Shown here: positions 1 through 64,000 of the stretch, in pieces
How the letters are laid out: every line of letters begins with the position of its first letter
How positions within the stretch are numbered: the first letter of the stretch is position 1
Source: Pseudomonadales bacterium
GTDB lineage: Bacteria > Pseudomonadota > Gammaproteobacteria > Pseudomonadales > Azotimanducaceae
Assembly: GCA_046582115.1 (NCBI GenBank)
Contig: JAYGFA010000047.1
Location: 207 to 64,206 of the forward strand
Length of the DNA stretch: 64,000 nt
Direction: 5' to 3'
Position numbers and translations under genes: made by a program
Notes under the pieces: model-generated
Told to the model about the DNA's origin: nothing
Databases searched by the model: none
Seen by the model: the letters and a program-made list of their open reading frames with translations, nothing else

Positions 1-1042
1 AACAATCAATACTCACTCCAATCGGCTTCGATTGCATGATGGAGGCACGCGTGCGACTCCACGAAGGAACGAAACATGAGTGTCCGCCCGCATCGCCGCC
101 CGCAACCAAGAGAAGTATATCTTCGCGCCCGAAACCTCGATGCACGTGTTCGGTTCCTTGGCGCACATGTTCCCTCTCGACGTATTTTCCCACCCGCCGC
201 ATGACCTCAACGGTCTGGTTCGCTTGGGTGAATAGGTACTGGCAGACGTCGGCACGGCTCCAGCCCGTACTCGCGACAATGTCTGCGTGTTCCGGTGACA
301 ACACCACCACGGACTGCCCGATAGTGATGCAGCCAAGGCTGGCCATCGCATCCGCAACACAATCCAAAATCGACTCAGGCGAATAGCCTCCATGGTTTTC
401 AACGTTGCAGAAGCCAGAACCTGCAAACACCGTCACGCTCGAAATGTCTTCGCCATAACCGAGCTCGAGGTGCAATGCATCCCACGGGCTCGACTCGGCG
501 CGCTCGGCGATGCATGAGGCGTATTTGCCGGGATAACCTTGGGTCGACTGATCGGAGATACCGGGCAGCATTTCGAATACGTTCATGATAATGAGCCGCA
601 TCGCCCGTCCAATGGTAGCGTTGGCTCGATTCCCCGGCCCGAATACGTTGCCCGCCGAATTCATGCCCAACTCACGAACGACCGGCCCGCTCACAATGAC
701 CATGGGCGCCGAGCCACCGGTGCTCGCCGTCGATGCGTGAAAACTGTAATCGGGCTCATTAACAGCTTCTAGGGCGGCGACAACGACCGGGAAATACTCG
801 GGTAAACAACCCGCCATCACGGCGTTCACCGCTGCGCCGTGAAGACTGCACTCAAGCCCCGTGGTGGAATGATTCGCGATCACCGTCTCGGGTGGACGCC
901 CTTCCATTGCCAGCATGGCCTCGACCCGACTACGTTCAGGCGGTACCACGGGTAATCCGTCTGTCCAACCTCGTTCGTAACAGTAATCGATCGCTGCGAG
1001 GGCATCGTCCTCGACTTCGTGGACGCCCCCGGTTGCAGCCAT
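1..1042 (-). CDS. conserved hypothetical protein; C-terminus lies beyond the window start
   Basis: Absent from the ORF track because there is no stop in the window. My translation from ATG 1042 (MAATGGVHEVEDDALAAIDYCYERGWTDGLPVVPPE...) stays open down to position 2. SD AAGGAGG lies 5 nt upstream (1048-1054). Confidence 0.7.
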   Translation of the reverse strand, partial: MAATGGVHEVEDDALAAIDYCYERGWTDGLPVVPPERSRVEAMLAMEGRPPETVIANHSTTGLECSLHGAAVNAVMAGCLPEYFPVVVAALEAVNEPDYSFHASTASTGGSAPMVIVSGPVVRELGMNSAGNVFGPGNRANATIGRAMRLIIMNVFEMLPGISDQSTQGYPGKYASCIAERAESSPWDALHLELGYGEDISSVTVFAGSGFCNVENHGGYSPESILDCVADAMASLGCITIGQSVVVLSPEHADIVASTGWSRADVCQYLFTQANQTVEVMRRVGKYVEREHVRQGTEHVHRGFGREDILLLVAGGDAGGHSCFVPSWSRTRASIMQSKPIGVSIDC

Positions 1043-1135
1043 ACGCACCTCCTTGACGGGTTCTACCCGCGCTACGTGACCTCCTGCTCTGCAACCGGCA
1101 ATATGCGCGCTGGGTCGATTGCAGCGACAGATTTC

Positions 1136-2005
1136 ATGAAGGAAGAGATTACCATTTGGAGTGAGGGCGCGCGCCTCGCCGCTGACCTATTCATTCCAGA
1201 TCGAACAAGCGACGACGGCGGGTATCCGGCAATTCTTCTTTGCCACGGTTGGGCTGGCCCCAAAGCGCACCTGAGTACCACGTATGCGCCCTTTTTCTGC
1301 GAGGCTGGATTCGCCTGTCTCACATTCGATTATCGTGGTTGGTATGAAAGCGATGCGCGATTAGCGACGCCCGACGCCCAGCCGTCCACCGACGCTGACG
1401 GTTTAATCACCGTACGCGCCTACCCGGTCCGTGAAGTCGTGGATCCGCTCGATCAAAATCGAGATATCCACAACGTCCTCGATTACTTCCTGGATGATCC
1501 CCGGATCAACTCCAAACGCGTGGGCCTCTGGGGATCAAGTTTTGGCGGAGGCCACGTCATTTTCGTCGCTGGAACCGATCCAAGAATACGTGCCGTTGTC
1601 AGTCAGGTGCCTGGGATGGGTGGCCTGCCGGACGGCGATGGCCATCCAACCGTGCCAGCCGAAGGCCAGGCACTGGGGGCTGCCATGGCGAAAGGTCAAC
1701 TGTGGTCGGCACCACGATCTCCGGATATGCCAGAATCGCTCAAGGGCGCCGGCGACAGCCGCACCATGTGGCGCCATCTTCCACGCGTCGCTGCCCGCAC
1801 CATCCGTGTGCCTACGCTTATTCTCGATCAAGAAGACGAAGAATACGGGGGTCGCGAAAACGCCGGTATGGCAGCCCGCAAGGCACTACCTCTAACCACG
1901 ACGTCGCGGTATCACGTCTTTCCTGGGGGCCATTACGATATTTACGACAAAAACTATCGCGAGGCCTCATCGATGGCCCGGGACTGGTTCCTTGAACATC
2001 TTTGA
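1136..2005 (+). CDS. alpha/beta hydrolase (dienelactone-hydrolase-like)
   Basis: ORF 1019..2005. Nucleophile elbow GSSFGG and CHGWAGPK are present. The start is moved to ATG 1136 (alternative 1103) because the divergent gene starts at 1042. Start uncertain. Confidence 0.7.
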   Translation: MKEEITIWSEGARLAADLFIPDRTSDDGGYPAILLCHGWAGPKAHLSTTYAPFFCEAGFACLTFDYRGWYESDARLATPDAQPSTDADGLITVRAYPVREVVDPLDQNRDIHNVLDYFLDDPRINSKRVGLWGSSFGGGHVIFVAGTDPRIRAVVSQVPGMGGLPDGDGHPTVPAEGQALGAAMAKGQLWSAPRSPDMPESLKGAGDSRTMWRHLPRVAARTIRVPTLILDQEDEEYGGRENAGMAARKALPLTTTSRYHVFPGGHYDIYDKNYREASSMARDWFLEHL

Positions 2006-2928
2006 TTTGGGCCCGTGACGTGACGCGGTTTCACCAGTCACATATCGATCACTATCGAGATCACGGCTTCGCCATTGTGGAGAACTTTCTCACACCCGAC
2101 GAGATGGACGGTGCCCGTGAGGATCTCACCAACACCCTACCCGGGTGGATCGAGTACTGTGACGATCCCAGTTTACCGAAACCCGAGGGCTGGGAGAGCG
2201 GGCGCATTCCCGGGCAGGGGCCTACGCGATTTCCGTACACCGGTACGGTTTTGAACAACATCACCCTACATCCTGAACTGCAGGCGTTTGCTGCACAGAT
2301 GATGGGACACAACGATCTCTACTGTGAACAGTCGCACCTTAGTGTCAAATGCAAGGGACACCCCGGCGACCGAGACCAAGGCATGCACTGCGACTTCGGC
2401 AACCACACATTGGCGTATCCACCCGACGATCCCAAGTACTGGCAGACCGCCTACTTGCTTTATTACACGGACGTTTCTGCGGACCACGCGCCAACGGCCG
2501 TGTGTTCTTGGACGCACTACCCAGAAAAACTCCGATGGCCCGCTCATTACTCACGAGAAGATCGAGCGGAGCTGTACGACAACGAAATCAAAGTTGTGGT
2601 GCCCGCGGGTTCACTGCTCGCGTATAGCATGCGTACGTTTCATCGGGGCACACCGTTTAATGGGGACGTCGGTCGCATCAGCCAATTTGTCACCTACGCC
2701 CCAGCCGCGTGGAAGTGGCTGGGGATCGTCGGTTGGTCTGCCGAGGCAATACGACCGGAATTCCGTCAGTGGATGGAAGGTGCCTCGCCAGAAGACCGTA
2801 CCCTACTCGGTTTTCCAGCCCCAGGACACGAGTATTGGACACCCGAAACACTGGAAGGCGTCGCAGCCCGTTATCCTGCCATGGATATGACACCGTACGA
2901 ACGCGCGATGCACGAAAAAAAGTCCTAG
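2002..2928 (+). CDS. phytanoyl-CoA dioxygenase (PhyH) family Fe(II)/2OG oxygenase
   Basis: PhyH-like N-terminus HIDHYRDHGFAIVENFLTPDEM and an H-x-D (HCDF) facial-triad region. The TTG start overlaps the upstream stop (TTGA). Alternative GTG at 2020. Confidence 0.7.
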   Translation: MIWARDVTRFHQSHIDHYRDHGFAIVENFLTPDEMDGAREDLTNTLPGWIEYCDDPSLPKPEGWESGRIPGQGPTRFPYTGTVLNNITLHPELQAFAAQMMGHNDLYCEQSHLSVKCKGHPGDRDQGMHCDFGNHTLAYPPDDPKYWQTAYLLYYTDVSADHAPTAVCSWTHYPEKLRWPAHYSREDRAELYDNEIKVVVPAGSLLAYSMRTFHRGTPFNGDVGRISQFVTYAPAAWKWLGIVGWSAEAIRPEFRQWMEGASPEDRTLLGFPAPGHEYWTPETLEGVAARYPAMDMTPYERAMHEKKS

Positions 2929-2969
2929 GTCTATAACGCCACCGATCTGCGAGGAGGCTAGAATGTCGT

Positions 2970-3785
2970 ATGGCTACTAACGTACACAAATCCGCCGAGG
3001 TTCATCCCGACGCGGAAATCGGTGACGATTGCAATATCGGCCCCTTCTGTACAGTCGGAGCCTACGTCACCATCGGAAGCAACACTACGCTTCGATCCCA
3101 CGTTGTGGCTGATGGGCATACTTCCATCGGCCAGGACTGCGATGTATTTCCCTTCGTAACCCTTGGGGTCCAGTCGCAGGACCTCAAATACGTCCCAGGT
3201 GCCATAACTTATGCCCGCATCGGTCACCGCAATATTATCCGCGAATACGTTTCCATCCATAGCGGTACCGAAGAGAATTCTGAGACCGTTCTCGGCAATG
3301 ACTGCGCGCTGCTCGCGCAGTCTCACATCGCCCACAACTGCGTCGTCGGCAACCACGTTACGCTGAGCCACCAGGTCTCTTTAGGGGGCCACGTGACGAT
3401 AGGTGACTACGCCAATTTGGGAGGGTTGAGTGGCGTCCATCAGTTTTGCCACGTTGGCCGCGCCGCAATGATCGCGGGTATGGCGAAAGCGACTCAGGAC
3501 GTTCTCCCGTATACCATCGCTGACGGTAACCCCGCACGCATGCGCGTGATCAACAAGATTGGGATGGAACGAGCTGGGTATCCGGACCAAGCCATCGCCG
3601 AGGTCCGCCGCGCTTTTCGTACGCTGTTTATGCGTGAATTGCGGCTGGAGGATGCCGTTCACAAAGTTGAAAAGGACCTAGGTGAACACCCCCACATTCG
3701 TTTGTTGCTCGACGCCATCACCAGCTCGCAGCGTGGGATCGCGCGTCCCGAATCATCGACATTCGAAATCAACGTCAGTAATTAG
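2970..3785 (+). CDS. lpxA: acyl-ACP--UDP-N-acetylglucosamine O-acyltransferase (LpxA-like), outside the usual lpxD-fabZ-lpxA-lpxB context
   Basis: Left-handed beta-helix hexapeptide repeats, the catalytic-His region SHIAHNC, GGLSGVHQFCHVG, and a C-terminal helical domain alignable by eye to E. coli LpxA over the full length. Confidence 0.8.
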   Translation: MATNVHKSAEVHPDAEIGDDCNIGPFCTVGAYVTIGSNTTLRSHVVADGHTSIGQDCDVFPFVTLGVQSQDLKYVPGAITYARIGHRNIIREYVSIHSGTEENSETVLGNDCALLAQSHIAHNCVVGNHVTLSHQVSLGGHVTIGDYANLGGLSGVHQFCHVGRAAMIAGMAKATQDVLPYTIADGNPARMRVINKIGMERAGYPDQAIAEVRRAFRTLFMRELRLEDAVHKVEKDLGEHPHIRLLLDAITSSQRGIARPESSTFEINVSN

Positions 3786-3811
3786 TACGCCGCCGCCGGC
3801 ATGACACGACC

Positions 3812-5824
3812 ATGACGACCCGTTGGGGCATTCTTGCGACGGGGCGCATTGCCAAGACTCTGGCCGACGCGGTGTTTGCCTCGGAGACCTGGGAGCTTGT
3901 TGCAGTCGGCAGCCGAACCCTCGCTAAAGCGGATGAGTTTGCGAGCAACTATGAAGGACTAACAGCCCATGGGTCGTACCAGGACCTCATCGACGATCCT
4001 GATGTCGATGCTCTTTACGTCGCGACGCCCCACCCACAACACGCTGAATGGACCATCAAAGCGCTCGAAGCCGGGAAAGCTGTCCTCTGCGAAAAGCCCA
4101 TGGCCGTGAATCACCCCCAGGTCATGGCGATGGTACAAAAGGCTTCGGACACTCAAACCTTTCTTATGGAAGCGTTTATGTACCGGACGCATCCGCAAAC
4201 GCAGCGGCTAATCGATCTCTTACGCGATGGAGCCATCGGCGAAATTCGGCACATTCAAGCGAGCTTTGGTTTTCACGCACCGTTCAACGCCGAGCATCGG
4301 CTGTTCGCAAACGACCTGGCGGGTGGCGGCATTATGGACGTCGGCTGTTATCCGGTATCCACGGCGCGCCTCATCGTGGGCGACGAACCCGAGCGCGTCA
4401 GTGCTCACGGGCGGTTGGGCGAAACCCAGACCGACGCGTTTGCCTCCGCCCTCCTGCACTTTCCGAGTGGCGTCGCGGCACACGTCGTAACCGGGGTGCA
4501 ATTGGGACTCGACAACTCGGTCAGCGTCTTTGGTAGTTCAGGACGCATCCACATCGACCATCCCTGGCTCTGCCCAACCGAATGGTCCTTTGATCTGATT
4601 CGGGGGGGCGAAAGGCAAACCGTTGCCGGGGATGCAAAGCCCGCGTATGTCCACGAAGTCGACGAAGTAGACCGATGTCTCTCGTTGAACCTCACCCAAT
4701 CCAAGACGATGGATTGGCGCGATAGTCTCGCGAACGCACGCGTTCTCGACCAATGGCGAGACGCCATTGGTCTTGAGTTCGACCAAGAAAAACCCGAGCG
4801 CCAAGTGATGCCGGTTCACGGCCGATCGCTGCAAACCGACTCATCAGACATGCGCTACGGCCAGGTTGATGGCATCGACAAACCGGTCTCTCGCCTTGTC
4901 ATGGGCTGCGATAATCAGCCCAACGCCGCCCACGCTTTCGTGATGTTCGACGACTTCTTTGAAGCGGGCGGCAACGTGTTTGACACCGCGTTTATCTACG
5001 GCGGTGGCGCTATGGAACGTTTATTGGGTCATTGGATAATCAATCGCGGACTTCGAGATGAGGTCGTCATCATTGGTAAGGGTGCCCACACACCATTCAA
5101 TTACCCCGAACACGTGCCGACGCAATTAACCGAGAGCCTTGAGCGTCTGCAATCAGACCACCTCGACCTCTATTTCCTGCATCGAGACAACCCGGACGTG
5201 GAGGTTGGCGAGTGGATCGAGGCACTGAACCGTGAACGCGATGTGGGCCGTTTTCGTGCCTTCGGCGCGTCAAACTGGTCGCTGGCCCGGATTCAGGCAG
5301 CCAACGACTACGCCGCCCAACATGGCCTGCAGGGATTTGTCGCGGTCTCCAACAACTTTAGTCTCGCCCAAATGATCGATCCGGTCTGGCCTGGCTGCAT
5401 TGCGGCTAGTGACGACGCGTTTGCAAGGTATCTCGAATCCACTCAGCTCGCCTTGTTTCCGTGGTCGTCGCAAGCGCGTGGTTTTTTTACGGGGCGAGCC
5501 GACACAGTTCGCCAGCAGTTGGAATCTGACATCGATACCAGCTTTGGTAATCAGCCCACTGACGCCGAGATGCAGCGTTGTTGGTTTTCTGATAACAACT
5601 GGAGACGTCGCGACAGGGCCAAGGAACTTGCCAGCGTGCACGGCGTCGAGCCGATTAATATTGCCCTGGCCTACGTTCTTAAGCAGCCGTTCCCGTGCTT
5701 TCCACTCATCGGACCGCGACAACTGTCCGAAACCAGAAGCTCGCTCGGTGCGTTATCGGTCAAACTGAGCGACGACGAACGCCGGTGGCTTAACCTTGAG
5801 TCGACCAAGCGTCCCGCTTCCTGA
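3812..5824 (+). CDS. fusion protein: N-terminal Gfo/Idh/MocA NAD(P) oxidoreductase plus C-terminal aldo/keto reductase
   Basis: N-terminus WGILATGRIA plus EKPMAVN (GFO_IDH_MocA). From about residue 347 (internal ATG 4850) it is AKR-like: VMGCDN..., FDTAFIYGGG, LDLYFLHRD. One uninterrupted 670-aa frame. Confidence 0.8.
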   Translation: MTTRWGILATGRIAKTLADAVFASETWELVAVGSRTLAKADEFASNYEGLTAHGSYQDLIDDPDVDALYVATPHPQHAEWTIKALEAGKAVLCEKPMAVNHPQVMAMVQKASDTQTFLMEAFMYRTHPQTQRLIDLLRDGAIGEIRHIQASFGFHAPFNAEHRLFANDLAGGGIMDVGCYPVSTARLIVGDEPERVSAHGRLGETQTDAFASALLHFPSGVAAHVVTGVQLGLDNSVSVFGSSGRIHIDHPWLCPTEWSFDLIRGGERQTVAGDAKPAYVHEVDEVDRCLSLNLTQSKTMDWRDSLANARVLDQWRDAIGLEFDQEKPERQVMPVHGRSLQTDSSDMRYGQVDGIDKPVSRLVMGCDNQPNAAHAFVMFDDFFEAGGNVFDTAFIYGGGAMERLLGHWIINRGLRDEVVIIGKGAHTPFNYPEHVPTQLTESLERLQSDHLDLYFLHRDNPDVEVGEWIEALNRERDVGRFRAFGASNWSLARIQAANDYAAQHGLQGFVAVSNNFSLAQMIDPVWPGCIAASDDAFARYLESTQLALFPWSSQARGFFTGRADTVRQQLESDIDTSFGNQPTDAEMQRCWFSDNNWRRRDRAKELASVHGVEPINIALAYVLKQPFPCFPLIGPRQLSETRSSLGALSVKLSDDERRWLNLESTKRPAS

Positions 5825-6374
5825 CCACGATCGTTCCCGCGAGGCGGTCATGCAGACAACGCCGCGACGCACCAAAAATGAACGCAGCGTCAATCAGAGG
5901 CACCCACAGCAGAGTCCCTGGGAACGGCCAGGGAATCCCTTCCAATGTGACCTGCCCTAGCTCCGGGATAGGCAGCGAAACAACGCTACCCGGGATGAAC
6001 AGCCAGGTCGCCAAGTTCGCTAACAAAATGAAAACGACGTACCGGTACAGAACTAACTTCTCGGGGGTAGGACGGTGGCCGCTTTCAGAGTCCACAATCT
6101 GCAATCCCAATATCCACTTGCCCACGGTCTGGCCCCGAGTGAACAAGGGAATGCCATTGATCACCAAAAAAATGGCCGTAAACCAGAGCGTCCATTCGAC
6201 AACGACTGGAAGTCCGTTCGGAAGGAAGAAAATAAAGTCGGTGTAGTTGATATCGCCTCGAAAGGCGAAAAAAACGAACGCCACGATCAACACCAACGTA
6301 TCGAACAACGAAGCAAAGAACCGCCGCACACGTCCGGCCGGGTTAACTGTCTCTACCCCAAAACGTGATGACAC
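5790..6374 (-). CDS. RDD family membrane protein
   Basis: RRFFASLFDTLVLIV start, 3-4 hydrophobic helices, and a C-terminal CLHDRLAGTIVV motif typical of the RDD domain. The 3' end overlaps the convergent gene by 35 nt. Confidence 0.75.
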   Translation of the reverse strand: MSSRFGVETVNPAGRVRRFFASLFDTLVLIVAFVFFAFRGDINYTDFIFFLPNGLPVVVEWTLWFTAIFLVINGIPLFTRGQTVGKWILGLQIVDSESGHRPTPEKLVLYRYVVFILLANLATWLFIPGSVVSLPIPELGQVTLEGIPWPFPGTLLWVPLIDAAFIFGASRRCLHDRLAGTIVVRKRDAWSTQG

Positions 6375-6540
6375 GACAGCTACCCTCTCCCCACGCTAAT
6401 CGCACGCATAATTCGATCCGTAAGAGGGAACATTATCGAATTACGCACGCACGCGACAGGCTACGAATTGGAAACCACCTTCGTGCCCGCTAAATTGTCG
6501 TCGTTCTCACTCATGATCTTTCCCCTCAGTTACGATTGCG

Positions 6541-7239
6541 TCAGCGTCCATCGCTCGCAAGTTCAATAGGATCGCCGAACGGTTCGATACATCGTGGTCC
6601 GTTGTTACGCGAATTACTGACAAATGTCGAGACGGGGACCACCGAAAGATCGAACGCCAGTCGGGGTGTCATGAGGTCGGCCAACACCGTCGCGTCTTGA
6701 TCACGCACCATCCACTCGATGGCGCCCGGCTTCGACAGCATCACGGGTTGGCGGCGATGCACAAATTCAAGCTGCGGCGAGGCCGCCGTCGTCACGACGG
6801 TGAAACTCTCGACGATCTCGTCGCTCGTTTTGCTCTGCCAACGATCCCAGAGACTCGCCAACAACATTGCCGAGCCGTCACGTGGTCGGATGTAGTGCGG
6901 GAGCTTGCGGTCGTTCCGCATCGACCATTCGTAAAACCCGGACACCGGCAAAACACAGCGGCGGCGTTCAAACGGGCCCTTGAACGCGTTCGAGCGCGTT
7001 AACGTTTCACTCTTGGCATTGAACATTGCGTAGCGGTTGGACGGCCCGTTCGACCAATGGGGAACCAACCACCACCGCGCGTTCGCGGCCTCGTATGTGC
7101 CTTCGCTATCGGGTCGTATGATCCACGCGTGTGCTGTCGGCGAGGTATTGAAATTATCGTCTCCAGGAAAGGGCTCATTCACCAATTCCATGAAGATCTT
7201 GGTCAGCGGATCACTCGTGACGTTGAACCGTCCGCACAT
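6541..7239 (-). CDS. yedK: SOS response-associated peptidase (SRAP / YedK, abasic-site processing protein)
   Basis: Starts MCGRF, with the catalytic Cys2. Family-typical FNARSETL-like FNAKSETL and FYEW motifs. Confidence 0.9.
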   Translation of the reverse strand: MCGRFNVTSDPLTKIFMELVNEPFPGDDNFNTSPTAHAWIIRPDSEGTYEAANARWWLVPHWSNGPSNRYAMFNAKSETLTRSNAFKGPFERRRCVLPVSGFYEWSMRNDRKLPHYIRPRDGSAMLLASLWDRWQSKTSDEIVESFTVVTTAASPQLEFVHRRQPVMLSKPGAIEWMVRDQDATVLADLMTPRLAFDLSVVPVSTFVSNSRNNGPRCIEPFGDPIELASDGR

Positions 7240-7242
7240 GGG

Positions 7243-8178
7243 CTATCGCACTAACGTTGCGACTTCACGCATCTCGTCCGCGTCAAGCCGCATACCAGCA
7301 CCTTCCACGTTTCTGTGGATCTGCTCTTCACTCGTCGCACCGGCAATGACGCTGGAAACTACCTCAAATGAAAGTAGCCAGCCGAGTGCCAACTCGAGGA
7401 GCGAGCGCGAACGCTCGTCGGCAAAGTTCGCAAGGGCCTCAAGGCGATCAAAGTTGCTATCCGATAACGCCCGGCCGGCGCGTGCGCCGGCATTCGCGAG
7501 CCGTGTCCCTTCCGGTGCAGCTTCACCGCGCACGTATTTCCCAGTTAACAAACCGCTCGCGAGTGGGAAATACGGCAGCATGCCAAGTCCAAAGTGCCGA
7601 CAACCGGGAATGACTTCGTGCACAACCGCCCGCTCGAACAGGTTCATGTGGTTTTGCGCCGACACGAAGCGGGCATAGCCCTCACTCCTGGCCGTCCAGT
7701 CCGCGTCCGCGATCTGCCAACTGGAGAAATTGGACGAGCCGATGTAACGGACCTTGCCGGACCGGACAAGATCATCCAACGCCGAAAGAGTTTCATCGAT
7801 CGGTGTCGCCGGGTCGGGGAAGTGGATTTGGTAGAGGTCAATGTAGTCGGTGCCGAGGCGACCGAGACTCGCTTCCACCGCATTCATGATGTAGCGCCGT
7901 GAACCACCACGAGACAATGCACCGTCACCCATCGCCATTCCAAATTTAGTGGCAACGATGACGTCGGGTCGCTTCGATCCCAGCGCTTTCCCGAGAAACA
8001 CCTCCGAATTGCTACCGCCGTATACGTCGGCGGTATCGAACAAGGTAATGCCATGATCAAGCGCGGCATCGACGACACGCGTGGTACCCGCTTGGTCGAC
8101 CCGACCCCCAAAATTATTGCAACCGAGACCGATCTCACTTACAGATAACCCGCTGTTACCCAATCGTCGAAATTCCAT
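7243..8178 (-). CDS. aldo/keto reductase
   Basis: MEFRRLGNSGLSVSEIGLGCNNFG, FDTADVYG, IDLYQIH. The start is set at internal ATG 8178, which overlaps the upstream stop (TGATG). Confidence 0.85.
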   Translation of the reverse strand: MEFRRLGNSGLSVSEIGLGCNNFGGRVDQAGTTRVVDAALDHGITLFDTADVYGGSNSEVFLGKALGSKRPDVIVATKFGMAMGDGALSRGGSRRYIMNAVEASLGRLGTDYIDLYQIHFPDPATPIDETLSALDDLVRSGKVRYIGSSNFSSWQIADADWTARSEGYARFVSAQNHMNLFERAVVHEVIPGCRHFGLGMLPYFPLASGLLTGKYVRGEAAPEGTRLANAGARAGRALSDSNFDRLEALANFADERSRSLLELALGWLLSFEVVSSVIAGATSEEQIHRNVEGAGMRLDADEMREVATLVR

Positions 8179-8831
8179 CAAATACCCCCGTGTTTGCCAA
8201 CGGCCCAATCGACCGCGCTCAACGCGCCGGCGGCAAATTCTGCCGCGGGTAGCTCCAGTGCTGTTGCCATCGTGTCGTTCCATCGATTCAAGAAACCAAA
8301 CAACGCGATGATGCTGACGATCTGAACGATTTGACGAGAACTGGAGTGCGTCTTCAGAGACTTAAACATCTCGGGCGTCGCCGCGTTCGGGTTCCGGCCA
8401 GCAGCCATCGCTAGTGCCACGATGGTCCGCTCGCTCTCAGAAAAAGCCGGCTCGGTCTCAAACTCCAAAATAGCGTCCAGTTTCGCTCGGTCACCACCAC
8501 GTTCAATCATCTGGTGGGATGTGTGCGCTTGACAGTATCGGCAACCTGCCGCAACGCTCACGGCAAACGCGATGAGCTGAACCAAGTCTGCCGACAAATT
8601 ATCTGACCGACTTAGGTCATCGGCGACGGAGCGTTCAAGCAACGGCATCGCGGACTTCAGGTCGCCACCAAATACCACCGATGTGAGTGCAAAGAACGCT
8701 GCCGGTAGCTGTGGCATGTGAGCCATCGTCAGCATGCTGTTGGGTACGAAGCCCATGGCGGCTTCTGCGCCCGCGAAAATTCCTTTCAGCTCGTCAACCG
8801 CGTCGCGCGGCCTAGGTTCAATGTGTGCCAT
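8178..8831 (-). CDS. carboxymuconolactone decarboxylase (AhpD-like) family protein
   Basis: CRYCQAH motif in an AhpD-like helical protein. Start ATG 8831 is preceded by GGGAGGA. The longer 323-aa ORF overlaps the divergent gene and was rejected. Confidence 0.75.
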   Translation of the reverse strand: MAHIEPRPRDAVDELKGIFAGAEAAMGFVPNSMLTMAHMPQLPAAFFALTSVVFGGDLKSAMPLLERSVADDLSRSDNLSADLVQLIAFAVSVAAGCRYCQAHTSHQMIERGGDRAKLDAILEFETEPAFSESERTIVALAMAAGRNPNAATPEMFKSLKTHSSSRQIVQIVSIIALFGFLNRWNDTMATALELPAAEFAAGALSAVDWAVGKHGGI

Positions 8832-8925
8832 TTTTTTCCTCCCATCGGTCATAATGCCGGGGTTGCTCCAAAACAAAAAGCCGCACACCATTCCGGCTCG
8901 AAGAGTATTCATGAAAGAGGGACGC

Positions 8926-10110
8926 ATGGTCGACATTGACGATTTTCGCGCGGAGACCCGATCCTGGCTCGAAGAGAACTGTCCAGCAGGTGCGCGAGGA
9001 CCCGGGCCGATTTCAACTGGCGCGACGTCGATCGAGATCGACCATGAGGACACGCAACTGTGGCTCGATCGCATGATAGAAAAAGGCTGGACCGCACCCG
9101 TGTGGCCGAAGGAATACGGTGGTGGGGGCCTCAACACCGACCAATACATGACATTGATTCAAGAAATGCGGCGGATTGATGCGCGCACACCATTGGGCGG
9201 CATGGGCGTGAGCCTCATCGGACCCACGCTACTCGAATACGGGACCGATGAGCAGAAAGCGCGGCATATCCCTCGCATCGTCCAGGGAGAAGTCGCGTGG
9301 TGTCAGGGATACAGTGAGCCCGGGGCCGGGTCCGATCTGGCGTCGTTGCGCACCCGCGCCGAAGATAATGGCGACCATTTTGTTGTCAACGGTCAGAAAA
9401 TTTGGACATCGGGTGCCCAGTACGCGGACTGGATATTTGCGCTCGTTCGCACCGATCCCGATGTACCCAAACACGAGGGAATTAGTTTCGTGCTTATGGA
9501 CATGCATCAGGACGGCATCACGGTGCGACCGATTCGGCTCATTTCGGGCGAGTCTCCTTTTTGCGAGACGTTTTTTGACAACGCCATCGCCCGCAAAGAC
9601 GATCTCGTCGGCGAGCTCAACAAAGGATGGACCGTTGGGAAACGTCTGTTACAACACGAGCGGGGGAGCATGGCATCATTGGTCGGCGGTGGTGCGGTCA
9701 AAGACACCGGGCCCGTCCTCGAAGACGAAGCCAAAGCGTTTGGTGGCGAAGCAAACGGGCGTATCGCCGATGCAGCGCTCCGCGACCGCATTTTGTCGCA
9801 CAACATGAACTCGCACGTATTCCACTTGACGCAACGGCGGACGGTTGAAGAAGCGTCAGATGGCAGCACCCCCGGCCCTGCAACCTCAATCTTCAAGATG
9901 TACGGGACCGAGCTGCAGCAAGAGAAGTCCTCGCTGTTTGTCGAGATACGGGGAACTCAAGGTTTGGGATGGACGGGAGATGAGTTCACGGGACGCAGTC
10001 TGATGGATACAAGGGCCTGGCTCTCCAACCGCGCCGCCTCCATCTATAGCGGCAGTAATGAGATTCAGCGCAACATTATCGCTAAAAGGGTTTTGGGCTT
10101 ACCGGATTAG
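8926..10110 (+). CDS. acyl-CoA dehydrogenase family protein
   Basis: DDFRAETRSWLEENCP N-terminus, AWCQGYSEPGAGSDLA, and GGSNEIQRNIIA at the C-terminus. Start ATG 8926 (SD AGAGGGA), alternative 8911. Confidence 0.85.
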   Translation: MVDIDDFRAETRSWLEENCPAGARGPGPISTGATSIEIDHEDTQLWLDRMIEKGWTAPVWPKEYGGGGLNTDQYMTLIQEMRRIDARTPLGGMGVSLIGPTLLEYGTDEQKARHIPRIVQGEVAWCQGYSEPGAGSDLASLRTRAEDNGDHFVVNGQKIWTSGAQYADWIFALVRTDPDVPKHEGISFVLMDMHQDGITVRPIRLISGESPFCETFFDNAIARKDDLVGELNKGWTVGKRLLQHERGSMASLVGGGAVKDTGPVLEDEAKAFGGEANGRIADAALRDRILSHNMNSHVFHLTQRRTVEEASDGSTPGPATSIFKMYGTELQQEKSSLFVEIRGTQGLGWTGDEFTGRSLMDTRAWLSNRAASIYSGSNEIQRNIIAKRVLGLPD

Positions 10111-10198
10111 GGTTCCGAGCCTAACAAACCTCTTTTTGCTCGCCGGCACGATGTCGGTGTGCGTGGGCGGATGCATCAATATCGGCGAATCGATCCAT

Positions 10199-12271
10199 AT
10201 GAGCGAACCACAACCGCCCCTTGCCGAACAACGGGCCTACAGCTACAGCCACCACGGAATCAGGGTCGACGACCCATTTCACTGGCTCAAAGACCCGAAC
10301 TACCCCGATGTCACCGACGCCGATATTCTCAGTTACCTCGCAGCCGAAAACGACTATTTCGACGCGGTGATGAAGCCCATTCAGTGGCTCATCGATGAAC
10401 TGTTTGAGGAGATCAAGCAGCGTCAGAAGCCGGACGACGCGACCGTACCTATGCGAAATCGAGGGTATTACTACCAGTCAAGTTTTAGCGCGGAGGCACA
10501 ATATCGCGTGCATTCACGCTGGAATGTAGGGATTTCTGACCCGTCAGCCGACGACGTCGAAGTGATACTCGACGAGCCCGCACTCGCAAAAGGACACGAT
10601 TATTTCAACCTCGGTGCCTTTGCAGTGAGCGACGACGGTCGTTACCTGGCCTACAGCACCGATACCGATGGCAGCGAACGCTACACCCTGGTCATCCGGG
10701 ATTTACACACCGGTCAGTTGCTCGACGAACACATCGCGAACACGATCGATTCGCCCGTATGGGCCGCCGATAACCGAACGCTTTTTTACCTCATGACCAA
10801 CGACGAGTGGCGTCCTTACCAGGCAAGACGACACGTCATCGGTCAACCGGTGGATGATGACGTCGTGATCTACGAAGAATCCGACCCGGGGTTTTTCGTT
10901 GGGCTTGAGCGAACTACGTCAGGGAAGTACATCGGCGTCAGCACGTCCGACCACGTCACGTCCGAATTACGCTTGCTCTCAGCCAATGACCCCCTCGGCC
11001 AATTCCAACTGGTAGCACCACGGCGCAAAGGCCACCAATACTGGCTCGATCACCAAGGCGAACGATTTGTTATTCGTACAAACGATCGCCACAAGAATTT
11101 TCGTTTGGTAACCGCCTCCATCGACAATCCAAGCGAGGCCTCGTGGTCTAGCCTGATCGAACCTTCCGATGATCGCTACCTGCTCGGCTTCCAGTGTTTC
11201 GACCAATGGGTTGTCGCCGAGGAGCGTCTCGACGGAATCGATCAAATTCGCATTCTCGACGCTAACGACGTTTCACACTATGTCCATTTCCCCGATGCCG
11301 CGCGCGTAGTCGGCATCGGTGGCAACGCCGAATACCAAACTGACGCCGTCCGATTGCACTATTCGTCGATGGTCACTCCGCACACTACGTATGACTACGT
11401 TCTCGATCGGCGCCGATTGCAGGTACGAAAGGTCCAAGAAATACCGAGCGGCTACGATCCAACGAACTATTTCTCTGAACGCCTTTGGGTTGAGGCGCGC
11501 GACGGGGCGCGGGTGCCGGTTTCCATTCTCTATCGCGCCGATATTGAACGTCCCGCACCTTTATACCTCTACGGCTATGGCGCCTATGGATCAGCGGTCG
11601 ATCCCAGTTTTTCAACGACGGTTCTGTCCCTACTCGACCGCGGTCTCGTATTTGCTATCGCCCATGTCCGCGGTGGCGATGAACTCGGTTATCACTGGTA
11701 CGAAGACGGTAAGGGAATGAATCGCACCAACGCCTTCAACGATTTCGTTGACGTCGCCGGGTTTCTCACACAAAACGGATACACCGAACAAGGGAAGATA
11801 GCGATCTCCGGAGCATCCGCCGGTGGTGAACTGATGGGAGCGGTCGTCAACCAAGCGCCAGGACTTTGGGGCGCGGTCACCGCCCTCGTACCCTTCGTCG
11901 ACGTTCTTAACACCATGCTCGATACTTCGCTGCCATTAACGCCGATGGAGTGGCTCGAATGGGGCAATCCGATTGAAGACGCCGGCGTCTTTCGCTACAT
12001 GCAAGGGTATTCGCCCTACGACCAACTCGCGCGAGGCGACTACCCACCGATGCTCGTCACCGCGGGACTGAACGACCCCCGTGTTACCTATTGGGAACCG
12101 GCGAAATACGTCGCTCGCCTTAGAACACTTAAAACCGATGACAATCCACTCCTATTGAAGACGAATATGGGCTCCGGACACGGCGGTCGTTCCGGTCGCT
12201 ACGACTCACTCTATGAAGTCGCCGAGGAATACGCCTTTATTCTGAACGCTTTGGGGAAGGCGGAACGGTGA
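10199..12271 (+). CDS. ptrB: S9 prolyl oligopeptidase family: oligopeptidase B (protease II)
   Basis: DPFHWLKD N-terminus, beta-propeller region, and catalytic GASAGGELMG. Length is about 690 aa from ATG 10199. Start uncertain (10151 possible). Confidence 0.8.
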   Translation: MSEPQPPLAEQRAYSYSHHGIRVDDPFHWLKDPNYPDVTDADILSYLAAENDYFDAVMKPIQWLIDELFEEIKQRQKPDDATVPMRNRGYYYQSSFSAEAQYRVHSRWNVGISDPSADDVEVILDEPALAKGHDYFNLGAFAVSDDGRYLAYSTDTDGSERYTLVIRDLHTGQLLDEHIANTIDSPVWAADNRTLFYLMTNDEWRPYQARRHVIGQPVDDDVVIYEESDPGFFVGLERTTSGKYIGVSTSDHVTSELRLLSANDPLGQFQLVAPRRKGHQYWLDHQGERFVIRTNDRHKNFRLVTASIDNPSEASWSSLIEPSDDRYLLGFQCFDQWVVAEERLDGIDQIRILDANDVSHYVHFPDAARVVGIGGNAEYQTDAVRLHYSSMVTPHTTYDYVLDRRRLQVRKVQEIPSGYDPTNYFSERLWVEARDGARVPVSILYRADIERPAPLYLYGYGAYGSAVDPSFSTTVLSLLDRGLVFAIAHVRGGDELGYHWYEDGKGMNRTNAFNDFVDVAGFLTQNGYTEQGKIAISGASAGGELMGAVVNQAPGLWGAVTALVPFVDVLNTMLDTSLPLTPMEWLEWGNPIEDAGVFRYMQGYSPYDQLARGDYPPMLVTAGLNDPRVTYWEPAKYVARLRTLKTDDNPLLLKTNMGSGHGGRSGRYDSLYEVAEEYAFILNALGKAER

Positions 12272-12368
12272 AAATGGACGCCGCTTGTTTGGTGTAAGTC
12301 GCGGCGATTCCACTCGGCGGACAGGGCAAACCGGATCTGGAATTGTTGACCGCGCTGGCAAATACCCC

Positions 12369-13607
12369 CTAAGCCACCGCGTCGCGCAACGCTGCCTGAA
12401 AATCCGGGTGCGCGACGCCGATCAGCGCCTCGCGCCGCTCTTGTTGTGGCGCGTGCCGAAGATCGGCTACGCCGTATTCGGTGACGACGATATCAACATC
12501 GGTCCTCAGCGCTGTCACCATCTCGACCTTCGGAACAATCCTGGATACGGTGTCGCCCTTCGCTGTCGCCGTCATGGCGATAATGGAACGCCCGCCTGGC
12601 GAAGCCTTTGCAGCGCGCATGAAATCGACTGAACCGCCGGTTCCCGAAATCTGTCGACCGGCCACAACCTCAGCATTCACTTGCCCTTCAAGATCTACCT
12701 CAACGGCGGAATTAATCGATACGAAACCCTCGATCGAGCTGAGGATACTGATCTCATGGGTGATGCTCGCACCCACCAGCTGGACACTCGGTGTATCAGC
12801 CAGCCATTCATACAGGTCAAGGCTACCGACCGCCATTCCAGTCGTATGGATGCCTTGATCGCGTGTTTTCGTGACGCCATTGAGATTACCGTTCTTCACC
12901 AACGCCATGCCACCGTCGTCGATAAGCCCACCATGCAAACCTAAATCGTTGTGTTGGGAGAGGCTCGCCAGTATCGCCGCCGGTATGGCCCCGATGCCGG
13001 TCTGGATACAGTCGCCGTCACCGATCAGTTCAGCAACAAGGATGCCAATTCGTTCCGACACTGGATCAATCTCGGCCGGAGACATTTCGATAAGGGGTCG
13101 GTTCGTCTCAATGACGTAATCTAAAGACTCTTCAGTCACTAGCGGTGCTCCCGCCGCCGCGACGAAGCCCTCGTTTAATTCCGCGACCAGAATCTTGGCG
13201 GACTCACGCACGGCATCGAAGAAATCTGCATTCGGTCCCAAACGCAGCCGTCCTTCCCGATCGCGAGCAACCTGTACCAATGCGTAGTCGAGTTGCGATC
13301 GGCGCAGGTATTCGTACACGTAGCGCATCTGCATCGGTAAATACGCGATTCGAGTAGGATCGACAGCCTTTCGAAGCGCTGGTGTCATGAAAAAGGTCTC
13401 CACTTGGGCGCTCGAATTTAAGGCTGTAAAATCGAATTGGTTCAGACCCGGGAGCGGAAACTGCACAAACGTAACGTCACGTGTAGCTTCAGGGAAGCCG
13501 CCCAAACCCTCGAGAAGACCCAATGGCTCGTTACTGCTGCCGGTAACGAACACCCGGGCCCCGGGTTTAATGATATTTGCCAGTTCATTAGCTCGAATCG
13601 TCTGCAA
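12369..13607 (-). CDS. acetyl-CoA hydrolase/transferase family protein (4-hydroxybutyrate CoA-transferase-like)
   Basis: GARVFVTGSSNEPLGLL N-terminus and a GGSVDF-type C-terminal domain signature. Confidence 0.7.
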   Translation of the reverse strand: MQTIRANELANIIKPGARVFVTGSSNEPLGLLEGLGGFPEATRDVTFVQFPLPGLNQFDFTALNSSAQVETFFMTPALRKAVDPTRIAYLPMQMRYVYEYLRRSQLDYALVQVARDREGRLRLGPNADFFDAVRESAKILVAELNEGFVAAAGAPLVTEESLDYVIETNRPLIEMSPAEIDPVSERIGILVAELIGDGDCIQTGIGAIPAAILASLSQHNDLGLHGGLIDDGGMALVKNGNLNGVTKTRDQGIHTTGMAVGSLDLYEWLADTPSVQLVGASITHEISILSSIEGFVSINSAVEVDLEGQVNAEVVAGRQISGTGGSVDFMRAAKASPGGRSIIAMTATAKGDTVSRIVPKVEMVTALRTDVDIVVTEYGVADLRHAPQQERREALIGVAHPDFQAALRDAVA

Positions 13608-13679
13608 CTGCTCCTTCCCCAGGACTCTACCTGGGCGTTAGATTAGACCAACCAGATCTCGAATACCGACTACGGAGTT

Positions 13680-14606
13680 TTGCGAACAGTGACCACCCTG
13701 ATCACCCACCCCGCCTGTCTGGAACATCAGATGGAACAACGTCATCCGGAGCGCCCGGAACGGCTGACGGCGGTTCTTTCACACCTCAACGACACGGGTC
13801 TCGTGGACGATCTCACGGTCCTTCATGCAACCGAAGCCACCCGCGACAACCTCATCGGTGTCCACAGCAACGCATACGTCGACGCGCTAGAAGCGATGGA
13901 ACCCAAGCAGGGACTACGGTCCGTCAATCCAGACACAAGTATGGGACCTAAGTCGCTGGCAGCTGCCCGATATGCGGTGGGAGCTGCTCTCGACGGGGTC
14001 GATCATGTCCTCACGGACGCGGACACTCGTGTTTTTTGTGCGGTTCGGCCGCCAGGCCATCACGCCGAAGAATCCACGTCCATGGGATTTTGTTTTTTCA
14101 ACAGCGTCGCGCTCGCGGCGCATCGAGCCCTACATATCCATCAGCTCGAACGCGTGGCGATCCTTGATTTCGATGTCCATCACTGTAATGGCACTGTCGA
14201 CGCATTCCAGGATGATCCCAGGGTTCTCGTTTGCTCAAGCTTTCAATTCCCCCACTACCCTTACCGTCTCCAGGACGTCGATCGGCCAAATATCATTAAT
14301 ACGCCGTTAGCCGCTGGCACCACCGGTCTCGAATTCCGTGCTGCCATCGAGCGAGACTGGCTTCCAGCGATTGACGAATTTGCGCCAGCTCTAATATTGG
14401 TGTCCGCAGGATTCGACGCACATCGGGACGATCCACTCGGAGACTTGATGCTCGATGAAAAAGATTTCAGATGGGTCACTTCGTTGATCACCGACGCAGC
14501 AAATCGGCACGCTCGTGGCCGCATCGTCTCGATACTTGAAGGCGGTTATGACTTGAACGCGCTAGCTAACTCGGTCGCAACCCACGTTGACGAACTTTGC
14601 GCGTAG
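13680..14606 (+). CDS. histone deacetylase family (HDAC-like amidohydrolase)
   Basis: RPPGHHA, DFDVHHCNGT, SAGFDAH, EGGY motifs. TTG start 13680 or GTG 13689. Confidence 0.85.
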   Translation: MRTVTTLITHPACLEHQMEQRHPERPERLTAVLSHLNDTGLVDDLTVLHATEATRDNLIGVHSNAYVDALEAMEPKQGLRSVNPDTSMGPKSLAAARYAVGAALDGVDHVLTDADTRVFCAVRPPGHHAEESTSMGFCFFNSVALAAHRALHIHQLERVAILDFDVHHCNGTVDAFQDDPRVLVCSSFQFPHYPYRLQDVDRPNIINTPLAAGTTGLEFRAAIERDWLPAIDEFAPALILVSAGFDAHRDDPLGDLMLDEKDFRWVTSLITDAANRHARGRIVSILEGGYDLNALANSVATHVDELCA

Positions 14607-14625
14607 CGATTTCATGGCATCGGCG

Positions 14626-15399
14626 TTACGGTCTTGCGATCAACGGACCACCGCCGTCACAGTAGATTCTCTCGCCGGTTACGTAGGAGCTCCTATCCGA
14701 AACCAAGTAGCGCACCACGTTGGCAACATCCTCGGGCTGACAGACCTTTCCAAATGGCATCGTGGCGTCCAAATCCCGCAAATTGTTGACACCCGCTGTG
14801 GCACGCATCAGTCGTCGACCCATCTCAGTTTCCACCAGCCCTGGTGCCACGATGTTCACGCGTATCCCATGTATTCGCTCTTCTTTCGAAAGCGTGTAAG
14901 CCAAGGTCTCCTGCGCCGTCTTCGCCATGTTGTAGGGCGCGCCGTTGGCTCCCAGTCCCTTTGTGGCCGCACTGGATATCATGATGATGTCGCCGCGATC
15001 TTGCTCACGCATACCCGGGATCACCAATTTCGAAAGGTAATGCGCAGCGAAAGCGTGGGTCGAAACGACCCGTTGTAACTCATCCGGATCGGTATCGGCT
15101 ACGGAGAGTCCCCGGCTCGCAATTCCTGCATTATTGACGAGTATGCTCACGGAACCGAGATCGGCCTCAATGGCGGCGACCATCTCGCGATCTTCTTCAT
15201 ATTGATCGACGCTCGCGTAATACGCGCGGGCCACGCCGCCCGCACCTTCAATCGCGGCAACGGTTTTGCGGGCCGCCTCTTCGTCGCGCCGATAGTTAAC
15301 CGCGATGCTTGCGCCGTCTTCCGCAAGCGCAAGTGAAATGGCTTGGCCAATACCACGTCCCCCGCCGGTAACTAGGGCGACTCGCCCTGAGAGTGACAT
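14626..15399 (-). CDS. SDR family oxidoreductase (FabG-like)
   Basis: TGGGRGIG Rossmann motif, NNAG, and YNMAK (YxxxK). Confidence 0.85.
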   Translation of the reverse strand: MSLSGRVALVTGGGRGIGQAISLALAEDGASIAVNYRRDEEAARKTVAAIEGAGGVARAYYASVDQYEEDREMVAAIEADLGSVSILVNNAGIASRGLSVADTDPDELQRVVSTHAFAAHYLSKLVIPGMREQDRGDIIMISSAATKGLGANGAPYNMAKTAQETLAYTLSKEERIHGIRVNIVAPGLVETEMGRRLMRATAGVNNLRDLDATMPFGKVCQPEDVANVVRYLVSDRSSYVTGERIYCDGGGPLIARP

Positions 15400-15402
15400 C
15401 GG

Positions 15403-16179
15403 TTATTCCCCCTTAAAACTTGCGTCGCGTTTTTCAAAAAATGCGGATACTCCCTCCGCAAAATCCTTGGTGGAGCCGGCAGCAGCTTGCAACTGTGCCT
15501 CTAGATCAAGTTGTTGCTCGTAGCTATTGCTCCAGGTCGCCCAATAGGCCCGACGCATGAGCACCAAGGATCGCGGACCCTTGGCAAGTTGGTGTGCAAT
15601 TTCCATTGCTCCATCCATTAGCGCGTCGTTATCCTCGAAGACGCGATTGACCAACCCCCATTCAAACGCCTTTTCAGCCGGCAGTCGCTCAGCTAATAAC
15701 GAGAGCTCCATGGCCCTTCCCCAGCCCACCAAACGCGGCAACATGAAGCTCGCGCCGCCATCAGGGACCAAACCAATCCGTGCAAAAGCTTGAAGGAAAT
15801 ACGCATCCTGGGACGCGCAAACAATGTCGCCCATGATGGCAAAACTCATCCCAACCCCTGCCGCGGCGCCATTCACTGCCGTAACGATCGGCATCTCGAG
15901 ATCGCGCAACGTTAGTAAAAGTGGGTGATACGTGTTTCGGAGGCTTGATCCAGCTGCTCTCGGCCGTTCTTCAGACGGCTTGTTGTCTGCGAGATTTGCA
16001 CCCGCACAAAAACCACGACCAGCGCCTGTCAAAACTAGACATCGCGCACCGTTTGCTGGCTTTTGAATCTCAGCAACTGCCTGGGCCCACCCCTCAAGCA
16101 TATCCGCGCCGATCGCATTCATGACTTCCGGATGGTTGAAACGTAGTAGCGCTACACCGTCTTCAAAGTCCAATGTCAT
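15403..16179 (-). CDS. enoyl-CoA hydratase/isomerase
   Basis: Crotonase fold: LTGAGRGFCAGANL, VNGAAAGVG. Internal ATG 16179 is preceded by GGAG. Lies 3 nt upstream of the SDR gene. Confidence 0.85.
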   Translation of the reverse strand: MTLDFEDGVALLRFNHPEVMNAIGADMLEGWAQAVAEIQKPANGARCLVLTGAGRGFCAGANLADNKPSEERPRAAGSSLRNTYHPLLLTLRDLEMPIVTAVNGAAAGVGMSFAIMGDIVCASQDAYFLQAFARIGLVPDGGASFMLPRLVGWGRAMELSLLAERLPAEKAFEWGLVNRVFEDNDALMDGAMEIAHQLAKGPRSLVLMRRAYWATWSNSYEQQLDLEAQLQAAAGSTKDFAEGVSAFFEKRDASFKGE

Positions 16180-16262
16180 TCTGTTCAACTCCAAGGTCGC
16201 CTCCCCACGTTCTGCTTGAAATCGATTTCCCATCAGGGGCTAGCCACCTTAACCTATCAACC

Positions 16263-17180
16263 ATGAACGAACCATGGGAACCCGAGTACCGTCTGCAGCC
16301 GCTGGAAGTCGCGAGAATCATCTCAAATAACACAGAACTCGACGTCGACGACGCGGTGTTGCTTGGCGAAGGTTGGGACTTTTTTTCGTATCTAATCAAC
16401 GAAACAGTTGTGTTTCGATTTCCCAAGCGGCGAGCGGAGGCGGAACGTCTCGTTCACGAAAAAGTGTTACTGGCAAAACTTGATCTCTCAACAGAAACAC
16501 CACGATTCAACTTTTGGATAGAAACCCCCGACGGCTTTCACCTGCCCATTGCGGGTTATCCGTTGCTATCGGGTACGTCATTATTCGAATTATCGAAAGT
16601 CGACGTCGACCCCATCGTGATCGGCAATCAACTCGGTCAGGCGTTGCGAGAATTACATGCACAGACGTTGACTCCCGCCAGCTCACCCTTCGATCCAATA
16701 CAAGGGCAGCTCCACCGTTCGTCAAAAGAATTGAAAAACATCGCCGACGTTATCGATCGGTCCCTTTTCGAGGCCTGTGGCGCATTGCTCACAAGCTACC
16801 AACCGCGACAACCTTCCGAACGCCCTGTTACAACACACGGCGATTTGCACGTTGATCATGTGCTGGTCGACAAACAGGGCGAATTGGTTGGCATTCTCGA
16901 TTGGGCCGATGCGCATACGTCGAGTCGGTATATCGACTTCGCGGGTCTTTGGGCATGGGGCGGCGACGACCCTGTCATCGCGGCGTTCGGCAGCTACCAG
17001 TACGTCCCCACGCGTGCAGATTGGGCGCTGCTGCGTGCGCAAGCAATCATCGACACCATGGGATTGATCGATTTCGGCATCCGTAGCGAAGATTCCAATT
17101 TAGTTGCAACGGGCCAGAGCTGGCTTAGACATCGGCAAAGTGAAGGAGCACTGCAAGATCTCTACGCCGAGCCAGATTAG
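16263..17180 (+). CDS. phosphotransferase (APH/choline-kinase-like) family protein
   Basis: HGDLHVDHVLVD catalytic loop and ILDWADAH. Start at internal ATG 16263. Confidence 0.75.
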   Translation: MNEPWEPEYRLQPLEVARIISNNTELDVDDAVLLGEGWDFFSYLINETVVFRFPKRRAEAERLVHEKVLLAKLDLSTETPRFNFWIETPDGFHLPIAGYPLLSGTSLFELSKVDVDPIVIGNQLGQALRELHAQTLTPASSPFDPIQGQLHRSSKELKNIADVIDRSLFEACGALLTSYQPRQPSERPVTTHGDLHVDHVLVDKQGELVGILDWADAHTSSRYIDFAGLWAWGGDDPVIAAFGSYQYVPTRADWALLRAQAIIDTMGLIDFGIRSEDSNLVATGQSWLRHRQSEGALQDLYAEPD

Positions 17181-17275
17181 CTCGAAGCACCATGGGTGTT
17201 TTTTGCCACGAAGATTCGGCGACGTTTGTTTGAAATAACTTTTTCTTCCCGGAATAGCTAGGGAATAATCGCTTG

Positions 17276-17788
17276 ATGGAAGCACCCGCACCCACATTGA
17301 AACTGGCAAGCCTAAAAGAGGCGAAAACGATCGCCAGTTTGTCACGCGATGAGATCGAAGCCGGACTCGGATGGCGTTGGCGTGTGGAGGCGATCACGGC
17401 GATGATCCGTGATCCGGATGCTATCGTCGTTTGTGCACACGTGCCGATGGACAACGACACCATCCAACATTTTGCCGGCTTTGGCATCATGCAGTTCGAG
17501 CTCGATCACGCGCATCTAAATCTACTCGCCGTGGCACCGAAGTACAGGCGCCAAGGCATCGCGCGTGAACTGCTCCAGTGGTTGGAAAAAACCGCGCTGG
17601 TCGCTGGCATTGATACCGTCACGCTCGAAGTCCGCGCCGTCAACGTGCCAGCGAGAGCGTTTTATCGAGATGCGGGTTACCAAGAAAACGAATATCTGCG
17701 CCGCTATTACCGAACACCAGACGGCAAGACCGAGGCGGCCTACCGCATGCGCCGCTCGCTGCGTCAAGGGCGATTTCGTCGCGCATAA
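17276..17788 (+). CDS. GNAT N-acetyltransferase (RimI-like)
   Basis: LLAVAPKYRRQGIARELL acetyl-CoA binding motif and ARAFYRDAGY. Confidence 0.75.
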   Translation: MEAPAPTLKLASLKEAKTIASLSRDEIEAGLGWRWRVEAITAMIRDPDAIVVCAHVPMDNDTIQHFAGFGIMQFELDHAHLNLLAVAPKYRRQGIARELLQWLEKTALVAGIDTVTLEVRAVNVPARAFYRDAGYQENEYLRRYYRTPDGKTEAAYRMRRSLRQGRFRRA

Positions 17789-17868
17789 ATCGTATAGGGG
17801 CCACACTGTCTACGACGTTTGCAGGCCCGCTATAATGCGGTCTGGAATCGAACCGGTCTCAAGTTACC

Positions 17869-18750
17869 GTGGTACACAAACACGCAAGTCCCGAAATATC
17901 TCGTGATGAGTCTCCACTCGGCAGCGCGTTTCTTCTCATCTCGGTATTCGCCGTGGTCGAGGCCTTCGGTGGGTTGTTTGCGAACTCGCTGACGCTGCTA
18001 GCGGACGCTGGGCATATGCTGCTGGACGCGTCCGCACTCGGCCTGTCGTGGTTCGCGGTGCGTCTGTCCAGGCGTCAACATACCGAAACCCACTCCTATG
18101 GCTATCATCGCTCCCAAGTTCTTGCCGCGTTCGTCAACGCGCTATTGTTGGTCGCGCTATGTGGCTGGATTGTAGTTGAAGCCGTTTCAAGACTCGAAAG
18201 CCGACTGCAGATGTTGCCTCTACCCGCGCTTTTGATCGCAACGCTCGGCCTGGTAGTGAACCTAGCCGCTTTTCGAATGTTGCACGGCACCTCCGGTAAC
18301 CTCAATGTGCGCAGTGCCGCACTTCATGTTCTTGGCGACCTTCTGGGTTCCTGTGCGGCTATAGCTGCCGCAGCGCTCGTCTGGCTGTTTGAATGGTATT
18401 TGGCAGATCCGATTCTCGCCCTCGTCGTGGTCGCAATTTTATTGCGCGGTGCATGGAAATTGCTGAGCGAATCAATCCATATCTTGCTTGAGGGCGTGCC
18501 CGATGATCTTGACCTCGATGTCATCCGGAATACGTTAACCGCCGGAGTCTCGGGCGTCCTGGAAGTTCACCACCTCCACGCATGGGCACTAACTAATGAA
18601 CGCCCGATGGTGACACTTCATGCCACGGTCGACGAATTTACCGACGAATTCGCCGCGGTAGCATCCATCAAAGCTGTGCTCAACGAAAGTTTTGGCATCG
18701 ACCATTCAACCATCCAAGTAGAACGCGGACCCTGTCTCGACGATTCGTAA
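17869..18750 (+). CDS. cation diffusion facilitator transporter (CzcD/ZitB-like)
   Basis: LLADAGHMLLD and HVLGDLLGS metal-site motifs, six TM helices, and a C-terminal cytoplasmic domain. GTG start. Confidence 0.85.
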   Translation: MVHKHASPEISRDESPLGSAFLLISVFAVVEAFGGLFANSLTLLADAGHMLLDASALGLSWFAVRLSRRQHTETHSYGYHRSQVLAAFVNALLLVALCGWIVVEAVSRLESRLQMLPLPALLIATLGLVVNLAAFRMLHGTSGNLNVRSAALHVLGDLLGSCAAIAAAALVWLFEWYLADPILALVVVAILLRGAWKLLSESIHILLEGVPDDLDLDVIRNTLTAGVSGVLEVHHLHAWALTNERPMVTLHATVDEFTDEFAAVASIKAVLNESFGIDHSTIQVERGPCLDDS

Positions 18751-19077
18751 CAAGAGCGCTACTGATATTTGCTCTAAAATCATGAACCGCCCAGTTGACA
18801 TCGATTACCGTCATTTGCCGAGCGCTGCGTGCCCTCTCTCATCGATGCAGGACTCGCGGTTATACATACGTTGGCCCTTAGGGGACGGTTAGTGCAACAG
18901 GTAAATGCGTTAACACCGATGGACACGCCATGTTTCCGGGGACGGTATTGGTGATGTGTTGACCGATGCTGACGTAAAGTGTGGGATCAACGCGCAAGAA
19001 AGCGGTGAAAACCTCGCCGTCGCCGGCACCATCGCGCCGGTGGTACTGTTACCACCAATAAGGCGTCCAACAAAGCT

Positions 19078-20049
19078 ATGAACCATCGAACGCTGAGCGG
19101 CGAAAAATATGTGACCGAGCGCGGGCGTGTGGCCATAAAAAATGGGATCAAACAAAACTCCCGTTTATTACCGGCACGCGACGTCACCTTAAACCCGCAC
19201 AAGCCGCCATGGCTGCGAGTGCGATTAGCCGGAAATGGACGTTTTGAGTCGGTGCGAGATACGGTCCGTAGCCAGCAACTCGCAACCGTTTGTGAAGAGT
19301 CCCACTGCCCCAACATCAGCGAGTGCTGGGGACATGGTACTGCCACCTTGATGCTCATGGGTGCTGTTTGCACGCGTGCGTGTCGTTTTTGCGCTGTCGA
19401 CACGGGCAATCCTGGTGGATGGCTCGACGAAGACGAACCTTCGAAAGTTGCCGAGTCGGTGCGTCGTATGGATCTCTCCTACGTCGTACTCACGTCCGTC
19501 GATCGTGATGACTTGATGGATGGCGGAGCAGCGCACTTCGCGAAGTGCGTGCGCGCCGTCAAGGAACGATCGCCCGAAACCACTGTCGAGGTACTCACTC
19601 CCGACTTTCAAGGAGACGAACAAGCAATACGTACCGTAGTGGAATCAGGTATCTCTGTCTTTGCACAAAACCTGGAAACCGTTAAGCGCCTGACCTACGC
19701 GGTGCGCGATCCACGCGCAGGGTACGCTCAAACCTTAGCAGTCCTCGAATTTGCGGGGAAACTCGGCAGCGTGCGGACCAAAACCAGTTTAATGCTCGGT
19801 TTAGGCGAGCTCGAACAAGAAGTACGTCAGGCGTTAGCGGATCTTGCTAATTTAGGCGTTGACTTCCTTACGCTTGGTCAATACCTACAACCTACGCCTA
19901 ACCACCTTCCCGTTGCCCGTTGGGTACATCCCGTCGAATTTGAACGTTATCGGCACTGGGCTCTGGAATTGGGGTTCAAAGGGGTTGCGGCAGGCCCCCT
20001 GGTTCGTTCCAGCTACCGCGCAGATCAGCTCGTTGCTGGCTTGGACTGA
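19078..20049 (+). CDS. lipA: lipoyl synthase
   Basis: [13 protein letters not shown] auxiliary cluster motif plus the radical-SAM motif [10 protein letters not shown]. Confidence 0.95.
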
Positions 20050-20134
20050 CTCACGCGTAAAGGAATTCCTCCAGTCATCTCGATCTGGCGGCACAGCTGA
20101 CAAACCTTCGAGCTAACCCCGTTATACTGAGGGG

Positions 20135-21481
20135 ATGCTCGTTTTCGAAGACAATAACGACGCCATCCCCATTGAACTGGTCAGCTCTGAAACGCTCGAA
20201 TCTTGGCGCTCAGCACAAAACGAAAACACGCTGGCGTGGATGGTTCGTACGCAATTTGAAGGCAAGGCCAACCAACACTTCTTCGTCCCAACAACGAACG
20301 GCCAGCCGGAGCGCGTAATCGCGGGTATTGGTGAACGGCCTTCGATCAACAGCATTGGTGATTTGCCAGTTATTCTGCCTGCTGGCCAATATCGTCTCGA
20401 CGACGCCGCCAAGGCTGTCATCCTCGGTTGGGGCCTCGGCGCTTATCAGTTTGCTGCCTATAAGAATGTGCGCGCCTTACCTAAACTCTACGTGGGTGAA
20501 GATACCTCCGACGTAACAGGCGAGCTGCACGCCATTGCGCTTTGTCGAGATCTGATCAATACCCCTACCTCGGACATGCTTCCCCACCACCTGGAGGGCG
20601 CCGCTCGCAAACTGGCGACACGCCACAACGCGACTATTGAGGTTACGACAGGTGACGAACTGTTAGTCCGTGGATTGAACATTATTCATGCGGTAGGTCG
20701 TGCGAGTTCATCCGCTCCGCGCTTGATCGATATTCATTGGGGTGACACCTCGCAGCCCGCTATCACATTGGTCGGCAAAGGCGTGTGTTTCGACAGTGGC
20801 GGGTTGGACCTTAAATCACATAGCAACATGCGCCTGATGAAAAAAGATATGGGCGGCGCAGCGACCGTCCTCGGTCTCGCCGACCTGATCATGTCTCGTC
20901 GCCTCCCGCTTCGAGTGCGCGTATTGATTCCCGCAGTGGAAAACGCCGTCTCCGCCAACGCCTTCCGACCAGGCGACGTGCTGCATTCGTACTTAGGACT
21001 TACCGTAGAAATTGACAATACGGATGCCGAAGGCCGTCTAATATTATGCGATGCTCTCGCGTTAGCTGCAGAAGAAAACCCGACGATGATCATTGACTAC
21101 GCAACCCTAACAGGAGCCGCGCGCTCAGCGCTCGGAACCGAGCTTCCCGCAATGTTCAGCAACTCAGACCGCTTGGCTGCAGCGGTGATCGACTCGGCGC
21201 TGTCTGCCGAAGATCCTGTTTGGCGTATGCCGTTGTATACCGACTACCGGGCATTGTTGAAAAGTGAAATCGCCGACATCGTTAACTCGGCCAATACGCC
21301 CTATGGTGGTGCGATTACAGCCGCGCTTTTTCTTGAGCGCTTCGTCGGCGAGGTTCCTTGGCTGCACTTTGACATCATGGGATGGAATCTGCGCAAACGA
21401 CCGGCGCATCCCGAAGGTGGCGAAGCCATGGCGCTACGAGCCGTTTTCGAGTTTCTCCGCCGTCGATACGCGGGCGATTAA
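20135..21481 (+). CDS. M17 leucyl aminopeptidase family protein
   Basis: NTDAEGRLILCDAL signature, VGKGVCFDSGG, MKKDMGGAA. Confidence 0.9.
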   Translation: MLVFEDNNDAIPIELVSSETLESWRSAQNENTLAWMVRTQFEGKANQHFFVPTTNGQPERVIAGIGERPSINSIGDLPVILPAGQYRLDDAAKAVILGWGLGAYQFAAYKNVRALPKLYVGEDTSDVTGELHAIALCRDLINTPTSDMLPHHLEGAARKLATRHNATIEVTTGDELLVRGLNIIHAVGRASSSAPRLIDIHWGDTSQPAITLVGKGVCFDSGGLDLKSHSNMRLMKKDMGGAATVLGLADLIMSRRLPLRVRVLIPAVENAVSANAFRPGDVLHSYLGLTVEIDNTDAEGRLILCDALALAAEENPTMIIDYATLTGAARSALGTELPAMFSNSDRLAAAVIDSALSAEDPVWRMPLYTDYRALLKSEIADIVNSANTPYGGAITAALFLERFVGEVPWLHFDIMGWNLRKRPAHPEGGEAMALRAVFEFLRRRYAGD

Positions 21482-21494
21482 TTCCCAGACTTGT

Positions 21495-22889
21495 ATGGAC
21501 ATCTTTATTCACAATACCCGCACGCGGAAGAAGGAACGCTTCGAACCAGCATCGCAAAACGACGTGCGCATCTATGTGTGCGGCCCCACCGTCTACGACC
21601 GAGTGCATATCGGAAATGGACGACCCGCCGTTGTCTTCGACGTCCTGGTCCGAGTGTTACGGCTTTACTACAAGAACGTACGTTATGTCCGCAACATTAC
21701 TGACATTGACGACAAGATCAATACAGCGGCCCGAGCTGCCACCGAACGCATCGCTGAGTTTACGGATCGCTTGGCAGCTGCCTATCAAAAAGATGTCGCT
21801 GCGTTGGGGGTGCTGGAGCCCACGGTTGAGCCTCGCGCTACAGGCCACATTCCCGAAATCATCGACATGATCAAACTGCTGGTCGAACGCGGACACGCCT
21901 ACGAAGCCGAAGGGCACGTGCTTTTTGATGTTCAAAGCGACCCAGGCTATGGCAGCTTGTCACGACGTTCCTTGACCGACATGCTCGACGGCGCTCGCGT
22001 CGAAGTGGCACCGTATAAGCGGGATCCAAAGGACTTCGTTCTATGGAAGCCGTCGACTGACGACCTCCCAGGTTGGGGTAGTCCCTGGGGTCGGGGACGA
22101 CCCGGATGGCATATTGAATGTTCCGCGATGATCCATAAACATCTTGGCCCCACTATCGACATCCACGGCGGTGGCAACGACCTAACGTTTCCGCATCACG
22201 AAAACGAACTTGCGCAAGGACGATGTGCCGGGGACCACGCCGATTATGTGCGTTACTGGATGCATAACGGAATGCTCACGATGGGGAGCGAAAAAATGTC
22301 GAAGAGCATCGGTAACATCGTCACCATCCACGAACTCCTCAAAACGCACGATGGCGAGGTACTGCGTTACGCCCTGCTCTCAGGCCAGTACCGTCAGAGC
22401 CTAGTGTGGGAAGAACGGTTGCTAGAGCAAGCTCGGTCGAGTCTTGACACACTGTATCAAGCCCTGCGCACAGCGACCGCTAATAGCCTAAATACGGCTC
22501 GGTTCTACGCCAATTCACCCGCATCCGAATTTCCCGATGCAGTGCTCGAAGCGCTAGCCGATGATTTGAACACCCCCGTGGCTCTTGCTGCGCTGCATGC
22601 ACTCGCAGGCAAAATTCACGGTGCTGATAGCGAAACGGAAAAGTCCAATCTTCGAGAACAATTACTCGCCGGCGGTTGGCTAATGGGCATCCTGAGTACC
22701 CCGGTAGAGCAATACTTTCAGACTGACGCTGCCCTTGATAATACCTCGATCCAGGCGCTCATCGATGAACGCCAAGCCGCCCGTACAGCGAAAGATTTTG
22801 CCCGAGCAGACCAAATACGCGATCAGCTAATGGCAAGCGGGATTGAACTGGAAGACACGGTCGAGGGTACTCGCTGGAGAACATTTTAA
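21495..22889 (+). CDS. cysS: cysteine--tRNA ligase
   Basis: HIGN (HIGH) and KMSKS motifs, and WHIECSAM. Start at ATG 21495 (MDIFIHNTRTRKKE), not the 541-aa extension that overlaps the upstream gene. Confidence 0.95.
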   Translation: MDIFIHNTRTRKKERFEPASQNDVRIYVCGPTVYDRVHIGNGRPAVVFDVLVRVLRLYYKNVRYVRNITDIDDKINTAARAATERIAEFTDRLAAAYQKDVAALGVLEPTVEPRATGHIPEIIDMIKLLVERGHAYEAEGHVLFDVQSDPGYGSLSRRSLTDMLDGARVEVAPYKRDPKDFVLWKPSTDDLPGWGSPWGRGRPGWHIECSAMIHKHLGPTIDIHGGGNDLTFPHHENELAQGRCAGDHADYVRYWMHNGMLTMGSEKMSKSIGNIVTIHELLKTHDGEVLRYALLSGQYRQSLVWEERLLEQARSSLDTLYQALRTATANSLNTARFYANSPASEFPDAVLEALADDLNTPVALAALHALAGKIHGADSETEKSNLREQLLAGGWLMGILSTPVEQYFQTDAALDNTSIQALIDERQAARTAKDFARADQIRDQLMASGIELEDTVEGTRWRTF

Positions 22890-22988
22890 GCATTATCGCC
22901 GCGCTTCGATTCTAATTTTTCTGGTACGCACTAGCCTACCCCCGTATATTGCGGCGCGAGCGTAACTATGTGTGCGCTGAAACCAATT

Positions 22989-23167
22989 GTTTCGAGTGAA
23001 CGGGAAGTCGGTGCGATTCCGACACTGTCCCCGCAACGGTAAAGTAGATCAAAGCATCGCGTGTCGGCTAATAGCGACGCTGCAAGCCACTGGCTTAATC
23101 CTGCTGGTAAGGCGCGAGCGCTATTTCAAAAGAAACGTCTACCAAGTCCGGAGACCGGCTCGAACCG
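22989..23167 (+). promoter_or_regulatory. cobalamin (B12) riboswitch
   Basis: Conserved core AACGGGAAGTCGGTGCGATTCCGACACTGTCCCCGCAACGGTAAAG, then GCCACTGG...GGTAAGGCG, then B12 box AAGTCCGGAGACCGGC (23144-23159). P1 pairing TTCGAG (22991-96) / CTCGAA (23160-65). Sits directly upstream of a TonB-dependent receptor. Confidence 0.85.
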
Positions 23168-23210
23168 TATCCATCTGCCATTCGCGGAGTGACGAAGGAG
23201 GATTGTTCCA

Positions 23211-25067
23211 ATGTGTTTAACTTCTTTTCGGCGCCTACGGGTTGTCACAATTTCAACCTTCTTTTGCGGTTTCTGTGCCTTCGCAGACGAAGAAATCATT
23301 ACCGAAATAATTGTGAGTGCAAGCCGACTAGAAACCACCGAACAGCCGGTCCACGTACTTGAGATCGACGACCAGACAGGACCTCTCATGGCTGTGGACC
23401 TACTTCGCGGGATATCAAGCGTCGCTGTTTCTCAATCGGGCAACCGGGGTTCTTTAACACAATTACGTCTTCGCGGAGCGGAGGCAAATCATGTCATGGT
23501 ATTAATCGATGGCGTGCAGGCAAACGACCCTGCCATCGGATCGGAATTCAATTTTGGCACTCTCCACGGTATCGGTATCAGGCGTATTGAGGTCCTGAAT
23601 GGCCCGCAGAGTGCAGTGCATGGAGCTAACGCACTAGCCGGCATTATCTTTATAGACACGACCCCCGACGCCGACCGCACTTCTGCGTATCTTGGGATAG
23701 GAACGGAACAAACCATCACTTCCTCTATCGACTTCGCACGAGTTAAACCCGGTGGGCACATCAGCACTTCAATCGCGAGCACCAAAAGCGATGGAACCAA
23801 CGTTTCACTATTTGGTAACGAAAACGACGCGTTTAAGAACAACAACTTTAATTTCAACGCCAAACGCTCGGTTGCTGACTGGACGGTAAAAATGACCTCT
23901 CGGTTAACTCGGACATGGGCCGACTTCGATCCAACACCCTATCCGGCATTCGTTCCCGTCGACGGCGATCTGCGCAACAATACAGACCAGAGATTAATTG
24001 GTGTATCCGGGGCTTGGAGTGGTTCGGACTACTGGACACCCACAGTTCACCTCGCAAATACCCGCGCACGGTTAAGTAATGTCTCCGATGGATCCGTTAC
24101 TGACAGCAGTATAGGCAAGCGGCGTAACATTACGTTCTCCAACAACTTTAGCTTTTGGAATGGCCAGCGGCTGAACGTAACAGTGGGACATCAGACGGAA
24201 GAATTACTTCGGCACGGCGTCCCGAGTGCGTACGGTGACCCTAACCAAAGTCAACAAACCCGGTCATTCAATATCGCCGCTGAATATCTCTATACCTGGC
24301 AGCCCGTCGCAGCATCATTTTCGATTAGGCACGATCAAAACAGTTTGTTCGAGGATGCTACGACTTTTGGCATCGGTGGTAGTGTTCTTCTTCGATCTAC
24401 AAAGTGGTTCGCTCGAATCGCTTCGGGAATCAAGAATCCATCCTTTACGGAACGTTTCGGCTACACGCCTGACACGTTCGTCGGCAACCCTGATCTAACG
24501 CCCGAATCATCGGTAGAGTTTCAGGTAGGCGTACGGCGATCTTGGCGCGATTTAAATCTTTCGCTTGTATATTTCGACGCTAACCTCAGGGACGAAATCG
24601 ACGGGTTTTTTTACGACTCCATCAACATGGGTTTCACGGCTAGGAATATCAGTGGCACGAGTCATCGATCCGGCACCGAAGCAACCGTCGAGATACAAAG
24701 AGGATCACATTCATTGGACGCGAATTACAGCGTAATCAATAGCACTGAATCTGGACGTCGTGAAGTACGCCGACCACGAACCCTTGGCCGGATAAATTAT
24801 ACGTTCCGTGTCGGCAACCGTTGGCGTCTAGCGGCTGTGTTCACGCATACCGGGAGTCAAATCGACATTGATTACTCTACCTACCCCGGAACCCGTCGGC
24901 GACTTGATCCCTACCAACTGGTAAATATGGGTGCGACCTTTCACGTGAGTCCCCATCTTCACCTCCAACTTTTCGTGGAAAACCTATTCAACGCAAAATC
25001 ACAAGACGTATTCGGTTATCGTAGCCCAGGTACCGCGATACATGGCGGGATCCGCGCATCATTATAA
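23211..25067 (+). CDS. btuB: TonB-dependent receptor, vitamin B12 transporter BtuB-like
   Basis: Signal peptide ...FCAFA|DEE, a TonB-box-like EIIVSASR, a plug domain (NRGSLTQLRLRGAEANHVMVLIDG) and beta-barrel repeats. Preceded by the B12 riboswitch. Confidence 0.85.
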   Translation: MCLTSFRRLRVVTISTFFCGFCAFADEEIITEIIVSASRLETTEQPVHVLEIDDQTGPLMAVDLLRGISSVAVSQSGNRGSLTQLRLRGAEANHVMVLIDGVQANDPAIGSEFNFGTLHGIGIRRIEVLNGPQSAVHGANALAGIIFIDTTPDADRTSAYLGIGTEQTITSSIDFARVKPGGHISTSIASTKSDGTNVSLFGNENDAFKNNNFNFNAKRSVADWTVKMTSRLTRTWADFDPTPYPAFVPVDGDLRNNTDQRLIGVSGAWSGSDYWTPTVHLANTRARLSNVSDGSVTDSSIGKRRNITFSNNFSFWNGQRLNVTVGHQTEELLRHGVPSAYGDPNQSQQTRSFNIAAEYLYTWQPVAASFSIRHDQNSLFEDATTFGIGGSVLLRSTKWFARIASGIKNPSFTERFGYTPDTFVGNPDLTPESSVEFQVGVRRSWRDLNLSLVYFDANLRDEIDGFFYDSINMGFTARNISGTSHRSGTEATVEIQRGSHSLDANYSVINSTESGRREVRRPRTLGRINYTFRVGNRWRLAAVFTHTGSQIDIDYSTYPGTRRRLDPYQLVNMGATFHVSPHLHLQLFVENLFNAKSQDVFGYRSPGTAIHGGIRASL

Positions 25068-25090
25068 ATAGCGACTCAATCGGCCTGCAC

Positions 25091-26467
25091 GTGGGGGCAA
25101 TGTGGGATGAAAGTATCGTTCCAACGCTCCACGAATACATTCGTATACCAAATAAGTCTCCAGCTTTTGATCGAGACTGGGAAAAACACGGTTACATGGA
25201 CGATGCCGCAAATCTACTCGTCGACTGGGTCGCCCAAACGGACATTACAGGATTAATGCACCGCGTGGTTCGCTTGGAAGGACGCACGCCCCTCATCCTC
25301 ATCGAGATCCCAGGCGAATGTGGCAACGTCTTAATGTACGGGCACTTTGACAAACAACCCGAATTCAGCGGTTGGGTGGAGGGGCTTGGTCCATGGACTC
25401 CAATCGAAAAAGACGGTCGGCTGTACGGACGAGGCGGCGCCGACGATGGCTACGCGATCTTCGCTAGCCTTGCGGCGATTAGTGCGTTACAAGCCCAGAA
25501 CCTTCCGCACCCTCGGTGTCTGATCCTCGTTGAAAGCTGTGAAGAAAGTGGTAGTTACGATCTTCCCAGCTATATCGACCATTTGAAGGACGAGATCGGT
25601 GAACCCGAACTGGTCATTTGCTTGGACGCGGAATGTGGAAATTACGATCAACTTTGGTTGACGACGTCGTTACGCGGGACATTGAGCGGAACGCTTAACG
25701 TTGAAGTACTTTCCGAGGGCGTACATTCCGGTGCAGCAGGAGGGATTGTACCGTCGAGTTTTCGGCTACTCCGCCAGTTACTCGACCGGGTTGAGAATGC
25801 GGTCTCGGGAAAACTACTCGACTTTCTTCAGGTCCCGATTAGTGCCGATGTTCGCGCGCAAGCTAACCGAGTCGCCTCGGTCCTCGGACCCACCGTACTC
25901 GATCGTTTCCCCTGGTCGGGTAAAACCCGACCTACGACTAACTCGTCAAGCGAATTGGTCTTAGCCAATACCTGGGGGAGTAGCATGGCAGTCGTGGGTC
26001 TCGCGGGAGCTCCAGACCCCTCAAACGCCGGTAATACATTGCGGCCTTCAACAGCGGCAAAACTTGTCTTCCGTCTACCCCCATCACTGGACGCGAACGA
26101 AGCCGCGAATCGGGTCAAATCAGTGTTCGAAAAGGATCCGCCACAAGGCGCCACCGTGTCCTTCGACCTCGAGAGTCCACAAACTGGGTGGTATGCGAAA
26201 AGTCTGTCCCCAACCCTATTGGCCTCGCTCGAACGGAGTTCGAAAACTTTTTTTGGGGCCCCGATGATGACCATGGGGACAGGTGGGACAATCCCATTTA
26301 TGAAAATGCTGGGGGATCGATTTCCCTCGTGTCAGTTCTTCGTGACGGGTGTTCTCGGCCCACATTCCAATGCCCATGGACCGAATGAATTTCTCCACAT
26401 CGACACTGGAAAACGCGTGACGTGCTGCGTCGCCGAGGTTCTAGCCGACCGAGCATTGACACCGTAA
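25091..26467 (+). CDS. M20 family dipeptidase/metallohydrolase
   Basis: YGHFDKQP, GRGGADDGYA, VESCEESGS (canonical EE). GTG start. Confidence 0.8.
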   Translation: MGAMWDESIVPTLHEYIRIPNKSPAFDRDWEKHGYMDDAANLLVDWVAQTDITGLMHRVVRLEGRTPLILIEIPGECGNVLMYGHFDKQPEFSGWVEGLGPWTPIEKDGRLYGRGGADDGYAIFASLAAISALQAQNLPHPRCLILVESCEESGSYDLPSYIDHLKDEIGEPELVICLDAECGNYDQLWLTTSLRGTLSGTLNVEVLSEGVHSGAAGGIVPSSFRLLRQLLDRVENAVSGKLLDFLQVPISADVRAQANRVASVLGPTVLDRFPWSGKTRPTTNSSSELVLANTWGSSMAVVGLAGAPDPSNAGNTLRPSTAAKLVFRLPPSLDANEAANRVKSVFEKDPPQGATVSFDLESPQTGWYAKSLSPTLLASLERSSKTFFGAPMMTMGTGGTIPFMKMLGDRFPSCQFFVTGVLGPHSNAHGPNEFLHIDTGKRVTCCVAEVLADRALTP

Positions 26468-26510
26468 CCTGTTTGAAGCGCGGCCATTCGTCGCAGCTCC
26501 CTAATATCCA

Positions 26511-27110
26511 CTAAGCCAAGTGCGCTCTCAACTTGCTATGGCGTCCAAATTGAGCCTCGAGAAACGACATCTGGTCCCCGAGAATTCGTCCGCTGTTGGT
26601 CAACGCAAGATACTCAGCGACATTCGGCACATAGGGTAAGGCAAGTATTTCCATCCCGCATTCGTGCGGTAACCGGCTACCTTTGAAGTGATTGCACCGC
26701 TTGCACGCAGCCAGCACATTATCCCAACGATCATCGCCACCTCGAGATTTGGGCACGACATGGTCACGCGTGAGTTTTGAATCAGGGAAAGACCCGCCAC
26801 AGTACAAACACAGATTGTGATCACGGGCAAAAAGGGCTTTATTTGTCATCGGTGGCCCGCTTCGATCAACCGCAACGACACGGCCGTTGCACGCGATAAT
26901 GCTGTGCACTTCCAGCGATGTCTGGCTACCGTCGCGGCGGGAATGCCCGCCCCGAATCCTCAATATGGACTTTCCATGGGTCCACACGACCAGTCGGCGC
27001 ACATATAGACACACCGCGTCCTGCCAGCTCACCCAATCAACTGGCTGTCCCCCCACATTAAGCCGGAGGATTCGCGGGACACGATCGAAGTCGTCCAACG
27101 TCGCTAACAT
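26511..27110 (-). CDS. HNH endonuclease
   Basis: DHVVPKSRGGDDRWDNVLAACKRCNHFK HNH motif. Start ATG 27110 is preceded by GGAAGGA. Confidence 0.85.
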   Translation of the reverse strand: MLATLDDFDRVPRILRLNVGGQPVDWVSWQDAVCLYVRRLVVWTHGKSILRIRGGHSRRDGSQTSLEVHSIIACNGRVVAVDRSGPPMTNKALFARDHNLCLYCGGSFPDSKLTRDHVVPKSRGGDDRWDNVLAACKRCNHFKGSRLPHECGMEILALPYVPNVAEYLALTNSGRILGDQMSFLEAQFGRHSKLRAHLA

Positions 27111-27216
27111 AAATCTATCCTTCCACCCGCCGCGTATCATGACCAATCGCGAAAAGCTGTCAACTCGCTCCTGCACGATGACTTTATAGGTTGCGCAGCT
27201 TGAGCGGAGAGCTACG

Positions 27217-28074
27217 TTAATGCATCCCTAGGTATCCGCCCCGGATCGCCGGTTCACCCGCCGTGTTATATGCCGTAAACCACACGTGACTGTCTGCTGA
27301 CCCATTGACTTCAAGCGTAACGGTACCCGGCATCAAAACCATGGCACTGAAGCGACAAGCGTATCGCTTGACCCGGTGGGCATTGCCATCGAGTAGGTTG
27401 TTCACAAGGCAAGAGATAGCGAGCGCAAGCGTCGCCGTGCCGTGGAGAATGATGTCGGGCAGGCCCGCGGCTCGTGCGATTTCGCGGTCCGTATGGATCG
27501 GGTTGTAGATCCGCGCGCACTCAGTATATACGTGCGCGGCTTGGGCACTTACCGGGATGACAAACCGCTGACCGGTTTCGGTGCCGGGCGGGATTTCGGG
27601 TAGCATAGGTGCGCGCTCGATCTCCCTGTCTCCACCAATAACGCTCACCCCGCGAGATAGTCCGCCCTGGTGGGTGGACACGATCAGATTCGATTCTTCA
27701 TCTCTGGTTTCGAGCCGCATCATCTGAAATGCCCCTGCTTTGCGCTGCTCCACCGATGTAATTGTGGCGCGCGTATAAAGGGATTCGTTTGGACGGATCG
27801 GACGGTGGATAAGGACATCGTGGGAAGCATGCACCCCCGAACGCGCTTCTTCCGGCGTCATGCTTTCTGAGCCCTCGACACGTTGCGCATCGAGGACAAC
27901 CGGCCACTCGGGACACACAGAAAAAACCGGGTGCACAGTAAGTTCCTGCGTCGTGTCGTAGTAGTTGGCAGATATCTCTCCGATGCCCGCCGCGTAGGAC
28001 ATCAACCAGCGTTTTTCTGCCACGTGGCGAAAACGCTTAGTGGACTTTCCCACGGTCGAAGAATTCATCGGCAC
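27217..28074 (-). CDS. MaoC-like (double hot-dog) dehydratase family protein
   Basis: C-terminal half YNPIHTDREIARAAGLPDIILHGTATLA (MaoC hydratase motif). The N-terminal half is also hot-dog-like. Confidence 0.7.
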   Translation of the reverse strand: MPMNSSTVGKSTKRFRHVAEKRWLMSYAAGIGEISANYYDTTQELTVHPVFSVCPEWPVVLDAQRVEGSESMTPEEARSGVHASHDVLIHRPIRPNESLYTRATITSVEQRKAGAFQMMRLETRDEESNLIVSTHQGGLSRGVSVIGGDREIERAPMLPEIPPGTETGQRFVIPVSAQAAHVYTECARIYNPIHTDREIARAAGLPDIILHGTATLALAISCLVNNLLDGNAHRVKRYACRFSAMVLMPGTVTLEVNGSADSHVWFTAYNTAGEPAIRGGYLGMH

Positions 28075-28128
28075 GGAACGGCTCCTGCTTTTTGACAGAT
28101 CATAAACGAATAGGCACAGTCACCCGCC

Positions 28129-28779
28129 ATGATCTGGCGACGGTCCACGGCGTGTCTGATTGCGTTCCTATTGCTCGGAGGCTGTGTTTCTACCATACCC
28201 GTAGTTGAAACTCCGTTGCCCGTTACCGCCAAAGACAACTGGTTCTGCGACATGGGGGTCGAGAATCAGACCTGGGAGTGCGTCAAAAACTACGTTCCAA
28301 GTGGATCAAAGAAACGGCTGACGCGCTCCTCACCTGCGCCAGATAGGACGATTCCAAATACGCCGGTGACACCGGTTAAAGATAGCAACACCTCTGTAGG
28401 AACCCGCTCTCGCGAACTTAGTAACGGGCTGCCACTTTACCTACGCCTTGCTTTTATGTCGGGCCAATCTGTCGATCTCGTCGACCTTCCGCCCGACTAT
28501 TTCGCCGTGCAGTTGTTTGCTGTATCCAACAAGGACGCGCTCGAAAAATTCGTACGCGAGCAGAAGCTCCGGGGCCTATCGGCCACGCGTATTGCGCGAG
28601 GTGACCAACTATTTTTCGTGTTGCTGCTTGGTATTTACTCTGATGAAAGCACTGCCCGATTGGCCGCGGCCAACATGCCCGATAGCCTCAACAACCTGAC
28701 GCCATGGGTTCGGCGGCTCGGTTCTCTACAAGACGCTATGCGTCGTGGGGATGATCTCATGGGTACGCCACATATTTAG
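28129..28779 (+). CDS. SPOR domain lipoprotein
   Basis: Lipobox LLLGG|C after a charged N-terminus. The C-terminal 80 aa (YFAVQLFAVSNKDALEKFV...FFVLLLGIYSDESTARLAA) are typical of a SPOR domain. Confidence 0.75.
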   Translation: MIWRRSTACLIAFLLLGGCVSTIPVVETPLPVTAKDNWFCDMGVENQTWECVKNYVPSGSKKRLTRSSPAPDRTIPNTPVTPVKDSNTSVGTRSRELSNGLPLYLRLAFMSGQSVDLVDLPPDYFAVQLFAVSNKDALEKFVREQKLRGLSATRIARGDQLFFVLLLGIYSDESTARLAAANMPDSLNNLTPWVRRLGSLQDAMRRGDDLMGTPHI

Positions 28780-28805
28780 ACGGCGCGATACACAGCCGAC
28801 AATAG

Positions 28806-29177
28806 TTACGTCCCGATGTCCGCGTCGTCGTCGACGGGAATAAAGAGGCACGTTCTCGACTTGCCATCCACCGCAGCACTCTTGTGGCCCCGCCCGGTGG
28901 TGTCCTCCGCGAGCAGAATCTCGCCCGGACCGAGTCGCCGTGCCGTGCCATCACCCACCGTGATGTCCACCGACCCAGTTAAATTCACCACAAGCTGTCG
29001 CCGCGGCGCGTTGTGAAAATCAAGGTCATAGGTCGCGTCGACTTCCCGAAACATTACCCCACTGCCCCGAATCAACCTGGAAATTCGACCTCCCAAGCCG
29101 CGATCTTCTAACGCAATAGCCACATCTTCAAAATGCGACTCACCATCCTCACCGGTAAAGACGCGGACTACGTACAC
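28806..29177 (-). CDS. cupin domain protein
   Basis: 123-aa beta-rich ORF with a cupin-like pattern (FHNAPRRQLVVNLTG...GEILLAEDTTGRGH). Confidence 0.5.
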   Translation of the reverse strand: MYVVRVFTGEDGESHFEDVAIALEDRGLGGRISRLIRGSGVMFREVDATYDLDFHNAPRRQLVVNLTGSVDITVGDGTARRLGPGEILLAEDTTGRGHKSAAVDGKSRTCLFIPVDDDADIGT

Positions 29178-29273
29178 GACGTGTGGATCCTGCTCGCTTC
29201 TATGTCACGCATACAAAAAGCGAGGTGTTTAGGTCTGCGAAATCTAGTCATATCGTTAAAGCAATCGCCAGAA

Positions 29274-29753
29274 TTAAAGCACCTCGAGAATCGCCTCGGC
29301 TTTACTTACTTCTAATTGACCGGGATCCTCGACCGCTAAATTCGAGACAACACAGTCATCAACGACCATGGCATAGCGCTGTGATCGGGTTCCAAGACCA
29401 AAGCCGCTGCCATCCATCTCCAGACCAAGCGCCTTGGTAAAATCTCCATTACCGTCGCCTACCATGGTGATGGCTTCGGCATTCCTATCGTCACCCCACG
29501 CGCCCATTACGAAGGCGTCGTTGACGGCGATACAAACGATGTCATCAACCCCCTTCGACCGAATCGCATCCGCATTGTCCACGTAACCAGGCAGGTGTGC
29601 CTGTGAACACGTCGGTGTAAACGCACCTGGGACCGCAAAAACGACGACTTTCTTGCCGCCAAACAATTCGGCGGTCGTGACCGGCGTTGGTCGTCCATCT
29701 CGCATCGTATGCATCGTTGCTTCGGGGAGCTTATCCCCTTCCTCAATCGCCAT
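29274..29753 (-). CDS. peroxiredoxin, Prx5 subfamily
   Basis: PGAFTPTCS peroxidatic Cys motif. Start ATG 29753 is preceded by AAAGGAA. Confidence 0.9.
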   Translation of the reverse strand: MAIEEGDKLPEATMHTMRDGRPTPVTTAELFGGKKVVVFAVPGAFTPTCSQAHLPGYVDNADAIRSKGVDDIVCIAVNDAFVMGAWGDDRNAEAITMVGDGNGDFTKALGLEMDGSGFGLGTRSQRYAMVVDDCVVSNLAVEDPGQLEVSKAEAILEVL

Positions 29754-29915
29754 ATAAATTCCTTTCAAATCTTACTCGATCACTTGAAGTCTGCGGTGTT
29801 CGTCGCTTTGGTTCAACCAACCGATAGCAAGACACCGATTCAAAGATCCCGTCTCGCCGCAACCCCGGTCCTCACCCAGATGGGATGCTCAATCAAATTC
29901 AGCTAATGTGACGGC

Positions 29916-30794
29916 GTGGCGCGTTCCCGAGAAACACGAGCGATTCTCTTCGGATTGGCCGCGGTCGCTCTGTGGTCCACCGTTGCAACGGCTTTCAAAC
30001 TCGGTCTCGCGTTCCTCACGCCAATTCAAATGTTATGGCTTGGCAGCGTTTTCTCCTTGGGGTTCTTCGCCCTCACGAGACTGTTCATCGCACCCACGCC
30101 GATGACCGGAGCCGTCTACCTTCGCGCCGGCCTGTTGGGATTAGTCAACCCGCTGGCGTATTACTTGATTCTGTTCGAAGCCTACAATCGGTTACCCGCG
30201 CAGATCGCGCAACCGCTGAACTACACCTGGGGGATAACCCTCGCCATTCTCGCTATCCCTTTACTTAAGCAGCGCTTATCGTCAAAGGCGTTGCTTGGGA
30301 TAAGCATTAGTTATGTTGGCGTGGTCATTCTCGTAACACAGGGCGCCAGCGTCGGGTTTGATACCTTCGACGTGGGCGGAATCACGCTCGCGCTGTTCAG
30401 CACATTGCTGTGGTCGCTCTACTGGCTCGCGACCATCCGACTGGACCGTCATCCCGCGTCGCTCATGCTGACCGGATTTGCAGTCGCCACACCTATCATC
30501 GGATTGATTTGTTGGTTCACCGATGGCTTCCCACCATTGACGCCCCAAACACTGTCAGTTGGGGCCTGGGTTGGTCTGTTCGAAATGGGGGTCACCTTTC
30601 TTCTATGGCAGAAGGCGCTATCTCTTACTCGACACGTCGCAAAAATCAGTCAGCTCATTTTTCTCTCGCCATTTATTTCGCTGTTGTTGATCGATCAAAT
30701 ATTGGGAGAAACCGTCCACCCTAGTGCAATCATTTCTCTCGGACTGATTGTCCTAGGGGTCGTATTGGTTAATAAACCTACTATCGCGCGGTGA
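29916..30794 (+). CDS. DMT superfamily (EamA-like) transporter
   Basis: About ten hydrophobic helices in two EamA-like repeats. GTG start. Confidence 0.75.
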   Translation: MARSRETRAILFGLAAVALWSTVATAFKLGLAFLTPIQMLWLGSVFSLGFFALTRLFIAPTPMTGAVYLRAGLLGLVNPLAYYLILFEAYNRLPAQIAQPLNYTWGITLAILAIPLLKQRLSSKALLGISISYVGVVILVTQGASVGFDTFDVGGITLALFSTLLWSLYWLATIRLDRHPASLMLTGFAVATPIIGLICWFTDGFPPLTPQTLSVGAWVGLFEMGVTFLLWQKALSLTRHVAKISQLIFLSPFISLLLIDQILGETVHPSAIISLGLIVLGVVLVNKPTIAR

Positions 30795-30822
30795 AAGCAG
30801 GTCGATTTTTCATGTTGGTGAT

Positions 30823-31968
30823 CTAAATCAAACCATTCAGTTGGTTCAGATTACCGAACCGGCCAGGATCAAGGTCTTTATCGGCCAAGGCCGGATGATC
30901 GACGGGGTACCGATGCGCTCGATAGATGCTGACAGTGGCCTCTCCCCTCGAGTTGTTGTTTAGAAAGGGGTTAATCCATTCCCAAACAACCTCATGGCCG
31001 CGATTCACTTCAAACAATCGCCCACTGGTACCCTCGCAAACCAAAACATTTCCTGATTCTAGGCGGGTCGCCCCAGAGATATGCCCGCTGAAGAATTGAT
31101 GCGAAGGGATCCCATGATAATCCCATACGACCTCCGAGTTACTTGGGTTAATTTCAATGACTCGTGAACTTGAATCTCCATTATCAAAAACTTGAATGTT
31201 GCCATGCTTGACCCATGTGGCATCGTGTTGGCCGTGCGTTTGGGTGTACTTGAAGCCAATTTCTCCGGTTTTGTTATCGATCACGCAGACCCGATCGTTG
31301 TGACGGGCCGAAAACACGATGTCACCTTCGGAGTTCACGTCGATCGAGTTAATATGAGTCCATTCCCAACGGCGGACCGTAGCGAAAATAGGATCTCGGA
31401 CAGGATCAAGCAGTTTCCACGTATGAATACGACGCACTTCGTTTTGGGCCTGATCAATTTCAACCAAATCGTCGCCGAGCAGCCGGGGCACCCTCTCTCG
31501 AGGCATTTTTCGCCCGCCACGGACCCCACGATGGAATTCTTCAGGTAATTCCACCCACTCGGGGACCATCGTGTTGCCATTAGGGAATCGGTAAAAGTCA
31601 TGGTGTTGAAATTTATTGACGTACTCCCAAACGAGGTTGCCATCCCAATCGACCTCAACCAGCGTCGTGTGGTACCCGCCCAAGCGCGTGACATGTTGTT
31701 CGAGCGGTGGTGGCGCTTTAGTGGGTTCGTCTTTTGGCGGTTTAGGCGCATTGATATCCGAACCGGTCATCAGCAGATTGCCATTGTCGAGCAAGCGCCC
31801 GTACCCGGGTTTGATATGGCTAAAGGTCCAGCGGTGCACTACCTGTCCGTCAATATTGATAAGGTAGGTCGCCGTATCGCCATGAGGCGTCATTACCGTA
31901 TACCCTTTCGTCGAAAGTCCCGGCCGATGAAACGTCAGTCCCGTGGGGCGGTTGACAGACCATCCCAT
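30823..31968 (-). CDS. arylsulfotransferase (ASST)-like beta-propeller protein
   Basis: Repeated beta-strand blades and His-rich motifs (QHHDF, WTHINS, GQHDATW) recalled from the ASST family. No signal peptide. Family call is tentative. Confidence 0.5.
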   Translation of the reverse strand: MGWSVNRPTGLTFHRPGLSTKGYTVMTPHGDTATYLINIDGQVVHRWTFSHIKPGYGRLLDNGNLLMTGSDINAPKPPKDEPTKAPPPLEQHVTRLGGYHTTLVEVDWDGNLVWEYVNKFQHHDFYRFPNGNTMVPEWVELPEEFHRGVRGGRKMPRERVPRLLGDDLVEIDQAQNEVRRIHTWKLLDPVRDPIFATVRRWEWTHINSIDVNSEGDIVFSARHNDRVCVIDNKTGEIGFKYTQTHGQHDATWVKHGNIQVFDNGDSSSRVIEINPSNSEVVWDYHGIPSHQFFSGHISGATRLESGNVLVCEGTSGRLFEVNRGHEVVWEWINPFLNNNSRGEATVSIYRAHRYPVDHPALADKDLDPGRFGNLNQLNGLI

Positions 31969-31980
31969 CGTTAATAGTCC

Positions 31981-33054
31981 CTAGGGGAGGTCATCGGTTA
32001 CCCCAAGATCGACCATCGTTTTCTTGAACCACTCAATGACTTCTGGGTGGTACGGAATACCTTCTGCGCGGCGGTCTAGCTCCGCCTCATGTTCAGGGAT
32101 GCCCGGATAGACCACGCGCGATTCACCGGGCGCGGGCTTACAGTCGAGCAACGCACGCAAGTAGTCGTCCATGTCTTTCTTGAAGATAGCCACGTCGCAG
32201 AATGCACTCACGTCGTACGCCATAAAATAGTGCGACGTGCCTTGACGCCGAAAGGGTCCACCGCCCGTGCCCGTCAACACGCCACACAGAATTTCGACCA
32301 GCATCGCCAACCCAAAGCCCTTATGGGAGCCGATCTCCCGCGTACCACCGAGCGGAAGCATCATGAACCCTTCGAGTACCGGGGATTCTTCCATCACGGG
32401 AGCACCGTCAGCATCGCTAATCCACCCTGGTGCAACGTTGCCATCGACGCGTTGCAACAATTGAATTTTATTCGCGGCAATCGAACTCATGGACGCATCA
32501 AATATAAAGGGCACTTCGGTATTGGAAGGTGCCGCGATTCCAATCGGATTGAGCCCCAGAAGTCGCTCGGCACCCTGCGTCGGGGTGACCAATAAACCGC
32601 CCGTGGTCATAGAGATGCCAACCATGTCGTGATCCAAAGCCAAATGCGCGTAATACGCTGACGGGCCGTAATGTTGACCGTTATATGCCGTTACAACAGC
32701 AACTCCAGTTTCCTTCGCACGTTTGCAGGCTTCCTCCATGAACACGCGACTTTGTGCAATCCCCAGCCCATTATCACAATCGTATGAAATCGCGCCCACG
32801 GTATCGCGTTCGCGACGCGCCAAAGGCGACGGATTGATCTTTTCGGCACGAAACCCCGCGACGTACGCTCGCATCATGTTGGAAACGCCGTGGGAATCAA
32901 TGCCTCTTATATCGGCATAGAGCAAGACATCGGCGGAGGCTTCCGCTTCCGCCTCCGGCATATCGAACGCCTTAAAAATATCCTCGACCGCCTGGCGCAT
33001 GACGGCCTGATCCACCCGGACAGCGATATCGTCGGGCACCTTGAAACGTTCCAG
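31981..33054 (-). CDS. Ldh_2 family (malate/L-lactate/sulfolactate dehydrogenase-like) oxidoreductase
   Basis: IRGIDSHGV motif and the family-typical GSHKGFGLAM. Start at internal ATG 33054. Confidence 0.8.
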   Translation of the reverse strand: MERFKVPDDIAVRVDQAVMRQAVEDIFKAFDMPEAEAEASADVLLYADIRGIDSHGVSNMMRAYVAGFRAEKINPSPLARRERDTVGAISYDCDNGLGIAQSRVFMEEACKRAKETGVAVVTAYNGQHYGPSAYYAHLALDHDMVGISMTTGGLLVTPTQGAERLLGLNPIGIAAPSNTEVPFIFDASMSSIAANKIQLLQRVDGNVAPGWISDADGAPVMEESPVLEGFMMLPLGGTREIGSHKGFGLAMLVEILCGVLTGTGGGPFRRQGTSHYFMAYDVSAFCDVAIFKKDMDDYLRALLDCKPAPGESRVVYPGIPEHEAELDRRAEGIPYHPEVIEWFKKTMVDLGVTDDLP

Positions 33055-33150
33055 CATAACTACCTCTCCTTTTCGACCGAACAAGGTAACAGATCAATAA
33101 CTGAGGCGCGCATAATCAGCCCTCAGAGAGACCTTTCTAGCTCGGTAGTG

Positions 33151-34275
33151 ATGTACGGAAACGGGAACACGTCGATCCCTCTCGATTCGACAAATGCGGC
33201 CTGGTTGCTGAGACGCACGCCTCCCGAGGGCTGGCCCGCGGACGGCGACTTTACCTGGGTCAGGAAGGACCAGCACGTGCCCCACCGTGGGCAAGCGCTG
33301 ACACAAACGCTCTACCTCTCGTTGGACCCATACCAGTGGGGACGCCGCCGCAGCGGTACCGAAACCCCCGGAGATGTATGTCATGGCCGCACCGTATCCC
33401 AGGTGATCGCCAGCCGCTCGGCTGAATACCGCGAGGGCGACATCATCTTCAATACCAACGGCTGGCAGCGTTTCGGCCTGGTTGGAGCAGAAGTAGATGT
33501 TTTCGGATACATGTTCCCGCGAGTTCTGGATGCTAACGCAGCACCGATATCCACCGCGGTGGGTATCCTGGGCATGCTTGGTTTGACGGCTTATTCAGGA
33601 ATCTACATCCAATGCGAGCCAAGACCAGGCGAAACGGTCGTGGTTTCAGCCGCGTCCGGCGGTGTTGGTCAAGCCGCTGGCCAGATCGCCCGAATCATGG
33701 GATGTCGCGTGGTTGGTATTGCGGGCCGAGAATCCAAGTGCCAGTTCGTTACCGACGAGCTGGGTTTCGACGCGTGTGTTTCGCACCGTTCTCCGAGCTA
33801 CACCGAAGACCTTAGCAAGGCGTGTCCCGACGGCATCGACGCGTACTTCGAAAATGTCGGCGGCGGCGTGTATGAAGGTGTATTACCACTGCTCAATCGG
33901 GGATCACGTATTACTCTGTGCGGCATGATCTCCCACTACGGTGACACCAAACCTGAAAACGCTTCCGAACGATGGCAAGCAACAGGAGCACCCTTCTTCC
34001 AAAAGCAAAATGTGACAGTCCATCCCCTTTTCGTACGAAATTTTGTCAACACGTACCAGGCCATTTTCCTTGAAACCATGGCGGGTTGGATTAAAGACGG
34101 ATTAATACGTTATCGGGAGGACCTTTGGGACAGCCTCGAAAACGCCCCCGAGGCGTTCGCGGCTATGCTGAAGGGAATGAATTTTGGGAAAACGTTGGTG
34201 AGGGCTGCGCCCGACCCAACGTCTAACCAGCGAATCGAGACGGGACGTTCAAACGGCAATGTTCTCGCGACCTAA
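33151..34275 (+). CDS. NADP-dependent medium-chain oxidoreductase (YncB/PTGR-like)
   Basis: AASGGVGQAAGQIARIMGCRVVGIAG nucleotide-binding motif. The start is set at ATG 33151 because the upstream part overlaps the divergent gene. Confidence 0.8.
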   Translation: MYGNGNTSIPLDSTNAAWLLRRTPPEGWPADGDFTWVRKDQHVPHRGQALTQTLYLSLDPYQWGRRRSGTETPGDVCHGRTVSQVIASRSAEYREGDIIFNTNGWQRFGLVGAEVDVFGYMFPRVLDANAAPISTAVGILGMLGLTAYSGIYIQCEPRPGETVVVSAASGGVGQAAGQIARIMGCRVVGIAGRESKCQFVTDELGFDACVSHRSPSYTEDLSKACPDGIDAYFENVGGGVYEGVLPLLNRGSRITLCGMISHYGDTKPENASERWQATGAPFFQKQNVTVHPLFVRNFVNTYQAIFLETMAGWIKDGLIRYREDLWDSLENAPEAFAAMLKGMNFGKTLVRAAPDPTSNQRIETGRSNGNVLAT

Positions 34276-34290
34276 TGCGGCCGAAACCGC

Positions 34291-35169
34291 CTACAAATTA
34301 TCGAGCCAGGCGTTGATTGCCGTGCCAATTTCCGACGGCGAATCTTCCTGTATAAAGTGACTTCCGCGTACAGTCACTTCGTGCTGATTCGGCCAACGTC
34401 GACAAAATTCTCGCTGTTCCCCGGTCAGCAGCGCCCCTGGTTCCGCGTTGATAAATAACTTCGGTACCTCCGACACCCCGAGCCATTCGGCGTAGTTTTC
34501 GACGACACCCGTAACATCCGCTGGCTCACCTTCAATCGGGATCTGCCGCGGCCAGGTCAGAGTCGGTCGACGTCCCTCGCCCGGCTCTGTGAAGGGACGC
34601 CGATATACCTCCATCTCTGCCTCGGTAAGGTCACGCAGTACCGATCCCGGTAACACCCGCTCCACAAAGAGGTTGTTGTCCAACACCATCTCTTCACCCG
34701 CTTCTGAACGAAACCCCCGGAAAATACCGCGGGCCGCGTCCGGAAATTCATCCCATGTCAGCGGGCGGACAATCGCCTCCATGTAACATATTCCGCGTAC
34801 GGCTTGCGGGTGGCGTTGTGCCCAGTCAAATCCAAGCGCCGATCCCCAATCGTGGACAACCATTACCACATCATCGCCCACCCCAAGCGTGGCGAGTGCC
34901 CTATCGAAAAATCGCCGCTGGTCGGCGTAGGTGTACGAATCGGGACCTGAATCAATCAGCTTGTCAGAATCACCCATGCCAATGAGATCCAACGCAATGC
35001 ATCGGCCCCGGTTCGCGACCAGGGGCATCACGTTTCGCCACAGATAACTCGACGTAGGATTACCGTGTTGAAAGACGATGGGCGACCCCTCACCCAATTC
35101 GACGTACGCCATACGCCGATCATCGACCTCGACGAAACACTTCGGATGTTCCTCGGCTGACACCATCAC
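34291..35169 (-). CDS. haloalkane dehalogenase, HLD-II (DhaA-like)
   Basis: HGNPTSSYLWRNVMP, VVHDWGSALGF (Asp nucleophile plus Trp), MEAI (Glu), HFIQED (His). Alignable by eye to Rhodococcus DhaA over the whole length. Confidence 0.9.
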   Translation of the reverse strand: MMVSAEEHPKCFVEVDDRRMAYVELGEGSPIVFQHGNPTSSYLWRNVMPLVANRGRCIALDLIGMGDSDKLIDSGPDSYTYADQRRFFDRALATLGVGDDVVMVVHDWGSALGFDWAQRHPQAVRGICYMEAIVRPLTWDEFPDAARGIFRGFRSEAGEEMVLDNNLFVERVLPGSVLRDLTEAEMEVYRRPFTEPGEGRRPTLTWPRQIPIEGEPADVTGVVENYAEWLGVSEVPKLFINAEPGALLTGEQREFCRRWPNQHEVTVRGSHFIQEDSPSEIGTAINAWLDNL

Positions 35170-35352
35170 AATTCCTCTTATACGTTCTTAACCCGGCGTA
35201 CGTTAAGCCCATCGTAATAGCCCCGAGACAGGGGGGACAACTGAAGAAACTGAGATACACGCAACGTACCTGAAAAACTGCGCCGCTCTTTACCTTGCGC
35301 CTCGGCCCTGTGGATGCATGAATACGGTATCGGCAAGCTGGGAGAAAAGACA

Positions 35353-36132
35353 ATGGCGTCACGAACAGTACTTGTGACGGGAGCGGCTCGTGGTATCGGC
35401 AAAGGTATTGCCATCGCGTTTCTCCGTGCCGGACACCGAGTCATGATCGCCGACCTCGGCGCAAGCCCTGATTGGAACTACGATTTGGCCAGCGATCACG
35501 CCATGAAAGAAACCCTTGATGACCTTTCTTCTCTTGGCGAGGTCGACAGCGTGACCGTGGACGTTACCCAGGAAGCGTCGTGCCAACAAGCGATTGAACA
35601 GACATTAAGGACGTTCGGACAAGTCGATGTCCTCGTCAACAACGCCGGCGTCGTCGATAGTGGTCCAATCGAAAGCTTCAGTGAGGCCACGTGGGACCGG
35701 ATCTTCGCCGTCAATGTTAAAGGGATTTTTCTGATGTCGAAAACGGCATTGCCCGCTCTAAAAGCGTCATCCGATGCAGCGATCGTGAGCACCGCGTCTA
35801 TCGCTGGCAAACGCGGCTCAGCAAATCTTGCGGCGTATTGTGCATCTAAATTCGCGGCTGTGGGATTGACCCAATCGATGGCCCAGGAGTTCGCTCCATT
35901 CGGCATTCGCGTCAACGCGATTTGCCCAGGCGTGGTGGGAACCGCGATGTGGCTTGATCACCTCATGGCAAATCAAGGCACAGCGGCCTTCGACAATCGC
36001 ATGGCCGACATGATGCCGCTCGGTCGACCCCAAACCGCCGACGATATGGGACAAGCAGCCGTATACCTAGCGACCGCTCCAAACGTAACGGGTATTTCGC
36101 TCAACGTGGCCGGCGGTTTCGAGATGAATTAA
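35353..36132 (+). CDS. SDR family oxidoreductase
   Basis: TGAARGIGKG, NNAG, YCASK. Start ATG 35353 is preceded by GGGAGAA. Confidence 0.85.
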   Translation: MASRTVLVTGAARGIGKGIAIAFLRAGHRVMIADLGASPDWNYDLASDHAMKETLDDLSSLGEVDSVTVDVTQEASCQQAIEQTLRTFGQVDVLVNNAGVVDSGPIESFSEATWDRIFAVNVKGIFLMSKTALPALKASSDAAIVSTASIAGKRGSANLAAYCASKFAAVGLTQSMAQEFAPFGIRVNAICPGVVGTAMWLDHLMANQGTAAFDNRMADMMPLGRPQTADDMGQAAVYLATAPNVTGISLNVAGGFEMN

Positions 36133-36147
36133 GGCTTAACAACAGTC

Positions 36148-36954
36148 ATGCGTTTCGTCCGCGACCCGCTGTTTGTTTTTATCGTTATCGGCATCCTGTT
36201 GTTCGCCGTTGATTCACTACGTCAACGAGAGTTGACCGACCGGAATATCGTCGTCAGTAAAAATGATATTCAGCGACTTCACGATCAATGGCTATCGCAG
36301 ATGGGCACTGAACCAACTCCCGCGGAACTCGACGGCTTAATTGACAGTCACGTCCGCGAAGAAATGTTCGTCCGCGAGGCACGGAAACTGGGACTAGAAC
36401 ACGGTGATGTCATTATTCGCCGGCGCCTCGCGCAAAAACTGCAGTTCGTCGTGGAAGATCGCGCACTACTTGAACCACCGAGCGATACGGCATTACGTGG
36501 CTATTTTGACCGCCATCAGCAACGCTACCAAGTGGCTGAGCGATTGACGTTTTCTCACGTTTTTTTCAGCCCCGAACGTCGAGACGACGCTACCAAAGAT
36601 GCAGCAGAGCTGCTTGGGTCGATCAATGATGGCAACTGGCGCGAACTCGGCGACAGCTTCATGTTGCGGCGCACCTATACTCAAGCAACTCCTACAGAAA
36701 TCCGCCGTGATTTTGGTTCGCGCTTTATGACTTCACTATCTCTGCTGCCGGTAGGAACCTGGCAGGGACCCGTCGTATCCGGCTATGGCCAACATCTGGT
36801 GAAGCTGACCCAGCGTCATCCTGTCCGCGAATCTACGTTCCACGAGGCGATCGATAGAGTCCGAAACGATTTCAACCTCGAACGCCGTAACGAGGCAAAC
36901 GCGACCGAACTGAACACCATGCGGGAAAACTACCGTATTCGAATCGAGCGATGA
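36148..36954 (+). CDS. membrane-anchored PpiC/parvulin-type peptidylprolyl isomerase-like protein
   Basis: N-terminal TM helix (LFVFIVIGILLFAV) followed by a SurA-N/rotamase-like region. Family call from memory. The stop overlaps the next gene. Confidence 0.5.
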   Translation: MRFVRDPLFVFIVIGILLFAVDSLRQRELTDRNIVVSKNDIQRLHDQWLSQMGTEPTPAELDGLIDSHVREEMFVREARKLGLEHGDVIIRRRLAQKLQFVVEDRALLEPPSDTALRGYFDRHQQRYQVAERLTFSHVFFSPERRDDATKDAAELLGSINDGNWRELGDSFMLRRTYTQATPTEIRRDFGSRFMTSLSLLPVGTWQGPVVSGYGQHLVKLTQRHPVRESTFHEAIDRVRNDFNLERRNEANATELNTMRENYRIRIER

Positions 36955-37922
36955 ACCGCCTTATCCTAATCGTGTTCTGTTTCTGCGCCGGATCGACCCT
37001 GGCGCACGAAGTGCGACCCGCGTACCTCGAAATAAACGCCGCCGGCGAGAATGCGTATCGGGTGGTCTGGAAACAACCTTTACTTAATGGGCGGCCTTTG
37101 TCGTTGCAACCCGACTTCCCTAACGACTGCGTCCGCTCCTCTACACGAATTGAAGCTCTTGGAGCAGAAGCTCTTATCGAACGCCTTGAACTTCAATGTG
37201 CTTCTTCGCTCGAGGGCCGTACGGTGGGAGTCTCCGGACTGACTAAAACACTCACCGATGTCCTGATTCGGGCACAACTTGGCAACGGCGTCACGACGAT
37301 TCTGCTCCGCCCAGAGTCACCAACCACGGTACTTGTCACCGACCGGTCCGCGCCTTTAACAAGCTACCTGCGGCTCGGTGTCGAACATCTCTTGTTCGGA
37401 ATAGACCATGTGCTCTTTGTGATCGGACTGATGTTTTTCTTGGACCGAATTGCCCCGCTGGTTAAAACCATCACCGCCTTTACACTAGCTCATAGTTTGA
37501 CGCTGGGGATCTCAGCGATTGGTCTCGTCCGAGTACCCCAAGCGCCAATCGAAGCTATTATTGCCCTATCCATTCTGTTTTTGGCAGTGGAAAAGCTTCG
37601 CGGTACCCCCGATAACCTCGCTGTGCGGCACACCTGGTTGATCGCTTTCGTTTTTGGCCTACTGCACGGTTTTGGCTTTGCTGGCGCCCTCAACGATATT
37701 GGACTCCCGCGTGAGAACCTGTTGCTTTCTCTACTCCTGTTCAATCTTGGGGTGGAGCTTGGGCAACTGGTGGTGGTCGGTGCAGCATTGCTGGTTGCAC
37801 AGGCCGCCGCCCGTTGGTTCAGTCCAACGCCAAGGATTGTCTGGCAAGCACCCGTCTACGGGATTGGTGCGATCGCTTCGTTTTGGTTCATTTCGAGGAC
37901 GGCAAGCATTGTCTTCGCTTAA
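36951..37922 (+). CDS. HupE/UreJ family protein
   Basis: Signal peptide then HEVRPAYLEI. C-terminal multi-TM HupE-like region (FTLAHSLTLG, LLHGFGFAG). ATGA overlap with the upstream gene. Confidence 0.7.
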   Translation: MNRLILIVFCFCAGSTLAHEVRPAYLEINAAGENAYRVVWKQPLLNGRPLSLQPDFPNDCVRSSTRIEALGAEALIERLELQCASSLEGRTVGVSGLTKTLTDVLIRAQLGNGVTTILLRPESPTTVLVTDRSAPLTSYLRLGVEHLLFGIDHVLFVIGLMFFLDRIAPLVKTITAFTLAHSLTLGISAIGLVRVPQAPIEAIIALSILFLAVEKLRGTPDNLAVRHTWLIAFVFGLLHGFGFAGALNDIGLPRENLLLSLLLFNLGVELGQLVVVGAALLVAQAAARWFSPTPRIVWQAPVYGIGAIASFWFISRTASIVFA

Positions 37923-38114
37923 CTTCGGCTATTCGCCGGGTTCCCCACCGGAGAATTCACGGGTGAAACGACGGCGCCCATGACGCTTAGCGCCGTTTTT
38001 ACTTTTCATTCGAACTCCTAACGCAACACGGCCAACCTACGTGCCACTTCATCCATAGGGGGGTGCCAACCCTGAGCAGGTGCACTGCCCAATCGTTTGC
38101 TTTGACAGGTTACG

Positions 38115-38735
38115 ATGACGATCGAAAACAACATGGGGCCCGCCAACATGAGCTTCGCCATCTCACGCATTCGCGCAAAAGACCGAAATTTCAACTCGGC
38201 CCATACCGAAATTTCAAACAATTCAAACGCTGCGCTTGAGCCCGCATCTCTTTGGGGTGCATTTCATGGATTATTTGGTCTCGCGTCCAATGAATTAGTC
38301 GTTGTCAGTGTCAGCGCTACAGAAAACGTACACACAAATTTATTGGCTCTCGATAGTGTCGCACAATGTGAGTCGCTCCAACTTGAACCCACCGTTCGAC
38401 CAGTCACCGAAGAACCCGTCTCGCGCGAAGGACTCTACGTTTTTCGGTTCTTTGATGTCGCTCACAAAGATGTCGAGGAAATCGCTGAACTTTCCCGCGT
38501 TGCTTGGGAGAGTTTTGAACACGTCGACGCATACTCGGCAGAACCGCAGGGGCTTTTTTGTCAAACAGACCGATCCCAAGAACGCGGCCGTATGCTTCTC
38601 GTTACCTGGTACGACGGGTTCAATTCTTGGCAAGCATCGAGAAATCCCGCGCCCGAAGCGCGCGAGAATTTCCAACGCCGGCACCGACTCACCAACGGGA
38701 CGGTGGCGTACGCCACACGACTCATCGTGTCGTGA
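38115..38735 (+). CDS. NIPSNAP-like (dimeric alpha/beta barrel) protein
   Basis: Two repeats resembling NIPSNAP (GLYVFRFFDV...WYDGFNSWQASR). Start uncertain (38115 or 38148). Confidence 0.4.
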   Translation: MTIENNMGPANMSFAISRIRAKDRNFNSAHTEISNNSNAALEPASLWGAFHGLFGLASNELVVVSVSATENVHTNLLALDSVAQCESLQLEPTVRPVTEEPVSREGLYVFRFFDVAHKDVEEIAELSRVAWESFEHVDAYSAEPQGLFCQTDRSQERGRMLLVTWYDGFNSWQASRNPAPEARENFQRRHRLTNGTVAYATRLIVS

Positions 38736-39130
38736 AAACCGAACAGGCACTCTTTGCAAACGATACCTTCTATCTCATATTCACGAGCAAGAATTTCGAA
38801 GCAATGGATCGGCTATGGGCGATTAAACATCCGATACTCTGCATCCATCCCGGCTGGCCTGCTCTTACCGAACGCAAAGATGTCATGGAGAGTTGGAAAC
38901 GAATCCTCGAGAACCCGGGTCAGCCCGGGATGGACTTTTATAATGCCAGCGCGCTTGTGGTCGGCGATATTGTCCTTGTGACCTGTTACGAGGAATTATC
39001 TGACAGCGTGATGGTCGCGACCAACGGGTTTGTTAAAGAACGGGGCGAGATCAAGCTCTTTCACCATCATGCGGGTCCATGCTCACAGCCTCCACGACCC
39101 ACGAGCGCCCAGCCTGACAGCACGGTGTGA
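38732..39130 (+). CDS. SnoaL-like / NTF2-fold (DUF4440-like) protein
   Basis: ANDTFYLIFTSKNFEAMDRLWA...CIHPGWPAL pattern. GTG start overlaps the upstream stop (GTGA). The listed 190-aa ORF has a non-coding-looking N-terminus. Confidence 0.6.
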   Translation: MKTEQALFANDTFYLIFTSKNFEAMDRLWAIKHPILCIHPGWPALTERKDVMESWKRILENPGQPGMDFYNASALVVGDIVLVTCYEELSDSVMVATNGFVKERGEIKLFHHHAGPCSQPPRPTSAQPDSTV

Positions 39131-39174
39131 TAATCTCGCCATCGTTATTCTCGTCACTAACTGCATAGAACGCG

Positions 39175-39669
39175 ATGGTAGATCCATTACTCGACGCACC
39201 CATCGTCTGCCCAACAATGCAAGTTGAAGATGCGTGGATCGACTACAACGGCCACATGAATATGGCCTATTACCTGCTCGCTTTCGATCGGTGCCTGGAC
39301 TTCGTGTACGACCACCTCAACATCGGTGTGGAGTACACCGAATCATCGGGAGGATCGTGTTTCTCGCGCGAGGTTCAAGTTAACTATCTCCAGGAACTGG
39401 TCGCAGGGGATCCCGTACGGGTGACCTTTCAGCTCATCGACTGGGATGAAAAACGTCTGCACTTTTTTCAACACATGTACCACGACAACGACGATTATCT
39501 TGCCGCGACCTCCGAACAGCTCGCTCTTCACGTCGATATGAATCTACGTCGAACTACCCCCTTGCCTGAGATAGTGCAACAGCAACTCAACGAGTTGATG
39601 CAAAGGCACAAAATACTCCCCAGGCCGACCCAAGCGGGAGGCCATATTGGTATCCGTAGGAGCCGATGA
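39175..39669 (+). CDS. hot-dog fold acyl-CoA thioesterase
   Basis: VEDAWIDYNGHMNMAYY pattern of 4HBT/YbgC-type thioesterases. Confidence 0.7.
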   Translation: MVDPLLDAPIVCPTMQVEDAWIDYNGHMNMAYYLLAFDRCLDFVYDHLNIGVEYTESSGGSCFSREVQVNYLQELVAGDPVRVTFQLIDWDEKRLHFFQHMYHDNDDYLAATSEQLALHVDMNLRRTTPLPEIVQQQLNELMQRHKILPRPTQAGGHIGIRRSR

Positions 39670-39752
39670 TTGAACTACCGCAATCGCGCCTGCACCCATC
39701 TAACAAAATCTGGGAAATTTAACCACCACATCGATCAAGTGAGGGCCAGCAC

Positions 39753-40547
39753 ATGGCGTACGAACAAATAGTTACAGAAACCGTAGACCGGGTTGGCGTG
39801 CTCCGCCTCAATCGTCCGGAAAAACTCAACGCGTGGACGAGTCAGATGGCAACCGAGATCCAAAATCAGATCACCGCCTGGAACAACGACTCAGGTATCG
39901 GTGCAATTCTAGTGACCGGTGAAGGCCGAGCGTTCTGCGCAGGCGCGGACATTGGTGTGTTCGCAGAACGAGTCGAAACCAACCGCGACGGCCAGGGCGA
40001 ACAACTGGCGCGGGGCGGTGCGAGTTTCACTCATTTTATTCGTGAATCAAAACCGACGGTGGCCGCAATCAATGGCTACGCGGTAGGCGTTGGGCTCACA
40101 ATGATTCTCCCATTCGACATTCGTATTGCGTCAACCAGTGCACTCTTAAGTATTAGGTTTATCAAGATGGGGCTAATGCCCGAACTGGGTTCGACTCGTC
40201 TTCTCGCGGAACTTGTGGGCCTGGGTAACGCCACCGACATGTGCTTGACCGGGAGAATGGTTCCGGCAGACGAAGCCGTCAACATGGGGCTTGTAAGCGC
40301 AGTAACCGAACCGGACGAACTTTTCGAATCCGCGCTCGCGAAAGCTGCAGAAATCGCAAATAATTCAACCCGCGCGGTGATGATGATCAAGGAACTATTG
40401 CGCAAGAACCCCATGGACCGTGACCTGGAAGCTGTCATGGAGCGTGAGAATCTCCGTGATCAAATCGCGCGCCGTCTTCCTGATCACGCCGAAGCGGTGA
40501 GTGCATTCATTGCGAAACGCGACCCGGAGTTCAACAAGCAGGACTGA
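39753..40547 (+). CDS. enoyl-CoA hydratase/isomerase
   Basis: VTGEGRAFCAGADI, INGYAVGVGLTM. Confidence 0.85.
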   Translation: MAYEQIVTETVDRVGVLRLNRPEKLNAWTSQMATEIQNQITAWNNDSGIGAILVTGEGRAFCAGADIGVFAERVETNRDGQGEQLARGGASFTHFIRESKPTVAAINGYAVGVGLTMILPFDIRIASTSALLSIRFIKMGLMPELGSTRLLAELVGLGNATDMCLTGRMVPADEAVNMGLVSAVTEPDELFESALAKAAEIANNSTRAVMMIKELLRKNPMDRDLEAVMERENLRDQIARRLPDHAEAVSAFIAKRDPEFNKQD

Positions 40548-40582
40548 TCCCCTTACCAGGCTCGTGATCTTACTATATTGGA

Positions 40583-41728
40583 TTAGTAACCCTCGAGATC
40601 CCCATAGCGATTGCGGTGGAAATTCACGTCACCCAGGGTCTGCTCAGTCACCGCGGCACGCTTGATGAAGAAACCGATGTCGAATTCATCGGTCATTCCA
40701 ATACCGCCGTGCATCTGAATACCTTCCCGCGACACCGTGTGAAAAGTCTCACCGACTTTAGCCTTCGTTAAACTTGCGAGCTTCGCGATCTCACTAGGGT
40801 CACGCTCTTCGTCCAATGCAGTCAACGCTTCCAAAACAACTGACTTCGAGAGTTCAACCTCGCAGAACATGTTGGCCGCGCGATGTTTGAGCGCTTGAAA
40901 AGAACCAATGGGAACACCAAATTGCTCTCGATCCTTGAGGTACTGTACCGTTCGTTCGAAACACTCCTGGGTGCTGCCGAGCATCTCCGCAGAGATCCCG
41001 ATCCGTCCGATATCTAATGTCGGATCAAGGATGTCGGCACCTTTACCTTCGTCACCAATGCGGGCACCACTCGCGACCGCCACATTGTTGAAATCGATAT
41101 TGGCAGCGTTACGGCTGTCAACCATTTTCGTCCGTGTCACTGTCACTCCATCGGCCTCTCGATCGACGAGAAAAAGCGTCAAACCATCACGTTCGCCGGG
41201 CGCACCCGACGTTCTCGCAACGACGATCAACTGATCCGCAACATGCCCGTCCAGTACAAACTTCTTCGAGCCCGAAATCGTATAGCCATCATCCGACGCC
41301 GATGCTGAGGTAGCAATCCCATAAGGATCATGTCGGTGTGACTCTTCCAACGCCAGGGCGAGCAGAAGTTCACCGGCCACAACTTTCGGCAGAATCTCAG
41401 TTTTCTGATCATCCGAACCACCAATGTTTACCGCCGTACCACCGAGCCATACGCTCGCAAAGAGCGGGCTTGCCGACAAAGTTCGTCCTGTTTCTTCCGT
41501 GATGACCCCGAGTCCCTTGTAGCCGAAACCAATCCCGCCGTGCTCTTCGGGGAAAGGTGCGCCTGCGAAACCGAGTTCGACCATCGACGACCATGTGTCT
41601 CGATCAAAACCATCCGCGTTGTCTTCATCCCGAAGCCGACGGAGTTGATCGATGGGGGCCTTATCCGTACAGAACGACTTCGCCACGTCTTTAAGCTGGT
41701 TTTGCTCTTCATCAAGAATCATCGGCAT
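40583..41728 (-). CDS. acyl-CoA dehydrogenase
   Basis: GIQMHGGIGMTDEFDIGFF C-terminal motif and FPEEHGG. Start ATG 41728 is preceded by GAGGGGAAAGAAG. Confidence 0.85.
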   Translation of the reverse strand: MPMILDEEQNQLKDVAKSFCTDKAPIDQLRRLRDEDNADGFDRDTWSSMVELGFAGAPFPEEHGGIGFGYKGLGVITEETGRTLSASPLFASVWLGGTAVNIGGSDDQKTEILPKVVAGELLLALALEESHRHDPYGIATSASASDDGYTISGSKKFVLDGHVADQLIVVARTSGAPGERDGLTLFLVDREADGVTVTRTKMVDSRNAANIDFNNVAVASGARIGDEGKGADILDPTLDIGRIGISAEMLGSTQECFERTVQYLKDREQFGVPIGSFQALKHRAANMFCEVELSKSVVLEALTALDEERDPSEIAKLASLTKAKVGETFHTVSREGIQMHGGIGMTDEFDIGFFIKRAAVTEQTLGDVNFHRNRYGDLEGY

Positions 41729-42047
41729 CTTCTTTCCCCTCGTCTCATTTTGACCGCCGTGCTCAACCTCCGGCCTTGTATCATATTCAACTGTGTTCGC
41801 GAATTGCACCGTCGCCGATCGATAATTCGAACAGGCCAGAACGTGCGCTAGGCCGAGATTTCGACCCGCCTATTTGTATACCCTTCCCCAATGCCCAATA
41901 TGCTTGGCCGAACAATGGAATCAGACTTTTGCGTTGGCGGTCAACCGGCTAACCACGTTTGCGCGCCTAATGTCAACGAAAGGGCCTGGTCGTGGCCCTC
42001 GATAATCCGTACGTGAGCGCCGCGCTGACGCGACAATCGAGCTAACG

Positions 42048-42701
42048 ATGTCAGTTACCGAATTACAGTCCAAGTTGGAATTTACGCTACCTTATGGCCA
42101 TCTAGAAGTGGTTAGCGTTCCCGGTTACGAAGGCATCAAGCTCGCCCTCATCAATCGTGATTTTCCGATCGGTCCGCTGCCCCAGAACGTGATGAATGCC
42201 GTCATTAAAGACCCTGCCTATTGGGCTTTTTGTTGGGGCAGTGGCGTAGCGCTCGCGCGTTATCTACGAAGGCACACGGGAATTGTCTCGGGCCTGCGCG
42301 TCCTCGATCTCGGCTCAGGCTCGGGAGTCGTTGCAATAGCCGCCTTACTTAACGGTGCCAAACTGGTCGTGGCATGCGACACAGACCCAAACGCGCGCCT
42401 GGCCATTAAAGTCAACGCGGATATCAACAATGTCGCTATCGCGACCACCGGGAACGCGTCGGGTCATTTCGACATTGCGTTACTCGCCGATGTCCTTTAC
42501 GACCCCTGTAACCAAGACGTACTCGACGAAACGCTAGGGCTGGCCGACACCGTGTTAGTGGCAGATTCCCGCGTAAAACACACACCGCGAGGTTTTCGTC
42601 ATATCGAGTCTATGTCCGCGCGCACATTCCCAAATCTAGGCGAATTCGACGAATTTCGTACCGTTAAACTATTTCGCTGGGATCGGTTCGCCAACGCATA
42701 A
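42048..42701 (+). CDS. class I SAM-dependent methyltransferase (PrmA/Methyltransf_16-like)
   Basis: VLDLGSGSGVVAIAAL motif I followed by the acidic loop ACDTD. Confidence 0.7.
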   Translation: MSVTELQSKLEFTLPYGHLEVVSVPGYEGIKLALINRDFPIGPLPQNVMNAVIKDPAYWAFCWGSGVALARYLRRHTGIVSGLRVLDLGSGSGVVAIAALLNGAKLVVACDTDPNARLAIKVNADINNVAIATTGNASGHFDIALLADVLYDPCNQDVLDETLGLADTVLVADSRVKHTPRGFRHIESMSARTFPNLGEFDEFRTVKLFRWDRFANA

Positions 42702-42892
42702 ACCAGTATGGACCCGGCCGTCGCCTTGTCGGTTTCGCTTTATCCAAGGGGATTGCGCTCTAGACCTTCCTCGTCTTGACGCGGTCAGTGACAAATGGGT
42801 TCGAACGTAAACAAAGTAATCGAGAGTTTCGGCCCGAGCTCGAATCAAGTTACTCTTTCGGTGCAATCATTAACTGGAATCTGGGGGTAGCG

Positions 42893-43732
42893 GTGAGCCT
42901 ATACAAAGAAATTCTCTACGAAATAACCGGTTCAGTGGCGGTTTTGACCATGAACCGACCCGAGACGTTGAATGCCTTGACCAATCTGACGCAAGCGGAG
43001 ATCCGGCACGCGCTCGGGGAATCCGAAAAGAACGCGAACGTTATCGGCACTGTGCTCACTGGCGCAGGTCGTGGGTTCTGCTCGGGCGTCGACATGAACG
43101 CGCTGGGTGCAATGAGTGAAGCGGGCAAACGTCTCGGGAACACGCACGAGCACCTCGTGTCGGATCCTGGTAACCCAGACGATGATCCAAATTTCAAAGT
43201 TGCGACTGCCTATTTTCTTGGACTACGAAAACCCTTGATTGCGGCGATTAACGGTGCTTGCGCCGGCCTCGGCTTCAGTTATGCGACTTTTTGTGATCTC
43301 CGCTTCGTCGAACGCACCGCGCGATTAACAACGTCATTCGCACAGCGAGGTTTGATTGCAGAGCACGGCACCAGCTGGTTGTTGCCTAGGATAATCGGCC
43401 CAGCTCACGCGTTGGACCTTCTCTGGAGCTCACGAAAATTCGAGGGCGACGAAGCGTACCGCATAGGCTACGCCAACCGACTCTGTGAACCTGGGGAGTG
43501 TGTCCAGGACGCAATCGAGTTCCTCGAACAAATCGCGGGAACCGCAGCACCCATGTCCTTAATGATGATGAAAAAACAGATCTACAGGCATCTAAACCAG
43601 GAGTTGGGCCCCGCGATGGCGGAGTCTAACCAATGGATGGACGAAAGCCTTGCCCGAGGTGATTTTAAAGAAGGCGTCAGTTCCTTCGTCGAAAAACGGC
43701 CTCCCGATTTCCAACGAATCATGATCGATTGA
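42893..43732 (+). CDS. enoyl-CoA hydratase/isomerase
   Basis: LTGAGRGFCSGVDM, INGACAGLGF. GTG start 42893 chosen so that the N-terminus matches the crotonase start (LYEITGSVAVLTMNRPE). Confidence 0.8.
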   Translation: MSLYKEILYEITGSVAVLTMNRPETLNALTNLTQAEIRHALGESEKNANVIGTVLTGAGRGFCSGVDMNALGAMSEAGKRLGNTHEHLVSDPGNPDDDPNFKVATAYFLGLRKPLIAAINGACAGLGFSYATFCDLRFVERTARLTTSFAQRGLIAEHGTSWLLPRIIGPAHALDLLWSSRKFEGDEAYRIGYANRLCEPGECVQDAIEFLEQIAGTAAPMSLMMMKKQIYRHLNQELGPAMAESNQWMDESLARGDFKEGVSSFVEKRPPDFQRIMID

Positions 43733-43748
43733 TCAAGGAGCAACGACT

Positions 43749-44531
43749 ATGAGCGTCATCGCTACGGATCACACGAACGTTGACTGGAGTCAGATTGTCG
43801 CCGATCTGAATCGGTTCCTTCGGCTGAGAACCACTCCCATCGGCATGAAAATGTTCGAAAACAAATCAGATATGGAAGCAATCCCGAAAATACGCCGACC
43901 CTCGGACGTCCACACCACAGATCAGATCGTCGGGCAGGCGTGTCGTAACGGTTGGACCGTTGGCATCACCGCCGAAGACCTCGTGGGTGCGCAGTGTCAG
44001 GTGGTCATTGGCCTCGCGCCTCGTAGCGAAGAGTGGCTGTCCGGAAGCAATATGGCCGGCGTTTGGTACGAAACAAAGGAAGAATCTTCCAGACACCAGC
44101 GCGCGATGGATGTTGCTCCGTACGGGGCGTTCGAAGCCATGGCCGTTAGTCCACTCGCAAGTGGTCGCCTATCTCCTCCAGATATTTGCCTTATCTACGC
44201 CACACCCGCGCAAATGATCTTGTTCATTAACGGGTTGCAGTGGGCCGGCTACAAGAAACTGGAGTGGGGATGTGTAGGCGAAAGCGCCTGTGCCGACAGT
44301 TGGGGCCGCGCACTCGCAACGGGAGAACCGAGTCTTTCGATCCCCTGTTTTGCGGAACGACGCTACGGGGGAGTGATGGAGGACGAATTGCTGATGGCTA
44401 TTCCACCACATTTCTTGCCCAAAGTGATCGACGGACTTGACCACTTGTCTCGCAATGGCTTGCGCTACCCCATCCCTCAGTACGGTATCAACAATGATGT
44501 TAGAGCTGGGATGAACGTCAGCTATCAGTGA
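43749..44531 (+). CDS. DUF169-like protein
   Basis: 260 aa. N-terminal LRLRTTPIGMKMF resembles the DUF169 start. Recalled from memory only. Confidence 0.4.
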   Translation: MSVIATDHTNVDWSQIVADLNRFLRLRTTPIGMKMFENKSDMEAIPKIRRPSDVHTTDQIVGQACRNGWTVGITAEDLVGAQCQVVIGLAPRSEEWLSGSNMAGVWYETKEESSRHQRAMDVAPYGAFEAMAVSPLASGRLSPPDICLIYATPAQMILFINGLQWAGYKKLEWGCVGESACADSWGRALATGEPSLSIPCFAERRYGGVMEDELLMAIPPHFLPKVIDGLDHLSRNGLRYPIPQYGINNDVRAGMNVSYQ

Positions 44532-45398
44532 GCTGGGCCTCTTTCGCATCCCCGAGAGACAATACAGCTTCGCGTAACACCTCGGTCAGCGCGTGACGAG
44601 ATTGACATCGTTCTAGCTCTCGGTGCGAAATCGGAGCACCGATCTTGAACCGAACGGTATCGCCTCTCATCTTAAGGGCCTCGCGTATCAAGGTCGCCAT
44701 ACGCAGCGGCTCGCTCAGCCAACTCGCGAAATGAAACAAACGGCTGTTTTGACCAAAAAATACACTGGTACGACGGTCGCTTTGCTTGCTTCCAGTAATT
44801 TGCGAACGTACGTCGACCAGGGAAACTCGGTAACCTGTCCAAAACTCGCGCGAGTCGTTGCAGTGGAAACCATGCCTGACGGAAAGATCAACACGGTTCC
44901 TCGTTCGTCAAGCATCTTTCGAGCGCGCCGTCGGGTATTCACGTGGTTGCGGACCGCAGCCCGGTTGGATTCAAATTCGATGGGAAGAAAGTACAGTACT
45001 AGGTCCTTGTCTTGGCATAGAACCGAATAAATAATGATGCCAAACGTCCCCCGAGTGCGAGTCGCGAGGTCGCACAACACAGCACCATCAACGATTCCGA
45101 AGCGATGATTTGCGACAAAGACCACGGGTCCTTGATCTGAAATAACGGTTTCTATTTCGCCGCTACGCTCGACGTTAATCGAAGCAAGGCACAGCGCGTC
45201 CGCAATAAAATGTTTCAATTCAAACGGTGTCCGTTTGAGTTCATCGTAGATCCTTTGCATTTCTTGGCTACCCAAAAGCCGCTCCATGACGCGCATGTAG
45301 ATCGCCTTGAGGCAAGGGTCGTTCGGTTCAACATACGAAATAACGGGCCTTTCCCGCGTATAAGCCGAACGTCCGGCGTTCGACGTCGTCGTGCTCAT
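44518..45398 (-). pseudogene. lysophospholipid (PlsC-type) acyltransferase split by a -1 frame change in a T6 run
   Basis: ORF 44715..45398 carries NHRFGIVDG (HX4D) and ends ...VVPVYF. The family-typical continuation GQNSRLFHFASWLS...RFKIGAPI is in the -1 frame (ORF 44518..44739). The junction is TAT TTT TTG G at 44755-44763. Confidence 0.75.
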
Positions 45399-45504
45399 GA
45401 AAACGGTCGAAGAAGTCTGCGAGATTCCATGAACAATCCCGTTAGTCTGTCAAACAGTGTTACCTGGGTCCCCGGTCTTACGCGAGCGGTTACCAGAATA
45501 TGCG

Positions 45505-46773
45505 TCATACCGTGCGCTGATATACGCGCCAAAAACGTCGGTGCAGGTCGAGTGTATGGACGCGCATGATCTCGACGCCACGACTCGCTAATTTTGCCGA
45601 CACAGCTAATGTTTCAGGGTCGCGTTCGCTCGGCGGGACCTTCGTCATTGACTCAAGATAAGACTTTCGACTATGGCCAAACAATAAGCGACAGTCGAGT
45701 TCCATCAATTCTCGTGCTCGACCTATGATTTCAAGAGACTGCGTCTGAGTCTTACCAAAACCAATGCCCGGATCGATGATCACACGTTCGCGCGCTATGC
45801 CCGCTCTTTCAAGTATTTCAAGGCGTTCGCCAAACCAAATGCGAAGAACAGCTAGCGGATCGCAATCGAGTGGCAGCACGTTATTGGGATCGGCGGGCAC
45901 CGACAAACTATGCATTAGTACGAGATCGCATCGACTATCCGCGAGAACCTCAATCATTTCTCGATCAGCGAGACCACTGACATCGTTAACGATCGAAGCA
46001 CCGGCCTCGATCGCCCGAGCGGCGGTCGCTGGCGATCTTGTGTCGATGCTTATTTTCGGTCGAAGCAGCCGCCCCGAAAAATGTTGATCGAGATGCTCCA
46101 GCACGGGTCCGACCCGGCGCCACTCCGTTTCGGGATCAACGTCGACGGCACCAGGGCGTGTCGATTCGCCACCAATATCGATGTAATTGCCGTCGAGCAA
46201 TTCGGGTTGCACCGCGGTTGGCTCATCGTCCTTTAACCAGCGTCCACCATCTGAAAACGAGTCGGGCGTAACGTTGATCACGCCCATCCACGCGGGCAGC
46301 GATTCATCGATCCGCCGCTTGAGCTGCAGCACGGTTTCCTTCGTACCAGGGAGACGGCGGGATGGAACGATTTCTGCCAAAGGGGCGAGCACGAAGGCGC
46401 GTTCCCTCACGCCAACGTGAGGAATAACGAGGTCGGGCGTGGTGATTGTCTCGTCATCGTACGCCAGCAAATCAACATCGATAATTCTGGGAGCCCATCG
46501 CTCTGCGTCGGCCCGGCCGAGGCGTCTCTCGATTGCTTGAGTTGCCGCCAACAGGTCATGGGGCTTCAAGGACGTTGAAAGTTCTACAGCTACGTTCAGG
46601 AAGGGTTTGTCCCACGTCGGCGGTGAACCTGGCGCAAGTAGCGCTTCACTCTCGTACAACGTAGACCATCGAAGCAGTGACGTTCCTGATAGCCCCGCCA
46701 ACGCTTCCATGCCTTTTTCCATATTGACGCATCGGTCTCCAAGGTTAGACCCGAGACCAAGCAACACGGTCAT
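45505..46773 (-). CDS. folKP: bifunctional HPPK (FolK) / dihydropteroate synthase (FolP)
   Basis: N-terminal LGLGSNLGD, ERWAPRIIDVDLL and IPHVGVRERAFVL match canonical HPPK. The C-terminal part has GVINVTPDSFSDGG and the rest of DHPS. Start ATG 46773 overlaps the upstream stop (ATGA). Confidence 0.9.
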   Translation of the reverse strand: MTVLLGLGSNLGDRCVNMEKGMEALAGLSGTSLLRWSTLYESEALLAPGSPPTWDKPFLNVAVELSTSLKPHDLLAATQAIERRLGRADAERWAPRIIDVDLLAYDDETITTPDLVIPHVGVRERAFVLAPLAEIVPSRRLPGTKETVLQLKRRIDESLPAWMGVINVTPDSFSDGGRWLKDDEPTAVQPELLDGNYIDIGGESTRPGAVDVDPETEWRRVGPVLEHLDQHFSGRLLRPKISIDTRSPATAARAIEAGASIVNDVSGLADREMIEVLADSRCDLVLMHSLSVPADPNNVLPLDCDPLAVLRIWFGERLEILERAGIARERVIIDPGIGFGKTQTQSLEIIGRARELMELDCRLLFGHSRKSYLESMTKVPPSERDPETLAVSAKLASRGVEIMRVHTLDLHRRFWRVYQRTV

Positions 46774-47648
46774 CGACGCGTTCGCATGATGAAGGCCGTT
46801 CCTCCACGGAGATCTGGGATGGGGGGGTGGCATTTACGTACTTCAAGCGTTAGTTCAGAACCAGATTCCGTCAACATCTCGCTCAATTCGTCTAAGCAAC
46901 ATCCGGCAAGATGTTCAATCGTCCGAAACGCACGGGAACCGACGAGCGCGATAACGTGTCGGCACATAACGCCGTAGTCTAGGGTTCCATCGATCTCATC
47001 GGTACTGCACGCCTCGGGCACGCTCGGAAACGTGACGTTAATGGAGATCGACACTTCCTGCGGATTCTCGCGTTCACTATCCGGTACGCCAAGACGGACG
47101 TCCACGCGGAGATCGTCTACCCGTAATTCTGGTCGTACTTGCGTTTGCGTTGAAACGGAGCTACACGCTACCGGGTGAACCGTGAGCGGTACCTCTTCGC
47201 GCTCCAGCCGAGACCAAAGCTCAGCAAACGTTCTACCAACCACGGGATGAACCCGTTCCGGTTCCAATTCAGACAAAGGCTTCAAGTAGTAAGCAGCCGT
47301 GACAGTTTCCGGGCGCGGTAAAACCAGGCGGTCATTCTCAATAACCACGTCCCCGAACAATAGTAAATCAAGATCGATCGTTTTCGATGCCAATCGCGGC
47401 GCCGCCAAGTCTTTGCCACCCCGGATTTCGATTTCATGGAGGACCCCAAGCACTTCCGACAACTGGATCATCGTTCGAAAACGAACCACCAGATTGACGA
47501 AATCATCACCCTTAAAACCGACGGCTGGGTTTCGATATGCCGTGGATAGCTCGATTGCCCCAAATCGCTCGCGCAAATCCGTGAGGGCTGCGCCGATACG
47601 CACATCCGGATCGACGTTGCTGCCAATCCCGACAAAAACATCAGTCAT
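46770..47648 (-). CDS. fusion of a divergent HPPK-like domain with a dihydroneopterin aldolase (FolB/FolX-like) domain
   Basis: N-terminus VGIGSNVD...TIDLDLLLFG is HPPK-like. C-terminus LRVDVRLGVPDSERENPQ...LDYG...FRTIEHLA...EVRKCHP is FolB-like. Start at internal ATG 47648. Confidence 0.75.
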   Translation of the reverse strand: MTDVFVGIGSNVDPDVRIGAALTDLRERFGAIELSTAYRNPAVGFKGDDFVNLVVRFRTMIQLSEVLGVLHEIEIRGGKDLAAPRLASKTIDLDLLLFGDVVIENDRLVLPRPETVTAAYYLKPLSELEPERVHPVVGRTFAELWSRLEREEVPLTVHPVACSSVSTQTQVRPELRVDDLRVDVRLGVPDSERENPQEVSISINVTFPSVPEACSTDEIDGTLDYGVMCRHVIALVGSRAFRTIEHLAGCCLDELSEMLTESGSELTLEVRKCHPPIPDLRGGTAFIMRTRR

Positions 47649-47670
47649 AGTAATCAGGTTGAAGCGTTCC

Positions 47671-48714
47671 TCAGCCAGCGGCGACCATGAAGTCACGATC
47701 TGCCAAGGCGTCAAATTGCGCCAGCACACGCCTGCCTTCACCGTGCTTGAGGATGCGTTCTTTAATAACGTTGTATTGTTGTTCGGCGGCGATACGAGGC
47801 TGCTGTTCCGTCGCCCAAGCAATGAGTTGTTCCCAAAACGGGTCCAGCACGTTGCTTCCTAATGCGGTCCCTCCATCTTCCGTTTTGAAGTGCAAGGACC
47901 GCAATTCACCAATGTATAGGCGTAGAGATTCGACATGGATTCGTTCGTCCGTCCGAATCCTCTCGACAATTTCCGCCGCCAACTCTGCTTCCGCACGTTT
48001 ATCGGTAAACAAATCATCGGTACGCAATGTTTCCTGTGTATTGGCGAATCCAATTTCGGCGCGAAATTCGATCACCAACAAATTCATCAAAAAACTGAGT
48101 GCCATTTCGTACGGCTGCGGAATTTGCGGCATCCACCGTCTGCCTGCCTCTGCACGACTTATACCTTGAGGCGGTTCGATGTCGGGGAATGCACCAGGAC
48201 CAAAAACCAAATCGCGCGTAACAAACCACATTACGTCGTGACCTCCGATGCCCTTTTCAGGTTGACCACCTTCGTCAATTCCGTGGGCTTCAAGAAGACC
48301 CGTCTTTAGGTGGCCGATCGCCATTTGGCCGATGTCTTCAACCACTAAATCTTGCATGTCCGGGAATGGCATGTCGGCAATCATCCGTCCACGCCCTTCG
48401 ATTTTTCCGGTAATCGTCAAGGTATTCCAGAAGGTTTGTCCAAGGCCTTCACGGATCAACAAGCGCTGTTGCTCCGAATTCGGTACCCGAGGCCCGCTCA
48501 AAAGAGACGCGTCAGCATCTAAAAGATCACCACCGCGATCACGCAGAGCGTCGGCCCAATTGGCGATCGCCACACCCCGTATTTTTGAGCGCGGTGGAAT
48601 ATAATCGCCGTCGGAACTGAATCCGCCATGTAATACCTGGCTATCGACGACATGCGCCGAAGCAAAATCGTGGTCCGTCATTAACTCGTCACGCGAGAAT
48701 AGAAGTTTCGCCAT
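47671..48714 (-). CDS. hypothetical protein (347 aa), first gene of the pterin operon
   Basis: Long ORF with SD AGGAG 7 nt upstream of ATG 48714 and protein-like composition. No family recognised. Helical C-terminal half contains D-E-R-I-H. Confidence 0.7.
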   Translation of the reverse strand: MAKLLFSRDELMTDHDFASAHVVDSQVLHGGFSSDGDYIPPRSKIRGVAIANWADALRDRGGDLLDADASLLSGPRVPNSEQQRLLIREGLGQTFWNTLTITGKIEGRGRMIADMPFPDMQDLVVEDIGQMAIGHLKTGLLEAHGIDEGGQPEKGIGGHDVMWFVTRDLVFGPGAFPDIEPPQGISRAEAGRRWMPQIPQPYEMALSFLMNLLVIEFRAEIGFANTQETLRTDDLFTDKRAEAELAAEIVERIRTDERIHVESLRLYIGELRSLHFKTEDGGTALGSNVLDPFWEQLIAWATEQQPRIAAEQQYNVIKERILKHGEGRRVLAQFDALADRDFMVAAG

Positions 48715-48801
48715 GACGGCACTCCTGGTAATCCAAGCTCTGCGATTCTAACCCAAGTTAACGGTCGCGGTAGGTGCCCCGACATGGTGGGTGCCCGGAG
48801 C

Positions 48802-50160
48802 TCAGTCGGTGGCGAAAGACTGCACCAGGTCAACCATAAAAGCGGTGCCCTTTGTCAACGTTTCTAACGAAATGCGCTCGTCATTCCCATGGACACCACC
48901 ACCTTCATTTTCTGTCAATGCCGTCGGCGAGAACCCGTAACTTTGGATCCCTACATCGCGAAAAAAGTGGCTGTCCGTGAATCCCGTAGAAACCCCTGGA
49001 ATTGCCGTCGCTCCCGGAAACCACTCGCTGGTCTTGGTCTCAATTAAACGAAACAGCGACGTATCCATGGAACTGCTTGTAGGTGTAAAGCTCATAATGC
49101 GTTCAATACTCACATCTCGATCATTCACAATGGTGGTCACTTCGGCAATAAATTCGTCCACGTCTTGATCAGGTACCAATCGACAATCGAGTTCAAGTAC
49201 TGCCTCGGGCGGAACCACATTAATTTTCTTACTACCCTGTAGCGTTGTCAGCGAGCAGGTATTACGTAACAGTGCGTGATATACAGGCGCGGTCATTTGT
49301 AACGTCCGCATGAATGCCGTATCAGTTACGTGAGCGCCTACGTCTTCAAACGCGCTTTTGAGTTCGGGTCGCTGAAATTGGGCAACCCCCCGAAATAAGT
49401 TAGCGACCGGCTCAATGACCCGTGCTTCGAAGCGCGTGTCTGCGAGACGTTGTCCCGCGCGCAAAATGCGCGTAATCGCCGTCTGTCCTAGTGGAACGGA
49501 ACCATGACCCGGCCGACCCCTCGCCGTTAAACGCAGCCAAACGGGTACTTTTTGAGTGACTTCAACGAAAAAAACGGTGTTGGTACTAAATCGTCGGCCG
49601 CCGCCGCCCTCATTAAGTACATAGCCAACGCCGTCAAAGATCTCAGAACGTTTTTCTAACAACCAACCAGCACCCAAGAAACCGCCGGCTTCTCCATCCG
49701 CCGTTGCTACATAGAGAACATCTCGATTCAATTTACTGCCCGACGCGTGCAGAGCCAAAAATGCCTGCAGCTGCATGATTCCGAGTGCCTTCATGTCGAG
49801 CGCACCTCGACCGTAAAGGTATCCTTCCTTGGTAATCCCCCCATAAGGGTCGACGTTCCAGTGCGAAGCATTGGCCGGAACCACATCAATGTGATGTAAG
49901 AGGACCAATCCAGGCTTTCCGTTGCCTCGCAGTCGCGCCCATAAGTTTCCACGTCCCGGCACGGATTCTGCCGTATCGTATGGAATGCCCGCCTGCTTCA
50001 GTATCCCGCCGAGAAATTCGACGCCGCGCGTTTCGTTGCCCGGCGGGTTGGTCGTATCGACTCTTATGTATGCCGCCAATCTCTCCGGCGCGAGCTCGAC
50101 GAACGGATCTCCCGAGCTCGAAACAAAGACCAATAAGACCAGAACAATCAAAGGGCGCAA
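48802..50160 (-). CDS. secreted M20/M25/M40 family metallohydrolase homolog
   Basis: Signal peptide RPLIVLVLLVFVSSS, HHIDVVP, GRGALDMK, ATADGEAGG (in place of xDEExG), VLNEGGG. TTG start with GGAG upstream. Confidence 0.75.
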   Translation of the reverse strand: MRPLIVLVLLVFVSSSGDPFVELAPERLAAYIRVDTTNPPGNETRGVEFLGGILKQAGIPYDTAESVPGRGNLWARLRGNGKPGLVLLHHIDVVPANASHWNVDPYGGITKEGYLYGRGALDMKALGIMQLQAFLALHASGSKLNRDVLYVATADGEAGGFLGAGWLLEKRSEIFDGVGYVLNEGGGGRRFSTNTVFFVEVTQKVPVWLRLTARGRPGHGSVPLGQTAITRILRAGQRLADTRFEARVIEPVANLFRGVAQFQRPELKSAFEDVGAHVTDTAFMRTLQMTAPVYHALLRNTCSLTTLQGSKKINVVPPEAVLELDCRLVPDQDVDEFIAEVTTIVNDRDVSIERIMSFTPTSSSMDTSLFRLIETKTSEWFPGATAIPGVSTGFTDSHFFRDVGIQSYGFSPTALTENEGGGVHGNDERISLETLTKGTAFMVDLVQSFATD

Positions 50161-50231
50161 ATGCGAACTCCGGTTTGCAGTTTAGTAATCGCGCTGCCAC
50201 CATGAATGGCCACCGGGGAGGGACCATACCG

Positions 50232-51476
50232 ATGAAATTTGGGATTTTCTACGAACACCAATTGCCACGTGACTGGGACATCGAAAGTGAACACCGGCTT
50301 TTAAAACAGTCCCTTGCTCAGATCGAACTCGCTGACCAACTGGGTTTCGACTACGCCTGGCAAGTTGAACATCATTTTCTCGAAGAATACTCGCACTCAT
50401 CAGCACCGGAGGTTTTCCTCGCGGCCGCTAGCCAGCGTACCAAGAACATCCGTCTCGGGCATGGGATCGTACAGCTGACCACCAATCATCCAGCCCGGGT
50501 CGCGGAGAAAGTGGCAACGCTCGACCTCGTTTCCGATGGCCGCGTTGAGTTAGGTTTAGGTGAAGGCGCTTCTGTCACCGAATTGCACCCTTTCAATCTG
50601 CGTTTTCGCGATAAGCGTGAGGTGTGGGAAGACGCCGTCCGCTGCACCCTGCCCATGTTCTGGAACCACGCCTGGGAATACGAAGGCAAGTTCTTCAAGT
50701 TCCCTTTACGAGCCGTAGTTCCGAAACCGCTTCAAAAACCGCACCCGCCATTATGGGTGGCTTGCTCGCAGCTCGACACCATTAAGTATTCCGCACACAG
50801 GGGTATGGGTTCACTGTGCTTCAAGTTCGTCAGTCTCGATGCGGCTAAAGCTTGGGTTCACGCCTACTACAACACGTTTATACATAACCTCGAAAAACTC
50901 GCCGACTATCAGACCAACCCAAACATCGCTGTCGTCGCGGGGTTCATGTGTGCCGAGACCGATGAAAAGGCATGGGAAAAAGCGGACGGATGGACATTTT
51001 TTCAGTTTGCTTTGCAGCTTTATAACAAAGAAGGCCCTTTCGAACCTGGATCCATGAATTTTTGGGAGCGTTACCAAGAATGGAAGAAAACGCCAGAAGG
51101 TCAAAAACGAACCGGTAGCGAACTCATTGGGTCTCCGGACACCATCCGCGAACGTCTGTTGGAGCTTGAAAAATCGCACGTGGATCAAGTGATTCTCCTC
51201 AACCAAGCCGGCAAGAATACACACGCCGACATCTGCTCGAGCCTCGAATTATTCGCCCGCGAAGTGATGCCCGAATTTAAGGAACGGCATGGCGAACAAG
51301 AAGAATGGAAACAAGCGGTACTTGCGGGTGACATCGAGCTCGAGGAAATCGACACCGATCCTTTCAACTTTGCCGCGCGGTTGAAGCCGAACCAGCCTTC
51401 AACAAGCGATGCCAAGGACATGATTTCTGGGGTTACCGGCCGACCGGAAGCCGAGTCGGTTCAGAGAAGTAATTGA
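50232..51476 (+). CDS. LLM class (luciferase-like) flavin-dependent oxidoreductase
   Basis: MKFGIFYEHQLPR..., FDYAWQVEHHF. Start ATG 50232 is preceded by GGGGAGGG. Confidence 0.85.
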   Translation: MKFGIFYEHQLPRDWDIESEHRLLKQSLAQIELADQLGFDYAWQVEHHFLEEYSHSSAPEVFLAAASQRTKNIRLGHGIVQLTTNHPARVAEKVATLDLVSDGRVELGLGEGASVTELHPFNLRFRDKREVWEDAVRCTLPMFWNHAWEYEGKFFKFPLRAVVPKPLQKPHPPLWVACSQLDTIKYSAHRGMGSLCFKFVSLDAAKAWVHAYYNTFIHNLEKLADYQTNPNIAVVAGFMCAETDEKAWEKADGWTFFQFALQLYNKEGPFEPGSMNFWERYQEWKKTPEGQKRTGSELIGSPDTIRERLLELEKSHVDQVILLNQAGKNTHADICSSLELFAREVMPEFKERHGEQEEWKQAVLAGDIELEEIDTDPFNFAARLKPNQPSTSDAKDMISGVTGRPEAESVQRSN

Positions 51477-51484
51477 CGTGACCT

Positions 51485-51676
51485 TTACGATCCTCGATTA
51501 AGCGCAAGCCATACTCGCTCTGACGTCAGCGGCATGTCGATTGCCGAAACGCCACAACGACTGAGCGCATTGAGCACGGCATGAACTATAGCGGGTGGGG
51601 CACCGCAAGCGCCGTCCTCGCCGATCCCCTTCACACCTAATTCGTTGGACGGCTCAAGACTTTCTTGAAACTGACA
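51485..51676 (-). pseudogene. 3'-terminal remnant of a molybdopterin-binding xanthine dehydrogenase/CoxL-family large subunit
   Basis: My translation LEPSNELGVKGIGEDGACGAPPAIVHAVLNALSRCGVSAIDMPLTSERVWLALNRGS* matches the conserved C-terminus of this family. Only about 60 codons are present, with an in-frame TGA upstream. Confidence 0.6.
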
Positions 51677-51749
51677 TCAATCCTTGGCACGTGCGCGGCC
51701 GCACACCGAACGAAAATCGCTCGATTTTCTTCACCGCCCTCCCCGTTTC

Positions 51750-52004
51750 CTATTGGTGGTCCTTGTAATTAAGTCCCACGCAGAGAATCTTGTCGGGTGC
51801 AGTGATGGTTGGAAGATAGACGATTTCGCTGAGTCCATAATCGGGACCCTCGCCGATTCCTGCAGACAATTCTGTCAGCGCGTCGCCGGCGATGGCTGCT
51901 CTCAGACTATTGACGTCAGACCGAGTTCCTACATCGGCAACCCCATCACCAACCACACAGCCAAATGTTTCGAGGCCGTTCGCCGCGTACGTCAACCACT
52001 TCAT
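51750..52004 (-). pseudogene. truncated fumarylacetoacetate hydrolase (FAH) family gene, N-terminal 84 codons
   Basis: MKWLTYAANG...LPTITAPDKILCVGLNYKDHQ* is the N-terminal domain plus the start of the catalytic domain of roughly 280-aa FAH proteins. Premature TAG, and the downstream sequence is degenerate. Confidence 0.65.
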
Positions 52005-52013
52005 GACGGGTTC

Positions 52014-53099
52014 TTAGTTATCAAAAACGATGACGCTACGCGCAACTTCGCCAGTTTCGAGAGCAAGTAGCGCATCGGTGACGTCTTCAAGTTTGATACG
52101 ACTAGAAACCATATCATCCAGGTGCAACCTACCTTGCAGATAAAAGTCGATGAACCGTGGCATATCCACACGGAAGCGATTCGAGCCCATCATGGAGCCC
52201 TGAATGGTCTTTTCTTGAAGAAATTCAACACCATGTAGGGTCACCATATCGCCTGGTGGAATCATACCGATAATGGTCGCTGTACCACCCCGCCGCAGCA
52301 TCTGAAATGCCTGTTCCGCGGTCACTTTGAGGCCAATGGCCTCGAACGAATAATGCACACCACCGCCCGTGAGCGCTTGAACCTGCGACACCGCGTCACC
52401 ACCACTGGCATCGACTACATCGGTCGCGCCAAATTTACGCGCGAGTTCGAGCTTGGATGCAACCTTGTCAACGGCAATAACACGGCTGGCACCAGCGAGC
52501 GCCGCTCCATTGATACAGGACAAACCCACACCCCCGCATCCAATCACCGCAACCGTCGCTCCAGGTTCTACTGCAGCGGTGTGGATGACGGCGCCTACGC
52601 CCGTCGTCACCGCACAGCCAATGAGTGCTGCTCGATCGAGCGGCATATCTTCTCGGATCTTGACGACGGAATGCTCGTGTACGAGCATCATCTCCGCGAA
52701 TGAACCCAAATTGGCAAACTGGTTGAGGAGATCACCGCCGTGACTCAACCGCGGATCTTCAGTCGGTCCACGTCGAACTTCTGGCTCCTGACAAAGTGAC
52801 ATGTGACCGGTAAGGCAGTATTCGCAATGCCCGCAAAATACCGATAGACACGTGATCACATGGTCACCCGGCTTCACGTAACTAACATCACTACCAACTT
52901 GATCGACAATGCCCGCCGATTCGTGACCGAGCACGATCGGCAACTGTCCAGGATACGTCCCGTTGAAAAAGTGCATGTCGGAATGACACACGCCGGCGGC
53001 GGAAGTGCGGATCAGTATCTCACGGGGGCCGGGTTTCGATATCTCGATCTCCTCAACCTCCATCGGTTTGTCTACTTCTCTGAATACCGCAGCTTTCAT
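52014..53099 (-). CDS. zinc-dependent alcohol dehydrogenase (class III-like)
   Basis: GVCHSDMH, GHESAG, a structural-zinc Cys cluster CGHCEYC, GCGGVG. Start ATG 53099. Confidence 0.85.
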   Translation of the reverse strand: MKAAVFREVDKPMEVEEIEISKPGPREILIRTSAAGVCHSDMHFFNGTYPGQLPIVLGHESAGIVDQVGSDVSYVKPGDHVITCLSVFCGHCEYCLTGHMSLCQEPEVRRGPTEDPRLSHGGDLLNQFANLGSFAEMMLVHEHSVVKIREDMPLDRAALIGCAVTTGVGAVIHTAAVEPGATVAVIGCGGVGLSCINGAALAGASRVIAVDKVASKLELARKFGATDVVDASGGDAVSQVQALTGGGVHYSFEAIGLKVTAEQAFQMLRRGGTATIIGMIPPGDMVTLHGVEFLQEKTIQGSMMGSNRFRVDMPRFIDFYLQGRLHLDDMVSSRIKLEDVTDALLALETGEVARSVIVFDN

Positions 53100-53226
53100 A
53101 TCATCACCCCTGTCTGATACTTCAATCGAGTGTGCCAGACCGTCCAACCGCCCGCCACTTTACGGTATCGCAGATACACACAGAAATCGGTCTGCGTATG
53201 GTTGATTCGTCCTGCGGGCTCCGATC

Positions 53227-54189
53227 TTACGCGACGTTCGAAAGAGCCCCTTGCGCCAGCATCACTGCAGCATCGAGCGCAGCGGTTGTACCACGGCTAT
53301 CGGCAACACCGCGTCCTGCAATATCAAACGCGGTACCGTGATCGACAGAGGTACGAACAAAAGGTATCCCCAGTGTAGCCGACACGCTTTCGTGAAAATT
53401 ATGCACTTTGATAGCGATGTGTCCCTGATCGTGGTACATCGCGAGGACAACATCGAATTCGCCTTCGATCGCGCGATTGAACACCGAATCGGCTGGTAAC
53501 GGTCCGCGGGCATCGATGCCGCGTTCCTTCGCAGCCTCGACCGCAGGCCCAATCGCATCGATTTCCTCGCGACCCAGTAATCCGCCCTCTCCACCGTGCG
53601 GGTTGAGCGCCGCTACCGCAATTTTGATGCGATCGAGACCCCAGCTAGTAAGGGTCCGGTGACAAAGATCGATCTTCTCCAATACATTGTCACGGGTCAC
53701 ATATTGGCCTGCTTCGATCAACGATTTGTGCGTCGATAAATGGACTACCCGTAGGCCCGGCGTCATTAACATAGTCGCGGTCGCGTCCACGCCGGCGAGT
53801 CGAGCTAGAATCTCCTGGTGCCCGATGTCGTCATACCCAGCAGCATGGATGGCTTCTTTATTGAGCGGACAAGTCATCATCGCATCGATCTGTCCGGTCA
53901 ACGCATCGGCTGCGGCGGCTTCAACGGCTTCAACGGCTATTCGACCACATACAGGAGACACCACTCCCAGTTCGAAGTCCTCGGGCTTGTCTATTCCAAC
54001 GTCGACCAATCTATAGCGCGCGTTCGGCGACACCCCAGCGATCTCGGCACCTAACTCCAGCGCCCATTTCGTTCCATACACAACGATTTCACACTTCGTA
54101 GACGCATCATCCAAGGCCCGAGCGAAGACTTCCGGACCAATGCCAGCAGGATCACCAAGCGTCACACCGATGATTAAGTTTCCCTTCAT
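53227..54189 (-). CDS. pdxA: PdxA family dehydrogenase (4-hydroxythreonine-4-phosphate dehydrogenase-like)
   Basis: GVTLGDPAGIGPEV N-terminus, HLSTHKSL, VRTSVDHGTAFDIAG. Confidence 0.85.
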   Translation of the reverse strand: MKGNLIIGVTLGDPAGIGPEVFARALDDASTKCEIVVYGTKWALELGAEIAGVSPNARYRLVDVGIDKPEDFELGVVSPVCGRIAVEAVEAAAADALTGQIDAMMTCPLNKEAIHAAGYDDIGHQEILARLAGVDATATMLMTPGLRVVHLSTHKSLIEAGQYVTRDNVLEKIDLCHRTLTSWGLDRIKIAVAALNPHGGEGGLLGREEIDAIGPAVEAAKERGIDARGPLPADSVFNRAIEGEFDVVLAMYHDQGHIAIKVHNFHESVSATLGIPFVRTSVDHGTAFDIAGRGVADSRGTTAALDAAVMLAQGALSNVA

Positions 54190-54200
54190 GCATTCAACAT

Positions 54201-54224
54201 AATACTGTATATATATACAGTATT
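54201..54224. promoter_or_regulatory. LexA (SOS) operator, perfect consensus
   Basis: AATACTGTATATATATACAGTATT is a perfect 24-bp palindrome. The inner 20 nt equal TACTGTATATATATACAGTA. Confidence 0.8.
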
Positions 54225-54464
54225 ATGCCCAACACGATCGATGACCTGCGTATGGTGTTCGAACTTTTTGGCGTGTGCACGGCATGTCATCGAACTGAAC
54301 TACTTGATCTCGATATGCTGCACGAACGTTTCGGTCGTGACTGCCCAATCGCGAAAGTCCGTGACCGTGTTCGGTGCATCCAATGTGGCGCCTTTACCCG
54401 TGACATACGAATTGTCTACGTGGGTCGATGCGGTGTGGCTCGCGGATTCCATTATCGAACCTAG
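54225..54464 (+). CDS. hypothetical 79-aa protein with two CxxC pairs (zinc-ribbon-like)
   Basis: The ORF exactly fills the gap between pdxA and ribBA. CTAC (18-21) and CIQC (51-54). The ATG directly follows the LexA box. No SD. Confidence 0.5.
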   Translation: MPNTIDDLRMVFELFGVCTACHRTELLDLDMLHERFGRDCPIAKVRDRVRCIQCGAFTRDIRIVYVGRCGVARGFHYRT

Positions 54465-54469
54465 CTTAA

Positions 54470-55585
54470 TCAACCCGTCAGGAGCTCAGTTGCGTCCACT
54501 TCCAGCCCAAATCCATCGAGCCCAACGAAGTCCATCTCCCGCCCCGCAAGTATGCGAATGTGCTGAGCACCTAAGTCACGAAGGATTTGAGCACCTACAC
54601 CGATTTCTAACCATTCGTGCCTACGTTCGGACTCACGGCTCCTGAGCTCGCCCACGTCTTTTGAATCAAGATGATCCAGCGGAACGCCGACAAAGCCACT
54701 ACGAAGATAGATGAGAATACCCCCTCCCAATTCCCCAATTCGCTGTAGGGAGACATCGAGCAAATTATTTTCATGCTCACTCTGAGGCCCAAACACATCT
54801 TCGATCAGCTTCTCCCGATGAATTCTGACCGCCACCCCCTCGCTCGCAATGACATCACCGAAGACCAGAGCAAGATGTTCCGCATCTTCAAACTTGGTCC
54901 GGTATGCGTACGCGCGCGCCCTACCAATCCGCGTATTCACATGGAATTCTCTGCTTCTAACCACCAATTGCTCGCGGTGTTGTCTATACGCAATTAAGTC
55001 CGCAATGGAGATCATTTTGAGGCTGTGTTCCGCCGCGAACTCAACGAGATCGGTTAATCGTTTAACGGACCCGTCGTCGTTTAAAATCTCGGCAAGTAAT
55101 CCCACGTGTCCGCACCCGGCCGCTTCCGAAAGATCGATCGCTGCTTCCGTATGTCCCGATCGAACCATCACGCCTCCCGTTCTTCCAACGAGCGGGAAAA
55201 TGTGGCCAGGACGAACAAAATCCTCTGCTTGCGTGTTGTTAGTTGAAAGCGCCGCCACGGTGTTGGCACGCTCTTCAGCTGAAATACCGGTTGTTAGTCC
55301 TTTACGGTAGTCAACGCTCACCGTAAAAGCAGTCGACAGAGGCGCGTCGTTGCGGGCAACCATGGGTTCCAGATGGAGCCGCGTGGCGTGTTCTTGGTTG
55401 ATCGGCGTGCACAAAATGCCGCTGGTATGGCGAATCATAAACGCGACCTTGTCCGTCGATGCTTTCGACCCGGCCATGATCAAATCGCCTTCGTTCTCTC
55501 GATCGTCATCATCCACGACGACCACGAGTTCGCCCGCTGCAATCGCAGATATTGCGTCTTCTACCCGGTCGAATGTCGTAGCCAT
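54470..55585 (-). CDS. ribB: 3,4-dihydroxy-2-butanone-4-phosphate synthase with a degenerate GTP cyclohydrolase II-like C-terminal domain (RibBX type)
   Basis: RibB core DDDDRENEGDLIMAG. The C-terminal domain aligns to RibA, but HSEC...RCDCG is replaced by HREK...SEHEN, so no zinc cysteines remain. Confidence 0.85.
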   Translation of the reverse strand: MATTFDRVEDAISAIAAGELVVVVDDDDRENEGDLIMAGSKASTDKVAFMIRHTSGILCTPINQEHATRLHLEPMVARNDAPLSTAFTVSVDYRKGLTTGISAEERANTVAALSTNNTQAEDFVRPGHIFPLVGRTGGVMVRSGHTEAAIDLSEAAGCGHVGLLAEILNDDGSVKRLTDLVEFAAEHSLKMISIADLIAYRQHREQLVVRSREFHVNTRIGRARAYAYRTKFEDAEHLALVFGDVIASEGVAVRIHREKLIEDVFGPQSEHENNLLDVSLQRIGELGGGILIYLRSGFVGVPLDHLDSKDVGELRSRESERRHEWLEIGVGAQILRDLGAQHIRILAGREMDFVGLDGFGLEVDATELLTG

Positions 55586-55645
55586 GCACTACCCTGACTG
55601 CTAAGTTTGCGCGCCTGCAAGAGTATCACGGGGTCCACGATTACA

Positions 55646-57141
55646 GTGAAATCCGCACATTTAGCGCTGCACACGGATTTTATTATCGACACGGTCGATG
55701 ACCGAATCTTCGGCGGATTTCTCGAACACATGGGTCGCTCGATATATGAGGGGGTCTACGATCCAGAATCCACGCACGCCGATGAAGATGGCATTAGAAC
55801 TGACGTTATCGAAGCGCTACGCCAACTTGAAATCTCGGTCGTGCGCTATCCCGGTGGTAATTTTGCCTCGGGTTATACTTGCTCGACGGCGTTGGAGCAA
55901 AATCAGCGCGTCCCGTGGTCAGAGAGTTGGCGTGGCAAAGCGTCGAGCCGAACCAATTTGGCACTGATGAATTTATCCAGCTGTGCCGTAAACTGGACTG
56001 GACGCCGATGCTTGCCGTCAATCTCGGTACGGGTACACCGGAGGAGGCACGTAACTGGGTCGAATACTGCAACGCCCAAGCGGGGACAAAATTTGCCGAC
56101 ATGCGTGTCGAAAACGGCAGTGTGACGCCGCACGCAGTACCTCTTTGGTGTCTCGGAAACGAAATGGACGGGCCGTGGCAACTTGGTCATGTTCCCGCCG
56201 GCGAATACGCTATTTCCGCGCAACAAGCCGCCAAGATGATGAAAGGGTGTGATCGCACGATTCAGACCGTCGCGTGTGGTTCATCGGGTCCCCAAATGCC
56301 AACGTTTGGCGATTGGGATCGGACAATCCTTGAAGAAATGGGGGCAGGACTTGCGGACTATATAAGTTTGCATCGATACGTAGGCAATCCAGACGGCAAC
56401 CTGACAGACTACCTGGCACTGTCCAACGCGATCGATCAACAAATCGAAACCATCGACGCATGTGCTCGGTACGTGCAAGGAAAGCGCCGATCCAGCCGTC
56501 GTTCCTACCTATGCTTCGACGAGTGGAACGTTTGGTATCGCGCCCGAGGTGGTAGTCACAGCGATGGACAAGGCCAATTTGCACCGCACCTAATCGAAGA
56601 GCGGTACAACTTTGAGGATGCCCTTGTGGTAGCCATGTTTCTCATGAGTTTTGTTCGACACGCCGATGCGGTCAAAATCGCCAACCTAGCGCAGCTAGTG
56701 AACGTTATCGGCCCGATCCAGACCCGCGGCAATCAACTTCTTAAGCAGTCCATTTATTACGCCTTCCAAATGATCTCCGCACGCAAAGGAGGCATTGCCC
56801 TTCGACATTCCATTACCTCCAACGGGTACGAAAGCGGTGTCTACGGATACGTCAATGATCTCGACAGCGCTTCGATCATCGAAGGCAACCTCCTGAAAGT
56901 CTTTGCGCTTAATCGCGATCCCGTGGAACCAATGGAATTGAAAATCTCCGTTGCTGATCAAAGTATTGATCGTGTGGTTACATCGGACATCCTGCACGCC
57001 GAGTCTACCGATGCTTCCAACGACTTTGACGATCCTGAGGTCGTCGTGTCGCGCAGATACGAGGGTTGGGTGATCCAAAACGATGCGACGACTCAAATCC
57101 CGCCGCTTGGACTGACTGCGACGACATTTGAACTGGCCTGA
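55646..57141 (+). pseudogene. GH51 alpha-L-arabinofuranosidase interrupted by a -1 frame change near 55880
   Basis: Frame 1 reads DDRIFGGFLEHMGRSIYEGVY...RYPGGNFASGY. Frame 2 continues LDGVGAKSARP...NQFGTDEF...CLGNEMDGPWQ...CFDEWNVW (both catalytic Glu motifs). A single extra G (ACT TGG CTC) would restore GYTWLDGVG. Confidence 0.8.
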
Positions 57142-57149
57142 ACCCTCGC

Positions 57150-58340
57150 TTAGATCGCGTCTGCCGCGCGCAATTCGTCAATATGTTGAGGACTCAGATT
57201 CAACAGATCACCGTAGACGGCTTCGTTGTCCGCACCTACCCCACTCGGTAACTTGACCTCGGGTGGCTCAACATCGTTAAACCGGAGCGGCGTGCTCGGC
57301 AGCGTCACGGTTCCGTATTTCGGATGCGAAACTTTGGTTAACGCTCCGCGTTCCAAAAGGTGCGGATCATTAACAACCTCGTCCAACGATTGAACCGGTG
57401 CGCAGATGACATCGTGCGTCTGACAAATACGAAAAACGCCTTCCTTAGTCTGCGTCTGGGTCCATTCTTCGACCACTGCATCGGTAGCTTCCATGTTGGT
57501 CGAGCGAGCTACCATGTCCACAAATCTGGGATCATTTTCTAGGTCCGTGCGCTCCATTGCTTCCAGCAACCGTTTCCAGTGATTTTCGCGGATACAGATA
57601 ATGGCCACGTGTCCATCGTTGGTGGCATACACGTTGTAAGGAGCGACCGAAAGCGCTTGGTGGTGATTGCCTGTACGCGGCGGATTGCCACCTGCCAGGT
57701 AATACGCTCCAAGCGCCGAACACAACGTCGGAAACACCGCATCCTGCATCGCGACATCGAGAATCGCTCCACGACCGGTACGTTCGCGACGATATAACGC
57801 CGTGGTGATGGCGCCGTATAGATGCACTCCACCGAGGATGTCGCAAAGAGCGGGCCCAGACTTCAGCGGTGGTTCGCCCTCGTTGCCGGTGATGGCGACT
57901 ACACCAGTCATGGCTTGGACCGTTACATCCATCGCCAGATAATCGCGATGCGGTCCACCTTGCCCATAACCGGTTGCGGCCGCGTATATAAGGCCTGGAT
58001 TCAACGCCGTCAATGTTTCGCTGCCAACCTGGTTGCGTTCCATCGTTCCAGGCGCAAAATTCTCGATTAGTACGTCTGCGTGAGCCGTAAGTTCTTTCAA
58101 TAAATTGCGACCACGATCGGACTTTAGATTCAGTGTGATGGTCTCTTTGTTACCGTTCAGCATGCAAAAGGGGTAGCTCGAACTCACATCGCTTGAGCGA
58201 CCGCGCATCCCTTCGCCTCCCGGCGCTTCGATCTTGATTACGCGGGCACCCGACATCGCTAACAAATAGCCACAATAGGGTCCGTTGTATATTTGCCCCA
58301 TATCGAGAACCACAACATCCTTTAGCGGTAGGTCAGTCAC
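57150..58340 (-). CDS. CaiB/BaiF family (type III) CoA-transferase
   Basis: LKDVVVLDMGQIYNGPYCGYLLAMSGARVIKIE. GTG 58340 is preceded by AAGGAAG (the ORF is open to 58376). Confidence 0.85.
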   Translation of the reverse strand: MTDLPLKDVVVLDMGQIYNGPYCGYLLAMSGARVIKIEAPGGEGMRGRSSDVSSSYPFCMLNGNKETITLNLKSDRGRNLLKELTAHADVLIENFAPGTMERNQVGSETLTALNPGLIYAAATGYGQGGPHRDYLAMDVTVQAMTGVVAITGNEGEPPLKSGPALCDILGGVHLYGAITTALYRRERTGRGAILDVAMQDAVFPTLCSALGAYYLAGGNPPRTGNHHQALSVAPYNVYATNDGHVAIICIRENHWKRLLEAMERTDLENDPRFVDMVARSTNMEATDAVVEEWTQTQTKEGVFRICQTHDVICAPVQSLDEVVNDPHLLERGALTKVSHPKYGTVTLPSTPLRFNDVEPPEVKLPSGVGADNEAVYGDLLNLSPQHIDELRAADAI

Positions 58341-58419
58341 TTCACTCTTCCTTGCGCAATCATGAGCAGCGACCACCTTACCAAAACTCCATCTCCATCC
58401 AGCTATAATTCGAATCGCT

Positions 58420-58496
58420 GCGCCCGTAGCTCAACTGGATAGAGCACCAGGCTTCGAACCTGGGGGTTCGGGGTTCGAGTCCCTGCGGGCGCGCCA
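58420..58496 (+). tRNA. tRNA-Arg (anticodon UCG)
   Basis: Hand-folded cloverleaf: acceptor GCGCCCG/CGGGCGC, D arm GCTC-AACTGGATA-GAGC (A20), anticodon arm CCAGG-CTTCGAA-CCTGG, T arm CGGGG-TTCGAGT-CCCTG, G73, encoded CCA. TATAAT lies at 58404-58409. Confidence 0.9.
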
Positions 58497-58544
58497 TTTG
58501 TTTCTTTGAGTTGTCGCGAGGACGAAAAAGGAAACGTTTTCGCC

Positions 58545-58560
58545 CTGTATAGGTATACAG
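58545..58560. promoter_or_regulatory. LexA-type box CTGTATAGGTATACAG
   Basis: CTGT-N8-ACAG with perfect 7-nt inverted arms CTGTATA/TATACAG, 58 nt upstream of the GTG start at 58619. Confidence 0.55.
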
Positions 58561-58618
58561 CTAACGCTTGCATTAGTGGTCAAATGACTCCTGCTTCCCA
58601 ATACCAGAAGGCCTTCGT

Positions 58619-59068
58619 GTGAGTTCAACAAGAACGTTCATTGGTGTGACGGTTGCGTTGATGTTGGTATTGTCGAGCTGTGGGTTGGTTCAACAATCGA
58701 TACAGCGACCGGCAATAAGTGCTGAAGACACGAGATTGATCATCGATGCGCTGATTGAAGACCTACCGATACCGCCGAACTCGGAAATTCGTAATCGTGA
58801 ATCCGTAATTCTTGGGAGTGGTCTCGGCTGGGGCGGGCGTATAGGCATTGATGATCCGTTGAGCCCGGCAGAAACATTATTGTTTTTTCGCGAACAGATA
58901 CCCGCAAGTGGATGGACTCTGAGCAGTTCCACGGTTGGACGGTCGATCATTATGGTCTTCGAAAAACCGGACCGAATGGCGACCGTTGAGATTTTCAAAG
59001 GTACAAGATTTGGTCCTAACACAGACGTCACAATCTCTGTAGTCCCGCGACTTCTAATGGGAAATTAA
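58619..59068 (+). CDS. hypothetical lipoprotein
   Basis: Signal plus lipobox TFIGVTVALMLVLSS|C. SD AGAAGG before GTG 58619. No family recognised. Confidence 0.65.
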   Translation: MSSTRTFIGVTVALMLVLSSCGLVQQSIQRPAISAEDTRLIIDALIEDLPIPPNSEIRNRESVILGSGLGWGGRIGIDDPLSPAETLLFFREQIPASGWTLSSSTVGRSIIMVFEKPDRMATVEIFKGTRFGPNTDVTISVVPRLLMGN

Positions 59069-59072
59069 TACC

Positions 59073-59516
59073 GTGACTCCACGCAACAGATCTTTTTGGA
59101 TAAGGCGAATACACCGTATAGCGCTGTTTATTTTGTCCATTGGCATAGCCGTTGCTACCCCTGCGGAACCCGTCTCTTTAGAGTGTAGATACGTGAACGA
59201 GGACACCAGCCCTGATTGGATAGCTCTCGTGCAATTCGACTCGGAAGCCGGCGACGCTTCGTTAACGGGATACCCGGTTACCTATACCGATCAACCAAAC
59301 TTCCATCGAGTTATTGAACGATTGCCTATGGACAGAACCCCGGGAGAAGTTGTCGTGCGGCGAGCCGACTCCGAAAAGACTTACCGGATCGATCGCCGAA
59401 CGCTGGAAAGCCGGACCGTGAGAAAACGCATCTCGGAAGTTGGCACGATCGAAACACTGACTCAATTTGGGAAATGCGAGATATTAAACAATGAAGTAGG
59501 CGATCGCCTCTTCTGA
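59073..59516 (+). CDS. hypothetical exported protein
   Basis: Starts 4 nt after the previous gene. N-terminal signal/anchor RRIHRIALFILSIGIAVATPAEP. No family recognised. Confidence 0.55.
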   Translation: MTPRNRSFWIRRIHRIALFILSIGIAVATPAEPVSLECRYVNEDTSPDWIALVQFDSEAGDASLTGYPVTYTDQPNFHRVIERLPMDRTPGEVVVRRADSEKTYRIDRRTLESRTVRKRISEVGTIETLTQFGKCEILNNEVGDRLF

Positions 59517-59679
59517 TCGCGCATCCGAGTCGGTTCTGCGACTCAATACATCCACGGTGGAAGTAACGAAGACTGCCCGTTTATTTATGCGCGTTCGTGT
59601 CTGTATCGATCTCTTATACTGATACGGATGGCCGCTAGGTATAGAAACCTACGAACAACCAAGTTTATGGCGAAGCGAC

Positions 59680-61119
59680 TCAATCCGATTCTAGGAGCGC
59701 CTGCGCCTCTATTGCCACGCGCGTTCCCTCGAAAAATCTGGGATTGGTTTCGCCCCAAAATCGTACGGGGTTTTCGAATACGAAGTGGGAGAAATCACTG
59801 TCGGTGATCTTTTCGTCTTCAACCAGTTCGTATGCTTCCGGAAGAACACCGGCCATATCCTGTACATCAAAGTGGCCGACGTCGGACCCAAACAACGTCT
59901 TTATTTCGGCATCGAATGGATTGTTCTTGGTGTTGAACGCCCAAGCATTGGTCGCATCATCGGCTTCGCAGCCAAAATAAAACCGGTCCACAAACAAAGA
60001 CTTAATGTCCGCCGCTTCGGTAATTTCGCAAGCCGAATAATCATCCAATTCGGCAAGGCCCCCCGTTGTCTCAGCGCCATTCCGAGTGCTGATTCCTTTA
60101 CCTGAACGAACGGCATCAATCATTTCGGGGCCACCATAACGTTCAACCAATTCGGTCAATTCCGCGAGATCTAATTGCGCAGGGTCGGTGTACTCAAGCG
60201 CTTCGCCGTTGCGAATTTGCCAGTGGCCGATCAGGTCGGCGTACAACAAACAGGCGAAGCCGACGCCTCCCTCGAGAAACCCAAAATTCAAATCTGAAAA
60301 GCGTCGAGATACGCCCCCCAAGAACAACGCCTTGCAGGTTGCTTCCGAAGCGGCGGCAAAATGACCGATGTGGTTGTAACAAAAGTTAGTGGGTGACACG
60401 CGAAGCGCTTTGCCACGTGAACCTCGATGAAACATCGGCGAAACCCCAAGTTCTCGGCACTTTTGCCACACGGGGTCGTAATCATGTGCACTATCCAGGC
60501 CAATGACATCGAACCAGCGCGCCAAATCACTTGCGTCGGGTCGCTCGTCTACCACTCGACCCACCGGGCGTTCGATGAGGCTATTCATCGTGACCGCTTT
60601 CAGACCAAGTTCCCCAACGGCGTGCTCTAGTTCCGCGACAGCTTCTTCTGGATCGTGCATCGGGATAACAGCGACGGGAGATATCCGGTCACTGAACGGT
60701 TCGAACAACTCTGCGCAATAAATATTGAATGCACGGCAAAGCGCGCGACGCGCTTCGGTGTCATCGATACGCGGGAAGCCAAGACCCATCGTAGGGAAGA
60801 GGACCGCGTAATCGATCCCAAATTCATCAAGCCTCTCGTACATGAGTGCGGGCAGCATGGCAGTCGCGCGATCTCTCGTATTCTTAGTAGGCGCACCCCA
60901 AAATGCTTCTTGAGCGACATTTTCATGACGCCTCTCTTCAGGCGTCATACTCAGCGAACGGCGGACCCGTTCACCATTGAGTTGTATGCCACGCCGCGCG
61001 GCAACGCCACCTATCTTCCCCAAGGCCTCAACCACCACGGGCCCGGTTTCAAGCCAGTGCCCGTCCGCATCGATGACCGGGTGCGAAAGCCGCCCTCGCA
61101 AAATCGCTGCTTCTGACAT
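59680..61119 (-). CDS. amidohydrolase-2 (ACMSD-like) family protein
   Basis: VIDADGHWLE metal-binding start and TIM-barrel-like length (479 aa). Confidence 0.7.
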   Translation of the reverse strand: MSEAAILRGRLSHPVIDADGHWLETGPVVVEALGKIGGVAARRGIQLNGERVRRSLSMTPEERRHENVAQEAFWGAPTKNTRDRATAMLPALMYERLDEFGIDYAVLFPTMGLGFPRIDDTEARRALCRAFNIYCAELFEPFSDRISPVAVIPMHDPEEAVAELEHAVGELGLKAVTMNSLIERPVGRVVDERPDASDLARWFDVIGLDSAHDYDPVWQKCRELGVSPMFHRGSRGKALRVSPTNFCYNHIGHFAAASEATCKALFLGGVSRRFSDLNFGFLEGGVGFACLLYADLIGHWQIRNGEALEYTDPAQLDLAELTELVERYGGPEMIDAVRSGKGISTRNGAETTGGLAELDDYSACEITEAADIKSLFVDRFYFGCEADDATNAWAFNTKNNPFDAEIKTLFGSDVGHFDVQDMAGVLPEAYELVEDEKITDSDFSHFVFENPVRFWGETNPRFFEGTRVAIEAQALLESD

Positions 61120-61137
61120 AGTTCCTCCCTATTCTTT

Positions 61138-62853
61138 CTAGCTCGCCCGCCCTCTAAATAGTCGTCCCGAGGCTGAACCGGTGTGCTCGTTGTCCGTTAG
61201 AAAGACTTCTCCATTCACGATGCTGTGTCTAATCCCATCAGCCACCTGTTTTAAACGCTTCGCGCCTGATGGCAGATCGTTAACCACTTCCGGCATGCGT
61301 GGCGCCACGGTCTCGGGATCAAATACCACGAGGTCAGCGTTGAGGCCTTCGCGAATCAAACCGCGGTCATGCATTCCCCAATACGTTGCCGGCACACAAG
61401 TCAGTTCTCGAACAGCTTCCTCAAGGGTCATGGCTTCCTTTTCGCGGACCCAGTGCGATAGCAAGTGAGTTTGCAGCGAGCTGTCCATGATTTGCGACAC
61501 ATGGGCACCCGAATCGGAGAACGTCACCACCGAGCGGGGGTGTTTCATCATCTCCAACACATCTTCTTGGTTTTCGTTAGCCGCTGGCTGACAAAAAAAC
61601 TGATTAAAATCGGTCTCCAAAGACAAGTCGATCATCAGTGCAACGGGATTCACGCCGCGTTCGCGAGCGACATCTTTCAACAAGCGTTGTTCCCCAACCA
61701 TCGAATCCATGACGTAAAGATGGTCGTAATCCGGCGGTCGTGCCTCGACACCGACGATCCGGTTTTTCGGCGCTTCGCCATTCGCGATCTCGACTAACTT
61801 CTTGCAAAGACCCGGATCTCGCAATTGACGCTTTTGCTCGTCTAACGACGAAGCTCGGATGTCCGACCACAAATCCCAGCGATCAAAAGGCATCTGGGTC
61901 TTAAAGGAAAGCATAGTATTAAGTGCCCGCGAATGGACCTGCACAAACATCCGGCCACCCGCGATCGCGGTCTCCTCCAACAGCTCAAAATAGGGTCGCC
62001 AATGGTCGGGCGCGAACCGTGAACTAAACATACCCCACGTCTGTACGACGCCACTGTCGACGGCTAAATCACGAAGCCGGACATGGTATTCGCGCAGTCG
62101 ATCTGGATCCCGACCCACCTGCTCACCCGCAATTTCGAACAACCCTCGTCCAGTTCTTCCTACCGCCGACACGATGGCCCGGACCTCCTCCCAATCCGCA
62201 ACGCGGCTCGCGACCGGAAGATCGTCGGCAGTCAAATGGTTAGGCGTTCGCGACGTCGAGAAGCCGATCGCACCCGCACGAACGCCCTCCTCAGCAATAT
62301 CGCACATGCGACCAAGTTCGTCCGCCGATGCCCGTTCAGTAAACGCACGTTCACCCATGACGTACGTCCGTATCGCCGAATGTCCAATGTAGCCGGCGTA
62401 ATTAATGCCCTTTGGCAGCGCGTCAACGGTGTCGAGGAACTCGGGGAACGTCTCCCATGACCAGTCAATTCCAGCCTGCATTGCGCCCCGAGAAATGTCC
62501 TCGGCACGTTCAAGGTTTTTGAACACAAAGCCCGCGTCAGGTTCTGCACAAGGGGCAATCGTAAACCCGCAATTTCCCATGACCACGCTGGTGACACCGT
62601 GATAACAAGAACAAGAACCAAGTGGATCCCAGAATACTTGAGCATCCATGTGGGTGTGGCCGTCGATGAAGCCTGGCGCAACAACCTGATCTTCAGCATC
62701 GACGGTTCGATAGGCTGTGTCGCCAAGCCGCCCAATGGCTGTGATTTTGCCGTCGTTCACGCCGATATCCGCACGAAATCGTGGAGCGCCCGTACCATCA
62801 ACAACGGTGCCGTTCTTTACGACCAAATCAAATGCCACGCCTACACCTCCCAA
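61138..62853 (-). CDS. N-acyl-D-amino-acid deacylase (D-aminoacylase) family amidohydrolase
   Basis: DLVVKNGTVVDGTG...VVAPGFIDGHTHMD N-terminus and a 571-aa length typical of the family. Confidence 0.8.
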   Translation of the reverse strand: MGGVGVAFDLVVKNGTVVDGTGAPRFRADIGVNDGKITAIGRLGDTAYRTVDAEDQVVAPGFIDGHTHMDAQVFWDPLGSCSCYHGVTSVVMGNCGFTIAPCAEPDAGFVFKNLERAEDISRGAMQAGIDWSWETFPEFLDTVDALPKGINYAGYIGHSAIRTYVMGERAFTERASADELGRMCDIAEEGVRAGAIGFSTSRTPNHLTADDLPVASRVADWEEVRAIVSAVGRTGRGLFEIAGEQVGRDPDRLREYHVRLRDLAVDSGVVQTWGMFSSRFAPDHWRPYFELLEETAIAGGRMFVQVHSRALNTMLSFKTQMPFDRWDLWSDIRASSLDEQKRQLRDPGLCKKLVEIANGEAPKNRIVGVEARPPDYDHLYVMDSMVGEQRLLKDVARERGVNPVALMIDLSLETDFNQFFCQPAANENQEDVLEMMKHPRSVVTFSDSGAHVSQIMDSSLQTHLLSHWVREKEAMTLEEAVRELTCVPATYWGMHDRGLIREGLNADLVVFDPETVAPRMPEVVNDLPSGAKRLKQVADGIRHSIVNGEVFLTDNEHTGSASGRLFRGRAS

Positions 62854-62914
62854 CGATCAGTCTAGCAGAACGAATATGATAGATTGGCGGACTGAACCCT
62901 GGAGGAGCGGTTAC

Positions 62915-64000
62915 GTGAGGGGGCTCGCGCTTCTAAACGCACTGTGTCTTATTGCTGGATCCGGATTGGCTTCCGAGATCGAGTACCGGCATGGCTACGC
63001 GTTTTTATCGACGCCCAAATACCCAGCGAATTTCAAACATTTCGATTACGTCAACCCCGACGCCCCTAAAGGCGGTCGAATGCGAATTCCAGCGATGGGT
63101 AGCTGGGACAATTTCAACCCGCTGTCTGTCCCGGGCGGTCAAATGGTTGCGGGTCTCAGCGTCGAAGCGCCGCACTGGAATTTGTTACACGATGCGTTGA
63201 TATCTCAAGCTGCGGACGAACCCTCAACGATTTATGGTCGCCTCGCCGAGGGCATTGCGGTCGCGGACGACGGGTCTTGGATTGCCTTCAAGCTTCGCAA
63301 GAACGCGCGCTGGCACGACGGCAAACCCGTGACCATCGATGATGTCTACTTTTCCTACACCATCTTCACCACCGTTGCGTCGCCGACCGTGGCAACACCG
63401 CTCGAGCCCATCGAATCGTTTGAAGTTATTGGACCCTGGGAAATTCGGTTCAACATCCGCGAAACCGATCGAGGCGATCCCCTTTTGCCGCTGCGGATCG
63501 GTTCAAAACCGATACTGGCGAAACACTACTGGGAGTCGCGGGATGTCACCAAAACAACCGTCGAACCCCCTATAGGTTCCGGCCCCTATCGGATCAAAGA
63601 CTTCAGGATCGGTCGTTCCATCCGGTGGGAACGGGTCGACGACTATTGGGGCGAGGACCTGCCGGTCATGCGAGGCCGTTTCAATTTTGATGAATTGAAG
63701 TGGGACTACTTTCGTGACGATCAGGTTCAAACTGAAGCGCTCAAGGGCGACATCATTGACGTACACGAAGAAAATCTCCCGAGACTCTGGGAGACCGCGT
63801 ATAAATTCCCGCCCTCTGACGCAGGCGCGTTCCGTAAAACGTGGCTGCCGGTGGAGAAACCGTGGGGACTCTGGTGGCCCATATTCTGGAATCTGGATCA
63901 GCCCCGATTTCAAGATATTCGGGTCCGCGAAGCACTTTGGCTCGTTTCCGATTTCCCCTACCTCAACTGGGTCAACTACGACTTTTATCAGACTGCCGAG
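62915..64000 (+). CDS. ABC transporter substrate-binding protein, family 5 (YejA/OppA-like); C-terminus beyond the window end
   Basis: Absent from the ORF track (no stop in the window). GTG 62915 follows GGAGGAG. My translation: signal peptide RGLALLNALCLIAGSGLAS, then FKHFDYVNPDAPKGG...ARWHDGKPVTIDDV...GSGPYRIKDF. Open to position 64000. Confidence 0.8.
   Translation, partial: MRGLALLNALCLIAGSGLASEIEYRHGYAFLSTPKYPANFKHFDYVNPDAPKGGRMRIPAMGSWDNFNPLSVPGGQMVAGLSVEAPHWNLLHDALISQAADEPSTIYGRLAEGIAVADDGSWIAFKLRKNARWHDGKPVTIDDVYFSYTIFTTVASPTVATPLEPIESFEVIGPWEIRFNIRETDRGDPLLPLRIGSKPILAKHYWESRDVTKTTVEPPIGSGPYRIKDFRIGRSIRWERVDDYWGEDLPVMRGRFNFDELKWDYFRDDQVQTEALKGDIIDVHEENLPRLWETAYKFPPSDAGAFRKTWLPVEKPWGLWWPIFWNLDQPRFQDIRVREALWLVSDFPYLNWVNYDFYQTAE

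Follow-up and report, generated by a model that had tools for sequence, protein, structure and literature searches.

Gene organization of the locus

The locus lies in a stretch of 64,000 nucleotides of Pseudomonadales DNA, which was analysed as a whole and is called the window here. The open reading frames and the sequence define three co-oriented genes on the minus strand: a gene for a 347-aa protein, a gene in which an HPPK-like domain is fused to FolB, and a gene in which HPPK is fused to DHPS. An AGGAG Shine-Dalgarno sequence stands ahead of the first of them (positions 47671-48714), which has no family annotation and ends 22 nt before the HPPK-like-FolB gene, the junction reading TGA, 22 nt, ATG. 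The HPPK-like-FolB gene (46770-47648; 292 aa) begins with MTDVF, a start common to its homologues, and its stop codon is overlapped by 4 nt by the start of the HPPK-DHPS gene (45505-46773; 422 aa). The sequence of this second junction is cgtcgATGAccgtg, with the ATGA overlap at 46770-46773.

The scan found no promoter-like or terminator-like site in the 22-nt spacer on the minus strand (47649-47670), while over positions 44400-50400 the promoter and terminator scans remained at or below the shuffle expectation and are uninformative on operon boundaries. The short gap, in which no terminator-like site lies, suggests that the 347-aa gene may be co-transcribed with the two fusion genes in the window. 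An M20 peptidase, a luciferase-like oxidoreductase, a DUF169 protein and an enoyl-CoA hydratase are encoded in the flanks. A methanopterin-type pterin pathway was rejected, no supporting gene being found among these flanking genes.

A preliminary description of the locus had proposed three minus-strand genes, the first two separated by 22 nt and the last two sharing an ATGA overlap, and the open reading frames and junction sequences bear this out. Its assignment of the last gene as an HPPK-DHPS fusion and of the middle gene as an HPPK-like domain followed by FolB agrees with the Pfam and NCBIfam domains.

Canonical domains: HPPK-DHPS and FolB

The HPPK domain of the HPPK-DHPS fusion scores above both curated cut-offs, with 113 bits for PF01288 (cut-off 25.7) and 119 bits for TIGR01498 (cut-off 54.1). 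In the E. coli numbering used throughout for HPPK, the window protein has N55, E77, R82, W89, R92, D95, D97, H115, R121 and F123. Among its homologues R82, W89, R92, D95, D97, R121 and F123 are present in 127/127 and H115 in 125/127; fusions of this kind at about 45% identity number in the hundreds in metagenomes. The DHPS domain matches PF00809 (Pterin_bind) with 199 bits and the equivalog TIGR01496 with 244 bits (cut-off 162.6), and since it clears the cut-off for dihydropteroate synthase, nothing hints at an unusual substrate. In both domains the catalytic residues are retained. By eye, the DPGIGFGK motif of the DHPS looks like that of E. coli and shows no extra Phe. A sulfonamide-resistance determinant (Sul1-Sul4) was also considered and rejected, the scores of 88-124 bits lying far below the cut-offs of 475-600 for the NCBIfam exception models.

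The FolB (DHNA) domain of the middle gene (46773-47135, minus strand) scores 67 bits for PF02152 (cut-off 31.8) and 60 bits for TIGR00526 folB_dom (cut-off 45). It stays below the cut-off of the equivalog TIGR00525 (59.3 against 72.15), and its best sequence match in the PDB is the paralogue FolX (E=1e-5). Its catalytic tetrad is intact and consists of E192, Y225, E245 and K272, which corresponds to E22, Y54, E74 and K100 of the S. aureus enzyme, the equivalence of E22 being judged by eye from the G..E....Q spacing. Three of the four (Y, E and K) have counterparts in the alignment to 1DHN, which also covers the K..PPIP motif, and the tetrad residues are invariant in 12 proteins of the family alignment.

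The HPPK-like domain fused to FolB

The middle protein consists of an HPPK-like part (residues ~1-140; 47229-47648, minus strand), a poorly conserved linker (141-171) and FolB (172-292). Its N-terminal part exceeds the curated cut-offs (PF01288, 71 bits; TIGR01498, 77 bits), which establishes homology to HPPK. Its active site differs from that of E. coli HPPK: in the alignment to E. coli HPPK structures the window domain carries R82K, R84L, R92K, H115R and R121A, with F at Y53, and retains D95, D97, E77 and N55.

The same pattern holds for the whole family. Within a table of active-site residues for 333 HPPK domains, the 25 non-redundant HPPK-like domains show R82K in 24/25, R84L/F in 25/25, R92K/Q in 25/25 and H115R in 23/25; R at position 121 occurs in none of them, and F at position 123 is not kept, Y being found in 20/25. 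The Mg2+ ligands D95 and D97, together with E77 and the pterin ligand N55, are each present in 25/25. Outside the family, position 92 is R in 61/62 FolK linked to folB, in 96/97 other FolK and in 127/127 domains of HPPK-DHPS fusions, i.e. in 284/286 domains across these three large groups, whereas it varies between K and Q in the HPPK-like domains. Li et al. (2003) are reported to have found that substitution of R92 by alanine slows the chemical step about 10^4-fold. The changes at H115 and R121 alone are not diagnostic, because many members of the folB-linked FolK clade that must be active already lack these residues according to the table. Taken together, the catalytic arginines R82 and R92 and the ligands R84, H115 and R121 are replaced, and therefore the domain counts as an HPPK homologue and should not be listed among the active HPPKs; its residues suggest that kinase activity has probably been lost.

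The domain is nevertheless under purifying selection. The dN/dS ratio is about 0.10 for the HPPK-like domain and 0.13 for FolB, while it reaches 0.68 for the linker.

In a neighbour-joining tree the HPPK-like domains are monophyletic and nested inside the clade of folB-linked FolK, which holds folB-adjacent, B-K-fused and stand-alone FolK sequences, and the HPPK domains of the HPPK-DHPS fusions form a separate monophyletic group. The nearest relatives outside the family are gammaproteobacterial FolKs of 162 aa, about 50% identical. By this tree, the HPPK-like domain descends from a folB-linked FolK paralogue.

Distribution of the gene pair

The conserved unit is the pair formed by the HPPK-like-FolB and the HPPK-DHPS genes. 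Five independent contexts preserve the pair, its two genes overlapping by 4 nt or lying a short distance apart: the clade of the window (loci L005-7 and L013-16), L012, L017, L093 and L096. In the window clade it occupies a variable slot between the 347-aa gene and the DUF169 gene, in which L008 and L010 carry other genes. Linkage of the pair to the 347-aa gene was found in the window clade alone.

Among 96 loci searched with our own HMMs, the order HPPK-like domain first and FolB second (K-B) was found only in this family, which comprises about 25 non-redundant sequences; in about 70 other loci folB precedes folK, whether the two are separate genes or joined in a B-K fusion. This agrees with the earlier remark that the K-B order is unusual compared with the known B-K fusions. 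A candidate homologue on a 3.1-Mb contig (P0151) was rejected because it proved to be a B-K fusion of the usual type, with tsaD and rpsU next to it, and long GTDB matches from Peregrinibacteria, Kiritimatiellae and Eisenbacteria were rejected as K-B fusions after the HMM scan showed the usual folB-then-folK order.

The preliminary description also held that fol genes are dispersed in Gammaproteobacteria. This is only partly right, as folB and folK very often lie next to each other in this class (62 loci). In one MAG (SMAG_U7134) the same four domains occur unfused, as a folB-then-folK locus (L065) and an HPPK-DHPS fusion beside a pabB-like gene (L094). L094 and L095 both have an HPPK-DHPS fusion beside a pabB-like gene and no adjacent folB or HPPK-like-FolB gene. 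A second folB-linked folK was seen for none of the five pair-bearing GTDB species-representative MAGs among the 573 relatives listed by a pattern-based scan.

The upstream 347-aa protein

The 347-aa protein belongs to a large and highly conserved family without annotation, for which more than 1590 homologues (identity about 65%) and 562 representative clusters were counted. Searches of Pfam, NCBIfam and the PDB sequences with the single sequence, a 28-sequence profile and divergent members found nothing, and an exact-sequence lookup of the window protein returned no contig. A Foldseek search of the PDB with its AlphaFold2 model (pLDDT 85) gave no match with E<=0.001, the weak echoes being ferritin, aldehyde-deformylating oxygenase and MiaE (TM 0.2-0.4). 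As the sequence, profile and fold searches were empty, any identity for this protein was rejected, including that of a CADD-like or AurF-like pABA enzyme, for which no significant fold or sequence link was found. In homologues 26-55% identical, H135, D147, H159, H260 and E270 are invariant and H29, E106, H144, E148, E216 and D256 near-invariant.

Adjacency of the gene to the fol pair is confined to close relatives (L005-7 and L013-16), whose middle proteins are 77-100% identical. It occurs alone at five distant loci in four distinct contexts (L001, L002, L008, L009 and L010), and L012, L093, L096 and L017 have the pair but not this gene; in L017 the pair stands at a contig end and no 347-aa homologue was seen within 9.5 kb. 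Across lineages, the 347-aa gene is therefore not part of a conserved three-gene operon; it is a syntenic neighbour that lies outside the conserved fol module and is not functionally tied to the pair.

Comparison with known systems

In Gammaproteobacteria two FolK paralogues have been documented, one linked to folB and the other to panB (PMC1971073, PMC4814558). The closest precedent for the HPPK-like domain is FolK2 of Acinetobacter baylyi (ACIAD2407), which lacks R92 and F123; this protein is not essential and gave no complementation of E. coli folK (Thiaville et al. 2016, PMC4814558). Like ACIAD2407, the HPPK-like domain is tied to folB, lacks R92, has not kept F123 and is accompanied by a canonical FolK as the presumed working enzyme, and it belongs with the FolK2 group. 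It differs from FolK2 in being fused N-terminally to FolB, whereas FolK2 is encoded downstream of folB, in lacking also R82 and R84, and in that the active kinase is fused to DHPS and not located beside panB. Since the loss of R92 in Acinetobacter was described as a clade-specific exception (PMC4814558), the family analysed here looks like an independent second case.

The HPPK-DHPS fusion matches the Francisella tularensis enzyme (3MCM, 4PZV) over its full length (E=3e-51) and in the same domain order, and the plant structure 7MPY also matches. Such fusions from Francisella, plants and many Proteobacteria are of similar length (421-442 aa). With the Francisella enzyme it shares a loop insertion in HPPK (PPTWDKPFLN and APKEWDIRFLN), and all catalytic HPPK residues are present; in contrast to these fusions, the window gene overlaps an upstream HPPK-like-FolB gene by 4 nt.

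Aldolase and HPPK-family domains are likewise combined in a single protein in the SulD-type DHNA-HPPK of Streptococcus pneumoniae (2CG8, which is among the structure-alignment matches of the HPPK-like domain) and in the fungal FolB-FolK-FolP protein. There the order is B-K and here it is K-B, so that the window protein falls outside the SulD type; moreover, R82, R84 and R92 are retained in 7/7 B-K fusions from the loci scanned, whereas the HPPK-like domain lacks them. FolB with more than one FolK-type domain is found also in Bifidobacterium longum, where FolB is fused to an internally duplicated FolK (de Crecy-Lagard et al. 2007, PMC1971073), although that protein comes from a different phylum and, by its description, has a different architecture.

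Interpretation

On balance, we consider it probable that the pair is the lineage's consolidated housekeeping pterin branch, with a non-catalytic domain derived from a kinase. The two-gene operon would convert 7,8-dihydroneopterin to 7,8-dihydropteroate: the FolB domain would yield 6-hydroxymethyl-dihydropterin, the canonical HPPK domain of the HPPK-DHPS fusion would pyrophosphorylate it, and the fused DHPS would condense the product with pABA. The arrangement may have originated by rearrangement and fusion within the usual gammaproteobacterial gene set, which comprises folB, a folK paralogue linked to folB, and another folK, here fused to folP. With an active kinase encoded next door, the HPPK-like domain would then have lost its loop-3 arginines and the phosphate ligands H115 and R121. 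Because its catalytic residues are lost and purifying selection persists, it is probably a non-catalytic or very weak module on the aldolase that binds pterin or Mg-nucleotide and could act in scaffolding, hand-off or regulation.

The preliminary description offered two readings, a replacement architecture for folate synthesis and a specialised second pathway, and leaned towards the latter on the strength of the co-transcribed 347-aa gene and the duplicated kinase domain. Neither support holds, as the context of the 347-aa gene varies and a second FolK is normal in many Gammaproteobacteria (PMC1971073, PMC4814558). From the sequence comparisons, replacement or consolidation fits better, because the linkage to the 347-aa gene is limited to one clade, a second FolK is normal, the HPPK-like domain derives from folB-linked FolK and the four domains occur unfused in one MAG. 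Moreover, both fused genes already carry the names HPPK and/or DHPS at NCBI and JGI, which by the preliminary description's own standard goes most of the way to refuting it.

The variable slot in the window clade, with other genes in L008 and L010, and the five unrelated genomic contexts also fit a horizontally acquired accessory module, standing beside canonical dispersed folB, folK and folP and serving pterin salvage or repair, a boost of flux, or a non-folate pteroate-like product; FolK duplication has indeed been tied to pterin recycling (PMC4814558). We consider this rather unlikely, given that all three enzymatic domains are canonical, that the DHPS passes its equivalog cut-off, that the HPPK-like domain nests in gammaproteobacterial folB-linked FolK and not in a foreign lineage, and, with less weight, that the matches listed by the pattern-based scan show no second folB-folK locus for the five pair-bearing MAGs. 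Much less probable still is a single three-gene operon in which the 347-aa protein, possibly di-metal, supplies or modifies the second DHPS substrate, for instance as a novel enzyme of pABA synthesis comparable to chlamydial CADD. The 22-nt gap and shared orientation in 8/8 clade loci, the conserved His, Asp and Glu residues, the echoes of ferritin-like di-iron proteins and the pabB-like gene beside the HPPK-DHPS fusion in other Gammaproteobacteria would agree with it. However, the 347-aa gene has a strong Shine-Dalgarno sequence of its own and stands alone elsewhere (here also L003 and L004), the pair does without it in L012, L093 and L096, its family is far larger than that of the K-B proteins, and no known enzyme, CADD and AurF included, showed significant similarity to its product in fold or sequence.

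As to the HPPK-like domain itself, it might have retained kinase activity, since lysine can sometimes stand in for arginine in phosphate binding. A fully active second HPPK, with lysine replacing Arg82 and Arg92 and thus two working kinases in the operon, would explain the scores above the Pfam and TIGR01498 cut-offs, the retained D95, D97, E77 and N55 and the strong purifying selection; but R92 is near-invariant elsewhere, the Q found in some members is no substitute for it, R84 has become hydrophobic, R121 is lost, and the sole tested FolK without R92 is inactive in vivo (PMC4814558). This makes such an enzyme quite improbable. A more elaborate proposal, which we regard as speculative and unlikely though somewhat less so, is a pseudo-kinase: an HPPK fold that binds hydroxymethyl-dihydropterin and/or Mg-nucleotide without transfer and was recruited to the FolB oligomer, where it would either capture the labile aldolase product for HPPK-DHPS or sense pterin or ATP to gate flux. 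Separately, the upstream family could be a new class of metal-dependent enzymes. If true, the pseudo-kinase would be the first pseudoenzyme-mediated hand-off in bacterial folate synthesis.

Significance

The pair packages ordinary housekeeping genes in an unusual way: it brings together the three middle steps of folate synthesis and an extra kinase-like domain and leaves the known chemistry of the pathway unchanged. Databases label the HPPK-like-FolB protein as HPPK, though its kinase-like domain lacks residues needed for catalysis; in metabolic reconstructions of these abundant marine Gammaproteobacteria the number of working kinases would come out too high by one and the aldolase could be missed. 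As a compact module leading from dihydroneopterin to dihydropteroate, the pair is a handy unit for studying substrate hand-off between folate enzymes. After Acinetobacter FolK2, it provides a second, independent example of a folB-linked FolK paralogue that lacks R92 and is yet retained, which sharpens the question, raised in 2007 and 2016, of the purpose of the second FolK.

Gene layout and domain composition

Three ORFs lie on the minus strand, as the preliminary description had read them: a gene for a 347-aa protein with no annotation (47671-48714), a gene encoding an HPPK-like domain followed by FolB (46770-47648; 292 aa, counted from the MTDVF methionine common to all homologs) and an HPPK-DHPS fusion gene (45505-46773), whose 422-aa product is identical to the database protein P0241. 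The gap and the overlap described as joining these genes were also recovered, the first junction reading TGA, a 22-nt spacer and ATG, and the second reading cgtcgATGAccg. The proposed fusions hold as well. In the middle gene, Pfam places HPPK (71 bits) before FolB (67 bits), the K-B order, and NCBIfam agrees on the domains; in the last gene HPPK (113 bits) precedes Pterin_bind (199 bits), and the DHPS part scores 244 bits with the NCBIfam equivalog TIGR01496 (cut-off 162.6). Both fused genes, here called the fol pair, are already named HPPK and/or DHPS by NCBI and JGI.

In-frame upstream extensions on the minus strand exist for the HPPK-DHPS gene (46774-46833; ATG at 46833, 442 aa) and the HPPK-FolB gene (47649-47822; TTG at 47822, 350 aa), and longer forms are called in some databases (309-319-aa versions P0121-P0125); alignment of homologs supports the shorter predicted starts of both. 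A 227-aa acyltransferase ORF (44715-45398, minus strand), located between the HPPK-DHPS gene and a DUF169 gene, is present in the window only and resembles OlsF/GlsA-type lipid synthases in their N-terminal acyltransferase part alone. All the close relatives that reach past the HPPK-DHPS gene (L005-L007 and L013-L015; L016 ends inside this gene) lack the ORF, and DUF169 follows directly in them. The ORF was probably inserted recently, or is a fragment of a gene.

Conservation of the gene neighborhood

Only close relatives of the window, L005-L007 and the GTDB species representatives L013-L016, carry the fol pair after the upstream gene. Homologs of the upstream gene that are 62-71% identical have unrelated neighbors in L001-L004 and L008-L010; L008 and L010 retain the M20 peptidase, DUF169 and enoyl-CoA hydratase flanks, showing that the fol pair occupies a variable slot adjoining a syntenic core gene. 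The pair occurs without the upstream gene in L012, L093 and L096, in three different contexts, and in L017, where it lies at a contig end, no homolog of the upstream gene was found within the 9.5 kb examined. The two genes of the pair overlap by 4 nt in the window clade, L012 and L093; in L096 they are 44 nt apart. Since linkage with the upstream gene is limited to close relatives and the pair occurs without it, the conserved unit is the two-gene fol pair, and the upstream gene does not lend the support for a specialized pathway that had been ascribed to it. In the window this gene, which is preceded by an AGGAG Shine-Dalgarno sequence of its own, may be co-transcribed with the pair; promoter and terminator scans around the locus gave no more sites than expected from shuffled sequence. 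Metagenome ERZ21270939 contains both the next-closest homolog of the upstream gene (L008, 71% identical) and the next-closest fol pair (L093, 54% identical in the HPPK-DHPS protein), each on its own contig; should a single organism carry both, the two loci are not linked in it.

The upstream protein had no match in Pfam, NCBIfam or PDB sequences, even with a profile. Its family comprises more than 1590 matches (562 clusters at 50% identity, E<=1e-3), typically ~65% identical and mainly encoded in MAGs of Pseudomonadales and other Gammaproteobacteria; every one is labelled "hypothetical". The dN/dS ratio of 0.06 indicates very strong conservation. Among homologs down to 26% identity, H135, D147, H159, H260 and E270 are invariant and H29, E106, H144, E148, E216 and D256 nearly so. 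The AlphaFold2 model is confident (pLDDT 85, pTM 0.86) and had no significant fold match in the PDB. The family looks like a candidate for an undescribed metal-dependent enzyme.

Origin of the two kinase domains

HMMs for HPPK, FolB, DHPS and the upstream protein, built from alignments made in this analysis, were used to scan six-frame ORFs of 96 loci and the retrieved proteins. The K-B order was found only in the HPPK-FolB family of the window (25 non-redundant sequences); in about 70 other loci, mostly gammaproteobacterial, folB lies directly upstream of folK or is fused to it in B-K order. The closest relatives of the HPPK-like domain outside this family are 162-aa gammaproteobacterial FolKs (~50% identical); with the HPPK domain encoded by the adjacent gene it shares only ~32% identity. 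In a simple neighbor-joining tree of 160 HPPK domains (BLOSUM62 distances), the HPPK-like domains are monophyletic (25/25) inside the folB-linked FolK clade, and the HPPK domains of HPPK-DHPS fusions form a separate monophyletic group (43/43). These placements and the low identity mean that two old paralogs were joined, with no local duplication; the duplicated kinase therefore does not argue for a specialized pathway, as had been suggested. This origin agrees with published comparative genomics: a folK gene clustered with folB and another clustered with panB coexist in many bacteria, Gammaproteobacteria in particular (PMC1971073; PMC4814558).

The four domains of the pair are found at separate loci in the MAG SMAG_U7134 (DATCLY01), with folB then folK in L065 and an HPPK-DHPS fusion adjoining a pabB-like gene in L094. 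In L094 (6001-9652) and L095 (6001-8682), from two Gammaproteobacteria other than that of the window, a pabB-like gene (Anth_synt_I_N plus Chorismate_bind) lies near the fusion or converges on it. Genes for a zinc alcohol dehydrogenase, a TonB-dependent receptor and the formate dehydrogenase accessory proteins FdhD/FdsD lie in the flanks, a conserved neighborhood unlike that of the window. Marinobacter species have, besides the folB-folK pair, a further HPPK gene that is fully canonical and lies ~4 kb away on the other strand (L024, 11153-11683; L050, 12322-12918; L052, 11962-12495), a concrete FolK1/FolK2 duplication with both copies close by.

Residue states and selection

E. coli HPPK positions were mapped on 333 non-redundant HPPK domains using a MAFFT alignment anchored on E. 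coli HPPK, on which the residue equivalences rest, with the numbering checked against PDB alignments. In the 25 HPPK-like domains R82 is replaced by K in 24 (R in one), R84 by L in 20 and F in five, and R92 by K in 20 and Q in five. All seven B-K fusions have R at these three positions, and all 127 HPPK-DHPS fusions have R82 and R92; R92 is also present in 61 of 62 folB-linked and 96 of 97 other FolKs. H115 is R in 23 of the 25 (H in 125/127 HPPK-DHPS fusions, R in 42/62 folB-linked FolKs), and R121 is lost throughout, to A, K, T or N (R in 127/127 HPPK-DHPS fusions, Y in 28/62 folB-linked FolKs). D95, D97, E77 and N55 are kept in all 25 and conserved elsewhere, and Y53 is F in 24 (F or Y in other HPPK domains). 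Changes at H115 and R121 also occur in many folB-linked FolKs and do not distinguish the HPPK-like domain, whose specific signature is the loss of the three loop-3 arginines. Li et al. in 2003 reportedly found a severe loss of E. coli HPPK function in the mutants R82A and R92A. The kinase domain of the HPPK-DHPS protein is fully canonical.

In the gammaproteobacterial folB-linked FolK clade (L018-L070), H115 and R121 are widely absent and R82 and R92 retained. Some of these FolKs must be the sole FolK of their genome, hence neither H115 nor R121 is a universal requirement, and their non-canonical states could mislead activity calls made from residues.

Pairwise dN/dS ratios within the clade (NG86; only 6-10 pairs per region) were 0.10 for the HPPK-like domain, 0.13 for FolB, 0.18 for the HPPK-DHPS kinase, 0.12 for DHPS and 0.68 for the inter-domain linker. 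By these ratios, selection maintains the HPPK-like domain, and it is not in decay. The aldolase tetrad of FolB (E192, Y225, E245 and K272, of which the last three align to S. aureus DHNA 1DHN) is invariant in the K-B family; the domain falls short of the cut-off of the strict folB equivalog, and the top PDB sequence match is the paralog FolX. The DHPS domain scores far under the Sul1-4 resistance-model cut-offs.

Discussion

The fol pair is probably a compact operon, assembled from ordinary folate genes of the lineage, that would convert dihydroneopterin to hydroxymethyl-dihydropterin, its diphosphate and dihydropteroate. FolB would perform the aldolase step and the HPPK-DHPS protein the kinase and synthase chemistry. 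To judge from its residues, the HPPK-like domain would be a ligand-binding appendage, probably non-catalytic or very weak, which selection retains, perhaps as a scaffold, hand-off point or regulator; we consider it rather improbable that it is a genuinely active second kinase.

We lean towards the pair being the housekeeping set of the lineage, because all enzymatic domains are canonical and the domain inventory is the same as in relatives. A weaker point in favor is that a pattern-based scan found no second folB-folK locus for five MAGs carrying the pair, among the matches listed. The variable contexts of the pair could also be explained by an accessory module, horizontally acquired and kept beside canonical genes, which seems unlikely, though less so than an active second kinase. 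The invariant His/Asp/Glu constellation of the upstream protein would fit a true three-gene operon in which this protein supplies pABA or another substrate, but the linkage is not conserved, and we regard such an operon as very improbable.

HPPK-DHPS fusions, FolK duplication and an inactive folB-linked FolK are already described. Nearly all of the best 120 matches to the HPPK-DHPS protein of the window, most ~45% identical, carry HPPK and DHPS Pfam domains, and the Francisella HPPK-DHPS of solved structure matches it over the full length (E=3e-51). The closest precedent for the HPPK-like domain is A. baylyi FolK2 (ACIAD2407), a dispensable protein encoded beside folB that has neither R92 nor F123 and is unable to complement E. 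coli folK, which the authors saw as an Acinetobacter-specific exception (PMC4814558). Full-text literature searches found no description of the K-B domain order, of its obligate pairing with an HPPK-DHPS fusion or of the family-wide R82/R84/R92 replacement. The interest of the fol pair is modest and lies mainly in a caution for annotation and in a second natural experiment on the role of a spare FolK.

Follow-up and report, generated by a model that had tools for sequence, protein, structure and literature searches.

A large, unnamed protein family with a putative ferritin/R2-like di-metal-carboxylate centre and its lineage-specific place at the head of a folate operon

We investigated a gene of the Pseudomonadales, here called ORF347, within a 64,000-nucleotide stretch of DNA (the window, meaning the whole stretch that was analysed). 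ORF347 occupies 47671..48714 on the minus strand and encodes an acidic (pI 4.9), cysteine-free, cytosolic protein of 347 aa that belongs to an unnamed family and, as judged from its sequence, is probably a di-metal-carboxylate protein. Its start region on the minus strand (CCAGGAGTGCCGTCATG) reads as an AGGAG Shine-Dalgarno sequence (48722..48726), a 7-nt spacer and an ATG at 48714, and we consider this start codon to be correct because the N-terminus aligns with those of the orthologues. The stop codon is followed after 22 nt by the ATG (47648) of a 292-aa HPPK-like and FolB fusion (PF01288 + PF02152; 46770..47648, minus strand), the first gene of a two-gene pterin cassette, and next by an HPPK and DHPS (FolK-FolP) fusion (PF01288 + PF00809; TIGR01496, 244 bits; 45505..46833, minus strand), which is the sole DHPS of the genome. 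The open reading frame, its AGGAG, the 7-nt spacer and the 22 nt that separate it from the HPPK-like/FolB gene agree in coordinates and sequence with an earlier note on this DNA. No terminator-like site was detected in the 22-nt gap, all seven flagged sites lying elsewhere at about the chance rate, and ORF347 is probably co-transcribed with the fol genes. Upstream, an M20-family peptidase homologue (48802..50160) is encoded on the same strand across an 87-nt gap, and a luciferase-like (LLM) flavin monooxygenase (50229..51476, plus strand) is divergent from this M20-ORF347-fol block. On the other side, an acyltransferase gene and the fol genes separate ORF347 from a DUF169 gene (43749..44531, plus strand), whose convergent position next to ORF347 orthologues is conserved in other genera.

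The earlier note could assign the protein to no family, and our searches bear this out: the single ORF347 sequence gave 0 matches in Pfam-A, NCBIfam and the PDB (phmmer), and its homologues are all named 'hypothetical protein'. A search of 5.8 billion proteins recovered at least 1,590 clusters (90% identity) at E<=0.001, typically 62-67% identical to ORF347 over its full length; no Pfam domain was recorded for these clusters, 'hypothetical protein' was their sole name, and the source names of ten diverse cluster representatives were likewise 'hypothetical' or missing. A 50%-identity representative library yielded 374 members of the family, and the best 120 matches of an alignment profile among the 5.8 billion proteins were close relatives. 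Using an 11-sequence alignment as the query, we located 510 loci with a relative of ORF347 in GTDB species genomes, mostly from uncultured Pseudomonadales including Ca. Azotimanducaceae. Within the window's own GTDB family, 108 of 201 genomes encode a member, frequently alongside a second, paralogous copy (31-36% identity), although the genomes surveyed are MAGs and possibly incomplete; two or three divergent paralogues are found per genome. With orthologues at 58-92% identity in hundreds of genomes, far beyond chance, ORF347 is a real gene, and the family to which it belongs is large, strongly conserved, new and unnamed. Orthologues at 58-63% identity were also present in Acidimicrobiia (L095, L096, L103 and L107-L112) and in a Burkholderiaceae MAG (L100), and their occurrence in Actinomycetota and a betaproteobacterial MAG suggests, from the sequences, either inter-phylum transfer or extreme conservation. 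A further 61% orthologue, typical of uncultured Pseudomonadales, lies on a contig titled 'MAG: Klebsiella pneumoniae' (L087), a MAG that is probably mislabelled or contaminated. The family thus extends through hundreds of species of Pseudomonadales and Acidimicrobiia without Pfam, NCBIfam or PDB annotation, and a cofactor and a reaction for it would annotate thousands of 'hypothetical proteins'.

We examined how far the linkage to folate genes extends by comparing the window's neighbour genes, by tblastn, with 80 species-level loci and their flanks of about 8 kb. Both fol genes were found near ORF347 in 6 of the 80, and in each of these the ORF347 orthologue was at least 88% identical and belonged to the window's genus. 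All members of this genus with enough contig have ORF347 22 nt upstream of the two fol fusions (folK'B-folKP) on the same strand; a further species of the same genus, with an orthologue 64% identical (L023), has no adjoining fol genes. In the same comparison 41 of 80 loci had DUF169 in their flanks, encoded on the strand opposite to ORF347; an enoyl-CoA hydratase was present in 26 and a methyltransferase in 21. In other genera the orthologue stands directly against DUF169, tail-to-tail and with no fol genes; in the window's genus the fol genes, joined in the window by an acyltransferase gene, therefore lie between ORF347 and its ancestral neighbour. DUF169 serves here as a synteny anchor because it is near-universal in the GTDB family, with matches in 168 of 201 genomes irrespective of ORF347, and we rejected it as a functional partner. 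Its protein in the window is the product of a near-core gene, 74-96% identical among the matches listed and without an NCBIfam match.

The cassette itself (45505-47648) is compact, with two genes and two HPPK domains. In its first gene, the HPPK half shares about 45-54% identity with gammaproteobacterial FolK proteins that stand alone. HPPK-FolB is a rare architecture (about 25 clusters). The same pair of HPPK-FolB and HPPK-DHPS fusions was found at 44-51% identity in other lineages (L150, 6001-8372; L151, 6001-8150), with no ORF347 homologue within 6 kb of either cassette. The base composition of the fol cassette carries no foreign signature. The position of ORF347 at the head of a folate operon is confined to one genus and stems from a lineage-specific insertion. 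The two-gene pterin cassette, a self-contained unit, came to lie between ORF347 and DUF169, the convergent gene that was ancestrally next to it, and transcription from ORF347 now appears to continue into the fol genes. The earlier note had suggested a folate role through guilt by association with the fol genes, an argument that does not extend to the family at large: the association is limited to 6 of 80 loci, all in the window's genus, and the cassette occurs elsewhere without ORF347. Because the linkage is absent outside the genus, the lack of co-occurrence with fol genes in other genomes, which that note had named as speaking against its own proposal, is largely what we found.

Next, we turned to the protein. 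In an alignment of 33 family members with identities down to 27%, the invariant residues were H29, G30, G31, G36, Y38, P41, R42, A49, W53, P78, L86, H135, D147, H159, W163, R167, H260 and E270, and at least 90% conservation was found for E106, H144, E148, E203, E216, D256 and E257, among others. The most conserved feature is the ExxH helix. Its D-E-R-I-H motif, to which the earlier note had drawn attention, was located at residues 256-260 (codons 47935..47949, minus strand), in a long helix (237-272), by alignment, profile and model alike; among the 33 diverse homologues H260 never varies, and conservation of D256 and E257 is at least 90%. An AlphaFold2 model built from the alignment (pLDDT 94.9, pTM 0.92) comprises an N-terminal beta-hairpin followed by helices 93-114, 132-149, 159-171, 200-230, 237-272 and 286-322, and the fold is confidently predicted to be all-helical with four long helices. 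The structure search that the earlier note had recommended was run with this model in Foldseek against the PDB, and it returned nothing at E<=0.001, no match below E=0.8 and no TM above 0.31. The top, non-significant matches were to ribonucleotide reductase R2 chains (E=1.2-1.8, TM 0.28-0.31), TenA and the HDO protein PolF (both E>=0.8, TM<=0.25). A confidently predicted fold is thus shared by a whole family that has no solved neighbour of significance.

A candidate metal site emerged from profile comparisons. Matches of the alignment profile to PDB sequences were confined to the helix AAEIVxRIRxDExxHVxYL and in every case fell on the ExxH ligand helix of the partner. The partners were bacterioferritin at E=0.018, a di-iron protein designed de novo at E=0.023 and R2 at E=0.87. 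When the 33 homologues were scanned one by one against Pfam, Ferritin_2 was matched once (E=0.0013) and Ribonuc_red_sm once (E=0.21), with otherwise stray weak matches. An hhalign comparison with an R2 alignment built from relatives was non-significant (P=0.042) and colinear, placing E106 on the first-ligand Asp, H135 two residues off the ExxH His, E216 one residue off the third-ligand Glu, and D256-E257-x-x-H260 exactly on the DExxH of R2. The corresponding comparison with PF14518 (CADD-type HDO) proteins from relatives gave P=0.47, and a search of the order for PF13668 members, for use in a comparison profile, found none. The canonical first ExxH of the ferritin-like motif is absent from the alignment, and a comparison of the N- and C-terminal halves of ORF347 for internal duplication yielded nothing beyond a pairing of D147-E148 with D256-E257. 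No link to any metalloprotein family reached statistical significance, the best values being E=0.018 and P=0.042. The earlier note had likened the motif to those of ferritin-like or heme-oxygenase-like di-iron enzymes; the former half of this likeness finds a weak echo in the ExxH-helix matches to bacterioferritin, R2 and the designed protein, but the latter does not (P=0.47). From these weak matches, a ferritin/R2-like di-metal-carboxylate site is probably likelier than a heme-oxygenase-like one of the CADD type.

Our preferred reading, to which we give a probability of about 0.55, is that ORF347 belongs to a large family of soluble oxidases with a ferritin/R2-like di-metal-carboxylate centre. 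The two metal ions, which ORF347 probably binds, would be liganded by E106 (helix 93-114), E148 and H159 (around helix 140-171), E216 (200-230), and E257 and H260 (237-272), with H135, H144, D147 and D256 in the second sphere; E148 and H159, which flank a helix break, may take the place of the canonical first ExxH. The chemistry would probably be that of an oxidase, which would use O2 to oxidise or hydroxylate a small metabolite, and the family might extend the di-metal oxygenases by a new branch.

We compared ORF347 with known systems. Like R2 and bacterioferritin, ORF347 is predicted to be all-helical with long antiparallel helices, and its conserved Glu on one helix with D-E-x-x-H on the next matches their second ligand pair; its mid-helix E106 is in addition colinear with the first ligand of R2. 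In contrast to both, however, it has an 85-residue N-terminal extension that includes the beta-hairpin, and in place of their first ExxH a broken helix with H135, H144, D147-E148 and then H159. Neither of them matches ORF347 significantly in sequence or fold, and the radical-site context of R2 is lacking. AurF and CmlI are ferritin-like arylamine N-oxygenases; AurF has an extra His ligand pattern, HxxxExxH, and pABA, an aromatic amine, as a substrate. ORF347 resembles them in size (about 330-350 aa) and in being probably a ferritin-like di-metal protein, but PF11583 was matched by 0 of 33 family members at E<=10 and HxxxExxH is absent, position 253 being Ile rather than His.

CADD (CT610) and NePabS (NE1434) are self-sacrificing HDO pABA synthases: in a heme-oxygenase-like fold they bear three His and three carboxylates as ligands, together with a Tyr that is sacrificed and a Lys that donates the amine (PMC9522330, PMC11965152). 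CADD is a protein of about 230 aa with seven helices in this fold (PMC9522330, PMC11965152), and its sacrificial Tyr and donor Lys are Tyr27 and Lys152 (PMC11965152). ORF347 would share with them a probable di-metal, O2-activating site, and it has an invariant Tyr (Tyr38) and, in the window's genus, a clustering with folK and folP in a genome without pabB. It differs in having no similarity to PF14518 or HDO proteins: none of 33 members matched PF14518 at E<=10, and the hhalign value of P=0.47 accords with the earlier note, which had claimed no homology to CADD. The ligands of CADD and NePabS are spaced E-x(6-9)-H ... E ... H-x3-D-x2-H, whereas ORF347 has D256-E257-x2-H260 with Ile/Arg instead of His four positions ahead, and no E-x(6-9)-H pair. 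Moreover, the alignment has no Lys that reaches 90% conservation. The type is further marked by clustering with folate genes where pabABC is missing; the fol linkage of ORF347 is limited to one genus.

We also examined which other genes recur beside the family. Family members in two Acidimicrobiia (L103, L112), in the 49% clade (L028) and in the 31% clade (L034) have an LLM gene as their immediate downstream neighbour in the same orientation. At a further locus (L120, 6001-9913), 4-nt overlaps couple the translation of the ORF347 homologue, an LLM and, after it, a lipase-like alpha/beta hydrolase. The LLMs of L028, L034 and L120 are 45-48% identical to that of the window (L120: 47.6%), and those of the Acidimicrobiia 32-34%. 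Because LLMs recur directly beside family members in unrelated lineages, we propose that the oxidation would probably proceed alongside flavoenzymes. Many family members have no flavoenzyme neighbour, and contexts are heterogeneous. A strict co-occurrence of LLM and ORF347 was considered and rejected, as many genomes without ORF347 also encode the LLM orthologue. Clustering of neighbourhood ORFs, which left out 29 of 80 loci, included spurious ORFs in high-GC DNA and covered the top clusters only, placed a nitroreductase-like cluster beside 5 loci. A second association involves a paralogue at 33-35% identity. In the window's own genome (L031, G000 contig C83) this second copy (4152-5276) overlaps by 4 nt a same-strand ABC1/UbiB-type kinase gene (5273-6589) downstream of it, and the pair is found again in unrelated metagenome contigs (L115/L116; 7001-8095 and 8092-9402). 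This suggests that paralogue and kinase form a conserved module of two genes, with a possible link to quinones or lipids.

The principal alternative is that ORF347, at least within the clade of orthologues at 57% identity or more, is a functional analogue of CADD and NePabS, acting as a non-canonical pABA synthase or as another enzyme that supplies or modifies an aryl-amine or pterin substrate, which we regard as unlikely. Its appeal lies in the window's genus, where ORF347 is the only unexplained member of a folate operon. Each of nine genomes of this genus (G000-G008) has a single TrpE/PabB-family match of about 234-281 bits, below the PabB cut-off of 328 bits (TrpE in relatives scores up to 287), and neither a PF14518 (CADD-like) protein nor AbgT was found in the genus, which retains one DHPS per genome. 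A whole genus of streamlined marine bacteria therefore keeps DHPS with no recognisable pABA source, and for this reason a folate-related role there is conceivable. The M20 neighbour was rejected as a pABA-Glu or folate hydrolase of the AbgB/CPG2 type, since it belongs to a generic M20 subfamily and AbgT is absent. Across the 201 genomes of the GTDB family, about half of which lack PabB, 47 of 66 carriers of an orthologue (>=57% identity) are PabB-negative, compared with 58 of 135 non-carriers (naive Fisher OR 0.30, p=1.7e-4, uncorrected for phylogeny). Likewise, none of ten carriers in Acidimicrobiia and Burkholderiaceae has a match above the PabB cut-off, three of them having an ambiguous second paralogue, and the invariant Tyr38 together with a probable O2-activating metal site would also suit such an enzyme. 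Yet 19 of the 66 carriers and 77 of the 135 non-carriers are PabB-positive, as are 26 of 34 carriers in the 38-49% clade; 50 of 101 genomes without any family member also lack PabB, so loss of PabB must be common and solved otherwise. By genus the contrast is weaker, orthologue carriers being all PabB-negative in 7, all positive in 3 and mixed in 6. Orthologues are thus enriched in PabB-negative genomes when phylogeny is uncorrected, with no complementarity, and the co-occurrence with missing pabABC that the earlier note had suggested examining is seen in the genus, and 19 carriers do have PabB. The 74 of 80 orthologue loci with no fol genes nearby, the fol cassettes without ORF347, the lack of a conserved Lys as amine donor and of any likeness to HDO proteins also speak against a pABA synthase, and the recurrent LLM and ABC1 partners suggest another role. 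A pABA or pterin role within the genus, at a low probability, is possible and is not supported as the general function of the family. The stronger form of the idea, in which the orthologue clade would be a third kind of enzyme that makes pABA (or a pABA precursor), with a ferritin-like di-metal centre and no structural relation to the other kinds, seems to us quite unlikely; if true, it would explain folate synthesis in PabB-less and CADD-less marine Pseudomonadales and in some Acidimicrobiia that keep DHPS.

The preferred reading of a di-metal oxidase must also be weighed against two explanations that part with either its substrate or its metal. ORF347 could be a ferritin-like protein with no metabolic substrate that works, for example, as a ferroxidase, scavenges peroxide or serves in iron or oxidative stress (compare DUF892/YciF and rubrerythrin-like proteins), and both its best sequence similarity, to the ferroxidase helix of bacterioferritin, and its usually monocistronic gene in heterogeneous contexts are consistent with this. 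We nevertheless find such a role distinctly improbable for a 347-aa protein with a conserved N-terminal beta-hairpin and HGGF...GxYxxPR block, whose many invariant non-ligand residues (W53, W163, R42, R167) would be more usual in a substrate pocket; the presence of two or three divergent paralogues in each genome and the translational coupling to LLM and hydrolase genes at L120 point the same way. Alternatively, the DExxH helix may be a chance resemblance and ORF347 no metalloprotein at all, having instead another activity, or a role in binding or regulation. This is an unlikely explanation in our view, even though every link to metal proteins is statistically weak, no structural neighbour of significance was found, no two-helix duplication is detectable within the protein and the first ExxH is missing. 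Against it, six Glu and His residues, placed mid-helix on four long helices, show little or no variation among sequences down to 27% identity, and the alignment with R2 sets these six colinear with the R2 ligands.

Follow-up and report, generated by a model that had tools for sequence, protein, structure and literature searches.

A conserved LexA-type operator on the start codon of a small gene points to a new zinc-ribbon SOS protein in Pseudomonadales

Introduction

The small effectors of the SOS response include DinI, YebG, SulA and SbmC/GyrI in Escherichia coli and its relatives, along with the lineage-specific SidA, YneA and DdrR. Beyond model organisms, SOS regulons are mostly inferred, and their lineage-specific members often carry new biology, examples being division inhibitors, RecA modulators and toxins. 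In E. coli, LexA sites with a perfect consensus are tightly repressed and released late, and a single LexA box can serve both of two divergent genes, as it does at uvrA-ssb. Promoters overlapped by an operator are also found in front of leaderless mRNAs, such as lambda cI transcribed from PRM and tetR of Tn1721. Leaderless mRNAs are rare in Gammaproteobacteria, and we know of no leaderless LexA-regulon gene described in this class. Full-text literature searching returned no leaderless LexA-regulated gene, no zinc-ribbon SOS protein and no link between ribB and LexA.

Here we analyse a window of 64,000 nucleotides, the whole stretch of DNA under study, from a Pseudomonadales bacterium, in which a LexA-type operator abuts the start codon of a 79-residue open reading frame, termed ORF79. 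The reading that we favour, with a probability of about 0.72, is that this conserved operator controls the small gene, which would be LexA-repressed, leaderless or nearly so, and would encode a new zinc-ribbon SOS protein. Like the known small SOS effectors, ORF79 is about 80 residues long, lies behind a strong LexA box, belongs to one lineage and presumably binds a partner instead of acting as a catalyst; unlike them, it has no family relationship, a Cys4 site, no membrane segment and an apparently leaderless layout.

The arrangement of the locus also has partial precedents. As at uvrA-ssb, one palindromic operator lies between divergent genes, whose starts are here 35 nt apart and which are both plausibly repressed. 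Unlike at uvrA-ssb, both candidate -10 elements would fall inside the window operator, one partner is predicted to be leaderless and the other sits behind a 4-codon ORF, and the second partner is a metabolic operon whose distance from the box is not conserved. The predicted 5′ end at or near the AUG, the missing Shine-Dalgarno (SD) sequence and the repressor site on the core promoter recall lambda cI and Tn1721 tetR, with the differences that the regulator of ORF79 would be LexA and that its 5′ end is predicted from sequence. For Gammaproteobacteria the layout is unusual, combining an operator that abuts the ATG, no SD, a mirror ATG on the opposite strand and a 3′ overlap with a riboflavin gene, and the packing of operator, promoter and translation start into about 30 bp makes it a compact natural example.

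Results and discussion

The operator and the start of ORF79

A motif of the CTGT-N8-ACAG type is the established LexA site of E. coli and Pseudomonas (PMC5544203). At 54203..54222 (no strand assigned) the window matches the LexA-box consensus TACTGTATATATATACAGTA at 20 of 20 positions; this consensus is the gammaproteobacterial one, the host's own motif being assumed from its class. An earlier, sequence-only reading of this DNA had equated the same 20 nt with the idealised SOS box, correctly, and had placed them in a perfect 24-bp palindrome, AATACTGTATATATATACAGTATT (54201-54224). The symmetry of that element stands and its length does not, as it is the inner part of a perfect 30-bp palindrome, CATAATACTGTATATATATACAGTATTATG, at 54198..54227 (no strand assigned), which begins with CAT and ends with the ATG of ORF79. 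The start codon at 54225 thus falls inside the palindrome. Within the 64-kb window the 20-mer is matched once, even with three mismatches allowed, and 0 of 100 dinucleotide shuffles contained a match; the loose CTGT-N8-ACAG pattern occurs twice (54205 and 58545), compared with 0.64 expected. Neither lexA nor recA was found within the window or among the fetched loci.

Predicted folding of the palindrome gives an RNA hairpin of -13.5 kcal/mol (z = -5.3) on the plus strand and one of -22 kcal/mol on the minus strand, the latter ending right before the AUG of the divergent pdxA-family gene. Just outside the 20-mer, the window has an A-T pair where the related loci L007 and L010 have T-A and L009 has G-C, so that both sides have changed with the symmetry kept. 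This pattern fits either selection on a hairpin or the template-switch correction of quasi-palindromes, which can also yield symmetric changes. The LexA reading stands all the same, because what the core keeps is its sequence and not mere complementarity. A further relative, L008, has C in place of T in the right arm, which leaves an A.C mismatch on the plus strand and a G.U pair on the minus strand.

ORF79 itself (54225..54464, plus strand) encodes a four-cysteine protein with a pI of 8.7. The sequence-only reading had described an ORF with two CxxC pairs that fills a 280-bp gap and has no SD, and each of these statements holds. ORF79 lies between the start of the pdxA-family gene (54189, minus strand) and the stop of ribBA (54470, minus strand), its CxxC pairs are C18/C21 and C51/C54, and the 20 nt upstream of its start are operator, with an anti-SD duplex energy of 0. 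In the 29 orthologous loci where only 1 or 4 nt separate the ACAG half-site from the ATG, there is no room for an SD. Its lack is not exceptional by itself, because only about 37% of crudely called starts in the window have a strong one; the telling feature is the geometry of box and ATG.

ORF79 as a protein-coding gene

Relatives of ORF79 were sought at increasing depth. A word-indexed search found three 79-residue relatives with 81-97% identity on eight metagenomic contigs, all of which share the gene order pdxA, ORF, ribBA. An exhaustive phmmer search extended the set to 84 representative clusters of homologs, and a profile search to at least 137, most of them 73-113 residues long. In public sources these homologs are called as genes; wherever they are named, the name is 'hypothetical protein', and none carries a Pfam domain.

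Comparison with the closest relatives indicates purifying selection, which the sequence-only reading had proposed to look for. By the Nei-Gojobori method, dN/dS comes to 0.09 for the comparison with L007 and 0.15 for that with L001, at dS of 0.44-0.80, and third codon positions hold 32 of the 49 differences. Across 60 family sequences C18, C21, C51 and C54 are invariant; the two further cysteines of ORF79, C40 and C69, are not conserved. Near-invariance in the family extends to R23, G37, R46 and R62, to the IRIVYVG strand and to the FxY(R) tail. ORF79 diverges faster than its neighbour genes, at 81% identity compared with 91-93%, and at 35-42% compared with 58-67%. The substitution pattern and the invariant cysteines mark ORF79 as a real protein-coding gene, and by profile comparison it represents an uncharacterised protein family without a curated profile.

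The predicted fold of the ORF79 product

An AlphaFold2 model built with 60 sequences is fairly confident (pLDDT 81, pTM 0.68). It comprises a helix (residues 5-11), strands at 12-18 and 24-26, helices at 29-36 and 42-46, a strand at 61-67 and a disordered tail (71-79), and from the model and fold comparison the protein is predicted to carry a rubredoxin-like pair of zinc knuckles. Rubredoxins, in which two CxxCG knuckles form an iron site in a domain of about 54 residues, also head the Foldseek matches in the PDB and share the knuckle topology; these matches are weak (E about 0.15-0.2, TM 0.40-0.53), and none in the PDB falls below E 0.1. Among BFVD models one unnamed 87-residue phage protein matches the fold (TM 0.67), a resemblance from which we draw no conclusion. 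As in rubredoxin, YacG and the HypA zinc site, two CxxC knuckles lie about 30 residues apart and form one predicted metal site; ORF79 differs in the extra helices of its model between the knuckles, the conserved IRIVYVG strand and the FHYR tail.

Searches of the window protein and of family members against Pfam, NCBIfam, PHROGs and PADLOC gave no significant match, the sub-cutoff matches (Zn_ribbon_LapB, zf-CCHC_6, CxC7 and DUF7351) all being far under their cutoffs. By hmmscan of the window protein (E<=10) and of 60 family members (E<=1), the ORF79 family matched none of DinI (PF06183), YebG (PF07130), SulA (PF03846) and YacG (PF03884), and neither ORF79 nor the family members matched Rubredoxin (PF00301) in Pfam. 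These profile searches agree with the sequence-only reading, which had not recognised the ORF as any named SOS product and had suggested profile-HMM and structure-prediction searches; these yielded no curated family and a rubredoxin-like zinc-knuckle model. Sequence-profile and fold searches together gave no significant match to any characterised protein, and domain fusions among the remote homologs (P0016, P0039, P0031 and others) gave no further clue.

Two other ideas about the protein were considered and dropped. A PDB profile matched cytochrome c1 (E about 0.007) through a CxxCH-like string, and heme binding was rejected because H22 of that string is not conserved in the family. An origin in a mobile element was rejected after phage, plasmid and viral-contig searches were negative: no ORF79 match emerged when 50,697 phage records and 72,556 plasmid records were searched by tblastn, and a scan of IMG/VR viral contigs gave no homolog.

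Conservation of the box upstream of ORF79

To place the box in a wider context, we scanned one genome per GTDB species, which yielded 31 loci, all from metagenome-assembled genomes (MAGs) labelled Gammaproteobacteria or Pseudomonadales, some of them Candidatus Azotimanducaceae. Complete MAG chromosomes with the gene include OZ246983.1, OZ244128.1, OZ247498.1 and OZ245934.1. Further divergent orthologs were added through contig look-ups, and the box was assessed in a set of 33 non-redundant orthologous loci. The co-occurrence of box and ORF, which the earlier reading had put forward as a check, holds in nearly all of this set: 32 of the 33 orthologous genomes have a LexA-like box no more than 40 nt ahead of the start codon, the exception being L023 (74 nt), and the spacing is 1 or 4 nt in 29. 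The distance from ACAG to ATG is 1 nt in 25 loci, where the final A of the 20-mer doubles as the A of the ATG, and 4 nt in four, namely the window and its clade (L009, L010 and L012). L021 and L027 show the 4-nt spacing in one of two comparisons, though they are tallied as gap 1 in the 33-locus count. The four most divergent or exceptional loci have distances of 10, 22, 38 and 74 nt.

Over the 33 loci, information content reaches about 2 bits per position across CTGTATAT and ATACAG, compared with 0-0.4 bits over the 45 upstream nucleotides and about 0.2 in the flanks; the profile has fixed CTGTAT and ATACAG arms, a free centre and free flanks. In nine close relatives the box core is invariant while dS at ORF79 reaches 0.44-0.8, which means that synonymous sites are, unlike the box core, far from saturated conservation. 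The 34 related loci, 250,711 nt in all, contain 30 exact CTGT-N8-ACAG sites, with chance alone predicting about 3. Of these sites, 28 lie at most 80 nt upstream of an ORF79 homolog, and the remaining two correspond by orthology to a second box in the window, described below. In six orthologs the right arm is degraded to CCAG or CCAC, and LexA would be expected to bind such boxes less strongly.

The pairing also extends beyond the conserved gene neighbourhood. In a non-syntenic, P0050-like subfamily (L045 and L046, 64% GC, different neighbours), the only box of the locus lies 22 nt before the ATG. Over-extended gene calls of several family members translate through their boxes, giving N-terminal strings such as TVYIYS, LYIRTV and YCMFIQ. 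The remote subfamilies L047 and L048-50 have no such box upstream, and in these box-less subfamilies the upstream regions contained no alpha-type GTTC-N7-GTTC, Gram-positive GAAC-N4-GTTC or Xanthomonas-like LexA motif. Across the orthologous loci, the pairing of box and ORF79 is retained by dozens of Pseudomonadales, uncultured bacteria of sea and soil. LexA control of ORF79 is thereby supported by an unusually clean phylogenetic footprint over an order-level group.

The divergent pdxA-like operon

The gene divergent from ORF79 (53227..54189, minus strand) encodes a pdxA-family dehydrogenase, scoring 316 bits on TIGR00557 (cutoff 290). It lacks an SD, starts 13 nt from the operator and heads a minus-strand pdxA-ADH-(FAH-XDH) cluster; in 24-28 loci the pdxA-like gene, the ADH gene and the FAA-hydrolase gene are divergent from the ORF79 homolog. 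The sequence-only reading had offered, as its alternative, that the operator acts on this transcript; ORF79 would then be a mere passenger. After fixing the pdxA start in each locus by its GDPAGIG motif, we measured its distance from the box, which is 5-18 nt in 18 loci (13 nt in the window), 25-141 nt in eight and 594 nt in L015; in L040 it is 2820 nt, with three genes inserted between, and in four ambiguous loci the box and pdxA overlap. With the pdxA distance this variable and that to ORF79 kept, the box staying within about 40 nt of the latter and in most loci 1-4 nt from it, the invariant partner of the box is ORF79. Furthermore, the non-syntenic subfamily keeps its box with no pdxA neighbour, and the pdxA operon contains no DNA-damage-related gene. 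We therefore regard the pdxA operon as an unlikely sole target, and service to pdxA as not the primary role of the operator.

A share in the control of pdxA is a different matter. In L030 and L031 the box and the pdxA ATG are 13 nt apart and the intervening sequence includes an SD (GGGAG), so the pdxA transcript of these loci must begin in or beyond the box. Where pdxA is this close, its transcript would have to begin in or at the operator, which makes co-repression of the pdxA-like operon likely in the clades concerned. The clade of the window is one in which the divergent operon is probably also repressed by the same operator; as a general statement, that the pdxA-like operon is an additional target in some clades has, in our estimate, close to even odds, leaning slightly against.

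A further feature bears on the SD-less pdxA start of the window. At 54186..54200 on the minus strand, clade comparison picks out a 4-codon mini-ORF, ATG TTG AAT GCA TGA (MLNA*), whose ATG (54200-54198) is the mirror image of that of ORF79 and whose stop codon shares the sequence ATGA with the pdxA start. Six of the seven distinct haplotypes of the window clade preserve both the frame and this overlap, with a variable peptide (MLNA, MLRP, MLNT or MLSP); in L011 the overlap reads GTGA, and in L009 the mini-ORF is lost through a change of ATG to ACG. The mini-ORF may couple translation to pdxA from a leaderless start. As a hypothesis only, one palindromic promoter-operator would then carry two mirror leaderless starts, with pdxA translated by reinitiation. 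This arrangement, like the proximity of box and pdxA, speaks for some role of the operator in pdxA expression, and the preferred reading, LexA control of ORF79, is compatible with the divergent gene being regulated as well.

Further along the same cluster, at 51485-52004 (minus strand), the FAA-hydrolase gene downstream of the ADH gene is truncated in the window, only residues 1-91 of a 283-residue ortholog matching, at 51738-52004. The gene for the xanthine-dehydrogenase-like Mo-subunit, which relatives carry, is missing from the window, with a possible short C-terminal remnant at 51485-51634. From these matches, the pdxA-ADH-FAH-XDH cluster of the window looks like it has suffered a deletion.

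The convergent ribBA gene

On its other side ORF79 faces a ribBA-type gene (54470..55585, minus strand), whose stop lies 5 nt from that of ORF79. The RibB domain of this gene passes its cutoff and the RibA-like C-terminal domain scores 36 bits, with a cutoff of 206, and the gene may resemble the 'RibBX' variant described in Proteobacteria. The convergent pairing is found in 31 of 32 loci, including those from which pdxA has moved away. A gap of 5-87 nt separates the stops in 14 loci, and in 17 of the 32 the frames overlap by exactly 61 nt (L014-L017, L024-L026, L028, L030, L031, L033-L036, L038 and L039); in the window the coding regions do not overlap. Together, the 5-nt gap of the window and the 61-nt overlaps resemble convergent cis-antisense pairs. 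In the overlapping loci the stop after FHYR is lost and the frame runs into the 3′ end of ribBA in antisense, which explains the conserved '...SSVSPKPDTPT' tails of these homologs. A reading of the tails as a domain or repeat was rejected; they are the antisense of the conserved RibBA C-terminus.

A scan of 54000-54700 predicted no terminator between ORF79 and ribBA, and Rfam models found only the tRNA in 53000-59200, with no FMN riboswitch at this ribBA copy and no known sRNA. Given the convergence and the lack of a predicted terminator, SOS-induced transcription of ORF79 would have to run into the 3′ end of ribBA, and a secondary antisense effect on ribBA is possible. It is a far stronger proposal that the main product of the locus is the antisense transcript itself, induced by the SOS response and lowering ribBA expression by collision or through a 3′ RNA duplex. 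The persistent convergence, the close or overlapping stops and the riboswitch-less ribBA copy would suit such a role, which we nevertheless judge improbable: ORF79 is constrained as a protein, with its low dN/dS, Cys4 motif and confident fold, none of which an antisense RNA needs, and the P0050 subfamily keeps box and protein with no ribBA at all.

Lastly, we consider it very improbable that the palindrome is a structural hairpin of read-through RNA from ribBA to pdxA, or the site of another dimeric regulator, its SOS-box identity then being a coincidence: the window-clade palindrome does extend 5 bp past the 20-mer on each side, with a covarying flanking pair and a stable minus-strand hairpin next to the pdxA AUG, but outside this clade it does not extend past the box, the conservation profile is LexA-like and preserves sequence identity beyond complementarity, the same genomes have another conserved CTGTATA..TATACAG site, in a different intergenic region, which speaks for a trans-acting factor of this specificity, and no Rfam family matches.

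A model for ORF79 regulation and function

The LexA reading of the operator leads to a simple model of how ORF79 may be expressed. In 19 of the 33 loci the hexamer TATATT lies in the left half of the box, TATATA being the alternative, and it ends 8 nt before the ATG in the 1-nt group. As a -10-like element 7-8 nt upstream of the start codon, it predicts a transcription start 0-3 nt from the AUG, and hence a leaderless or near-leaderless mRNA; the ORF79 transcript would have no leader or one of at most about 5 nt. A consensus scan of 54000-54700 found no sigma-70 promoter, and no -35 element is conserved except TTGACC, at 18 nt, in three Azotimanducaceae loci; with a negative scan and a good -35 in these three loci only, the promoter is one that we infer. 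A transcript beginning further upstream would bury the AUG in the plus-strand hairpin of -13.5 kcal/mol.

In this model the operator would cover both the core promoter and the start region of ORF79, so that a bound LexA dimer would exclude RNA polymerase. DNA damage would free the ORF79 promoter through RecA-stimulated self-cleavage of LexA. The perfect match of the window box to the consensus suggests very tight repression and late induction.

At roughly 9 kDa, the product would be a mildly basic protein whose four cysteines form a single metal site, with knuckles like those of rubredoxin or of zinc ribbons. Conservation extends to arginine and aromatic residues and to the flexible FHYR tail. 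Because of this combination of knuckle fold, conserved arginines and aromatics, and flexible conserved tail, the predicted structure suggests that ORF79 most likely acts stoichiometrically, binding nucleic acid or a protein partner in the damage response.

A more elaborate version of the model can be drawn, in which ORF79 is a Cys4 zinc-ribbon effector of a new SOS class, made only under severe damage. Here a bidirectional promoter inside the perfect LexA operator would give two mirror leaderless transcripts, the effector mRNA serving also as ribBA antisense and pdxA being translated by termination and reinitiation at the 4-codon ORF, and the protein would block or modulate a core process such as replication, division, RecA or gyrase, in a lineage with no other protein assigned to that role. 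Taken as a whole this version is speculative, and we think it doubtful that all of its parts hold.

For the simpler reading, the conserved footprint makes ORF79 credible as a new SOS-response gene and a candidate SOS effector. In our assignment from comparative evidence, it is a LexA-regulon gene of the lineage-specific small-SOS type, of which the protein family and the layout with the operator on the start codon are the new part. If the target of ORF79 were found, the DNA-damage response would gain a new effector.

Further LexA-like boxes and candidate operons

In the non-syntenic subfamily, the ORF79 homolog of 74 residues is followed on the same strand by ORFs of 99 and 61 residues, which belong to no family (L045, 5256-5782; L046, 2599-3125). 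Judging from this arrangement, the three-ORF run may be a small SOS operon.

The second exact CTGT-N8-ACAG box of the window, CTGTATAGGTATACAG, is at 58545-58560, between a tRNA-Arg(TCG) gene (58420-58496) and two small plus-strand ORFs (58619-59068 and 59073-59516). These encode a lipoprotein-like protein of 149 residues and a protein of 147 residues, with no match in Pfam or NCBIfam. The box is conserved in L010 and L011 as CTGTATGG(T/G)TATACAG, the two ORFs being 87% and 80% identical at the amino-acid level and the flanks diverged. On this conservation, the box at 58545 and the two ORFs are a candidate second SOS operon.
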